From Holosporales bacterium (lineage in GTDB: Bacteria; Pseudomonadota; Alphaproteobacteria; UBA3830; JAIRMZ01): 37,400 bases of DNA. The notes under the pieces were generated by a model. The model was not told where the DNA came from. It searched no databases and was given only the letters and a program-made list of their open reading frames with translations. Numbering within the stretch: position 1 is the stretch's first letter; each line of letters starts with the position of its first letter. The stretch lies in contig JAIRST010000027.1 of NCBI GenBank assembly GCA_031255325.1, positions 1 through 37,400 of the forward strand, written 5' to 3'. The position numbers were made by a program, and so were the translations under genes. Shown here piece by piece: positions 1-37,400 of this stretch.

Positions 1-138
1 ATAAAGCTTTAAATAAAGTCAATGACAAAAAAGAACAAAAGCAGCAGAAGAGAGCTATACAAGAGAACTCTCACAATCAACATTATAAAATCTTCCTTTC
101 CAGTCAAAAAACTATAATGGCGTCTTAAGAGAAAACGC

Positions 139-167
139 TTGACCTTAATGCCGGTTCTCAGTAGAGT
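139..167 (+). promoter_or_regulatory. Putative sigma70-type promoter for the tRNA-Glu/tRNA-Trp pair (TTGACC-17 nt-TAGAGT)
   Basis: TTGACC at 139-144, a 17-nt spacer and TAGAGT at 162-167. The -10 element ends 9 nt before the first base of tRNA-Glu (177). Hexamer match only, with no experimental support. Confidence 0.4.
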
Positions 168-176
168 TTTGCTTAT

Positions 177-252
177 GTCCCCATCGTCTAGAGGCTTAGG
201 ACATCGCCCTTTCAAGGCGGCAACACGGGTTCGAATCCCGTTGGGGACGCCA
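177..252 (+). tRNA. tRNA-Glu (anticodon TTC), CCA encoded
   Basis: 76-nt cloverleaf: acceptor GTCCCCA/TGGGGAC, anticodon loop CTTTCAA, T-arm GGGTTCGAATCCC. The sequence is close to canonical bacterial tRNA-Glu. Confidence 0.93.
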
Positions 253-316
253 CTGTTTTTGCGCTTTGTCGCGGTAAGTGTCGAAGTTGCTTAAATAAGT
301 GAACAGGCAGGCAAAT

Positions 317-392
317 AGGGGTGTAGCTCAATTGGTAGAGTAGCGGTCTCCAAAACCGTTGGTTGTGGGTTCGAGTCCCGCTACCCCTGCCA
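317..392 (+). tRNA. tRNA-Trp (anticodon CCA), CCA encoded
   Basis: 76-nt cloverleaf: acceptor AGGGGTG/TACCCCT (one G-T pair), D-arm GCTCAATTGGTAGAGT, anticodon loop CTCCAAA, T-arm GGGTTCGAGTCCC. Confidence 0.92.
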
Positions 393-839
393 AAGATCCG
401 AAGTAACAAATCAATAGAAAGAGGGAAGGGGCATGAGTAAAGAGATGCTGTCGAAGGATGACTTAATCTTTGAGACGAAAGCAATATGACCGCATCCAGT
501 CAATTATCGGCAGATGATGGTGCGTGAATCAATCTTCCTTAAACGCCTCCCTATCCTCTTGAATCCGCATCCTTCCAAATACAAGCTATAAGCTTCGCAT
601 TCCTCACCTGTTCCTGGTACTCTTATTCCCTTCTTATCTCTGCCTCTCGCAGAACGTGCAAAGTATCGCTGCTTGCCTTTGACGAATCCGTCCTTGCCTA
701 CCTCTGACCCGCAATACGTGCTCTTTCTCTTCTCTCTCTTGTTAGGCCTGTCCCTTTTTCAAAGAATCTGGTTGCGTTTTAAAAGCAGGTATATGCTACT
801 GATAATTTCAATATTGGGGTTAGAGAGAAAGGAAAGCCG

Positions 840-2015
840 ATGGAGGAAAGACCGATTTATTTGGATTATCAAGCGACAACACCCTGTGACCCGTGTGTTG
901 TAGAAGCGATGCTGCCCTTTTTTACAGAACGATGCGGTAATCCTCATGCGCGCGCGCACGCTTATGGGTGGGAAGCTGAGGAAGCCATAGAAACGGCACG
1001 TTCGCGGATCGCCCAAGCAATTAATGCTGATCCTCGGGAGGTTATTTTTACTTCAGGAGCAACTGAAGCCAATAATTTGGCGCTCAAAGGTGTTGCTCAG
1101 TTTTACAAAGATCGTGGGCATAAAAAACACATTATAACAACTCAAATTGAGCATGATTGTGTTTTAGAATCGTGTCGTTCTTTGGAAAAACAAGGGTTTA
1201 TGGTCACTTACCTTCCTGTCCAAAAAGATGGACTCGTTGTTTTGGATGATTTGCGAAAGGCTATCACAGAAGAGACATTGCTTGTCTCTATCATGACGGC
1301 TAACAATGAAATTGGCGTCATTCAACCTATTGCCGAAATTGGCGCATTGTGTCGAGAAGCGGGTATTTTCTTTCATACCGATGCGGCTCAAGCGTTGGGA
1401 AAAATTGCGCTAGACGTTAATGCTCTTTCCGTCGATTTAATGAGTCTGTCTTCGCACAAAATTTATGGACCGAAAGGGGTGGGCGCTCTTTATTGCCGGT
1501 TAAAGCCTCGTGTTGGTCTTGCGCCTCTTTTAAGTGGTGGAGGGCAAGAACGTGGTTTACGGTCGGGTACCCTCCCTGTGCCGTTATGTGTTGGATTCGG
1601 AGCCGCGTGCCATTTAGCATGTACGTTAAAAGACAAAGAGAATGCGCGTTTATTAATATTGCGCAACCGTCTATACGAAAAGCTTTGTGCAGATCTGCCA
1701 AAAATTTATCTGAACGGGCACTTTGAGAAACGCTTGGCAGGCAATTTAAATATCAGTTTCGAAGGTATTGAAGGTGAAGGCCTTTTAATGGGGGTGAAAA
1801 ATTTAGCTCTTTCAACGGGATCAGCATGCAATTCAATGTCTTTGGAGCCTTCGCATGTTCTGCTAGCCCTTGGAATGGATCCAGGCTTGATACATGGTTC
1901 TGTCCGCATTAGCTTAGGGCGCTTTACTACGGAAGAAGAGATTGATTGTGCGGCAGAATCCTTGATTGCTGCAGTCAGAAAATTGCGAGCCATGAGTCCT
2001 CTCTGGGAAGAGTAG
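840..2015 (+). CDS. iscS: Cysteine desulfurase, IscS/NifS family (PLP-dependent)
   Basis: 391-aa ORF with N-terminal IYLDYQATTP, PLP-lysine motif SSHKIYGPKGVGALY and active-site Cys loop STGSACNS. AGGAAAG Shine-Dalgarno lies just upstream of the ATG. Confidence 0.9.
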   Translation: MEERPIYLDYQATTPCDPCVVEAMLPFFTERCGNPHARAHAYGWEAEEAIETARSRIAQAINADPREVIFTSGATEANNLALKGVAQFYKDRGHKKHIITTQIEHDCVLESCRSLEKQGFMVTYLPVQKDGLVVLDDLRKAITEETLLVSIMTANNEIGVIQPIAEIGALCREAGIFFHTDAAQALGKIALDVNALSVDLMSLSSHKIYGPKGVGALYCRLKPRVGLAPLLSGGGQERGLRSGTLPVPLCVGFGAACHLACTLKDKENARLLILRNRLYEKLCADLPKIYLNGHFEKRLAGNLNISFEGIEGEGLLMGVKNLALSTGSACNSMSLEPSHVLLALGMDPGLIHGSVRISLGRFTTEEEIDCAAESLIAAVRKLRAMSPLWEE

Positions 2016-2219
2016 AATAGCTATAATAGGAAATGCAGGTAACAGGTAAAATAAGACTCTAAGAAAGTTGGTCGCTTTATGAGATTGGGAGTAATCTAGG
2101 GGGGATACTCTACGCCGTTGGAAATGTGCCGCACAGATACCTGCTAGGGGATGAAGGTTTAGAGTTAGCACTATAAGGTTGAAGGACAGTCCTATTGTTA
2201 TTATTTTCTCCTTGAACAA

Positions 2220-3731
2220 TCAGGCGCATTCTTCTTTTAAACGGTGTTGCACACTCCATACGTAATCATCATAGGTTCCTGGATAGGGAAGCACCGTTTT
2301 GTTTTCCTCGATAGCGAGAATTTTTGTCCCGACATTGCGGACAAAAGAGCGGTCATGACTTACAAAAAGAAGTGTTCCTGTATAAGTACGTAAAGCCTGG
2401 GACAGCGCTTCAGTCGTCGAAAAATCTAAGTGGTTGGTCGGTTCATCAAGAGCTAAACAGCTGACTTTTTGAAGTAAAACACATCCTAAAGCTACCCGTG
2501 CTCGCTCACCCCCCGATAGCATGCGGATTGTTTTGTTTGTGTCGTCCTTCGTAAACAGTAAAGATCCTGCAAGGTCTCGTGCCTCCTGCTCGGTCACCGA
2601 CGGATCTTTAGCGTAATATAAAGCCTCTAATACGGTATGATTGGCGTTCAGACGTTCGGAAACATGTTGTGCAAAATAGGCAAACCGCACCTCATGCCCA
2701 AGCGTGCATGTTCCTTGCAACAAAGGGAGTTCTCCGACAAGCGTTTTTAAAAGAGTGGTTTTGCCGCGACCATTCGCACCCGTTATGGCAACACGGTCCC
2801 CACGTTCTATAGCGAAATTGATACGTCTCAAAATAAGCGCTTCGGGATCATATCCCACGGCTCCATTTTCAAGATGTAGTACAGTACGTCCACAGAGGGT
2901 GGGGGCGGGCACGCGAATACGTGCCGTTATTGAAAGAGGGGTAATACTGATGACTTCCATTTTGTTAAGCTCTTTCAGACGCGATTGCGCTTGTCGGGCT
3001 TTTGTTGCCTTTGCTCCAAAACGCGCGACGAATTGTAAAATTTGTTCTCGACGTTCTTTTAGATTTTTTGCACGCGCTGTTAATTGTTCTCGCAATAGCT
3101 CTTTTTGTTCGAAATAGTCGTCTAAGTTACCATTAAATTTTGTCGTTTCACCATTTTCTATTTCTAAAATATGGTCTGTTGTCCGACATAAAAATTCCCT
3201 GTCATGGGAAATCAGCAAAAATGCCCCTGAGAAATTTTGCAAAAAATTCTCTAAGAACAGAGTCGTATCAAGATCTAAATAGTTACTCGGTTCATCTAGC
3301 AATAAAAGAGAAGCTTTTTGCAAAGACATAGCTAAGAGCTTACAGCGCATCTGATATCCGCCACTTAAGGTCGTGATCGGCGCATAAAGATGCTGCTCAT
3401 AGCGCAAGCCAAACTTATGAGCCTGCGCATCCACTTCCCAAGGTTCAACATTTGCCGTTCGTGAAACGTATTCTTGTACAGTCTCGGTATCGGGGAAATC
3501 GTCATGCTGTGCTAGATAGGCGATATGAAGCGCACGCGATCGCGTTATTGTTCCGTCATCTTTCTCTTGACGCTCCATGATAATATCAAAAAGCGTCGTC
3601 TTCCCGACACCATTGTTGCCGATCACCCCAACATGCTCGCCTTCGTTGATTGTGAAATCTACTCCGGAAAAAAGAACACGCCCTCCGAAGCTCTTACGAA
3701 TATCTTTCAGTTGAAGAAGAGCAGCCGTCAC
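2220..3731 (-). CDS. ABC-F family ATPase (two fused ABC cassettes, no membrane domain)
   Basis: 503 aa. Walker A GNNGVGKT and GANGRGKT; signatures LSGGYQMR and LSGGERARV; Walker B LLLLDEPSNYLD and CLALDEPTNHLD; charged linker between the cassettes; GTG start. Confidence 0.88.
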   Translation of the reverse strand: MTAALLQLKDIRKSFGGRVLFSGVDFTINEGEHVGVIGNNGVGKTTLFDIIMERQEKDDGTITRSRALHIAYLAQHDDFPDTETVQEYVSRTANVEPWEVDAQAHKFGLRYEQHLYAPITTLSGGYQMRCKLLAMSLQKASLLLLDEPSNYLDLDTTLFLENFLQNFSGAFLLISHDREFLCRTTDHILEIENGETTKFNGNLDDYFEQKELLREQLTARAKNLKERREQILQFVARFGAKATKARQAQSRLKELNKMEVISITPLSITARIRVPAPTLCGRTVLHLENGAVGYDPEALILRRINFAIERGDRVAITGANGRGKTTLLKTLVGELPLLQGTCTLGHEVRFAYFAQHVSERLNANHTVLEALYYAKDPSVTEQEARDLAGSLLFTKDDTNKTIRMLSGGERARVALGCVLLQKVSCLALDEPTNHLDFSTTEALSQALRTYTGTLLFVSHDRSFVRNVGTKILAIEENKTVLPYPGTYDDYVWSVQHRLKEECA

Positions 3732-3755
3732 ATTTAAACCTTATTATGATGACTA

Positions 3756-3832
3756 TGGTGCGATCGGCGGGATTCGAACCCACGACCCCGAGATTAGGAA
3801 TCTCGTGCTCTATCCTGCTGAGCTACGACCGC
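3756..3832 (-). tRNA. tRNA-Arg (anticodon CCT), CCA encoded
   Basis: The reverse complement gives a 77-nt cloverleaf: acceptor GCGGTCG/CGATCGC (one G-T pair), D-arm AGCTCAGCAGGATAGAGC, anticodon loop TTCCTAA, T-arm GGGTTCGAATCCC. Confidence 0.9.
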
Positions 3833-4465
3833 ATTCAGCTCAGTTTTAAAGGAGTCTCTTCGTTGTGTCCATAAAAAGGTAACCTTTTCAGGTGTTTGTT
3901 CTAAGTGTAGATGCGCCCCACAAGAGTTGGCAAACATTTCTGCAAAAAAGCAAAGAACAGTTCGGGATGAAAGCATTTTTTCTCCCAAAAACCATGCGGC
4001 AACCGTTTCATTTAAAGCAATGCGGCCTCCCTGTCCTGTACATTGGAGGGTAAGCATTTCTTTATCTTCTATAAGTTCAAAAACCATGTGCCCTCCGCGT
4101 ATGAGAGTGGGCAAAAGAATCATCGCGGTTGTTACCATGAACTTTATAATAGGAGTAGGTACCGCACGAGGAATATCACGCGTTAAAAACGTAACTTTTT
4201 CGCATAAGCAATAGCTCGCAATAATTTCTTTTCCTTCTTCAAAAGAACTTTCTGGATATTCTTCAGCATTGATAGATAAAAGACGGAAAAGTTTCAGCCG
4301 AGCGGCTAAGCGCTGCTGAGATTCAGAAAGTATTTTCAAGGCTATATCGTTATCATCGCTATTTTCCATAGCATTAATTCCAAGTCCTATAGCTCCAACG
4401 GGAGCGGTAAGATCATGGAACAAACGCGCTAGCAGCAATTCAAACATTCGTAAAGAATCGAACAC
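3794..4465 (-). CDS. chpT: ChpT-like histidine phosphotransferase (CtrA phosphorelay component)
   Basis: 223 aa. An N-terminal H-box-like LARLFHDLTAPVGAIGLG sits in a helical DHp-like region. It is followed by a C-terminal alpha/beta domain with no ATP-lid G1/G2 motifs visible by eye, which is the ChpT architecture. GTG start is preceded by GGAAGG. The last 13 codons and the stop lie inside tRNA-Arg. Confidence 0.65.
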   Translation of the reverse strand: MFDSLRMFELLLARLFHDLTAPVGAIGLGINAMENSDDNDIALKILSESQQRLAARLKLFRLLSINAEEYPESSFEEGKEIIASYCLCEKVTFLTRDIPRAVPTPIIKFMVTTAMILLPTLIRGGHMVFELIEDKEMLTLQCTGQGGRIALNETVAAWFLGEKMLSSRTVLCFFAEMFANSCGAHLHLEQTPEKVTFLWTQRRDSFKTELNAVVAQQDRARDS

Positions 4466-4539
4466 AAATACACCTTCCTGTAAGTCTTAGAAAAGGATAG
4501 CATTTTCCCGAGGCTTTGAGATAGCCCGTTATAGGGATT

Positions 4540-5148
4540 TTGTTAAAGTATTTTATGTGCTTATCAGAAAATTTGCCGCCTTACTGGGAAGAAGCTTGTT
4601 GTTATCTACGTCAGCACGATTCTGTTCTGGCATCGTGTATGGATGAATCTTATCTTATCTCGCATGGCAATGGATTCAGCACTCTTGTCCATGCCATTAT
4701 TGGGCAGCAAATTTCCGTCAAAGCGGCAGAAAAAATCACAGAGCGCTTAAAAATTTCTGACCCATCGGATGCTTTGATGCGTTCTTCTGACGAGATGCTT
4801 GCGGCCGGTCTTTCTCGTCAAAAAGTTGCGTATATAACGGGTATTGCGCGTTTTTGGGAGACGCAAGAATGGAAAATGTGGCCTACACTTTCAGATGCGC
4901 ACCTTATGGAAGAACTTATAAAGCTTAAGGGTGTAGGGCGGTGGACGGCTGAGATGTTTTTGATTTTCCACTGTATGCGTCCCGATATTTTTCCAAAAGC
5001 AGATCTAGGGGTGCAAAAAGCCATTGCTACACTTTACAAAGTTCCTGTTGAAAACACAATAGAAATTGTAGACCGCTGGCGTCCTTACCGCACCGTTGCC
5101 ACATGGTACCTATGGCGCTCCCTGGATGCTATCCCGGTGAGATATTAA
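4540..5148 (+). CDS. HhH-GPD base-excision glycosylase, DNA-3-methyladenine glycosylase II (AlkA-like, short form)
   Basis: 202 aa. Helix-hairpin-helix LIKLKGVGRWTAEMFLIF is followed by PDIFPKADLGVQKA carrying the catalytic Asp. The start is ambiguous (TTG 4540 or ATG 4555). Confidence 0.78.
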   Translation: MLKYFMCLSENLPPYWEEACCYLRQHDSVLASCMDESYLISHGNGFSTLVHAIIGQQISVKAAEKITERLKISDPSDALMRSSDEMLAAGLSRQKVAYITGIARFWETQEWKMWPTLSDAHLMEELIKLKGVGRWTAEMFLIFHCMRPDIFPKADLGVQKAIATLYKVPVENTIEIVDRWRPYRTVATWYLWRSLDAIPVRY

Positions 5149-5151
5149 AAA

Positions 5152-5166
5152 AGGAATTGCATTCCT
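5152..5166 (+). terminator. Weak hairpin after the alkA-like gene
   Basis: AGGAAT-TGC-ATTCCT: 6-bp stem, 3-nt loop, followed by moderately T-rich sequence. It is short and AT-rich, so only tentative. Confidence 0.25.
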
Positions 5167-5287
5167 CTATACATTTTCTCTAATCTTGCCCTCTTTTAAG
5201 ACTCTGTATAGGTTGAATCATCGCTGGTTCTAGCATTGGTGTCATGAACATGACGATGGTTGGCATGGGGATCATAAAGCGCGGGAT

Positions 5288-6586
5288 ATGTTCGTAACGC
5301 AATTTTTAAAAAAACGGCTACCGAAAACACTCTATGGGCGAACGCTTTTGATCATTGTGATGCCCATCGTCTTGATCCAGACGATTTCTGCTTATGTTTT
5401 TTTCAATCGTCACTTGGAATCGGTCATCTGGCAAACAAGTAATTTAAAAGCCAGAGAAATCAGCACTGTCGTAGCGCTGTTTCAGGATTTACAGCAGTCT
5501 ATAGCCGAAAGAGAGGCTGCTCGTTTTGAATTAAAGCTAGAGATCCTTCCGCCGCAAAAGGAAATGCCTTCTCACACTTCTGGCATCACCCGACAAATAT
5601 TTAATGTTGCTTTGAAAGGGCATTTAGAAGAAGCGTATTCCCTAACAAAAGCCGGCGAATATTTCGTCGTTCATGTTTTCATGAAGGACAATACGCTAAA
5701 ATTTTCTCTCCTTAAAAAGCGCTTTGCCAACCGTACGAGTGATGTATTTATTATGTGGTCATTGGGAACATCGATTTTATTCACGTTGATTGCGTGGGTT
5801 TTTATGCGCAATCAGATTCGTCCCATAAAACAGCTTGCAAAAGCGGCTGATCAATTCGGTAAAAACAACACGTTTGATCCTTTGAAACCCGGTGGCGCCT
5901 TGGAAGTGCGCAAGGCAGGAGAGGCTTTTAATAACATGCAGGAACGCATTAATCGCCATATCCAACAACGGACTGAAATGCTGACGGGAGTATCGCATGA
6001 TTTGCGTACCCCTTTAACACGCATGCGCTTGCACCTTGAGCTGATGCCAGGGGATACAAACATTTTGGCGCTAAAGCATGATTTATCTGAAATGGACATA
6101 ATGGTCACGCATTTCCTTGAGTATGTTCAGGGAGAACGTTTGGAAAAAGCTGAGCGCGTCGCTTTAGCCCCTGTTGTCCGTGAAGTTGCACGGCGCTATT
6201 TCATGCCGACGCTTCAATGCGATTTTCATCTGGATGATCGTATTGTGTATAGTTTACGGCCTCAGGCCTTTCGACGCCTTTTAGCAAATCTTCTCTCTAA
6301 TTGTCAAAGGTATGCGCACACTGTTCTTATACGCCTTATACAAAACCAAGAAGATATTGTTTTAACTTTCGAAGATGATGGTCCAGGCATTCCTGAAGAG
6401 CACAGAAAAGACGTGTTTAAGCCCTTTTTTCGACTTGATGCTTCACGAACCCCTGGAAAAGGCGGAAGCGGCTTAGGACTTCCGATCGTAAAAGACCTCG
6501 TCGCATCCATGGGAGGAACGATCACGCTGGCGTCTTCTTCCATTGGGGGATTAGGTGTCATTATTCGCCTTCCCAACAATTGTTAG
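5288..6586 (+). CDS. EnvZ-like sensor histidine kinase (no adjacent response regulator)
   Basis: 432 aa. Two hydrophobic segments (LLIIVMPIVLIQTISAYVFF and FIMWSLGTSILFTLIAWVF); a HAMP-like linker; H-box SHDLRTPLTRMRL; N-box LLSNCQRYA; G1 DDGPGIP; G2 GSGLGLPIV. Confidence 0.88.
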   Translation: MFVTQFLKKRLPKTLYGRTLLIIVMPIVLIQTISAYVFFNRHLESVIWQTSNLKAREISTVVALFQDLQQSIAEREAARFELKLEILPPQKEMPSHTSGITRQIFNVALKGHLEEAYSLTKAGEYFVVHVFMKDNTLKFSLLKKRFANRTSDVFIMWSLGTSILFTLIAWVFMRNQIRPIKQLAKAADQFGKNNTFDPLKPGGALEVRKAGEAFNNMQERINRHIQQRTEMLTGVSHDLRTPLTRMRLHLELMPGDTNILALKHDLSEMDIMVTHFLEYVQGERLEKAERVALAPVVREVARRYFMPTLQCDFHLDDRIVYSLRPQAFRRLLANLLSNCQRYAHTVLIRLIQNQEDIVLTFEDDGPGIPEEHRKDVFKPFFRLDASRTPGKGGSGLGLPIVKDLVASMGGTITLASSSIGGLGVIIRLPNNC

Positions 6587-7611
6587 CAAACAGTAAGGCG
6601 CACAGGATCCAAAGGAATAGATGAATGATGAAAAGACGTAAGCCAAGAAGTATGCCCCAAAAGATTTTTGCCGTTCAGGTAGGTACCAGAAGTGTGCATG
6701 GGAGGATGTAAAAACATAGTACAGCTATGCTCTGCCCCCAAAAAAGAGCGCATATATTGAGCAAGAGCCGACCAACGGGAAGCTTTAGGCAGGAAGGCGC
6801 AGAAGTCCTCAAATGTCTCAGGAAAGCACATAAGGATTAGGCCGTGTGCTTGATCCCAGATACGCTTACCAAGGAGAGTACTTACGCCCAGCAGATGTGC
6901 AGAGCATCCAAGAATTGTATGATCAATGGCATCAATAGGACGCCACCCCCCTAAAAAATTACAGGCTTTTGTGCGTGTGTTAAAAAAATTTTGCAACTGC
7001 CTTTCAAGTTTAGAAAGACTCCTTGGATATTCCCATAAATGTCCAGAAAATCCGATCTGTTCTGAGAAAACCGATCTTCCAGGAAGAATGCCAGTAAAAG
7101 TCCTATGGAGCGTTCCTAAAAGGGATGCCTGAAAAGGTGCTCCTTGGAGTGCTGGAAAACGCTTTAGGGAAATCCTATGGGAAATTTCTAGAATTCGATG
7201 ATTAAACACATTTAAGAAAGCTTCTAAGGCTAAATGTTTCTGACGTTTTTCCGATACAAGAAGTTCACGATACGCAACAGGAAGGGGACTTTGAACGCCC
7301 AAAAGGTTCATGCGATTAGTGGTAATCGTCATAGAAGGACGTTTCTGAAAAGACGTGTGTTGATCAGGCTTTAGGAATTGGACATCAACGACTTCATACG
7401 CTTGTAAGTCAAAATGAAGTTTTCCACATAGTCTGATCTCTTTCAAAGAATCCTGGTGGTTATATTGAGCTTTTTCTTGAATGTTTTTAGCGTTAAAAGA
7501 AGAGATATACCTTTTACAGATATACAGGGCTTGATCAAGTGAAAACCTATAGGGTTCTTCTTGCAATCGCTCAATTAAAGATCTTTTTGCTGTCCGAACT
7601 GTATAGGCCAC
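6583..7611 (-). CDS. tssG: Type VI secretion baseplate protein TssG
   Basis: 342 aa. N-terminal EEPYRFSLDQALYI matches the conserved TssG N-terminus. It sits immediately after tssF. GTG start is preceded by AAGGAA and overlaps the tssF end by 37 nt. Confidence 0.8.
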   Translation of the reverse strand: MAYTVRTAKRSLIERLQEEPYRFSLDQALYICKRYISSFNAKNIQEKAQYNHQDSLKEIRLCGKLHFDLQAYEVVDVQFLKPDQHTSFQKRPSMTITTNRMNLLGVQSPLPVAYRELLVSEKRQKHLALEAFLNVFNHRILEISHRISLKRFPALQGAPFQASLLGTLHRTFTGILPGRSVFSEQIGFSGHLWEYPRSLSKLERQLQNFFNTRTKACNFLGGWRPIDAIDHTILGCSAHLLGVSTLLGKRIWDQAHGLILMCFPETFEDFCAFLPKASRWSALAQYMRSFLGAEHSCTMFLHPPMHTSGTYLNGKNLLGHTSWLTSFHHSSIPLDPVRLTVC

Positions 7612-9368
7612 GTTTTCAACATTCCTTCTTTATGTGGATCTTTTACAGAAATTTCGACGAAGCTGTTATAAGAGGTATAAGAGCGAAAAAATTCAGCCAA
7701 AACACCGCTAAATAAAATAGTATTCACCGAACTATTTTCTGCGTCATCGATTTCCAATGTGATTTTTTGCCCGGGGACAAAACCTCGCCATCCATCACGT
7801 CCTAATCGCCGTGTAGAGGGTGTATAGGTGATAGAGGAAAGAGCATGAATCTCTTGTTGATAAGGAGAAATCCGCTCGGAAAGGACGTATAACAACTCTT
7901 TCAGTCGCTGAAGGGTGTTGTCCTTTTTTGAAGAGATAAGAGATAAAGATTCTAAGGAAAGCATCGTTATCAGGCGCCAAAGTGTTTCTCCTTGTATAGG
8001 AGGAGATTTGACTGTTGTTGGCCTTTCCATACAGAAAATTTTTTTAATGGGTAAAGATTGTTCAATTTGAAAAATACCACCAGCAGGAATCTCTTGAGCA
8101 AGTTCACGATTTGTGCACAAGGTATGCGCATAGATAACGAAATGTTCTGAGTGCTCTGGATGTAGAGCGAGATTCACAAAGGAAAGGAACACATCTGTTC
8201 CTGTAACGTCCATACGTTCTGAAGGCATTCTTCGTGCTGTCCAGAAAAGGATAGGTGCTTGCTGCTGTATCCGATACGTTAAAGCATGATAAGGAGGAAT
8301 TTCTATTTCTTGAGTACTTTCCGTATCTAAAGAGACAACGCGAGAAATGCTGTAAACTTCTTGGGTAAGATAACGGCGTTGGTCAGGAATGATCATCGTT
8401 TCTGTTCGTGTATAATCAAGCATTATCGGCTCGCTGATACTTTCGAAAAGGTTGATTCCTGGCACACAGTTAAACTCCAATGAACGTGGATTTACCTCAA
8501 GATGCTTTCCAGAAATTTCACTCATAGGAAGGTAAAATGAAAGAGTCTCATGCCAATTATCGAGAGGAATGGAATGTATCTCTGCGCCTAAGAACTTTTG
8601 TGGAAATGCAAAATATTCTTCCAGAAAGCGAAACCCTCGGTGCTCCTCGTGCGTAATAGGCAATAGATTCTCTGAATCCTGGAACCCAATAGCTTGCAAG
8701 GAAGGTATTTTTTGCAGAATATTGTCTTCTGAAATTTTTATAAAAATGGGTAAATCGTGCGTGAAAAGAGCCTTATAAAGAGTGTTTTTAAAGGTATCTT
8801 CCCCTAGCAAATAGAATCGCAAACGCTCTGGTCCTTGCCCTAAAGGACCATGCCAGCGTACACGCAGGTGTAAGTATGCGGGGGCTTCCATTAAGGGCTC
8901 TTCTGGAAGAACAATCTGGCTGTGGAGAATCTCAACAGGCCATAAATTAAGGTCATGTGTCGTCCTAAAAAAACATACGCTACCATCGCTTCCGTTCGTA
9001 AAAAGTTGGCTGTCTTTTTTTACGTATATCCCCGGCGTTTGGCCGCTTTTATCGAAATCTAAATCAAAACAAAAAAGCGCCATAGATGGAATTGGACGCG
9101 TAAAAGAAGGATATAAAGTTTGCAAAAGAGCAGAAGCGATCTCTGGCGTAAGATCATCGATTTGTTTTTGTAAACGTCCTGTTAGCAGGGCAAAAGACTC
9201 TAACAAACGCTCTACATGCGGATCTGTAGAGGGCGTTTTTCCGAAATCAAGATGCTGGGCGATGTCAGGGAAATGTGCGGAAAATTCCTGGCCTAAAGTC
9301 CTTAAAAAGGAAAGTTCTTTTTGATAATAAGAAACAAGAATTTCACGGGATTTTTCCATTGTTTCCAT
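7575..9368 (-). CDS. tssF: Type VI secretion baseplate protein TssF
   Basis: 597 aa. N-terminal YYQKELSFLRTLGQEFSAHFPDIAQHL is the characteristic TssF opening. Size and position between tssE and tssG are canonical. Confidence 0.88.
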   Translation of the reverse strand: METMEKSREILVSYYQKELSFLRTLGQEFSAHFPDIAQHLDFGKTPSTDPHVERLLESFALLTGRLQKQIDDLTPEIASALLQTLYPSFTRPIPSMALFCFDLDFDKSGQTPGIYVKKDSQLFTNGSDGSVCFFRTTHDLNLWPVEILHSQIVLPEEPLMEAPAYLHLRVRWHGPLGQGPERLRFYLLGEDTFKNTLYKALFTHDLPIFIKISEDNILQKIPSLQAIGFQDSENLLPITHEEHRGFRFLEEYFAFPQKFLGAEIHSIPLDNWHETLSFYLPMSEISGKHLEVNPRSLEFNCVPGINLFESISEPIMLDYTRTETMIIPDQRRYLTQEVYSISRVVSLDTESTQEIEIPPYHALTYRIQQQAPILFWTARRMPSERMDVTGTDVFLSFVNLALHPEHSEHFVIYAHTLCTNRELAQEIPAGGIFQIEQSLPIKKIFCMERPTTVKSPPIQGETLWRLITMLSLESLSLISSKKDNTLQRLKELLYVLSERISPYQQEIHALSSITYTPSTRRLGRDGWRGFVPGQKITLEIDDAENSSVNTILFSGVLAEFFRSYTSYNSFVEISVKDPHKEGMLKTWPIQFGQQKDL

Positions 9369-9369
9369 C

Positions 9370-9813
9370 TTACATATTAATTGTTACCGGAAAAGAAACA
9401 GGGTAATAGGTTTTATTTAGAGATAGACCCCCTGTGACATGCGCTATTAAGCACCTGTTTAAGAAAGGCGTATCATCAACCTGTACCTGAACATTGCACA
9501 AGCGTGGTTCATAATGTGCAATAAGGTTTTGCAAATAATTTGCATAGGTTTCTTGGAAAAAATCCGTACCCTGTGGGCGTGAAAAAACAATGTCACGCAT
9601 ACCATAGGCATAAGGTGTAATGAAAGTATCTTTTCCTTGCCAATAAGGGCTTGTATGCTCGTTAAGAAGATGCTCTATCTCGTGCAAAACAGATTGTTTT
9701 AATGTCTCGACCGTATGATACGCAGAAAAGGTTAAAGGCGTATTTCCACCTGTTGCGAACCTTTCAAAAAGGGGGCGTTTTTCGTAAAAATGCGTACGTT
9801 CTATTGGTGTCAT
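9370..9813 (-). CDS. tssE: Type VI secretion baseplate protein TssE (gp25-like)
   Basis: 147 aa. Contains LKQSVLHEIEHLLNEHT, AYGMRD and IAHYEPRL, typical of the GPW/gp25 family. One nucleotide separates its stop from the tssF ATG. Confidence 0.85.
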   Translation of the reverse strand: MTPIERTHFYEKRPLFERFATGGNTPLTFSAYHTVETLKQSVLHEIEHLLNEHTSPYWQGKDTFITPYAYGMRDIVFSRPQGTDFFQETYANYLQNLIAHYEPRLCNVQVQVDDTPFLNRCLIAHVTGGLSLNKTYYPVSFPVTINM

Positions 9814-10349
9814 TTCTGATCTTTCGTTAGATCAGAGGTAAATACAGCGTTTCCCGTAGGACGCCCTGTTTGCGGATCGAGGACGATGATTTTGTCCGAA
9901 ATTTTGCTGAAATAAAAAGAATAGTATTCTTCTCGTCCTATGTAGCGAATTTCACGCAAAAAGCAGTCAGAAAACTTTGTGCATCGTATCACAGTACTTT
10001 TCTTTTTCCCGGGCTCCAGTCCGTAAAATGTCAATTCAGGAAGAGGAAATTTCTGATGAAATTTCTCTTGTAGGCTCGCAGAGTGAGCCCCAAAAACTAT
10101 ACCAAATTCTACAGGATCAGAATAAATAACCCCCAATCTTTTGAACGTTTTTAGAAAAGAATCTTGGACTGTATGCCGCGCTGCATAGCTCCACCCTGTA
10201 CACGGTGCAGCGTTTTTATATCCTTGGACAACAGAAGAAAAAACATCCTTTGCAGAGATAAGCCAGTAAGGCTCTTTTGCAGAAGCACATGATGTGAGAG
10301 GAACGCTTGGGCTTCTTATTTCATAAGAACTCATGGTAGAAGTTTCCAC
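9810..10349 (-). CDS. Hypothetical protein in the T6SS operon (possible very divergent Hcp-like paralogue)
   Basis: 179 aa, with no signal peptide, no TM segment and no motif I recognise. GAGGAG lies 7 nt before the GTG start, and an alternative ATG lies 5 codons in. Its TGA overlaps the tssE ATG (ATGA). The C-terminal ~50 residues align by eye at roughly 20 percent identity with the adjacent Hcp C-terminus. Confidence 0.6.
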   Translation of the reverse strand: METSTMSSYEIRSPSVPLTSCASAKEPYWLISAKDVFSSVVQGYKNAAPCTGWSYAARHTVQDSFLKTFKRLGVIYSDPVEFGIVFGAHSASLQEKFHQKFPLPELTFYGLEPGKKKSTVIRCTKFSDCFLREIRYIGREEYYSFYFSKISDKIIVLDPQTGRPTGNAVFTSDLTKDQK

Positions 10350-10399
10350 CTTCTAACTCCTCTACGAGATTGTCGGTTGTCCAGCTTAATCTCAAACGA

Positions 10400-10975
10400 T
10401 TATTCGCCCGCTGCAGACCACGTGCTATAGTTAAATCCGGCCGCAACGTTTCCGGAATCCGTTCCTGTTCTGTCGCGATGCGTATAGCTGAAATCAATCT
10501 GGTCGTAATAGATTGTGATGATAGCTAAATCGCCATCAGAAAATATTCCTTTTATTTGGCAATTAGTTAAAGTCAAGCCGCGTTTCGTTTGCACTCCTGA
10601 TTTCAAATTGATCATCGTGTTAATGGTGATGGTATCAATTACGTCGGCAGAGGTATGCTTTTCGAACAAAAGAGCAATATGTTTATCATCTTCAATAACG
10701 ATATCAACGGTGTGTGCTTGCAACTGTCCATAGTCTGTAACACGTGATGTTGCTTCTCCTCGCATCAGCCGATCGAATTCCAAAACACATCCATAACAAG
10801 AGAGGTATGTTTCCATGCCGCTTGTTGTGCCTTCTGTGATATCCGGAACCTCAATTAAAAACGGAGGCGTGCGAGATTGAGCCCGTCCATCTTTTGACAT
10901 GTACTTTTCGCGCACATGGTCTAATAACCGCAGTTTTGCATTACGTTCTGCGTAGAGAGAGAGCGTATCACTCAT
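10400..10975 (-). CDS. hcp: Type VI secretion tube protein Hcp (TssD), divergent, with N-terminal extension
   Basis: 191 aa. It occupies the canonical position after tssC. From residue ~37 (PPFLIEVPDITEGTT...) to the C-terminal IITIYYDQIDFSYTH...GNVAAGFNYS the pattern matches Hcp-family beta-barrel proteins. A strong AAGGAG Shine-Dalgarno lies 7 nt before ATG 10975. Confidence 0.65.
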   Translation of the reverse strand: MSDTLSLYAERNAKLRLLDHVREKYMSKDGRAQSRTPPFLIEVPDITEGTTSGMETYLSCYGCVLEFDRLMRGEATSRVTDYGQLQAHTVDIVIEDDKHIALLFEKHTSADVIDTITINTMINLKSGVQTKRGLTLTNCQIKGIFSDGDLAIITIYYDQIDFSYTHRDRTGTDSGNVAAGFNYSTWSAAGE

Positions 10976-11011
10976 CTTTAATCTCCTTCTTCATCATTTT
11001 CTGTGCCCCTT

Positions 11012-12469
11012 TTATTTCGCGGGAGGAGGTAAAGTTGCTACCAACCGAATGGAAGCCGTCAATTCCTCAAGTTGGAAATGAGGGCGTAGGAAAATTGTTG
11101 CCTTATACGACCCTGGTTTTCCCGGAACATCGAAAACATCGACACGCGCTTCACGTAAGGGATAGCGCGCTTTCAATGCTTGCGAGGCGTTGTCATTTAA
11201 GATGACGTAATTTGCAATCCAGGTGTTCAGGTAGTGCTCGACCTCATCCTTTGTCGCAAATGACCCAATTTTATCGCGCATAATAGCTTTAATGTAATGC
11301 GCAAAGCGTGACGCCGCTAAAATATAGGGCAAACGCCCACTCAAGGAAGCGTTTGCGTTAGCATCATCTGTATTATAGACCTTTGGTTTTTGCGTTGTTT
11401 GCCCACCGAAAAAGGCAGCATAATCAGTTCCTTTACTGTGACAGAGTGCCAGAAATCCCAGATCGCCTAATTCTTTTTCGCGCCGATCTGTAATAGCAAT
11501 TTCTGTTGGACATTTTAGGGCGATATCTCCATCCGTTGTTTTAAACGTATAAGCGGGAAGATCTGTGACGAGTCCTCCGCCTTCAACACCGCGAATTGCT
11601 GCTGGCCATCCATAATGAGCAACGGCATCTGTAACGCGTTGTGCAAGAACAAAAGCTGGATTCCCCCAACAGAATTTGGCGTTGTCTGTGCCGTATAAAT
11701 CTTCTTTAAAAGCGAGTCCATCAACAGGCTGCGTATCTGGTCCATAAGGCAATCGGGCGAGAACATGCGGCAATGTCAAGGCGACATAACGTGCATCTTC
11801 GCTATCTCGGAACGAGCGCCATTTAATCATCTCAGTACTTTCGAATATTTTTGAAAGATCCCGTGGTTCCGATAAATGCGTATAGGCATCCATATCAAAA
11901 AGGATAGAGCTTGCCATTGTAATAAAGGGGGCATGCGCTGCTGCGGCAACATTTGAAATTTTCGACAAAAGCTCCATATCCTGGGGAGAACGCGTGAATT
12001 CATACCCTCCAACAAGGCAAGAGTAAGGATTCCCTCCGAAAGTGCCGTACTCTTCTTCATAAACTTTTTTGAAAAGAGCGCTTTGATCAAATTCAACAGC
12101 TTTTTCTAAATCATCAAGAAGCTCTGCCTTTGTGACATTTGCAAGACGCAATTTTAGATGGGTTCCGGTTTCCGAGTTCATCACCAGATAGCGCAAGCTG
12201 CGCCATGTTCCTTCTAATTCTAGGAAATCTGGATGATGCAAGACTTCGTTCAATTGTGCGTTGATAGCATCATCAACACGTTGCACTTCACGTGTAACAA
12301 AAGCGAATGTGTTGGAGAGTAAAGGTTCTTGTGCCGCATCGATGCGATCTAAGAATTCCACCAGCATCTTTGACGCATAGTCTTCAAGATTAGGCGTGCG
12401 TGCGAGCTTTCCTTCTTTAAAAAGGCGCTCTAAAAGGGTTTCTGGATCAAGGGGTGTTGCCTGGGCCAT
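11012..12469 (-). CDS. tssC: Type VI secretion contractile sheath large subunit TssC (VipB)
   Basis: Contains HHPDFLELEGTWRSLRYLV and other TssC-typical blocks; about 485 aa. I place the start at ATG 12469 (MAQATPL...), preceded by GGAG. The ORF track extends it to TTG 12481. Confidence 0.93.
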   Translation of the reverse strand: MAQATPLDPETLLERLFKEGKLARTPNLEDYASKMLVEFLDRIDAAQEPLLSNTFAFVTREVQRVDDAINAQLNEVLHHPDFLELEGTWRSLRYLVMNSETGTHLKLRLANVTKAELLDDLEKAVEFDQSALFKKVYEEEYGTFGGNPYSCLVGGYEFTRSPQDMELLSKISNVAAAAHAPFITMASSILFDMDAYTHLSEPRDLSKIFESTEMIKWRSFRDSEDARYVALTLPHVLARLPYGPDTQPVDGLAFKEDLYGTDNAKFCWGNPAFVLAQRVTDAVAHYGWPAAIRGVEGGGLVTDLPAYTFKTTDGDIALKCPTEIAITDRREKELGDLGFLALCHSKGTDYAAFFGGQTTQKPKVYNTDDANANASLSGRLPYILAASRFAHYIKAIMRDKIGSFATKDEVEHYLNTWIANYVILNDNASQALKARYPLREARVDVFDVPGKPGSYKATIFLRPHFQLEELTASIRLVATLPPPAK

Positions 12470-12483
12470 GATTTTCTCCAAAC

Positions 12484-13062
12484 TTATTGCTTTTTGCTCG
12501 TGTCGGGGGAAGTATTTTCCACTTGAGACTTTTTATTTCCTCCTGGCAAAGAAGATGCTGGTTTTGCTCGCGCAGCAATCTGTTGGCGTACCGCATCTCG
12601 TAGATCTTTATTGGTAAGCAAAGCATCTAATAGAGCAAATAAAGGGTCGTTCCCTTCCATTTTGGCCTGAATATCACGCAACACAACGCGTGATTCATAA
12701 AGAGTATTTAAAGCCGGAACGCTTTTCACAACCGCTAAAGGACCGAAGTCTTCCATCGATGAGAAAAAAAGTTCTACCCCCGTTTGTGGTTTGTCCGTTG
12801 TTAATTTGTTGGCTACTTCAAACGCAAGCCGTGGCTTTATGGAAGCAAGAATTTCATCGAAGTTGTCTCTGTCGATTTCTACAAATTTACGGTCTTTAAA
12901 GCGTGGAAGAGGTGTTTCAGGTTTTCCTGAAAGATCTGCGAGAATGCCGACAAGAAAGGGAAGTTCCTTCATCTGGATCGCATCCCCGATTTCAACATCA
13001 TAAGTGATTTGGACGCGTGGTGGACGGACACGGTCAAGAATATGTTGCGTACTTTCAGCCAT
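12484..13062 (-). CDS. tssB: Type VI secretion contractile sheath small subunit TssB (VipA)
   Basis: 192 aa. RVQITYDVEIGDAIQMKELPFLVGILADLSG is the hallmark TssB N-terminal block. It is followed directly by tssC. Confidence 0.92.
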   Translation of the reverse strand: MAESTQHILDRVRPPRVQITYDVEIGDAIQMKELPFLVGILADLSGKPETPLPRFKDRKFVEIDRDNFDEILASIKPRLAFEVANKLTTDKPQTGVELFFSSMEDFGPLAVVKSVPALNTLYESRVVLRDIQAKMEGNDPLFALLDALLTNKDLRDAVRQQIAARAKPASSLPGGNKKSQVENTSPDTSKKQ

Positions 13063-13480
13063 CGGTTTTTATCCCTTAAAATCGCTAACGCGCTTTTTGT
13101 TCTAAAAGTAGGATAAGAAGAAAAGTTTAAAAGTATGTAAACGTAATTAGAAAATTTAATAAAATTCTTTTATGTTTGACCATATCCGAGGATTTTTAAG
13201 AAATAGAACACAAAAAACGTACGGGAGGGTTTGAACTCGAAAGAACAAAATGTCCAATGGAAGAGAGATCTAAAAGGACTCTCAATGGATTCAATTTTTC
13301 GAAGAATGCACCAATCATATAAAGATTTTTGACGAAAAACACTCATATAAAATCAAAGCGTACGGAACAGGTGAAAGAATTGAGCAGGAACGTGATGACA
13401 AAAAATAGCAACAGGACCCTTATGGAAGAAATTTTTAATAAAGCTCTAGAGGAAGTTCATGGAGCAGAGGTATTTGTACT

Positions 13481-14017
13481 TTAAACGCGTTTGTATGTCA
13501 CCGTACGTGGCGTTGGCAGAGGAGCCTGTACCCCTTGCTTCGCTTCAGATGTATCGCGAATAACACGAGAACGTCCTGCTTGACCAACAATCACAATGAC
13601 GGCACTGCCCTTAGGAAGCAGATCCTCAAGACCTTGCACAACTGTCATCACTTGACCATTTGTTAATTTGATAGTGTACTCCACAGCCTCTTGTTCTCTA
13701 AGGGCCTGTTGCGCCATTGCTCCACCAATAGCCCCCCCTATCGCACCTATCGCTGTCATCGCTGTTTTCCCATCGCCTTTACCAAATGCAGACCCCAGAA
13801 GGCCTCCACCAACAGCGCCAAGAGCGCCACCCTCTACGTTTTCTTGCAGCTGTTCGCTCCCTACGCGCACTTTTCTAACATTCAAAATCGTCCCTTGATA
13901 GGAAAAAGACGCTTCGCCTACATGATTTTCACTATAAACATTCGAGTCAATGCGACGTGTACATCCTGCAAGGAGCAGGGCAGCAATGCATACCGAACAC
14001 CCTAGATATTTATTCAT
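13481..14017 (-). CDS. Glycine-zipper outer-membrane lipoprotein (17-kDa surface antigen / SlyB-like)
   Basis: The start is trimmed to MNKYLGCSVCIAALLLAGC (lipobox LLAGC). Glycine-zipper run: GGALGAVGGGLLGSAFGKGDG...AIGAIGGAIGGAMA. Confidence 0.75.
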   Translation of the reverse strand: MNKYLGCSVCIAALLLAGCTRRIDSNVYSENHVGEASFSYQGTILNVRKVRVGSEQLQENVEGGALGAVGGGLLGSAFGKGDGKTAMTAIGAIGGAIGGAMAQQALREQEAVEYTIKLTNGQVMTVVQGLEDLLPKGSAVIVIVGQAGRSRVIRDTSEAKQGVQAPLPTPRTVTYKRV

Positions 14018-14172
14018 ACTTTTCTTTCTTTTGTTAAGCAGATAGAACTTTAACATAGGATTATTTAAAAGGTAAGATACGGTATGAGGATCAATCCTCT
14101 TTCTCGTAAATGAAGAGAGTAGAATTTAATCAGCTCCTTTTATAAAGTTTTTCTTCCTCGTATGCTGCTTTC

Positions 14173-15408
14173 ATGCCGCGTGTTATCACTTTTGGATGTC
14201 GTTTAAATGCGCTAGAGTCAGAGATTCTCCGTGAGAATGCGCAAAAACTTGGACTGCGAGATGTCATTTTAATCAATAGCTGTGCCGTTACAGCTGAGGC
14301 TGAACGGCAAGTGCGCCAAGCGGTGCGTAAAGCGATTCGAGAACACCCTGATAGGCGTGTCATCGTAACAGGGTGTTCGGTAGACATTGATCTAAAACCC
14401 TATTTGGAAATTCCCGGTGTCGTTGGCGTTTTACCCAATGCGCGAAAGCTTGATGTGGAAGCTTTAAGGCCTTTTTGCAAACAGGCAGAAACAAAGGATT
14501 GCGAAGGACAATTTTCGTATCCAGCATCCCGAGCACGCGCTTATGTTGCCATTCAAAATGGATGCAATCATTTTTGTTCGTACTGTATTATTCCGCATAC
14601 TCGCGGGAAAAGCCATAGCATGCCTTTGGAAAAGATTCTTTTTGATGTACGCGCAGCAGTTCAGAAAGGGTACATCGAGGTCGTATTAACGGGAATAGAT
14701 ATTGCTGCTTACGGGAAAGAAGAGGAGCTTACATTAGGGAGATTGGTTTCCCACATTTTGCAGGAAGTACCAGATCTACCGCAATTACGTTTGTCATCTT
14801 TAGATCCAGCTGCTATTGATAATGATTTACTCCAAGCGTTTGCCACAGAAGAGCGACTTATGCCTCATGTGCATCTAAGTTTGCAATCGATGTCGACATC
14901 TGTTCTAAAAGCGATGCGTCGCCGGCATACGCAAAAAAGTGCTTTGGATATGTGTTACTCTTTGCGAAAAGCACGGCCTGATATTGTGTTGGGCGCTGAT
15001 TTGATCGCGGGGTTCCCTACGGAAACGGAGGCAGATTTCGAGGAAACGCTCAAAACGCTTCCTGCTTTACGGCTGGCGTTTCTTCATGCTTTTCCTTATT
15101 CAAAGCGTCCGAATACACTAGCTGCCACGATGCTGGATTTGTCCCGCTCTGTTATTTTGGAACGTGCTAGGCGGTTACGTCTTTTTGCGCACGAGGCTTT
15201 GCAAATATGCTTGCAACAGCACATAGGGCAAACTTTACCCGTACTCATCGAACATCCCCTGAAAGGAAGAACGCCTCACTTTATGCATGTTACATGGAAA
15301 GAGCCTGTTCACGCACAGTCTCTTATCCCTATGCACATTACAGGATGCCAGGAAGAGGCACTCGTCGCAACCTTCTCTAAAGAATGCAGTACGCACCTGA
15401 TATTATGA
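14173..15408 (+). CDS. mtaB: Radical-SAM methylthiotransferase, MtaB-like (tRNA ms2t6A synthesis)
   Basis: 411 aa. N-terminal MTTase block TFGCRLNALESE; radical-SAM cluster motif GCNHFCSYC; C-terminal TRAM-like region. Confidence 0.82.
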   Translation: MPRVITFGCRLNALESEILRENAQKLGLRDVILINSCAVTAEAERQVRQAVRKAIREHPDRRVIVTGCSVDIDLKPYLEIPGVVGVLPNARKLDVEALRPFCKQAETKDCEGQFSYPASRARAYVAIQNGCNHFCSYCIIPHTRGKSHSMPLEKILFDVRAAVQKGYIEVVLTGIDIAAYGKEEELTLGRLVSHILQEVPDLPQLRLSSLDPAAIDNDLLQAFATEERLMPHVHLSLQSMSTSVLKAMRRRHTQKSALDMCYSLRKARPDIVLGADLIAGFPTETEADFEETLKTLPALRLAFLHAFPYSKRPNTLAATMLDLSRSVILERARRLRLFAHEALQICLQQHIGQTLPVLIEHPLKGRTPHFMHVTWKEPVHAQSLIPMHITGCQEEALVATFSKECSTHLIL

Positions 15409-16188
15409 GGGGTACGATGGAAATGCGTGGAAGCGTCTCTATTGGAAATATCATGATTGAGGCAAGGATATACACGACTAAAAGACATTATGCGTTCGTG
15501 CTGTGTGAGAAGAAACTCCTGGCTTATAAGATTAAAGAAGTAAGAAACAAGTACGATTCTGAAAATACCTGTATAGGATGAGCTTTATTCTTTTATTTAA
15601 AGAAGAAAACTATGTTTGAGGGAGAACAGCTGTTGACGGGAATAGTGTTGCGTTTAGCAGCAGCCATGGAAAAGCTAGTTCTTTAAATCTTTAAAATCCA
15701 TGCAAAACAAAATGACACGTCATTAAAAAATACTGTATACATAAATGCAAATTTATGCATACAAAAAAATGATTTCCAATACGATAGAGTTTACTATCAA
15801 TTAATCGAAACTGGGAGTAATACTCGATAGGAGTTTGATGTCAGGAATGGGGAATTTTTAAAATCACACAACACTTATTATTGGACTATAATGAAATTAT
15901 GTAGTCAACTCATAGGGAATAGATGACGTATCTGCGCGAAAAATTTATATTAATGTCAATTTCTAGAATCTGTTTAGGAGAATCGTATTATTTTATGTGG
16001 CTCTATTACTGCGCCAGATGACGCCCACTAATCAAGTGTTCCTCAAAATCCAATTGTATGCTGAAATTATTGTCACCTTTATTGATTAACAAAAACGTCC
16101 TCTATCCTATTCCTTAACCAATTATGCCGATGATGTGTTAATTCCTGGAAATTATGCAACCTCTGCAAAATTCTCTACAATTCTTTCC

Positions 16189-18672
16189 ATGCGTTATACT
16201 TCGTTTGCATTTTTATTTATTTTTATAGGGCTTAAAACTGCCTTTGCAGATCCTGTGGTCGTCAGCTCCAATGATCACAATGTTTTGGAAAATGAAGAAG
16301 AATTGCTTGCAAAAGTATTTGGATCGAAGCGAGAGAAAAAAGATGTTTTAATGGAATTTAATTTATTGCTCGATGGGGAAAAAGTTGGGGAAATTATGGT
16401 TATGATTGGAGGAACGAATAAAGTTCTTGCCAAATCCATAAAAGAAGCACTGGTCGACTATTTAGCTGAGGAGGAAATAAAGAAGATAGATGCGGCAAAA
16501 GACGAGAATGGATTCATCTCATTTGAAACTTTGGATCTTTTAAAACTAGATACGAAATTTGATGCGACCAAACTTCAGGTGGAAATCAACGTTCCAGTGA
16601 ACCTAAAAAAGACTAGAGGTATAGAAATAGGTTCAAAAGGCCGTAAAGAAAAGCCTAATGTTACGCCCGCGACTTTCAGTGGATTCACTAATGCACATTT
16701 TTCCAATACCTCACATAGTGGAATGTATAAATCAAACAGCAGAACATTGATTCTGACTCCAGTCATTAATCTTTTGGGAATAACGCTTGAAGGAGAGTGT
16801 TCTTATGAGCAAGATTCAACTTCTAGTAAAAGACGATTTAAAAAGGACTATACAGCACTTGTTTATGATTGGCCAGAAGAAGCTTTGTTATTCCAGATAG
16901 GGGATATATTCAGTCATTCTGTGGATTATCATAGCGTGCCAAAAGTTTTTGGTTTTAGTTTCTATAGAAATTCCCTTTTAAAAAGTGGAGATGACCTTAC
17001 TAATGATATTCCTGTAACTTTGCTAAGACAAAGTACAATTGAAGTATACGTAAATGACGCATTAGTTAAGACTAAGACTAATGTAGCGCCCGGAACATAT
17101 ATCTTAAATAGTATTCCATGTACTTATGGCTTTAACAACGTAAAGATAAAAATCATTGACGACGCGGGAAGAGAGCAATTTCTTAATGCTAACGTATTTC
17201 TTGATAGTTCTTTCGTTAGAAAAGGAGAAAGCTCTTACGGGCTGACTATTGGATATCCAGAAGCAAGCAATAATAAAAAAAACTTTGTTACCTCCGCGTT
17301 TATCAAATATGGATTAATGGCGGCGATAGAGTGTCAGTTGGGAATTCTACTCAACAGAATTGGAAAAACTGTTTCCGCAGGAATAAAAAATAAAAATATA
17401 CTTGGATTCCTAGAAGGAAAGTACGCTCAAAGTAAATACAAAGAAGGGAATATTCAGCCAGAGGGAAAAATTTTTAGCCTTTCCTACATATCGCCATCTT
17501 GGAAAGTTATATTCCCTATTAATCTTGGAATTTCTGTAGAAAAATCTGATCAGTTTTTTTATCCTTATCTTAACACTCTAAAAGATACTAAAGAAGATTC
17601 TGGTAGCTTTTTAAGTCAACAAAAGAACAGAAACGGAGGACATAGTGCTATGCGATGCTCTTTATTTATCAGCGATTTTTTGGGTCTAAACCTTGGCTTT
17701 AACTATGGTGTAGAAAAAAGCTCGGATAACACTCAAAACAGATTTTCTGTTAATGCAACGAAATACATTGCATTTAATAACGAGATCTTTAGCAGCATTC
17801 AACTGCATTGCTCTTTCGAACAAGTCCTTACGCGTGACAAAAAAGCAGATAGAATATTTAGCTTTACTGGCTCTGTTCCCCTAAAGGGCGGTACGACATT
17901 ATCGACGAGAGGCAATAACAAAAGCAGCTATGATTCTTCCATTTCTTATCAACCTCATGATAATGGTTTTGGGTATAATGCGTCTTTTAATAAAAACAAA
18001 GAGTCCAAATCATATATTGCTAATACGAGTTATCGTCATTCACGGTTTAGAGCCAATTTGAATTACAATAGAACAAGCAACTCTTCTCATACAACTCAGG
18101 TTGGATTGGGAACAGGTTTGTTTTTCGTTGATGGGGTGGTTGCTGTAGCGGGAAATGACACAAGTGATGGGGGGTTTGTTATCGTAAGGCCGAAAGGGGC
18201 ATTAGCAAATGAGAATCTTAAGTTCCTCAATAGTTCTGCTGAATCGGGCATTTTAGGAGGAGCTGTTTTATCAGCAGGTAAGAATATAAATTCTTTTCGT
18301 TTGGATTTAAATGAGCTGCTAGACAAAGAGGTGGATCAGGATACGATTGTCGTTCACGGATATTATAAACGAGGTGCTTTAGCAGAAATTTCTGCTGAAG
18401 GAAGTTACATCGCAAAAGGTAAATTACAGGATGCACAGGGAGCAGCAATCACTCTTGCAAGTGGATTTGCTATCTCAAAAACAAATACAGAAGCAGCTCC
18501 TGTTCAATTTTTTACAAATGATGAAGGTATTTTCGCTATAACTAATCTTAATCCCGGGAAGTACAAAGTTACCGTAAATGTGGAGGGGTATGAGGATTTT
18601 GAGATCGAAATACCAGAGTCTGCAGAACAGTTTATTGATTTAGGAACGATCACATGCAAGGATTCTCAATAA
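16189..18672 (+). CDS. Fimbrial usher-like outer-membrane protein (divergent), with C-terminal carboxypeptidase-regulatory-like beta-sandwich
   Basis: The start is trimmed to MRYTSFAFLFIFIGLKTAFA (signal peptide); the ORF track starts at GTG 16135. An N-terminal usher-like block ends in KFDATKLQVEINVP. A plug-like motif TIEVYVNDALVKTKTNVAPGTYILNSIPCTYGFNNVKIKIIDDAGREQ is present. The long middle region is Ser/Asn/Tyr/Gly-rich and barrel-like. C-terminal GIFAITNLNPGKYKVTVNVEGYEDFEIEI. Confidence 0.55.
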   Translation: MRYTSFAFLFIFIGLKTAFADPVVVSSNDHNVLENEEELLAKVFGSKREKKDVLMEFNLLLDGEKVGEIMVMIGGTNKVLAKSIKEALVDYLAEEEIKKIDAAKDENGFISFETLDLLKLDTKFDATKLQVEINVPVNLKKTRGIEIGSKGRKEKPNVTPATFSGFTNAHFSNTSHSGMYKSNSRTLILTPVINLLGITLEGECSYEQDSTSSKRRFKKDYTALVYDWPEEALLFQIGDIFSHSVDYHSVPKVFGFSFYRNSLLKSGDDLTNDIPVTLLRQSTIEVYVNDALVKTKTNVAPGTYILNSIPCTYGFNNVKIKIIDDAGREQFLNANVFLDSSFVRKGESSYGLTIGYPEASNNKKNFVTSAFIKYGLMAAIECQLGILLNRIGKTVSAGIKNKNILGFLEGKYAQSKYKEGNIQPEGKIFSLSYISPSWKVIFPINLGISVEKSDQFFYPYLNTLKDTKEDSGSFLSQQKNRNGGHSAMRCSLFISDFLGLNLGFNYGVEKSSDNTQNRFSVNATKYIAFNNEIFSSIQLHCSFEQVLTRDKKADRIFSFTGSVPLKGGTTLSTRGNNKSSYDSSISYQPHDNGFGYNASFNKNKESKSYIANTSYRHSRFRANLNYNRTSNSSHTTQVGLGTGLFFVDGVVAVAGNDTSDGGFVIVRPKGALANENLKFLNSSAESGILGGAVLSAGKNINSFRLDLNELLDKEVDQDTIVVHGYYKRGALAEISAEGSYIAKGKLQDAQGAAITLASGFAISKTNTEAAPVQFFTNDEGIFAITNLNPGKYKVTVNVEGYEDFEIEIPESAEQFIDLGTITCKDSQ

Positions 18673-18674
18673 GC

Positions 18675-19490
18675 ATGATCAGAAAATCTATAGCGCTTAT
18701 ATTTTTTTTGTTCTTCAATGATAGCCACGCAACGGAGGTGGCGCATGCCCATTTAGATAAATACGATGGTATATTTGAAATCAGGTCTCAAGGACATGTC
18801 GTTGGAAACTTTAAGGTAAGTATTAAAAATGATGGGAAAGTCGCTAAAGAAGGTGAAGAATCCATAGCCTTTACCATACAATTAGAAGATATAAGATTAA
18901 GCACAGATATAACTGGCGTTAACAAATTAAAATGTTCCCATGAAGGCGGCGCTGATCAAGAAATAAATTTACTATCGAAAGATGGAAAATATAGGACGGA
19001 GGATATTCATATTCCTTTAGCTAAATCTTTTTATTCTCAAAAAAGGAATGGTGAATTTAGCGTTACATTGACTTTTCAATTAAGAGGGGTTCCTATTGTA
19101 TTTGATAAAGTTGATATAATAATTGTCCCAGAAATAAATATTGCAGCTGACCGTGATACAGTCGATTTTGGAACATTGTTTTACGATAACAACAGAGTCT
19201 ACGGACCCAATAGAGAAGTTATCCTCTATTACAAAATACTCAATAATGGAAAATGTTTCATTTCTAGCAGGAATGGTTTTTGTTTAAAGCATCCTAATGG
19301 AGATTTGATCGAGTATGCGATCGGAAAAGGCGAATTAGCATTCATTAACCAAAACATAACAATGTTAACGTTGGACGCTCACGGGACAACGTATCGTTTG
19401 GAACTTAATGTCGATAGTTACTCCAGAGATATCCCCTCTTCTGGCAATTACCAAGATTCTCTTACTATATCTTTCTTACCAAATGAATAA
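18675..19490 (+). CDS. Secreted two-domain pilin-like protein (putative tip adhesin, SCPU/Csu-like C-terminal domain)
   Basis: The start is trimmed to MIRKSIALIFFLFFNDSHA (signal peptide), 3 nt after the usher stop. The second half contains VDFGTL and ends in SGNYQDSLTISF. The first half ends in the similar NGEFSVTLTFQL. Both endings resemble the terminal strand of chaperone-usher subunits. Confidence 0.45.
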   Translation: MIRKSIALIFFLFFNDSHATEVAHAHLDKYDGIFEIRSQGHVVGNFKVSIKNDGKVAKEGEESIAFTIQLEDIRLSTDITGVNKLKCSHEGGADQEINLLSKDGKYRTEDIHIPLAKSFYSQKRNGEFSVTLTFQLRGVPIVFDKVDIIIVPEINIAADRDTVDFGTLFYDNNRVYGPNREVILYYKILNNGKCFISSRNGFCLKHPNGDLIEYAIGKGELAFINQNITMLTLDAHGTTYRLELNVDSYSRDIPSSGNYQDSLTISFLPNE

Positions 19491-19724
19491 TGATTGATTG
19501 TATGCGTTAAATATAAGATTTTTCGCTTAAATAGCAATTAGTAAGGGATTGATATGAGCTAACTATACCAACGCCACATGCAACAAAACATGACCTATGC
19601 TTTCCAACGTTCCTGACCTGATTCTCTTACCTGGAACACAGGTATGATAGGCTCTTTCTTAAAATTTCCTATATTCTATTCAATAGTTAATTATACTGGT
19701 GATTCTTGAAATCTTAATATTTTA

Positions 19725-19800
<76 letters not shown>

Positions 19801-19852
19801 GTAATAAACCTGTAAGGTTCGTATAAAAGATCAATGAAAAAAAGTCCAGCTT

Positions 19853-20026
19853 TTACTCATTTTCTTCTTGGGACACGGGAAAACTTATGTCTTTATCGTC
19901 AGGTTTTTCATCCGTTTGTATGCGATACGTTCCTTTAAACCACCGATTCAAATCAATGAGCTGGCACTCTTTTGAACAAAAAGACACACTACCTTGTATT
20001 TTTTTTCCACAAATAGGACACTGCAT
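19853..20026 (-). CDS. yacG: DNA gyrase inhibitor YacG (zinc-finger protein)
   Basis: The start is trimmed to MQCPICGKKIQ. The CPxC...FCSKECQLIDLNRW pattern is the YacG signature. About 57 aa. Confidence 0.75.
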   Translation of the reverse strand: MQCPICGKKIQGSVSFCSKECQLIDLNRWFKGTYRIQTDEKPDDKDISFPVSQEENE

Positions 20027-20061
20027 AAGAGCATACCTCTTAAAAATTAAGGAAGTGTATA

Positions 20062-20610
20062 TTGAAAATCCGTTTCGTTCCAAGACGCTTTCCTATAGTG
20101 GAAAGCACAATCCAACGTTATGGGTGTATTTTCCCTTCACCTATTGGTGAAATGTTGACTCTTTATGCAGGAGACGGAATCGTAGCTCTTGCTTTGACAG
20201 AAGAACGAGGGCGAACGCAAGTTATACAGAATCTTACCAAGTCTTTTGGTGAAATTTCCTTTAAGGAAGGAAATCCTTCTGCTTTTTTTGGCCATATAGA
20301 AAATGGTATTCGATCTTGCATGATAGGCTTTCGTCACGAATCGTTTTTTGCTTATGGAACATCATTTCAAGTGCTTATATGGCAAACTCTTATGACAGTC
20401 CCTTTTGGAAAAACGCTTAGCTACAGTGCCTTAGCAGAAAAAGTAGGATATCCACGCGCTGTGAGAGCTGTGGCTTCCGCTGTTGCCAAGAATCCATTAG
20501 CGGTCGTTATTCCATGCCACCGTATTATAAATAAAAATGGAACTGTTGGGGAATTCCGTTGGGGGGCAAAGACAAAACAGAAGCTTTTAGAGCTGGAACG
20601 AAAAGAGTAA
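20062..20610 (+). CDS. ogt: Methylated-DNA--protein-cysteine methyltransferase (Ogt/MGMT)
   Basis: 182 aa. Active-site IPCHRII; helix-turn-helix TLSYSALAEKVGYPRAVRAVASA; TTG start preceded by AAGGAAG. Confidence 0.88.
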   Translation: MKIRFVPRRFPIVESTIQRYGCIFPSPIGEMLTLYAGDGIVALALTEERGRTQVIQNLTKSFGEISFKEGNPSAFFGHIENGIRSCMIGFRHESFFAYGTSFQVLIWQTLMTVPFGKTLSYSALAEKVGYPRAVRAVASAVAKNPLAVVIPCHRIINKNGTVGEFRWGAKTKQKLLELERKE

Positions 20611-20649
20611 AAGATACGTACATCTTGGCATTAGAAGAAGAGAGACAAT

Positions 20650-21108
20650 GTGCAGAAAGTCATTATTCGAGCTATTGGCTCCTTAAAATCTCCATTTCAA
20701 GAGCTTTTTGAAGAGTTTCGAGAGCGTTTGACCTTTTCTCTTCATGTCGATGTAATTACAGTGAAGAAAAAGCTCCCGAAAGATTATGCTAAAAGACAAG
20801 AAGGAGAGGCTATTCTGCGAAGTTTGCCTGCTGGATCCGTTCTTGTGGCGTTAGATGAACATGGAGAGAACTTCTCTAGTAAGCGTTTTGCAGAATGGAT
20901 CATTGCCTGGATGGAACAGGGCAGTCCTCTTGTTTTTGCCATAGGTGGGGCAGATGGTTTGGATGCGGCTGTCTTGGATCGGGCGCAGAAGAAAATTGCT
21001 TTTGGATGTATGACTTGGCCTCATCAGCTGGTGCGTATAATGCTTATCGAACAGCTGTATCGAGCCCAACAAATAGCGAACAATCATCCCTATCATCGCA
21101 CAGAATAA
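20650..21108 (+). CDS. rlmH: 23S rRNA (pseudouridine1915-N3)-methyltransferase RlmH (SPOUT)
   Basis: 152 aa. N-terminal KVIIRAIGSLK; C-terminal FAIGGADGL...LVRIMLIEQLYRA...HPYH, typical of RlmH. GTG start. Confidence 0.85.
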   Translation: MQKVIIRAIGSLKSPFQELFEEFRERLTFSLHVDVITVKKKLPKDYAKRQEGEAILRSLPAGSVLVALDEHGENFSSKRFAEWIIAWMEQGSPLVFAIGGADGLDAAVLDRAQKKIAFGCMTWPHQLVRIMLIEQLYRAQQIANNHPYHRTE

Positions 21109-21131
21109 ACCCCACGTGAAAATGGGGTTTA
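21106..21131. terminator. Hairpin between convergent rlmH and marR-family genes (possible bidirectional terminator)
   Basis: TAAACCCCA-cgtgaaaa-TGGGGTTTA: perfect 9-bp stem with an 8-nt loop. It overlaps the rlmH stop codon. No strong U-tract on either side. Confidence 0.45.
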
Positions 21132-21145
21132 CGCGCAATTAAGTT

Positions 21146-21595
21146 TTATCGGCGAATTAAGAATTCTGACCAAAAAGCTTCCATTTGCCGTAGAAGATTT
21201 GTAGCATTCTGTAAATCTGCTAATGGAATATTTTTCTCGATAAAGATAGTTACCTGACGATTCATTGCGGCATCGAACTTCTTGTAAAAATCGAGGCCTC
21301 GTGCAGAAAGTTTTACAACAATAGCACGACGATCATGAACAGATACTTCTTGATCGATATATCCATTTTGGATCATTTTCCTAAGATTATAAGAAGCATT
21401 TGATCCAAGATAATATCCACGGTTCGTCAATTCACTAACTGTAAGCTGAGATTTGCCAAGATTGTACAAAATTAAGGCTTGTACATTATTCATATCGTGA
21501 ATTCCCTGGCGATCAAGTTCGTTTTTAACGACTTCCAGAAAAAGTCGATGCAATCTTTCAATAGATGAAACTGTGTCTAAATAAAGATCTTTCAT
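21146..21595 (-). CDS. MarR-family winged-helix transcriptional regulator
   Basis: The start is trimmed to MKDLYLDTV (ATG 21595, preceded by GGGGGGA). The upstream 79 codons of the ORF-track call are AT-rich filler. The wHTH region is NNVQALILYNLGKSQLTVSELTNRGYYLGSNASYNLRKMIQNGYIDQEVSVHDRRAIVVKLS. Confidence 0.8.
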   Translation of the reverse strand: MKDLYLDTVSSIERLHRLFLEVVKNELDRQGIHDMNNVQALILYNLGKSQLTVSELTNRGYYLGSNASYNLRKMIQNGYIDQEVSVHDRRAIVVKLSARGLDFYKKFDAAMNRQVTIFIEKNIPLADLQNATNLLRQMEAFWSEFLIRR

Positions 21596-21658
21596 AAATT
21601 TCCCCCCGTTCTTAAAAATATTTCTAAAACCTTTGAAGTTTTCGCACGTTTTCTTTAA

Positions 21659-21667
21659 ATTGTCAAT
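21659..21667. promoter_or_regulatory. Palindrome ATTGTCAAT, copy 1 (candidate operator; the minus strand reads TTGACA)
   Basis: Perfect 4+1+4 palindrome within the 11-nt word AATTGTCAATC. It lies 64 nt upstream of the marR-family start. The identical 11-mer recurs at 21961-21971. Confidence 0.3.
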
Positions 21668-21961
21668 CAAAAAATTAATTTTTATGCATGTTTTTTTTAT
21701 TAGTAAAATTAAACGAATGTTAGTATGGAATATAATAATTGAATCTATAAATATTTTTATATAAAAAAGCACGCACAAAATACTTTTTTTATTTAATGTG
21801 TAATTTTTCTTGTATCTCTTTAGGATGAGCAATCCTTGTTGGATTTTAATTACGTTTACTCCTTGCTTTGTATTTATTCCAATAAAATTTTTTTAAAATC
21901 TAATACGATACCCTTTTACGATTTTAAAACTTTATGGTAAATCGTGCTAGGATTTTATACA

Positions 21962-21970
21962 ATTGTCAAT
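21962..21970. promoter_or_regulatory. Palindrome ATTGTCAAT, copy 2 (candidate operator upstream of proC)
   Basis: The same 11-nt word AATTGTCAATC, about 74 nt upstream of the proC ATG. A TATGAT -10-like hexamer follows at 21997-22002. Confidence 0.3.
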
Positions 21971-22043
21971 CTGCATTGCTGAAAATTATTTCTCTTTATG
22001 ATACATTTACTATTTGGTTATAGAAAATCGCAAGAGGGGCCTC

Positions 22044-22838
22044 ATGAATATTCTTCTTATAGGATGTGGAAATATTGGTGGAGCTTTGCTTAAGCTTTGG
22101 GTAGCTTTAGATGTTGCTGATAAGATCATCGTTGTGCAACCCAGCTTGTCATCTGCTTGTGATTTTGATCAATACAGTAAAGTTGCATTTGTCCGCGATG
22201 TGCACGCTATTCCCAAAGATTTTTCTCCAGACGGAATCGTTCTAGCTATCAAACCTCAAATAGCAGCTTTTGTTGCACCTAATTTATGTTCCTATATGGA
22301 AAATGCTATTTTAATATCTATGCTTGCAGGCACTTCATTGAGCAGACTAGAAGACTTAACATCTCATAAAAGTAAAATCATCAGAATGATGCCAACAGTT
22401 GCTATCAAAACGCAACAAAGTGTTAATCTTGCTTTTGCCAACAGAAACGCGAACCACGATAGCAGAAGCATTGTGAAAAAAATAATAGAAATATCTGGGG
22501 AAATTATTTGGGTCAAAGAAGAGAAACATATAGACATTTTAACACCTATCTCTGGGGCAGGTCCTGCATATTTTTTCCTATTGGCGGAAATTCTAATAGA
22601 GGAAACGATTAAATTTGGAATAGATGAAAATATAGCGCGTTCCATCATTCAACGACTATTTATAGGAAGCGCTAGCATTGCCGCTCATACCGCAAATTTT
22701 GCTTCTCTAAGACAATCGGTCGCAAGCAAAAAGGGGGTTACAGAAGCGGCGTTGGAAATTATGTCTTCTGGAATGCGCGCTGTTATACAGCACTCTCTGC
22801 AAAAAGCCCTAATACGTCTAAAAGAACTGCAAAGATGA
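22044..22838 (+). CDS. proC: Pyrroline-5-carboxylate reductase
   Basis: The start is trimmed to MNILLIGCGNIGGALL (Rossmann GxGxxG), preceded by AAGAGGGG. C-terminal SKKGVTEAALE block. The stop overlaps the proB ATG (ATGA). Confidence 0.85.
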   Translation: MNILLIGCGNIGGALLKLWVALDVADKIIVVQPSLSSACDFDQYSKVAFVRDVHAIPKDFSPDGIVLAIKPQIAAFVAPNLCSYMENAILISMLAGTSLSRLEDLTSHKSKIIRMMPTVAIKTQQSVNLAFANRNANHDSRSIVKKIIEISGEIIWVKEEKHIDILTPISGAGPAYFFLLAEILIEETIKFGIDENIARSIIQRLFIGSASIAAHTANFASLRQSVASKKGVTEAALEIMSSGMRAVIQHSLQKALIRLKELQR

Positions 22839-23905
22839 AAATTGTTATAAAAATAGGAACACAAAGTCTTCTGTCAGAACAAGGCACTCCACGAGAATCT
22901 GTGTTCAACGCGTTGGTAGAACAGATCGTGCACCTTAAAAAAGATAAGCACAAGATCGTTCTTGTAAGTTCCGGAGCGGTTTGCCTGGGGAGACAGGTTG
23001 CAAGGCATCTTTTAAATAAAGAGTACGGAAGCTCTATTGGCGAAAAGCAATTGCTTGCTTCTTTAGGGCAGCATGAGCTTATGGGTGTATATGTCTCTTT
23101 ATTTAAACAATATGGAATAGCTGTTTCTCAGGTATTACTGACAAAGCAAGATTTTGAAACGAGAAAGAAATACTTCAACATTAAAAGAATATGGGAAGAA
23201 TTATTTTTTAATAACAGGATCATTCCCATCGTCAATGAAAATGATAGCGTTGCCATAGAAGAGCTTATGTTTACGGATAACGATGAGCTGTCTGGGCTGA
23301 TCGCTTCTCAAATTGGCGCAGATAAGCTGATAATCCTCAGCAACGTGGAAGGGGTATATGCAGGACCTCTGACAGACAAAGGCCCCAAGCTTCTTCCCAT
23401 GATAGATCCTAAAACCAATTGGCCAACGATTTCTATTTCTAAAAGTACGCATGGGCGTGGCGGCATGTTCAGTAAGGTAAACACGGCGCGTCGTGTTTCT
23501 GCCGTTGGGGTGACAACTCATATAGCAGGCGCAGCACATCCCCATGTGCTCGAAGAAATAGTGGCCGGTAAACAGGTGGGAACGGTTATCCCTCCATCTA
23601 AAAAAGAATCGAGCCTTAAAAGGTGGATCGCTTGCAATGGGGGCCATGCAGAAGCAGCCATTATCATTGATCATAAATTATGCGCTCTTTTAAAAAACAA
23701 AAGCGAAGAAGTTAGCCTTTTACCAGTTGGTATAAAAAGCTATACAGGAAGATTTAAAAAGGGCGACATCATTAAAATTATGTCGTTAGAAGGTAACACT
23801 GTGGGAATAGGTGTGGCACGGTATGGAGACAAAAAGCTGAAGGAGTTTCTTGGTCAAAAAAATAAATCGATGTTTATCCATTGTGATTATTTACATGTTT
23901 TTTAA
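22835..23905 (+). CDS. proB: Glutamate 5-kinase (with C-terminal PUA-like domain)
   Basis: 356 aa. N-terminal KIVIKIGTQSL and VLVSSGAV amino-acid-kinase blocks, plus FTDNDELS. The C-terminal ~90 aa (GDIIKI...GIGVARY) is PUA-like. Confidence 0.88.
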   Translation: MKIVIKIGTQSLLSEQGTPRESVFNALVEQIVHLKKDKHKIVLVSSGAVCLGRQVARHLLNKEYGSSIGEKQLLASLGQHELMGVYVSLFKQYGIAVSQVLLTKQDFETRKKYFNIKRIWEELFFNNRIIPIVNENDSVAIEELMFTDNDELSGLIASQIGADKLIILSNVEGVYAGPLTDKGPKLLPMIDPKTNWPTISISKSTHGRGGMFSKVNTARRVSAVGVTTHIAGAAHPHVLEEIVAGKQVGTVIPPSKKESSLKRWIACNGGHAEAAIIIDHKLCALLKNKSEEVSLLPVGIKSYTGRFKKGDIIKIMSLEGNTVGIGVARYGDKKLKEFLGQKNKSMFIHCDYLHVF

Positions 23906-23917
23906 GGATAGATAACC

Positions 23918-25168
23918 ATGACGGTTCTTGATCACATCAAACGAGCCAAAAAGCTCAGTTACGAAGCGGTTTCTTTAAAGGCTGCTCTGCGCGATCGTGT
24001 TTTATGCTCCTTAGCGCAAGAGCTGCATGCTTCAACCGATGTTATCATAGCGGAGAATGCTAAAGATTTGGCCGCTCTTGCTCCGAATGATCCAATGTTC
24101 GATCGGCTATTGCTTAACAAAACAAGGATAGAAAATATCGCGACAGACATAGAAAAAGTAGCTACTTTACCTTTTTCTTTGGGACAGGTATTAGAACACA
24201 AAATCATGCCAAACGGGTTAATCCTCGACAAGGTCTCGGTGCCGTTAGGAGTTGTTGCTGTTATTTATGAATCTAGGCCTAATGTGACCTTAGATGTTTT
24301 TTCTTTATGTTTTAAATCTGGAAACAGCTGTGTTTTAAGAGGTGGCAAGGATGCTTTTTACAGTAATGTTATGTTAGTAAAAATTATTCAAAAAGTTTTG
24401 ATCACCTATGAGATTGATCCAGACTTTGTGTACCTTCTGCCTCCTGAACGAGAAAATATAAAAATTCTGTTAAAGGCAACTGGATTCGTGGACATTTGTA
24501 TTCCTAGAGGAGGCCAGTCCCTTATTGATTTTGTCAGAAACAACGCAAGAGTCCCTGTGATAGAAACAGGAGCCGGCATCGTGCATACTTACTTTGATAC
24601 AGAAGGAGATATAGAAAAAGGTGCAAAAATTATCAACAACGCAAAAACGCGCAGAGTCAGTGTCTGTAATGCTCTTGATTGCCTTATCGTACACAAATCC
24701 AGGCTAAAGGATTTATATAGCTTGATTGCGCCTTTGCAAGAATCTGGCGTCGAAGCCTACGCTGATAGAGCCGCTTACACTATACTATTATCAAAATATG
24801 CGCAGCCGCTCTTGCAGCTAGCTACAGCTAATGATTTTGGTAAAGAATTTCTTTCATACAAAATGTCGATAAAAACAGTGGATTCCGTTGATGAGGCCAT
24901 TGAGCACATAGGGAAGTATACTTCAGGACATAGCGAGGCTATCATCACCGAAAATCCAGATACAGCGCAATATTTTGTTGATAGAATCGATGCAGCGGCG
25001 GTTTATATCAATGCATCCACTGCTTTTACAGATGGTGCTCAATTCGGTATGGGGATAGAAGTAGGTATTAGCACTCAGAAACTCCATGCACGAGGCCCTA
25101 TGGCTCTAGAATCCTTAACGAGCTATAAGTGGATCATTCACGGCGCAGGACACATTCGTTCTTGTTAA
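23918..25168 (+). CDS. proA: Gamma-glutamyl phosphate reductase
   Basis: 416 aa. ALDH-like fold with catalytic Cys context RRVSVCNALDCLIVH, plus YESRPNVT and IPRGG blocks. AAGGA Shine-Dalgarno. Confidence 0.9.
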   Translation: MTVLDHIKRAKKLSYEAVSLKAALRDRVLCSLAQELHASTDVIIAENAKDLAALAPNDPMFDRLLLNKTRIENIATDIEKVATLPFSLGQVLEHKIMPNGLILDKVSVPLGVVAVIYESRPNVTLDVFSLCFKSGNSCVLRGGKDAFYSNVMLVKIIQKVLITYEIDPDFVYLLPPERENIKILLKATGFVDICIPRGGQSLIDFVRNNARVPVIETGAGIVHTYFDTEGDIEKGAKIINNAKTRRVSVCNALDCLIVHKSRLKDLYSLIAPLQESGVEAYADRAAYTILLSKYAQPLLQLATANDFGKEFLSYKMSIKTVDSVDEAIEHIGKYTSGHSEAIITENPDTAQYFVDRIDAAAVYINASTAFTDGAQFGMGIEVGISTQKLHARGPMALESLTSYKWIIHGAGHIRSC

Positions 25169-25191
25169 TAAATGTGGCTTTAGAAATGAAG

Positions 25192-25206
25192 CATTGGTTG
25201 CCAATG
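25192..25206 (+). terminator. Weak hairpin after proA
   Basis: CATTGG-TTG-CCAATG followed by TTATTGTATTTG. A 6-bp stem only. Confidence 0.3.
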
Positions 25207-25317
25207 TTATTGTATTTGAGACAAAAAAATAAATATCTCTAAAAAGTCAAGAAGAAACTATCATAACACGCATCTTTGTTGCACCTTTTAGGAAAACCCT
25301 ATTAGCGATTGATGTCG

Positions 25318-26082
25318 TCACAGATTATGGCCAGCTGCGGCGTGCTCTCTGCACAAGCTCGCTTGGTAGATCTTTCCGGATGTCCGGCGATTGAGACTCG
25401 CATAAAAAGCACTCATCGGTTTTTCTGCACGATAAGCAATCTTTTGTACAACGGATTTCTTGAAAAGCTTGTGACGGGGTTTATTATGCGCGGCGAACAG
25501 AGAATATGGCCGCTGCAGAGGAACTGTCCATGGACGTTGACGCACCTTAGCCCAAGTCTCAAACACACGGTGCCGATAAGGCACATGCAAAGTGGTAGTA
25601 GCTGAATGATAACACCCAACCGCCTTTGGCCAAGAGGCATGCTGCACTTGTAATCCCTTTAAGAATTTTGCGGCGTATGCAACATTTTGCGTAATGTCAA
25701 AAGCTTCATTCAAAGATTTAAACGCTTTTGGATGATGCAACAAATTAACTTGCATACATCCTACATCGATGTTCCGAATGCCATGCGTTTGGAATTTTTT
25801 TACAGCGGCAATTGCTGCCAATTTAGTAGGAAAATAATGCCCCTTTCCATTAACGGTCACCGTCCATGGCCAGGGAGAAGGAGGTGTTCCATCGACGCTC
25901 CGACCTGATTCGACGCGCGCAATAGCTTCTAAAAGGTGTGCAGGGATGCCATAAGTATTTTCGGCCTCACTAATCGTTGTAAGGCAAGTATTCGTTGCTA
26001 TGGACGTTTCTGAATAGGGACTTACGATGGAAGATCCCTCAGCAGGAAATGGGAAGATAAAGAAAGCAAGAATGAAAAGCAT
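25318..26082 (-). CDS. Lytic transglycosylase (SLT domain), secreted
   Basis: 254 aa. Signal-like MLFILAFFIFPFPAEG; catalytic EAIARVESG; PWPWTVTVNGKGHYF and DVGCMQVN blocks. GAGGAGGG Shine-Dalgarno. Confidence 0.85.
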   Translation of the reverse strand: MLFILAFFIFPFPAEGSSIVSPYSETSIATNTCLTTISEAENTYGIPAHLLEAIARVESGRSVDGTPPSPWPWTVTVNGKGHYFPTKLAAIAAVKKFQTHGIRNIDVGCMQVNLLHHPKAFKSLNEAFDITQNVAYAAKFLKGLQVQHASWPKAVGCYHSATTTLHVPYRHRVFETWAKVRQRPWTVPLQRPYSLFAAHNKPRHKLFKKSVVQKIAYRAEKPMSAFYASLNRRTSGKIYQASLCREHAAAGHNL

Positions 26083-26306
26083 AGCCCTCCTCTATTAAAA
26101 AGGGAGCAAATCTCATGCCATATTTCGGAAAGGTTCTTAGCTAGAAAAATAAATGAACACAATAGAAAAATGTTGACTTAGAATAGAAGTTTTTCTAAAG
26201 AGATAGAATCAGTATACGTTTCACATACACCCCCGTAAATGTCCTTGTACTTTATTTCCTCTCCTATATCATAAATAATGATATCTTACCTTTAGTATCC
26301 TTTTTT

Positions 26307-27146
26307 CTAGCGAGTTGCTTTTATCCCTAATGCCACCCAAAAGGGAGGGCGCGTACTGAAACGGATATCCTTTAACCCCGCGTCTATCATCATTTTTCGA
26401 ATTTCTTCTTTCGTAAAACGATGTTCTAGTTTTGTTCCAAAACGATCTAAAGCGTCCGTTCGCATAAAGTAAAAGCTTTTATTCCTGTAATTTGACAAAG
26501 GAATATTTAAAACATTCATCCCAAATTTTTCTAGCAGCAGAGATGTTCTTGCAAGAGGCCAGTATACAAAGGCCGCTCCTATCTGAGAGATACATAATTT
26601 TAACCTAAAAGGAAGTTTAGAAATTCCTCTCCGCCCCCAATCAGATACTTTCCATATAAAGCGGAACCAAGTAGGCTTATTGTCGAATCGGTAGTACAAA
26701 TAAAGTAGAAATACCCCCTCCTCTTTTAATTTTTTGACACATTCTTTTAGTCCAGAGGCCGTATCAGGAACGTGGTGCAAAACCCCCAAGCAATATCCAA
26801 AATCCTGCGAATTATCTTTAAGGGACGTTCCCTCTACAGAGGCGCACTCAAACGTACAATTAGGGACTCCTTTAAGATTGCGTCTTGCCTGCTCTAAAGC
26901 AATAGAACTTGGATCGATACATGTTAAAGAATGCACTTGAGGCGCAACTACTTTTGCCCAGCGTCCGCTACCACATCCCATGTCAAATCCCGTAGCATAT
27001 TTAAGACGATCAAATGGGAATAGGTGAAAATATTCATCCGCTGCCGCCAAAAGAGCATTTCCCGTTAATGATTCTTGATTAAAGGTACGCCATTCATCGC
27101 CGAAATCTTTCACTACAAATGTGTTGATATTTTTATCCTTTGTCAC
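26307..27146 (-). CDS. Class I SAM-dependent methyltransferase
   Basis: Motif I is FDMGCGSGRWA, and post-I and motif II-like blocks are present. I place the start at GTG 27146 because the first codons of the TTG-started track ORF (27164) read AAAGGAGAG, a Shine-Dalgarno 7 nt upstream of that GTG. Confidence 0.75.
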   Translation of the reverse strand: MTKDKNINTFVVKDFGDEWRTFNQESLTGNALLAAADEYFHLFPFDRLKYATGFDMGCGSGRWAKVVAPQVHSLTCIDPSSIALEQARRNLKGVPNCTFECASVEGTSLKDNSQDFGYCLGVLHHVPDTASGLKECVKKLKEEGVFLLYLYYRFDNKPTWFRFIWKVSDWGRRGISKLPFRLKLCISQIGAAFVYWPLARTSLLLEKFGMNVLNIPLSNYRNKSFYFMRTDALDRFGTKLEHRFTKEEIRKMMIDAGLKDIRFSTRPPFWVALGIKATR

Positions 27147-27188
27147 AGCAATCTCTCCTTTCAATAAAACGCATTTTCATTAGACACC

Positions 27189-27968
27189 TTACGGCTTTTT
27201 CCAACAGCCGCACAATATATCGTATGTAATAAAGACCCCATCTGTATTTTGACTGTCAAGAGCACGCATCGCTCTCTTGAGTTGTACAGGGGAAACAGGG
27301 AGATGCCCTTTTTGTGCAGCTGTTCCGCCAACGTTTTTTAATGTTGACAAAAAATGCCAACTATCGTTGTAAGGCTGGCGTAATGTGTGCATGTGTAAGT
27401 TGATCTCCGGAAAGCTCTCTCTACACAATTGTTGAGGTATAAAATCCCGAATACCAAGGTCGATCCCACATGCCAATCCTGCCTGTCGCCATTCACGCAA
27501 GGAGGACGGTCCTAAAGTCGAGAAAACAAAATGCCCTCCAGAATGCAACGCTTTTTTTAGTCTGCAAAATGTTTCCTTGGGACGGGAAAACCAATGGAGT
27601 GTCATACTTGAAACAATTAAATCAAAATATGGAACAATTTGTATTGTTTCACCATCCATAACTTCAAAAGAAACATTGGTGAACAATCCAAATTTACGCG
27701 AACACTGTTGCAGCATGTCCGGTGAAATGTCGGTTAACAGAATACGAGAATGCGGAAAATATTGAACAATGTGCTTGCTAAGGTAACCTGTTCCACAACC
27801 AATCTCTAAAATATTAGTCGGACACATTTTAATGGGAAAGAGCTCACTTACCTTCTGTGCTGCTAACATCTGAATATCTGCCCACGTATCATACGTAGAT
27901 GCTGCTGCTGGACGCATTATAAAAGAATGTTCATCCTCTTTCTTTGCTGTTATGGCGTTTTCGCGCAT
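27189..27968 (-). CDS. Class I SAM-dependent methyltransferase, BioC-like (malonyl-ACP O-methyltransferase family architecture)
   Basis: 259 aa. YDTWADIQ; motif I ILEIGCGTGYLS; SSMTLHWF; GGHFVFSTLGPSSLREW; LKNVGG; terminal ITYDILCG. This is collinear with BioC-type enzymes. It overlaps the alaS 3' end by 19 nt. No other bio genes are nearby. Confidence 0.55.
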   Translation of the reverse strand: MRENAITAKKEDEHSFIMRPAAASTYDTWADIQMLAAQKVSELFPIKMCPTNILEIGCGTGYLSKHIVQYFPHSRILLTDISPDMLQQCSRKFGLFTNVSFEVMDGETIQIVPYFDLIVSSMTLHWFSRPKETFCRLKKALHSGGHFVFSTLGPSSLREWRQAGLACGIDLGIRDFIPQQLCRESFPEINLHMHTLRQPYNDSWHFLSTLKNVGGTAAQKGHLPVSPVQLKRAMRALDSQNTDGVFITYDILCGCWKKP

Positions 27969-30547
27969 ACTTCCTTCATTACTGAAAAGACCACTTCCAG
28001 ATCAAGCGTGCCCCTTCCTCCGCCTTGTGCAAAGTCTAGCCGTCCCCCTCCCCCTGACTCCAAAAGGTTTGCCGTAATAGCCTTCAAGTAAAGAGCCGCC
28101 GAATGTTGCCCCTTCAGGTCTTCAGAAACGCCAACGTAGACGCTCGTTCGCCCCTGATTTTCGGCAAGGATAATAACAATGCAGCGTGGTATCTTCTTTT
28201 TAAGGACATCTATATGGTTACGTATTTCACGGGAATTGATATGAGAGACTTTTTGGCAGCGCAGTATTGTATCCCCTACGCGTTCTTCAAGAGCTTTAGA
28301 GGAAAACGCGTTTTCTGCATGCAACCTCGTATTTTCTTGACGTAAATGCTCTATCTCAGAGAGGGTTGCCGTGATTGCCGTATAGAGATTCTCTTCTGAA
28401 ACATTAAGAAGTTTTGCGCTGTCTGCCATCATACGGCATATTTTATGCACATACTGATAGGCTGCACCCCCTGCCACCGCTTCTATACGCCGCACGCCGG
28501 ACCCAATACCTGTTTCTGAAAGGATGTAGAAAAGGCCTATATTTCCTGTTGAAACAACATGCGTTCCGCTACATAGTTCAGTTGAACGCACGCCCATTTG
28601 CACCACACGAACAACATCCTGATATTTCTCTCCGAAAAGAGCCATTGCCCCCATGGCAATAGACGCTTCTTTATCCTGTTCTGAAATGTAAATGGGGATA
28701 TTTTCACGAATCCATTGATTGACAAGAAGGGCTATTTTGTCGAGATCTTCCTGTTGTACCGGACCGGAATGACTAAAATCAAAACGCAGCCGATCGGTCT
28801 CAACGGAAGAACCTTTTTGCATCACGTGAGATCCCAAGACAAGGCGTAATGCTGCATGTAATAAATGTGTTGCAGAGTGATGCATGGCTATATTTTGACG
28901 TCGCTCTTGATCAATTTGAGCTATAACTGTATCAGCTAAAGTAAGGATTCCTTGTGTAACACAGCCGATATGCAGAAATACCCCTTCAGCTGTTTTTCGC
29001 ACATCCTTGATAAAAACAGAGGTTCCCTTAGAGTTCATCACCCTCCCTTGATCTGCTTGCTGCCCTCCTGAAGTGGCGTAAAAGGGCGTTTTGTCTAAAC
29101 AGATGAGGACTTCTTCTCCTGCCGTTATCTGCTTTACTTCTTCCGCCCCACAAACAAGACCAATAACAGAAGAAGATGTTTCTGTTATTTCGTATCCGCA
29201 GAAAGACGTTGCCGGCAAGCGAGCCGTAAGCGCTTTTAAGGTAGAGCTTTCACTCACATCTCCCGATCCTGTCCATTGCGAACGCATCCGCTGGGCTTCA
29301 AGCGCCGCATCAAATGCTTTTTTATCTAAGGTAAAGCCGTGTGCTTTGAGAATTGTCTCTGTTAAATCTAAAGGAAACCCATATGTATCGTATAGTTTAA
29401 AAGCTGTAGCACCAGAAAAAGCCTCCTGCTGAGAAAGCGTTTTCATCTCTTCTTCAAGCAGCTGCAATCCACGTTCTAATGTTTCATGGAAGCGTCCTTC
29501 TTCTTGTTCTAAGGTGCTTTTAATTGCGCTTTCAGCCGCTTTAAGTTCGGGGTAATCTTGTCCCATTTCATGTACAAGAATTGGGATAAGCTTATAGAAA
29601 AAAGACTCTGAAATACTCAGTAAATGCCCATGTCGTATGGCGCGACGTATAATACGGCGCAGAACATAACTTCGCCCATCTGGTCCAGGGGTGACTCCCT
29701 CAGCGCACAAAAATGCTGCAGCGCGCAAGTGGTCTGCGATCACTTTAAAGGAAGCGCTATTTTCTGCTGTTTCTTTTTGGGATGCGATAGCTTCAAGCGC
29801 TTTCCGAAGAGTCCTGAAAATATCCGTATCATAATTGTCCGTCACCCCTTGCAACACAGCAGCGATACGTTCAAGTCCCATGCCTGTATCGATAGAAGGT
29901 GTGAGTAATAAAGAACGTTGTTCCTCTGCTTTTTGCTCAAACTGCATAAAGACTAAGTTCCAGATTTCAACAAATCTATCTCCATCCTCTCCAGGACTTC
30001 CCGGAGGACCTCCTGAAATATGGGCTCCATGATCGTAAAAGATTTCTGAGCAGGGACCACAAGGTCCTATATCTCCCATAGACCAGAAATTATCTATTAT
30101 CGGAATCGGTGGTATGCCTGCAATTTTTTCCCAAAGAGTCACGGCCTCTGTATCTTCATGATAGACTGTGACGCATAAGCGCTCCTTGGGAAGGTGAAGT
30201 TCTTGTGTTAGAAACGTCCAAGCTAGCCGAATAGCTTCTTCTTTAAAATACTCCCCAAACGAGAAATTGCCGAGCATCTCGAAAAAAGTATGATGTCGTG
30301 CCGTGTATCCCACTTGATCGAGGTCATTATGCTTTCCTCCTGCGCGGAGGCATTTCTGCACTGTTGTTGCTTTCGGATAAGTACGCGTTTTTACTCCCGT
30401 AAAAATGTCTTTGAATTGCACCATTCCTGCATTGGTAAACAGCAATGTCGGATCATTTCCCGGAACTAACGGACTTGATGGCAAAATTTTATGATGATGT
30501 GCCTCAAAAAAACTTAAAAAAAGCCGGCGTATTTCCGCTGTTTTCAC
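27950..30547 (-). CDS. alaS: Alanine--tRNA ligase
   Basis: 865 aa. N-terminal AEIRRLFLSFFEAHHHK; class II core; editing-domain HHSATHLLHAAL; C-terminal DHHA1-like region. GTG start lies 3 nt after the recA stop. Confidence 0.95.
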   Translation of the reverse strand: MKTAEIRRLFLSFFEAHHHKILPSSPLVPGNDPTLLFTNAGMVQFKDIFTGVKTRTYPKATTVQKCLRAGGKHNDLDQVGYTARHHTFFEMLGNFSFGEYFKEEAIRLAWTFLTQELHLPKERLCVTVYHEDTEAVTLWEKIAGIPPIPIIDNFWSMGDIGPCGPCSEIFYDHGAHISGGPPGSPGEDGDRFVEIWNLVFMQFEQKAEEQRSLLLTPSIDTGMGLERIAAVLQGVTDNYDTDIFRTLRKALEAIASQKETAENSASFKVIADHLRAAAFLCAEGVTPGPDGRSYVLRRIIRRAIRHGHLLSISESFFYKLIPILVHEMGQDYPELKAAESAIKSTLEQEEGRFHETLERGLQLLEEEMKTLSQQEAFSGATAFKLYDTYGFPLDLTETILKAHGFTLDKKAFDAALEAQRMRSQWTGSGDVSESSTLKALTARLPATSFCGYEITETSSSVIGLVCGAEEVKQITAGEEVLICLDKTPFYATSGGQQADQGRVMNSKGTSVFIKDVRKTAEGVFLHIGCVTQGILTLADTVIAQIDQERRQNIAMHHSATHLLHAALRLVLGSHVMQKGSSVETDRLRFDFSHSGPVQQEDLDKIALLVNQWIRENIPIYISEQDKEASIAMGAMALFGEKYQDVVRVVQMGVRSTELCSGTHVVSTGNIGLFYILSETGIGSGVRRIEAVAGGAAYQYVHKICRMMADSAKLLNVSEENLYTAITATLSEIEHLRQENTRLHAENAFSSKALEERVGDTILRCQKVSHINSREIRNHIDVLKKKIPRCIVIILAENQGRTSVYVGVSEDLKGQHSAALYLKAITANLLESGGGGRLDFAQGGGRGTLDLEVVFSVMKEVCAKTP

Positions 30548-30550
30548 TAT

Positions 30551-31594
30551 TTACCCCTCTGTATTTTTCAGATTCTCCATACGCTCGGAGGACGCTGAAA
30601 GGGCATCGACAACAAGCCCTGCATTTTCTCGAATCGTTTTTTCGATCTCTTGAGTAATAACAGGCGTGTCTTTCAGAAACTGCCGCGCAGCTTCCCTCCC
30701 TTGTCCAAGACGCTGTCCTTTGTAGGCATACCAAGATCCGGACTTTTCGATAATTTCCGCCTTAACGCCAAGGTCTAATAACTCTCCTGTTTTAGAGATT
30801 CCTTCACCATATAGAATGTCAAAATCAACAACACGGAATGGCGGCGCGAGTTTATTTTTGACGATTTTTACGCGCGTCTGGTTACCAATGGCTTCATCTT
30901 TTTCTTTGATGGATCCTATACGACGAATATCCAACCGAACAGAAGCGTAGAACTTTAACGCATTTCCGCCTGTTGTCGTCTCAGGGTTACCAAACATCAC
31001 ACCGATTTTCATACGAATCTGGTTAATAAAAATCAGAATGCAGTGTGAACGCGAGATTGTACCTGTTAATTTACGTAATGCTTGACTCATCAAACGCGCT
31101 TGAAGCCCCATATGGGAATCCCCCATATCTCCCTCCAGCTCTGCTTTTGGAACCAGGGCTGCAACGCTGTCAACAACGAGCACATCAATTGCTCCCGATC
31201 GTACGAGGGTATCTGCAATCTCTAGCGCTTGCTCTCCGGCATCCGGCTGAGAGATGATTAAGTCGTCAACATTTACCCCTAATTTTCGTGCATAGATAGG
31301 GTCTAAAGCATGTTCCGCATCGATAAAACCGCATGTGCCGCCGCGTTTTTGAGCTTCTGCAACAACATGTAACGCGAGTGTTGTTTTTCCAGAACTTTCT
31401 GGACCGAAAACTTCGATGATACGTCCTCTGGGAAGCCCTCCAATTCCAAGAGCAATATCAAGTCCTAAAGATCCGCTCGGAATGCTCTCAATTTCAAGGA
31501 CGCTTTCTCGCTGTCCAAGGCGCATCACAGACCCTTTCCCAAAAGCCCGTTCGATTTGCGTTACCGCTGCTTCTAAAGCTTTCTGCTTGTCCAT
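30551..31594 (-). CDS. recA: Recombinase RecA
   Basis: 347 aa. [22 protein letters not shown]; Walker [13 protein letters not shown]; IDAEHALDP; [16 protein letters not shown] Shine-Dalgarno. Confidence 0.97.
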
Positions 31595-31792
31595 ACTCTA
31601 TCTCCTGACTTAAAACATAGTTCGCAGTTGCCGAGCATACAGCAAGACGTGTTGAACCTCCATATAAAATGACACCTTGCCAATCAATATTGCTGAAATT
31701 GAAGAGAAGAAATCATTTCTTTTCTAATTTTTCATAAAATATAAACCTCTGCCCTTTACAAAAGGATGTTTTAATATAGCAAGAGGGATATT

Positions 31793-33595
31793 GTGGAAAG
31801 GCAAGATCAGGATATGGTCAGTACACATGCACATGACTGGAGGAGCAGTTTTCAAAGCATCGTTAAAGAAGCCTTAGAGCTTCCCTTTACTTTTGAAAAA
31901 GCTTTTTCCGATAAAAACATAAGATTATATTCCGCTTTTCATCCCAAGCATGTTGTAAAAACATTTGCAGATCTAAGTGCTCAGCTTTTTCAACATCCGG
32001 AAATATGGGAAAGTACCTATAATCACTTCTTCAAAGAAACGACAAAACTTGGCGAATATTTCATACGACGCTTATGGGGAGAAACACCTTCACCTCATTA
32101 TACACCTGATCGAAAAGATCGGCGTTTCCGCGATAAAGTGTGGGAAGAAAACCCTTTCTTTGATACAGCAAAACAAATGTATTTAATGCTATGCGAAGCG
32201 GTGTTGCATAGCTGCACAACTTTACATACCACTGATCCTTTGCTGAAAAGAAAAAGACATTTTTTCGTGCGTCAACTTTTAGATTCCTGCGCTCCAACAA
32301 ATTTTATCTTTTCAAACCCCGTTGTATTGCGTGCACTTTTCGAAAGTGGCGGATTAAATTTTATCCATGGTACGGAGAGATTTCTAAGTGACCTCAACCG
32401 AGGGAAAGGGAAACTTAACATAGCGTCAACCGATACCTCTTTCTTTGAAGTCGGCAAAGATTTGGCAGCAACTCCGGGAAAAGTGATTTTTCAGAACGAT
32501 ATCTTGCAACTTATTCAATATGCCCCTACGACAGAAACAGTACAAAAACGCCCCGTATTGATTATACCTCCTTGGATTAACAAATATTACATCTTGGATC
32601 TTAAACCGGAAAATTCCTTTGTTAAATGGTTGGTTTCTACAGGAGTAACGGTTTTTATGATTTCGTGGGTTAAAGCGACGCCCCACCATGCGCACAAGTC
32701 ATTTGAAGACTATATGCGTGAAGGCATTTTCGATTCTCTCACGGCTATCCATCAAGCAACAAAAGCAACATCCGCCAATATTATAGGATATTGTCTAGGG
32801 GGAACGCTTCTCTTAAACGCCCTTGCGTATTGCCTTCATCCTAAATGTGCAGAAAAACCCAAGATGCGCGTAGCAAGCGCTACATTGCTTACAACGCTGA
32901 CAGATTTTAGGGACGCGGGCGATTTGACGATTCTTGCTGATGACGAAGAATTATCACATATCGAAAAATGTATGGCACAAGAGGGATTTCTCAATGGAAA
33001 GATCCTTTTTGATACCTTTAACGTTTTGCGTGCTAATGATTTGATTTGGTCTTATTTTGTGGATAGTTATCTATTAGGGAAAACCCCTCCTCCGCACGAC
33101 ATTTTATTTTGGAATGCGGACGTTACAAATATGCCGCGCGCTCTTCATAGTTTTATTTTAAGGAACTTTTACAGAAAGAACCTGCTTGTGCAGCCAAATG
33201 CCCTTAAAATTCGGGGTGTTCCTATCGATTTACAGCGCATTCATTTGCCTATTTTTATGTTATCCACGCGAGATGATCATATTGCTCCCTGGAAAGCTAC
33301 CTATACAGCAACGCAATTCTTGAAAAGCCCAGATTTGACATTTGTTCTTGCAGGGTCAGGGCACGTTGCTGGGATTATCAATCCCCCTGCCGCTCAAAAA
33401 TATGGGTACTGGACCTACAATGCGTATCCTTCTTCTGCTGAGGATTGGCTAGCATACGCCAAGGAAACTTCTGGGTCTTGGTGGCCAACATGGCGCCAAT
33501 GGCTAGAGAAGTATGCAGGAGGATACGTTTCTGCTCGCTTTCCTAAAGAGAATCTTGTCTTAGAAAATGCTCCAGGAACTTACGTGTTAGACTAA
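31793..33595 (+). CDS. phaC: Class I poly(R)-hydroxyalkanoate synthase
   Basis: 600 aa. Lipase-box GYCLGG; PPWINKYYILDL; DDHIAPW; GSGHVAGIINPP. GTG start is preceded by AGAGGGA. Confidence 0.9.
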   Translation: MERQDQDMVSTHAHDWRSSFQSIVKEALELPFTFEKAFSDKNIRLYSAFHPKHVVKTFADLSAQLFQHPEIWESTYNHFFKETTKLGEYFIRRLWGETPSPHYTPDRKDRRFRDKVWEENPFFDTAKQMYLMLCEAVLHSCTTLHTTDPLLKRKRHFFVRQLLDSCAPTNFIFSNPVVLRALFESGGLNFIHGTERFLSDLNRGKGKLNIASTDTSFFEVGKDLAATPGKVIFQNDILQLIQYAPTTETVQKRPVLIIPPWINKYYILDLKPENSFVKWLVSTGVTVFMISWVKATPHHAHKSFEDYMREGIFDSLTAIHQATKATSANIIGYCLGGTLLLNALAYCLHPKCAEKPKMRVASATLLTTLTDFRDAGDLTILADDEELSHIEKCMAQEGFLNGKILFDTFNVLRANDLIWSYFVDSYLLGKTPPPHDILFWNADVTNMPRALHSFILRNFYRKNLLVQPNALKIRGVPIDLQRIHLPIFMLSTRDDHIAPWKATYTATQFLKSPDLTFVLAGSGHVAGIINPPAAQKYGYWTYNAYPSSAEDWLAYAKETSGSWWPTWRQWLEKYAGGYVSARFPKENLVLENAPGTYVLD

Positions 33596-33742
33596 TTTTC
33601 CACGTACGGTGCATCAGTTTTAAAAGTCATATATCTAGCATGCTTTGAAATAGCGACGGTTGGACGTGACCTTGCCAAGGTGGCTGTTTCTATGGGATAC
33701 TTTTTCCCTGTGGATAAGATAGGAAACACACAAGAGCAAGTT

Positions 33743-34402
33743 ATGTGGAAAGCGTTGGGGTGTTGTGTCTTCCTTTCTGGATGCGTTCCGGCAGCTTTGA
33801 TCGGAACGGCAGCTGTTGGAACATCCCTTCGTAGTGATGGAGGTATTTCAGGAGCATTTTCTGATGTCGATATACGTGCAAAAATTCATCAATCTTTAAA
33901 AGATAAAAGCAAGGTCCTGTACGAAAATACTACCGTTACAGTCAAAGAAGGACGTGTTCTTTTAACGGGACGTGTCAGAAATGAAACAGATCGCCAAATG
34001 GCAACTTCTGCCGTCAAGGCGAGCGGTGTCGCTTTAGAAATTTTCAATGAAATCCAAATTGGTTCTCAGTTAAAGGCGTCTACAGCTTCTCATGATGCAT
34101 GGCTTACAACACAAATTGAATCGAAATTACTTGTGGATAATGTTATTCATTCGCTGAACTATAAAACGACAACGACAGGAGGTGTTGTATACATTCTAGG
34201 GACAGCGCATACCCAGTTTGAACGGGACGCAGTTCTGAAATGTATACGTAGTCTTGCGGGGGTAAAAAAAGTTGTTTCCTATATAAGGCTTGCTTCATTG
34301 ACTCTTAAAACGTCCTCCTTTTCTCGGAAAGCTGCTCCTGTATCTGCTCCCGTGCCGTTACAAAGAGCAGCTGTTAGTCCCGTTACTGTGCGCAAATTAT
34401 AG
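33743..34402 (+). CDS. BON-domain lipoprotein (OsmY-like, two BON repeats)
   Basis: The start is trimmed to MWKALGCCVFLSGC (lipobox LSGC). Two BON-like repeats: TVTVKEGRVLLTGRV and TTTTGGVVYILGTA... Confidence 0.7.
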   Translation: MWKALGCCVFLSGCVPAALIGTAAVGTSLRSDGGISGAFSDVDIRAKIHQSLKDKSKVLYENTTVTVKEGRVLLTGRVRNETDRQMATSAVKASGVALEIFNEIQIGSQLKASTASHDAWLTTQIESKLLVDNVIHSLNYKTTTTGGVVYILGTAHTQFERDAVLKCIRSLAGVKKVVSYIRLASLTLKTSSFSRKAAPVSAPVPLQRAAVSPVTVRKL

Positions 34403-34405
34403 TAG

Positions 34406-35956
34406 ATGTATTTGGATCCGTGCATGAAGCACTCTGCGAGTACAAGCATTAAAACGATTGCGTTCTTAGGTATCGATGCCATCGAAGTGACAGTACAGGT
34501 GCAGATTCAGGCAGGATTGCCAGCTTTTACCCTGGTAGGGCTACCGGATAAGGCTGTTGCAGAGTCTCGGGAACGTATTCGAGCCGCTCTTTTTTCTTTG
34601 GGATTAGCGCTACCAGCCAAACGCATCACGATCAATCTTGCTCCTGCGGATTTACAGAAGGAGGGTAGCCACTACGATTTACCTATTGCCTTGGGCTTGT
34701 TAGTCGCGATGGGGGGTATTCCGTCAGACGCCCTTGAAGGATATTGCGTTTTAGGAGAGCTTGGTCTTGATGGACAAATCGCGCGTGTTTCAGGGGTTTT
34801 AGCAGCCGCTGTTTATGCGCATTCCTGCGATTTGGGTCTTATCTGCCCTAAAGCTTGCGGCGCTGAAGCGTGTTGGGCAGGATCAACCAATATTTTAGCT
34901 GCAACAGATTTGGTAGAGCTCATTAATCACTTTAAAGGTATTCAGGTTTTAGATACCCCCGTTATCCAAGAAAACATGTCTCCTCAATATCCAACACGTG
35001 GTTTATTGAAGGCGATCAAAGGACAACCTTTAGCCAAACGGGCACTTGAAATTGCGGCCGCTGGAGGGCATGCCCTTTTATTGTCAGGTCCGCCAGGAGC
35101 TGGAAAATCCATGCTTGCAACAGCATTGGCCGAGTTATTACCTGATCTTACCCCTGAAGAAGCGTTAGAAGTAACGATGATCCACAGTTTAGCGGGTACG
35201 TTACCTGAGGACGGCCTTGTACGTATACGTCCTTTTCGTGACCCCCATCATTCCGCTTCTTTGGTTTCTTTAGTGGGAGGAGGAGCACGTGCCAAACCTG
35301 GGGAAATTTCTTTGGCTCACTGTGGAATACTGTTTTTGGATGAATTACCGGAATTTGCACGGTCTACGCTAGAAGCGCTCCGTCAACCTTTAGAGACCGG
35401 ACGAGTCTCCATTGCGCGCGCGCAGATGCATGTTAGTTATCCCGCGCGTTTCCAGTTTATTGCCGCGATGAACCCTTGTCCTTGTGGGTATGCTGGCGAT
35501 CCAGAGCGTGCTTGCTCGCGCCTTCCCCGTTGTGCGGAAACTTATAAAGGACGCATATCGGGTCCTTTCCTTGACCGTATCGATTTATTCGTTGAGGTAG
35601 ATGATATTCCTCTCGGAGATCTTTTATCGTCCCATTGTTCAGAAGAAGATACGGCTTTTGATAGTATACGTGCACGTATTGCGTCCGTGCGTTATCATCA
35701 GCGCCAGCGCGCCCAACACCTTGCTCTTCCAGCATTTCTTAATGCGCACATCGATGGAGGGCATATCGAAAAACTCGCTCCTTTAGAAGCATCTAGTAGA
35801 GCTTTTTTAGAAGAAGTTTCAAAACATCAAAAAATATCCGCTCGCGGATACCACAGAATCTTAAAAGTTGCGCGAACCATTGCGGATTTAGAAGGAGCAG
35901 ACAATATAACAAAAATTCACCTTGCAGAAGCTTTACACTTCCGTTGGCGACGTTAA
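34406..35956 (+). CDS. yifB: YifB/ComM family Mg-chelatase-like AAA+ ATPase
   Basis: 516 aa. N-terminal GLPAFTLVGLPDKAVAESRERIRAAL; Walker A GPPGAGKS; Walker B ILFLDELPEF; C-terminal SARGYHRILKVARTIADLEG. The start could be ATG 34424. Confidence 0.9.
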   Translation: MYLDPCMKHSASTSIKTIAFLGIDAIEVTVQVQIQAGLPAFTLVGLPDKAVAESRERIRAALFSLGLALPAKRITINLAPADLQKEGSHYDLPIALGLLVAMGGIPSDALEGYCVLGELGLDGQIARVSGVLAAAVYAHSCDLGLICPKACGAEACWAGSTNILAATDLVELINHFKGIQVLDTPVIQENMSPQYPTRGLLKAIKGQPLAKRALEIAAAGGHALLLSGPPGAGKSMLATALAELLPDLTPEEALEVTMIHSLAGTLPEDGLVRIRPFRDPHHSASLVSLVGGGARAKPGEISLAHCGILFLDELPEFARSTLEALRQPLETGRVSIARAQMHVSYPARFQFIAAMNPCPCGYAGDPERACSRLPRCAETYKGRISGPFLDRIDLFVEVDDIPLGDLLSSHCSEEDTAFDSIRARIASVRYHQRQRAQHLALPAFLNAHIDGGHIEKLAPLEASSRAFLEEVSKHQKISARGYHRILKVARTIADLEGADNITKIHLAEALHFRWRR

Positions 35957-36061
35957 AGGGGGGGATGTACACCATCTGCACACCTTATCTTTTACTCTTC
36001 TGAGCTTTAACGACGAAACGCTCTGAGAGGAAGAACACTTTAAAATATTGGGAGATTTGTT

Positions 36062-37213
36062 TTGAAAAAATATAAATTTGTTTTGACGTATGGTTTTGCA
36101 CTATTTGGTATGTTTTTTGGATCTGGAAACTTGGTATTCCCCCTTAAAATAGGACAAAACACAGGCGAATGTTGGGTATTAGGGGTCTTAGGTTTAGCTA
36201 TAACTGGTGTTATTTTACCCTTTTTAGGGATTTTTGTGATCAAGCTTTATAAAGGAGATTATAGCTCATTTTTTGGAGGAGCGGGCTCTTTAGTAGAATC
36301 ATTTTTACCATTATTTGCTCTATCCTTAATGGCCTCTTTTGGCATTATGCCTAGGTGTATTACCGTTGCTTATGGAGGGATAAATCCCCTCATGCCGGAA
36401 TTTCCCTTGAGTATGTTCAGCTTTACATTCTGTGTCATTACTTTTCTTGTCTGCTTAAAAGAACAGCGTATCATCGATGTTGTCGGAAAATGGATGAGCC
36501 CTATCTTATTAGGTGCTTTAATCGCTTTAATCCTCTTTAGCACGCTATATTTTAATGCGCCAAAAGAAACCGACACGATGCCCTCTGTAAAAGCATTCTA
36601 TAATGGGTTTATAGCAGGCTATCAAACGATGGACTTGTTTGCTGCTTTCTTTTTTTCTACTATGATCTTTTCCCAGATACGGAAAACACTTCCCCCCAAT
36701 ACGTCAGACAAAGACACCATAAAAATTTCTATTAAAGCAAGCATTGTTGCCTCAATTTTACTGATGTTGGTCTATACAGGGTTTGTTTTCCTAGGGGCAA
36801 ATTTTGCCAACCTCATAACAAATGTGGAACCTGTGTTTTTGTTAGGGACTATTGTAAGCCACGTTATGGGAGAGTTTGGAGCGTTGTTTGTAGGAATAAT
36901 CGTCATACTTTCATGTTTTACGACAGCCGTTGCGCTTAATAACATTTATGCAAGGTATCTATGCTCTTTGTTCAATATAGAAGATAGATTTAAATGGGTT
37001 TTACTTGGAACAACAGGCATATCTTTTATTATATCTTTATTTAATTTCAACGGAATAGCCAACTTTTTAGCGCCTGTGCTTGAGGTCTCTTATCCCAGTG
37101 TTATTGCGTTAACTATAATAAGTCTTTTCTCAAAAGAGTGTCATAAACTAAAAACACTACTGTTTTATGGAATATTGGCGACTGTTCTGCTGAGTAAAAT
37201 TATGGTCACTTGA
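36062..37213 (+). CDS. brnQ: Branched-chain amino acid transport system II carrier (LIVCS/BrnQ family)
   Basis: 383 aa, polytopic. N-terminal FGMFFGSGNLVFPLKIG is the BrnQ hallmark. TTG start is preceded by GGGAGA. It is somewhat shorter than typical BrnQ. Confidence 0.75.
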   Translation: MKKYKFVLTYGFALFGMFFGSGNLVFPLKIGQNTGECWVLGVLGLAITGVILPFLGIFVIKLYKGDYSSFFGGAGSLVESFLPLFALSLMASFGIMPRCITVAYGGINPLMPEFPLSMFSFTFCVITFLVCLKEQRIIDVVGKWMSPILLGALIALILFSTLYFNAPKETDTMPSVKAFYNGFIAGYQTMDLFAAFFFSTMIFSQIRKTLPPNTSDKDTIKISIKASIVASILLMLVYTGFVFLGANFANLITNVEPVFLLGTIVSHVMGEFGALFVGIIVILSCFTTAVALNNIYARYLCSLFNIEDRFKWVLLGTTGISFIISLFNFNGIANFLAPVLEVSYPSVIALTIISLFSKECHKLKTLLFYGILATVLLSKIMVT

Positions 37214-37234
37214 ATAGCATTTTTGTATATCCCT

Positions 37235-37400
37235 TTATCGTGATTTGCCTGAAAGAGCTTCTTGCTGAAGAGCATAGAGGAACTCTAAAGCATCACGGGG
37301 AGAAAAATCATCAAGTTTAGCATTACAGATTTTTTCTTCTATAGCAGAGACAGGAAGAAGCGCTTCTTGCTTAGGTTTTAAGGGTTTTACAGATCGAGCG
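37235..37400 (-). CDS. mutS: C-terminal end of DNA mismatch repair protein MutS (partial, continues beyond window)
   Basis: Not in the ORF track. Translating the minus strand from 37399 gives ...EEKICNAKLDDFSPRDALEFLYALQQEALSGKSR*. This matches the characteristic MutS C-terminal block (L..ld.l.sPr.Al..LY.Lq). Confidence 0.55.
   Translation of the reverse strand, partial: ARSVKPLKPKQEALLPVSAIEEKICNAKLDDFSPRDALEFLYALQQEALSGKSR

What the first reader, a model, noticed from the sequence alone, without database searches (positions are those of the whole stretch)
6583..13062. Stand-alone T6SS sheath/tube/wedge module with no membrane complex, TssK, TssA, spike or ClpV nearby
Seven co-directional, translationally coupled genes (tssB, tssC, hcp, orf179, tssE, tssF, tssG) form a 6.5-kb block. 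The order matches the tssB-tssC-hcp-tssE-tssF-tssG part of canonical T6SS-i clusters such as P. aeruginosa H1. In those clusters clpV and vgrG follow tssG. Here the block stops there: the tssG stop codon (6583-6585) overlaps the stop codon (6584-6586) of a convergent envZ-like gene.

Upstream of tssB lie a 418-bp spacer, a glycine-zipper lipoprotein and mtaB. Nothing resembling TssJ/L/M, TssK, TssA, VgrG, PAAR, Fha or ClpV is visible in the other 31 kb.

Three explanations are possible:
- The system is split across the chromosome.
- It is a degenerate remnant, which is unlikely given the intact ORFs, good ribosome-binding sites and tight coupling.
- It is a reduced or novel contractile apparatus that uses non-canonical anchoring, recycling and spike parts.

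If the organism is an intracellular alphaproteobacterial symbiont, as the gene content hints, the question is of real biological interest.
Basis: partly seen in the sequence, partly recalled or inferred. Interest (0 to 1): 0.72.

Follow-up and report, generated by a model that had tools for sequence, protein, structure and literature searches.

The report
Fragment of a dispersed Holosporales T6SS
This seven-gene block is the sheath, tube and baseplate-wedge part of a type VI secretion system that symbiotic Holosporales bacteria are already known to keep scattered over several chromosomal sites, so it is an ordinary split system whose only fresh detail is that it carries two very divergent tube (Hcp) genes.

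Summary
Window 6583-13062 (- strand) holds seven intact, co-directional genes: tssB, tssC, orf191, orf179, tssE, tssF and tssG. Nothing else in the window resembles a T6SS part.

The window is a complete 37.4-kb MAG contig, so that absence says nothing about the rest of the genome.

The closest TssC relatives (81-86% identity) are Holosporales MAGs. One of them has the same seven-gene block between different housekeeping genes.

Free-living relatives (63-68% TssC identity) carry one contiguous cluster: tssJ-K-L-M-A-B-C-hcp-E-F-G-clpV-vgrG-ywqK-PAAR. The window block is a syntenic fragment of that cluster, cut at tssA|tssB and at tssG|clpV.

The matching stand-alone tssK-L-M-A module was found in related low-GC contigs. 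The literature already describes Holosporales T6SS genes dispersed over four or more loci.

New detail: orf191 and orf179 get no Pfam or NCBIfam hit, yet both are Hcp-fold proteins by profile comparison and by AlphaFold2 plus Foldseek. The inner tube reported as "missing" in Holosporaceae is therefore present and duplicated here.

Whether ClpV and TssJ exist in this genome remains open.

Verdict: a new member of a known kind, of modest interest.

The parts
12484..13062 (-). tssB (VipA), small subunit of the contractile sheath, 192 aa
   Evidence: PF05591 172 bits. TIGR03358 168 bits against a 97 cut-off. 59% identical to P. aeruginosa H3 TssB and 84% identical to the Holosporales MAG Gx481_bin16.
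11012..12469 (-). tssC (VipB), large subunit of the contractile sheath, 485 aa from the ATG at 12469 (an alternative TTG lies at 12481)
   Evidence: PF05943 418 bits plus PF18945 154 bits. TIGR03355 658 bits against a 271 cut-off. Best database relatives are Holosporales MAGs at 81-86% identity. The N-terminal LLxRLFxEGKLAR helix is conserved.
10400..10975 (-). hcpA (orf191), a divergent Hcp tube protein with an N-terminal extension of about 30 aa predicted to be helical
   Evidence: No Pfam or NCBIfam hit. A 54%-identical homologue, P0125, carries a precomputed PF05638 hit. The family profile hits only Hcp structures in the PDB. hhalign against canonical Hcp gives 97.9% probability, E 5.8e-13. 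AlphaFold2 model: pLDDT 85.7, pTM 0.81. Among the 50 Foldseek PDB matches listed, 48 are Hcp structures and the other two are fusions containing Hcp1; target TM-scores reach 0.82.
9810..10334 (-). hcpB (orf179), a second divergent Hcp-fold paralogue, 174 aa from the ATG at 10334 (an alternative GTG lies at 10349)
   Evidence: 20% identical and colinear with orf191, E 5e-4. It belongs to the same family alignment. AlphaFold2 model: pLDDT 84.0, pTM 0.78. Among the 50 Foldseek PDB matches listed, 48 are Hcp structures and the other two are fusions containing Hcp1; target TM-scores reach 0.83. Only 4 homologues were found among 1.8 billion representative proteins. The ortholog in L012 is 68% identical and sits at the same position.
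9370..9813 (-). tssE, gp25-like baseplate wedge protein, 147 aa; its start overlaps the hcpB stop (ATGA)
   Evidence: PF04965 27.7 bits against a 27.2 cut-off. TIGR03357 50.5 bits against 53.2. 26% identical to H3 TssE, E 3e-8. Its position matches the ortholog in every canonical cluster examined.
7575..9368 (-). tssF, baseplate wedge protein, 597 aa
   Evidence: PF05947 489 bits covering profile positions 5-608 of 608. TIGR03359 476 bits against a 260 cut-off.
6583..7611 (-). tssG, baseplate wedge protein, 342 aa; overlaps tssF by 37 nt, and its stop overlaps the stop of the convergent histidine-kinase gene
   Evidence: PF06996 152 bits covering profile positions 1-303 of 304. TIGR03347 137 bits, just under the 143 cut-off. 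The same 37-nt tssF/tssG overlap occurs in L001.
13063..13480 (-). 418-bp non-coding spacer upstream of tssB, presumed to hold the promoter (inferred only)
   Evidence: No ORF with family support lies here. No sigma-70-like or sigma-54-like consensus was found on the - strand. No intergenic terminator-like site lies inside the block.

Best explanation
The block is the sheath (TssB, TssC), tube (two divergent Hcp paralogues) and baseplate-wedge (TssE, TssF, TssG) operon of a T6SS-i.

The organism is a Holosporales-type alphaproteobacterium, probably a symbiont of a eukaryote. In this order the ancestral contiguous cluster, in the order tssJ-K-L-M-A | tssB-C-hcp-E-F-G-clpV-vgrG-ywqK-PAAR, has been broken up by genome rearrangement into several loci lying among housekeeping genes. 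This lineage kept the tssB-to-tssG segment in one piece.

The missing partners are expected on other contigs of the same genome: the TssK baseplate adaptor, the TssL/TssM membrane complex, the TssA cap and the VgrG/PAAR spike.

Proposed mechanism (inferred from canonical T6SS-i biology):
1. The TssE-F-G wedges, with TssK and VgrG, dock on TssLM.
2. Hcp hexamers stack into a tube inside a TssBC sheath.
3. Sheath contraction expels Hcp, VgrG and effectors into or through host membranes.

Shown here:
- gene identities and intactness
- the Hcp fold of both small ORFs
- conservation of the block in a relative
- synteny with contiguous clusters
- existence of separate tssK-L-M-A modules in relatives

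Inferred, not shown:
- that this particular genome has those other loci
- that the seven genes form one transcript
- how the sheath is recycled (ClpV elsewhere in the genome, or ClpB)
For: 1. Identity and intactness: Pfam and NCBIfam hits cover the full profiles for TssB, TssC, TssF and TssG. Protein lengths match P. aeruginosa H3 counterparts: 192/181, 485/494, 147/141, 597/597 and 342/338 aa.

2. Taxon: the best TssC relatives are Holosporales and Holosporaceae MAGs and Ca. Finniella. The Hcp-like family was found only next to the tssC genes of that group.

3. Conservation: the same seven genes, in the same order and with the same tssF/tssG overlap, occur in Holosporales MAG Gx481_bin16 (L001/L012) between different housekeeping genes. 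dS is saturated while dN is 0.13-0.48.

4. Synteny: free-living relatives have the contiguous cluster with identical internal order. Examples are Niveispirillum, Azospirillum, Nitrospina, Desulfobacterales and P. aeruginosa H3.

5. Fragmentation in the clade: about 20 Holosporales-type loci show only tssB/C (often fused), an hcp-like gene and sometimes tssE. None has tssJKLMA upstream or clpV downstream.

6. An intermediate and the complementary module:
- L089 has tssK-tssL about 7 kb from tssB-tssC-hcp-like-tssE, with housekeeping genes between.
- L090-L092 carry tssK-tssL-tssM(-tssA) with no sheath genes beside them. L091 holds the whole four-gene module and is flanked by mutS, an ISL3 transposase and gpsA. 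L092 is cut inside tssA, and L090 ends about 0.6 kb after tssM with no tssA found.

7. Literature:
- A dispersed, conserved four-locus arrangement that is transcribed (PMC8163844).
- T6SS conserved in almost all Holosporineae (PMC11909080).
- 'Reduced but potentially functional' systems (PMC9992710).

8. Tube: both small ORFs have the Hcp fold.
Against: - The rest of this genome could not be examined. The window is one whole contig, and its MAG did not appear in the species-representative genome scan, where the best TssC hit was 81% identical. Presence of tssK/L/M/A, vgrG and PAAR in this organism is therefore an inference from relatives.
- No ClpV was seen in any Holosporales-type locus, and none is listed for the complete Ca. 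Bodocaedibacter genome.
- No TssJ gene precedes tssK in L090 or L091.
- TssM in those contigs is unusually long (1506-1550 aa). In L091, the one scanned with Pfam, only the N-terminal IcmF-related domain was recognised.
- The complete machine may therefore be non-canonical in anchoring and recycling.
- No promoter was identified.
- The taxonomy of L090-L092 rests only on TssK similarity and low GC.
Confidence: 0.8

Rival explanations
1. A truly reduced or modified contractile system. The seven genes, perhaps with a few non-canonical partners, would work without a canonical TssJLM anchor, without ClpV, or, as earlier papers proposed for Holosporaceae, without an inner tube.
For: - George et al. 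reported TssD and TssJ missing in Holosporaceae and proposed a 'specialized, modified T6SS' (10.1101/719211). The 2025 review repeats this.
- No ClpV was found in Holosporales-type loci or in the Bodocaedibacter gene list.
- No tssJ precedes tssK in L090 or L091. Their TssM is long (1506-1550 aa), and in L091 no C-terminal IcmF domain was recognised.
- The Hcps are extremely divergent and carry N-terminal extensions.
Against: - The 'tube-less' part is contradicted here. Two Hcp-fold genes sit exactly where hcp belongs.
- TssK, TssL, TssM and TssA are present in relatives (PMC8163844).
- The TssC N-terminal helix is conserved even in fused TssBC proteins, which argues for a retained interaction partner. 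From my own knowledge, this helix is the ClpV-binding site in V. cholerae.
- A TssJ-like lipoprotein is annotated next to tssK in Ca. Bodocaedibacter.
Confidence: 0.13
2. A decaying remnant of a T6SS cluster left after loss of the membrane complex in a shrinking symbiont genome, with no function.
For: - Holosporales genomes are reduced, and Holospora has lost the T6SS altogether.
- The canonical neighbours tssA and clpV are absent at both ends of the block.
- TssE and TssG score near or below the curated NCBIfam cut-offs.
Against: - All seven ORFs are full length, with complete profile coverage and ribosome-binding sites or coupled starts.
- The whole block is conserved in L012 although synonymous sites are saturated, with dN 0.13-0.48.
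- T6SS genes are retained even in genomes of roughly 0.6 Mb and are transcribed in Ca. Bodocaedibacter.
Confidence: 0.04
3. A horizontally acquired partial T6SS island, or a non-T6SS contractile injection system (T6SS-iv or eCIS-like) that needs no TssJLM.
For: - The flanking genes differ between the window and L012.
- An ISL3 transposase lies next to tssA in L091.
Against: - GC content of the block (0.40-0.46) matches its flanks.
- There are no mobility genes next to the block.
- The sheath and wedge proteins are T6SS-i equivalogs, not phage- or Afp-type.
- The IglH/TssF model of T6SS-ii scores only 23.9 bits against a 75 cut-off.
- The closest relatives are all from the same bacterial order.
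Confidence: 0.03

Closest known systems
Dispersed T6SS of Paracaedibacteraceae, Bodocaedibacteraceae and Caedimonadaceae, e.g. Ca. Bodocaedibacter vickermanii (PMC8163844)
   Same: - Same bacterial order, judged by TssC similarity.
- T6SS-i core genes are embedded among housekeeping genes.
- tssB-tssC is followed by a divergent 'Hcp1-like' gene.
- tssF-tssG are adjacent.
- The membrane-complex genes lie elsewhere.
- No ClpV is listed.
   Different: - Here and in L012, tssB-tssC-hcp, tssE and tssF-tssG are still joined in one seven-gene block. In Ca. Bodocaedibacter they occupy three separate loci (CPBP_00985-7, 00258 and 00125-6).
- This block has two hcp paralogues in tandem.
Contiguous T6SS-i clusters of free-living relatives: P. 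aeruginosa H3-T6SS (recalled from memory to be subtype i4b), Niveispirillum, Azospirillum
   Same: - Gene order is identical: tssB-tssC-hcp-tssE-tssF-tssG.
- TssC is 63-68% identical and TssB 55-59% identical.
- The tssF/tssG overlap is the same.
   Different: - In those clusters tssJ-K-L-M-A lies directly upstream, and clpV-vgrG-ywqK-PAAR lies downstream on the same locus.
- They have a single canonical Hcp that Pfam recognises.
- The window has housekeeping genes on both sides instead.
'Modified T6SS' of the diplonemid endosymbionts Cytomitobacter and Nesciobacter (George et al., 10.1101/719211)
   Same: A Holosporaceae T6SS in which standard HMM tools fail to find Hcp and TssJ.
   Different: That work interpreted the tube as absent. 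Here the unannotated ORFs downstream of tssC are shown to be Hcp-fold proteins. The 'missing tube' is therefore most likely a detection failure, at least for this lineage and the relatives sampled.
T6SS variants without TssJ or without ClpV: the Acinetobacter non-canonical membrane complex (PMC10564176), and Francisella T6SS-ii, which uses ClpB (recalled from memory)
   Same: They are precedents for working T6SSs that lack a recognisable TssJ or a dedicated ClpV.
   Different: The subtypes are different. For the window's organism, absence of TssJ and ClpV has not been demonstrated; they are simply not visible on this contig.

Membership tests
T6SS-i (canonical proteobacterial type VI secretion system) | TssB/TssC contractile sheath pair | tested here: met
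   TIGR03358 168 bits and TIGR03355 658 bits, both above their equivalog cut-offs; Pfam VipA, VipB and VipB_2.
T6SS-i (canonical proteobacterial type VI secretion system) | Hcp inner-tube protein | tested here: met
   Pfam and NCBIfam do not detect it. Evidence for the Hcp fold: profile against the PDB hits only Hcp structures; hhalign gives 97.9% probability; both AlphaFold2 models match Hcp structures at target TM-scores up to 0.82-0.83. Assembly into rings or a tube was not tested.
T6SS-i (canonical proteobacterial type VI secretion system) | Baseplate wedge proteins TssE, TssF and TssG | tested here: met
   TssF 489 bits, TssG 152 bits and TssE 27.7 bits (at the cut-off) in Pfam. Gene order and the tssF/tssG overlap match canonical clusters.
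T6SS-i (canonical proteobacterial type VI secretion system) | TssK baseplate adaptor and TssA | tested here: inconclusive
   Absent from the window. Present on separate loci in relatives (L089-L092) and in published Holosporales genomes. The rest of this genome is not available.
T6SS-i (canonical proteobacterial type VI secretion system) | TssJ-TssL-TssM membrane complex | tested here: inconclusive
   Absent from the window. TssL and TssM are present in the related contigs L090-L092. No TssJ was detected upstream of tssK in L090 or L091. A TssJ-like lipoprotein is reported in Ca. Bodocaedibacter.
T6SS-i (canonical proteobacterial type VI secretion system) | VgrG/PAAR spike | not testable with these tools
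   Absent from the window. Known in relatives only from the literature: ywqK-vgrG and DUF4280 loci.
T6SS-i (canonical proteobacterial type VI secretion system) | Dedicated ClpV (TssH) disassembly ATPase | tested here: inconclusive
   Not in the window (the 865-aa ORF is AlaS). Not within 10 kb of tssBC or tssKLMA in any Holosporales-type locus. Not listed for Ca. Bodocaedibacter. The TssC N-terminal helix is nevertheless conserved.
Holosporales dispersed T6SS (as described in PMC8163844) | Closest sheath homologues are from Holosporales, and the T6SS genes form sub-clusters flanked by housekeeping genes, separate from tssK-L-M-A | tested here: met
   TssC is 81-86% identical to Holosporales MAGs. 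The flanks are a histidine kinase, a lipoprotein and mtaB. The same block sits between different flanks in L012. Separate tssK-L-M-A modules occur in relatives.
Holosporales dispersed T6SS (as described in PMC8163844) | A divergent Hcp-like gene immediately downstream of tssC that evades standard HMMs | tested here: met
   The family HMM finds such a gene downstream of tssC in 25 Holosporales-type loci fetched by that point, about 20 once duplicate loci are merged; L089, fetched later, shows the same arrangement. The window has two.
T6SS-ii, T6SS-iii, T6SS-iv and eCIS-type contractile systems | IglA/B-type or phage/Afp-type sheath, tube and baseplate proteins rather than TssB/C/F/G equivalogs | tested here: not met
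   All hits are to T6SS-i equivalogs. The IglH/TssF model scores 23.9 bits against a 75 cut-off. No phage-sheath or Afp-like Pfam hit occurs in the window.

The most novel reading that the evidence does not exclude
Holosporales, including this organism, may run a truly non-canonical T6SS-i with four unusual features:
- a tube built from two co-evolving, highly divergent Hcp paralogues carrying N-terminal extensions, either as a heteromeric tube or as a division into a tube protein and a tube initiator or effector carrier
- no dedicated ClpV, with the sheath recycled by housekeeping ClpB or not recycled at all
- no TssJ, with a TssM enlarged to about 1500 aa providing the outer-membrane contact
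- in many relatives, a single-chain TssB-TssC sheath protomer
Probability: 0.15. Interest if true: 0.55.

Novelty: new member of a known kind. Interest (0 to 1): 0.3.

Why it matters
The T6SS is the leading candidate for how Holosporales symbionts of protists manipulate their hosts, and nothing about it has been tested experimentally.

This locus adds two things:
- It preserves the longest ancestral fragment seen so far in the clade (tssB to tssG). That documents how one contiguous T6SS-i cluster (P. aeruginosa H3-like in gene order) was broken up step by step.
- It shows that the inner tube reported as 'missing' in Holosporaceae is encoded by unannotated genes with an Hcp fold, duplicated here. 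This removes the main argument for a tube-less machine and gives annotators a family to search with.

It does not reveal a new kind of contractile system.

Tried and rejected
1. Exact look-ups of the window's TssC, with either start codon, and of the Ca. Finniella TssC (P0104) in the contig index returned nothing.

2. phmmer of orf191 and orf179 as single sequences against the PDB gave no meaningful hit. Only the family profile worked.

3. BLASTP of either Hcp-like protein against the canonical Hcps of P. aeruginosa H3 or Niveispirillum found nothing significant.

4. Searches for homologues of the Hcp-likes returned very few proteins: 6, 4 and 21. The alignments behind the structure predictions are therefore shallow (21 and 25 sequences), although the models came out confident.

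5. The glycine-zipper lipoprotein upstream (13481-14056) was considered as a TssJ or TagQ analogue and rejected:
- It matches the Rick_17kDa/SlyB-type glycine-zipper family.
- Its TagQ hit is 31 bits against a 300 cut-off.
- It is not next to tssB in L012, L003 or L089.

6. The 865-aa and 845-aa ORFs were checked as possible ClpV, VgrG or TssM. They are AlaS and a usher-like outer-membrane protein.

7. A sigma-54 promoter, as in H3-T6SS, was looked for upstream of tssB and not found. The window total is at chance level. No sigma-70-like site lies in the spacer.

8. dN/dS could not be computed as a ratio because dS is saturated.

9. The cluster look-up gave no taxonomic names for the window's housekeeping proteins, which are singletons.

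10. A literature citation placing H3-T6SS in subtype i4b was not found in the papers opened. That subtype label rests on my memory only.

11. The supplement held for George et al. does not contain the T6SS component table.

Full report
**1. Observation**

The window holds seven co-directional ORFs on the - strand between 6583 and 13062.

- Pfam identifies TssB (PF05591, 172 bits), TssC (PF05943 418 bits and PF18945 154 bits), TssF (489 bits) and TssG (152 bits). Each covers essentially the whole profile. NCBIfam agrees for TssB (168 bits), TssC (658 bits) and TssF (476 bits), all above their cut-offs; TssG scores 136.8 bits, just under its 143.3 cut-off.
- TssE is marginal. GPW_gp25 scores 27.7 bits against a 27.2 cut-off, and TIGR03357 scores 50.5 against 53.2. 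It is 26% identical to P. aeruginosa H3 TssE (E 3e-8) and sits in the orthologous position.
- The two small ORFs, orf191 (10400-10975) and orf179 (9810-10349, with a likely ATG at 10334), have no Pfam or NCBIfam hit.

Read from the sequence, the junctions are 14 nt, 36 nt, 50-65 nt, a 4-nt ATGA overlap, 1 nt and a 37-nt overlap.

No other ORF in the window resembles a T6SS part.
- Pfam scans of all large ORFs give housekeeping genes. These include alaS, recA, phaC, proABC, mtaB, ChpT, a histidine kinase and a usher-like outer-membrane protein.
- phmmer with TssA/J/K/L/M, ClpV, VgrG, PAAR and YwqK references finds nothing.

One caveat applies: the window is the whole contig, because all window proteins looked up sit on a single 37,400-bp contig. 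'Nothing nearby' is therefore true but says nothing about the rest of the genome.

**2. Whose genes these are**

The best TssC matches in a 5.8-billion-protein collection are Holosporales and Holosporaceae MAGs (81-86% identity), then Ca. Finniella inopinata and other Alphaproteobacteria MAGs (68-75%). Many of these relatives encode a fused TssB-TssC protein of about 690 aa.

The nearest named genome is Holosporales MAG Gx481_bin16 (L001/L012). It carries the same seven genes in the same order, including both small ORFs and the 37-nt tssF/tssG overlap, but between different housekeeping genes.

Between the two lineages synonymous sites are saturated, while dN is 0.13 (TssC) to 0.48 (TssG) for all seven genes. 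The block is therefore maintained by selection and is not decaying.

**3. Where the block comes from**

A scan of species-representative genomes with TssC returned 80 loci. I annotated them with reference proteins from an annotated P. aeruginosa T6SS cluster.

- That cluster (L007) is recognisable as H3-T6SS from its flanking msuE and lldA genes (the identification rests on my own knowledge). Its TssC is 62.8% identical to the window's.
- Free-living relatives with 59-68% TssC identity carry one contiguous cluster: tssJ-K-L-M-A-B-C-hcp-E-F-G-clpV-vgrG-ywqK-PAAR. Examples are Niveispirillum, Azospirillum, Nitrospina, Desulfobacterales and Paraburkholderia.
- The window block has exactly the internal order of the tssB-to-tssG segment, cut at tssA|tssB and at tssG|clpV.
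- In about 20 Holosporales-type loci only tssB/C (often fused), an hcp-like gene and sometimes tssE remain together. None has tssJKLMA upstream or clpV downstream.

The window and L012 thus keep the longest ancestral fragment seen in this clade.

**4. Where the rest is in relatives**

- L089 (GCA_026400645.1, TssC 68% identical) has tssK-tssL about 7 kb upstream of tssB-tssC-hcp-like-tssE, with housekeeping genes between. This is an intermediate stage of the break-up.
- Using that TssK in an alignment, a metagenome scan found low-GC contigs L090-L092 with a tssK-tssL-tssM(-tssA) module and no sheath genes next to it. L091 holds all four genes and is flanked by mutS, an ISL3 transposase and gpsA; L092 is cut inside tssA; L090 ends about 0.6 kb after tssM with no tssA found.

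This agrees with the literature.
[quoted passage not shown] They are transcribed (PMC8163844).
- The T6SS is conserved in nearly all Holosporineae except Holospora (PMC11909080).
- It has been called 'reduced but potentially functional' (PMC9992710).

The split-system reading is therefore the best supported, and the phenomenon is already described.

**5. The two small ORFs are both Hcp**

- orf191 and orf179 are weakly similar and colinear (20% identity, E 5e-4).
- They align with the unannotated ORFs that follow tssC in the Holosporales-type loci.
- One homologue of orf191 carries a precomputed PF05638 hit.
- The family HMM detects the canonical Hcps of the free-living clusters (E 2e-9 to 1e-3).
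- The family profile hits only Hcp structures in the PDB (best E 5.6e-7).
- hhalign against a canonical Hcp alignment gives 97.9% probability and E 5.8e-13 over 151 columns.
- The AlphaFold2 models are confident: orf191 has pLDDT 85.7 and pTM 0.81; orf179 has pLDDT 84.0 and pTM 0.78.
- Of the 50 Foldseek PDB matches listed for each model, 48 are Hcp structures and the other two are fusions containing Hcp1. Target TM-scores reach 0.82-0.83.
- Both proteins have an N-terminal extension of roughly 15-30 residues that canonical Hcp lacks. In orf191 it is a confidently predicted helix (residues 2-25).

A rough NJ tree puts all Holosporales Hcp-likes in one clade apart from canonical Hcp, with several duplications. 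It is not a robust phylogeny.

This bears on published statements that the inner tube (TssD) is missing in Holosporaceae (10.1101/719211; repeated in the 2025 review). At least in this lineage and the sampled relatives the tube gene is present but too divergent for standard HMMs. The Bodo saltans endosymbiont paper had already flagged an 'Hcp1-like superfamily protein' after tssC, so this is a refinement and not a discovery.

**6. What remains open**

- **ClpV.** It is the one canonical core part seen neither in the window, nor in any Holosporales-type locus, nor in the gene list of the complete Ca. Bodocaedibacter genome. Yet the TssC N-terminal helix (LLxRLFxEGKLAR) is conserved, even in fused TssBC proteins. 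From memory, this helix corresponds to the ClpV-binding helix of V. cholerae VipB. I cannot tell whether ClpV is encoded elsewhere, is replaced by ClpB as in Francisella (own knowledge), or is dispensable.
- **TssJ.** It was not detected upstream of tssK in L090 or L091.
- **TssM.** In L090-L092 it is 1506-1550 aa long. In L091, the one scanned with Pfam, only the N-terminal IcmF-related domain was recognised. Outer-membrane anchoring may therefore be non-canonical, as in Acinetobacter (PMC10564176).
- **Promoter.** None was identified in the 418-bp spacer. The single-operon reading rests on gene spacing and on the lack of intergenic terminator-like sites.

**7. Verdict**

- The 'remnant' reading is rejected.
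- The 'novel stand-alone apparatus' reading is not needed, although Holosporales T6SSs may well be non-canonical in recycling and anchoring.
- The locus is a new member of a known kind: the dispersed T6SS-i of Holosporales.
- It has two modest additions: a seven-gene ancestral fragment still intact, and two tandem Hcp-fold paralogues.

Interest is about 0.3.

Noticed in passing
Relatives: L005/L006 10001-12145, L088 10001-12067, L008-L011, L039, L045; proteins P0005-P0090: Most Holosporaceae-type relatives encode a single fused TssB-TssC protein (about 630-760 aa; Pfam VipA + VipB + VipB_2). A low-complexity linker precedes the conserved TssC N-terminal helix. The window and L012 keep two separate genes. 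I found no mention of a single-chain sheath protomer in the papers I opened.
   Followed up: partly
L090 12172-16692, L091 5570-10222, L092 12027-16622: TssM in the stand-alone tssK-L-M-A modules is 1506-1550 aa long. In L091, the one scanned with Pfam, only the N-terminal IcmF-related domain (PF14331) was recognised. No tssJ-like gene was detected upstream of tssK in L090 or L091. This may indicate non-canonical outer-membrane anchoring.
   Followed up: partly
L089 35-2193 and 9425-12565: An intermediate stage of cluster break-up. tssK-tssL lie about 7 kb upstream of tssB-tssC-hcp-like-tssE on one contig, separated by housekeeping genes (murB, dapF, truA and others). tssM and tssA do not follow tssL.
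   Followed up: partly
L091 11458-12696: An ISL3-family transposase lies immediately after tssA, at the edge of the stand-alone tssK-L-M-A module. This hints that IS-mediated rearrangement contributes to the scattering of the cluster.
   Followed up: no
L003 11504-12061 and 12880-13437; L005 12244-12840 and 12994-13575: Other Holosporales-type lineages also have two Hcp-like genes. In L003 the two copies are close paralogues flanking tssE; in L005 they are in tandem. On a rough NJ tree these look like independent duplications, which would mean recurrent selection for two tube paralogues.
   Followed up: partly
window 16135-19490 (and tRNA-Phe at 19725-19800): This stretch has lower GC (0.35-0.38, against about 0.43 elsewhere). 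It holds an 845-aa outer-membrane usher-like protein (PF00577, 54 bits, plus a C-terminal CarboxypepD_reg-like domain). A 278-aa ORF with no family hit follows, and the stretch ends near a tRNA-Phe gene. It may be a small adhesin or pilus-assembly island. No pilin or chaperone gene was recognised.
   Followed up: no
window 13481-14056: The lipoprotein upstream of tssB has a Rickettsia 17-kDa-antigen/SlyB-type glycine zipper (PF05433, 25.9 bits). Its hit to the T6SS lipoprotein TagQ model is very weak (31 bits against a 300 cut-off). It is not next to tssB in relatives, so it is probably unrelated to the T6SS.
   Followed up: partly
window 10901-10975 (orf191 residues 2-25): The N-terminal extension of the first Hcp paralogue is predicted with high confidence (pLDDT about 90) to form a long helix, which canonical Hcp lacks. 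In orf179 the extension is predicted to be disordered. Its position relative to the tube lumen or the sheath is unknown.
   Followed up: no
window 3794-4465 and 5288-6586: A ChpT-like histidine phosphotransferase (PF10090) and an EnvZ-like HAMP/HisKA histidine kinase lie just downstream of the block. This fits an alphaproteobacterial origin. There is no evidence that they regulate the T6SS genes.
   Followed up: no

Follow-up and report, generated by a model that had tools for sequence, protein, structure and literature searches.

We analysed a window of 37.4 kb from a Holosporales bacterium, the window being the whole stretch of DNA (37,400 nucleotides) and not the feature under study. It carries one tight operon on the minus strand with the gene order tssB-tssC-H-X-tssE-tssF-tssG, and within the window no T6SS gene lies outside this operon. 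The gene of the sheath small subunit, tssB (12484..13062; PF05591, TIGR03358), is followed by that of the sheath large subunit, tssC (11012..12481; PF05943, PF18945, and TIGR03355 at 1e-197). Directly after tssC lies H (10400..10975), which encodes a 191-aa acidic paralogue of the Hcp family, identified by ortholog and profile matches. X, a second Hcp-family, TssD-like gene, occupies 9810..10349 and leads into tssE, the gene of the gp25-like baseplate wedge (9370..9813; PF04965 at 2.4e-6, TIGR03357 at 1.5e-13), then tssF (7575..9368; PF05947 at 3.8e-146) and tssG (6583..7611; PF06996 at 3e-44), all on the minus strand. Genes for a histidine kinase and a lipoprotein border the operon, the genes around it in the window are of housekeeping, regulatory and envelope types, and no effector, cargo or immunity gene adjoins X. 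The source organism of X is represented by metagenome assemblies only.

The original prediction had described an unassigned ORF of 179 aa between hcp and tssE, and the ORF is real, at 9810-10349 on the minus strand with a GTG start at 10349. Direct reading of the sequence also confirmed the signals that had been reported around it. A Shine-Dalgarno-like GAGGAG is located at 10357..10362 on the minus strand, with a 7-nt spacer to the GTG codon (10349-10347), and the TGA stop of X overlaps the ATG start of tssE as ATGA at 9810..9813. An alternative, in-frame ATG start at 10334, with an AGGTGG motif about 10 nt on its 5' side, would give a protein of 174 aa (MSSYEIRS...). Considering that the public gene call P0001 uses this ATG and that the X orthologs, at 173 aa, fit it, the start of X is ambiguous, and we regard the two codons as equally plausible. 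The five extra residues from the GTG start belong to the N-terminus, where the model described below has low confidence. In the orthologous loci, GGAGG-type motifs precede the X starts by 3-5 nt, and the ATGA overlap recurs in two of these loci (L001 and L003); such a stop/start overlap implies translational coupling of X and tssE. H has a stronger classical Shine-Dalgarno arrangement (AAGGAG, 8 nt, ATG), and no convincing terminator was found between H and X. As had been stated, X has no signal peptide or transmembrane segment; the maximal Kyte-Doolittle hydropathy over 19 residues reaches 0.89, with a hydrophilic N-terminus.

Position alone had given H the name hcp in the original prediction, since H has no Pfam match of its own. 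The Hcp identity of H was upheld through its orthologs and profiles, whereas a direct family match was not obtained. PF05638 is matched by two of six H orthologs (best E 2.4e-6), the profile of H and its post-tssC relatives finds Hcp in the PDB at 1.4e-8, and hhalign relates H to the other post-tssC groups with a probability of 97-98%. The canonical order in which hcp leads directly to tssE is true of a related locus, L046, which has one Hcp-like gene in an otherwise canonical operon, tssB-tssC-one Hcp-like gene-tssE-tssF-tssG.

X matched no family of Pfam or NCBIfam at E <= 0.1, in agreement with the earlier statement that it carries none of the known T6SS accessory motifs, and neither PF05638 nor the NCBIfam Hcp models were matched directly. 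A match to a curated model is a criterion of detection and not a structural definition of Hcp. Accordingly, the link between X and Hcp is transitive and structural. When the ortholog profile of X (A1) was used in an exhaustive HMM search of 1.84 billion representatives, 24 matches at E <= 1e-3 were obtained, and the relatives found in this way have 155-212 aa and align over most of their length with E values of 1e-7 to 1e-3. Two matches were set apart, one being a close X ortholog and the other a 426-aa protein (P0024) that aligned in short repeated stretches only, and the remaining 22 relatives were combined with three X orthologs into an alignment of 25 sequences (A3). Nine of these 25 sequences match PF05638 (best E 1.7e-5), and UniRef gives the name Hcp to a family member from Ca. 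Finniella inopinata (WP_130154628.1). Against Hcp chains of the PDB, the joint A3 profile matched 7fcf at 7.6e-8 and 3v4h at 1.3e-6, followed by 9qpe, 5xeu and 5mxn. A profile limited to X and the pre-tssE relatives still matched 7fcf at 1.3e-3, and PDB sequence searches with the ortholog profiles of X only or H only found no Hcp. In hhalign comparisons, X was related to the groups of the family with a probability of 97-99%. The profile searches that had been proposed for X thus revealed profile-level homology to characterised Hcp, by way of its relatives and the match of the joint profile to 7fcf. Between the two neighbours, hhalign aligned 145 colinear columns of the X and H profiles (E 3.5e-5, probability 72%), local HMM searches gave reciprocal weak matches, and the identity in local alignments is about 20-25%. 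This hhalign comparison of the ortholog profiles recovered, in an identical register, the alignment of FSDCFLREIRY... with LTNCQIKGIFS... that had been drawn by eye.

We then consider the predicted structure of X. AlphaFold2 with only six close orthologs gave a pLDDT of 38.5, and with the 25-sequence alignment it gave a usable model with a pLDDT of 86.3 and a pTM of 0.80. The model shows strands at residues 24-27, 42-56, 68-80 and 98-168, with a helix at 83-93, an arrangement that qualifies as the Hcp fold, a beta-barrel of two sheets with a single helix. This fold spans residues 23-168 of 174, and about 20 N-terminal residues are of low confidence. When the model was compared with the PDB by Foldseek, as had been suggested, the best 50 matches were all Hcp chains, with a best E of 4e-10, a probability of 1.00 and TM scores of 0.7-0.86; they include A. 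baumannii 4w64, 8yun, Burkholderia 4tv4, P. aeruginosa 1y12 and EvpC 3eaa. This count includes 4ksr (rank 13), which is deposited as a GspE chain and in which the aligned region is presumably a fused Hcp. Phage tube, gp3, gp19 and baseplate-tube proteins of BFVD matched the model with E values of 6e-6 to 1e-3 and TM scores of 0.35-0.52. X is therefore closer in structure to Hcp than to proteins of the phage tube initiator or terminator type, although a functional analogy to the latter is possible. Neither an unrelated fold nor a clear match to another family, the two outcomes that had been named as contrary to the idea of a tube paralogue, was found. Because the Hcp fold takes up the whole protein, X has no added toxin domain, and the suggestion that it might be a novel effector was not borne out.

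Among 5.8 billion proteins, X has, in addition to its own entry, only five close homologues, with 68-73% identity; those with a named organism, three in all, come from Holosporales metagenome-assembled genomes (MAGs), and none is functionally annotated. As only about 6-8 distinct X sequences occur in these 5.8 billion proteins, X is a feature of a narrow clade. H likewise has, besides the window's own protein, five orthologs with 45-81% identity, one of them with a precomputed PF05638 match. When the alignments of H and X were used to scan metagenomes, no matches were obtained. A search for X orthologues beside related T6SS genes had also been proposed, and the order tssC-H-X-tssE was found in five lineages, namely the window, L001/L002, L003/L004, L040 and L041, so that X is encoded alongside T6SS core genes in the window and in four other lineages. 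The full loci with this order differ in their flanking genes.

Between the window and L001, the identities are 79% for TssB, 81% for TssC, 56% for H, 63% for X, 51% for TssE, 59% for TssF and 49% for TssG, and between the window and L041 they are 74% for X and 54% for H. Over the lineages compared, X shows 63-74% identity, TssE 48-51%, TssF 59-60%, TssG 49% and H 54-79%. X thus evolves more slowly than TssE, TssF and TssG, and more slowly than H in two of three comparisons. Its synonymous sites (dS) are saturated at a dN of 0.19-0.25, indicating strong purifying selection on X. No fewer than six lineages have an intact ORF of X, and X and H are kept together in every lineage where either of them turned up. 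Of the 32 positions that the other family members conserve, X keeps 20 and H keeps 16. The two proteins are distinct in charge: every one of the six X orthologs is basic (pI 8.7-9.4, net charge +3 to +9), and the six H orthologs are acidic without exception (pI 4.7-5.3, net charge -4 to -8).

X and H belong to a wider family of Holosporales proteins with the family-specific motifs WLISA..(I/V)FSS and F..C, the latter with a nearly invariant Cys. P. aeruginosa Hcp1 has Val at this position. Scanning of one genome per species with the best-populated subgroup gave 31 loci, all in MAGs of Holosporaceae or alphaproteobacteria whose isolate names indicate ruminant samples or are termite-style codes. 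In all 31 loci, ORF and HMM annotation placed the Hcp-like gene directly upstream of tssE, followed in most by tssF-tssG, and neither tssB nor tssC nor another family member was found within up to 10 kb. In such related clusters, where the only nearby Hcp-like gene is the one before tssE, it shows the same tight coupling with tssE. The family member follows tssC directly in L044, L045 and L047, with nothing related to T6SS downstream (tssB and tssC are fused in L044), and in L008, where it is at the contig end. In L042 it precedes a solitary tssE (P0013-tssE-nusB). All loci that we examined outside the window clade have one family member per locus. These positions, after tssC or before tssE, match the split organisation [tssB-tssC-hcp] / [tssG-tssF] that was described for Holosporales (PMC8163844). 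A 2025 review, in the text of which the two descriptions are swapped, reports the Holosporineae T6SS as apparently without TssD (Hcp) and TssJ (PMC11909080). The divergent family is probably this 'missing' Hcp of the Holosporales T6SS. We assigned CPBP_00987 of Ca. Bodocaedibacter vickermanii, annotated as 'Hcp1-like', to the family by annotation and position only. In Ca. Bodocaedibacter, a solitary tssE is adjoined by CPBP_00257, a hypothetical protein of 245 aa.

The original prediction had seen a hint of an ancient tandem hcp duplication. The profiles and the model uphold X as an Hcp paralogue, but the word ancient is not supported by the tree. In a neighbour-joining tree with 100 bootstraps, each group has 78-100% support, and the backbone is a star with deep support below 40. 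In hhalign scores, X and H (A1-A2) form the weakest pair at 36.9, with X scoring 70-106 and H scoring 52-83 to the other groups; H leans to the post-tssC groups, and X is without preference. An HMM class test of pre-tssE against post-tssC proteins did not pass its leave-one-group-out control. On the one hand, the tssC of L045 is about 85% identical to that of the window, as close as the tssC of L001; on the other hand, the post-tssC protein of L045 reaches no more than about 30% identity with X or with H. This discrepancy suggests that both copies diverged rapidly after a duplication limited to the window clade. In the simplest reading, the ancestor would have had one Holosporales Hcp gene, placed between tssC and tssE, that would have travelled with either neighbour when the operon was split, and a tandem duplication with strong divergence would then have occurred in the window clade. 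An alternative is an old system of two paralogues that reside at separate loci in many genomes.

Based on the chain of profiles, the predicted structure and the profile-profile match with H, X is a very divergent second Hcp and a paralogue of H, in accordance with the leading idea of the original prediction, a second divergent tube-like protein. The recurrence of the gene order, the conservation of X and the opposite charges of basic X and acidic H indicate that X is a retained paralogue, and we infer that it is not redundant. We consider it somewhat better than an even chance that X is a functional second Hcp (TssD) of the same T6SS and serves as a subfunctionalised tube protein. Judging from its modelled fold, X would form hexameric rings, enter the inner tube and be expelled on sheath contraction, and X and H would have divided the ancestral job between them. 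Their opposite charges would fit rings that stack or co-assemble, or rings that each take a different class of cargo, although the variant of specific cargo is weakened because no effector or cargo gene stands next to X. Since X is the more conservative copy, it may be the bulk subunit of the tube.

X might instead form a single-layer initiator or adaptor ring on the VgrG/baseplate hub, in baseplate stoichiometry, with H as the bulk tube. TssE is present in few copies per T6SS machine, and coupling to tssE could mean a low stoichiometry of X, which would favour an adaptor ring. The ATGA overlap of X and tssE is conserved in three lineages, H comes directly after the sheath genes with the stronger ribosome-binding signal, and in relatives the Hcp-like gene stays by tssE even where tssF and tssG (L042) or tssB and tssC (the 31 loci) lie elsewhere. 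A ring-on-ring interface would be well served by the opposite charges of X and H, and canonical Hcp is closer to the post-tssC profile (1.4e-8) than to the pre-tssE profile (1.3e-3). However, relatives with a single copy are coupled to tssE likewise, and in L046 the single gene between tssC and tssE must be the tube, so that a position before tssE alone does not make an adaptor. The star-like tree does not separate pre-tssE from post-tssC proteins as two clades, the class test failed its own control, and the nearest structures to the model of X are true Hcps, the initiators and terminators of phage being more distant (TM 0.35-0.5). In the T6SS, the gp27-like domains of VgrG do the job of seating the tube, and we know of no described T6SS that uses a baseplate-proximal ring of a tube paralogue. 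Considering the tssE coupling of single-copy relatives, the resemblance to bulk Hcp and the lack of a two-class phylogeny, we regard this initiator role as rather unlikely. Somewhat less likely still would be two Hcps with fixed roles, in which a basic X ring, produced in baseplate stoichiometry along with TssE, would sit on the VgrG/baseplate hub and nucleate the polymerisation of the acidic bulk H, or in which X and H would make up an obligate heteropolymer tube.

X could also use its Hcp fold outside the tube, either as a cytoplasmic chaperone or receptor of one given effector or by being itself secreted as an effector, and to this role we assign a small probability, below that of the tube assemblies just described. 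Hcp rings bind and stabilise effectors, and X is basic, unlike H. Predictors of the Bastion6 type flag Hcp-like neighbours as secreted (PMC8163844 supplement), a predicted secretion that would agree with a role off the tube. This role is opposed by the absence of an extension domain in X, whose fold already accounts for residues 23-168, by the lack of an effector or immunity gene nearby, the operon being bordered by the histidine kinase and lipoprotein genes, and by the location of X inside a structural operon, where it is more conserved than the baseplate proteins. It is very improbable that X is a duplicate that is redundant or in decay, or an accessory protein other than Hcp, such as an Eag/DUF1795 adaptor, a PAAR protein or a TssK substitute, some of which the original prediction had listed. 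The lack of a direct database family match would allow this, but the ORF has remained intact in at least six lineages, with 63-74% identity and synonymous sites at saturation, X is always kept with H, and the fold is confidently modelled as Hcp, while the DUF1795, PAAR and TssK models of Pfam and NCBIfam were unmatched. Thus the adaptor, PAAR and TssK suggestions did not stand, and X as a second, subfunctionalised Hcp of the same T6SS is the reading that we carry forward.

In terms of annotation, a fold and a family are now assigned to X, which is blank in standard annotation, and likewise to H, which is equally invisible to Pfam. The divergent family adjoins tssE or tssC in dozens of MAGs of Holosporaceae and alphaproteobacteria, and if it is the missing Hcp, the T6SSs of these endosymbionts would be structurally more complete than thought. 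X and H, deeply diverged, oppositely charged and retained together, provide a test case for the division of labour among Hcps, be it a mixed tube, an initiator or different cargo. The main practical value would accordingly lie in the annotation of a hidden Hcp family of the Holosporales T6SS and in a natural case of putative Hcp subfunctionalisation.

Compared with known systems, X shares the fold and a similar size with Hcp/TssD (PF05638), as represented by P. aeruginosa Hcp1 (1y12), A. baumannii Hcp1 (4w64) and the Burkholderia protein (4tv4), lies likewise in a tssBC...tssEFG operon, and has profile homology to Hcp via the Holosporales family. It differs from the solved Hcps in having only about 10-15% identity to them and no direct PF05638 match, and from canonical Hcp in having about 20 extra N-terminal residues of low confidence, the family motifs and a basic pI. 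Within the divergent Holosporales family, of which X and H are both members (hhalign 94-99%), length, motifs and operon positions are the same; elsewhere this family has one member per locus, whereas the window clade has two in tandem, each of which is as distant from its neighbour as from any of the other groups. Hcp paralogues are often specialised for different effectors, and they are usually encoded in different clusters or in hcp-vgrG-effector islands and are often much more alike. The solved structures of P. aeruginosa Hcp1/Hcp3 and S. Typhimurium Hcp1/Hcp2 are among the Foldseek matches of X, and in these organisms, as here, a T6SS can draw on two or more proteins with the Hcp fold. Unlike such paralogues, X and H are adjacent in a core operon without cargo genes, share about 20-25% identity and have opposite charges. 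Tandem Hcp paralogues are uncommon but have precedents in kind in several bacteria with more than one Hcp, and the X/H pair, kept adjacent in a small group of protist-associated Holosporales, is unusual and not unprecedented.

The extracellular contractile injection systems (eCIS) and phage T4 offer a further comparison. Afp5/Pvc5 is a second tube paralogue of eCIS, and gp48/gp54 and gp3 are the tube initiators and terminators of T4. In these systems, a gene for a tube-fold paralogue separates the sheath/tube genes from the gp25-like baseplate gene, as X does, and this may be an analogy for a ring close to the baseplate. On the other hand, the phage tube, gp3 and gp19 proteins resemble X more weakly (TM 0.35-0.5) than Hcp does, and X has no LysM or other domain. 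If the tube of this T6SS does have two roles divided between X and H, it would be the first dedicated tube initiator or heteromeric tube described for a T6SS, and it would stand in parallel to Afp5/Pvc5 of eCIS and gp48/gp54 of phage T4.

The 191-aa Hcp-family paralogue H (10400-10975, minus strand), labelled hcp in the original prediction, gave no match when its own protein was scanned against Pfam and NCBIfam. We assign H to Hcp because some of its orthologs match PF05638 and because of profile links. The first Hcp strand of H is preceded by approximately 38 residues. H is the more derived copy of the pair that it forms with X, the Hcp-family gene between H and tssE, and it keeps 16 of the 32 family-conserved positions. 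In alignments A6 and A8, the Holosporales Hcp family, which comprises divergent Hcp-like proteins including X and H, showed a near-invariant cysteine in the motif F/L-x-x-C-x-I. This cysteine corresponds to C124 in X (174-aa numbering) and C139 in H, and it is present in 97% of the other family members. At this position, Hcp1 of P. aeruginosa has a valine.

In related genomes, an unannotated Hcp-like gene lies directly 5' of tssE at loci L009-L039 (31 loci) and L005-L007, whose hosts are Holosporaceae and alphaproteobacterial MAGs. In most of these loci tssE is followed by tssF-tssG, and neither tssB nor tssC was found within 10 kb of the Hcp-like-tssE pairs. Hcp has been described as apparently absent from the T6SS of Holosporineae (PMC11909080), and we consider that the gene preceding tssE is probably this Hcp. 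The pair of Hcp-like gene and tssE outlasts operon fragmentation, since locus L042 keeps the Hcp-like gene P0013 and tssE (8001-8924), while tssF and tssG are not present at the locus. The tssE of L042 is short (108 aa) and is directly followed by nusB and an RNase T gene. Additionally, in one Holosporaceae MAG tssF is divided into two ORFs of 281 and 303 aa (L023, 10964-12735), which may reflect a frameshifted gene or pseudogene, or else a fault in the assembly.

Other loci carry an isolated tssC-hcp arrangement. In L044, from the Alphaproteobacteria MAG GCA_051657245.1, a single 645-aa ORF (1307-3244) matches both TssB (VipA) and TssC (VipB), as if the two sheath proteins were fused. The isolated Hcp-like gene P0025 follows this ORF. 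3' of isolated tssC-hcp, we found a serine-recombinase-like ORF in L045 (1440-1697) and a prepilin-like ORF in L047 (1157-1387), both called by eye from the translated sequence. The ORF in L045 could point to disruption of that operon by a mobile element.

In the window, a glycine-zipper lipoprotein-like gene (13481-14056, minus strand) is located just 5' of tssB on the same strand, and its product matched TagQ (NF041250, E 1.3e-7), a lipoprotein associated with T6SS, only weakly and below threshold. Considering that TssJ is reported missing in the T6SS of Holosporineae (PMC11909080), this product might be an outer-membrane accessory of the T6SS. No obvious counterpart 5' of tssB appeared in the gene table of L001, which carries the tssC-H-X-tssE order. 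Within 16135-19490 on the plus strand, a gene for an 845-aa usher-like outer-membrane protein (PF00577 together with a CarboxypepD_reg domain) overlaps the next ORF, which encodes 278 aa and matched no family. The GC content here is 0.35-0.38, and both ORFs lie inside a lower-GC stretch at 16-22 kb; they could form a fimbrial or usher island.

The T6SS genes of the 37-kb window comprise only tssB, tssC, tssE, tssF, tssG and the two Hcp genes, with no tssA, tssK, tssL, tssM, vgrG or clpV. This partial set is consistent with the multi-locus organisation described for the Holosporales T6SS (PMC8163844).
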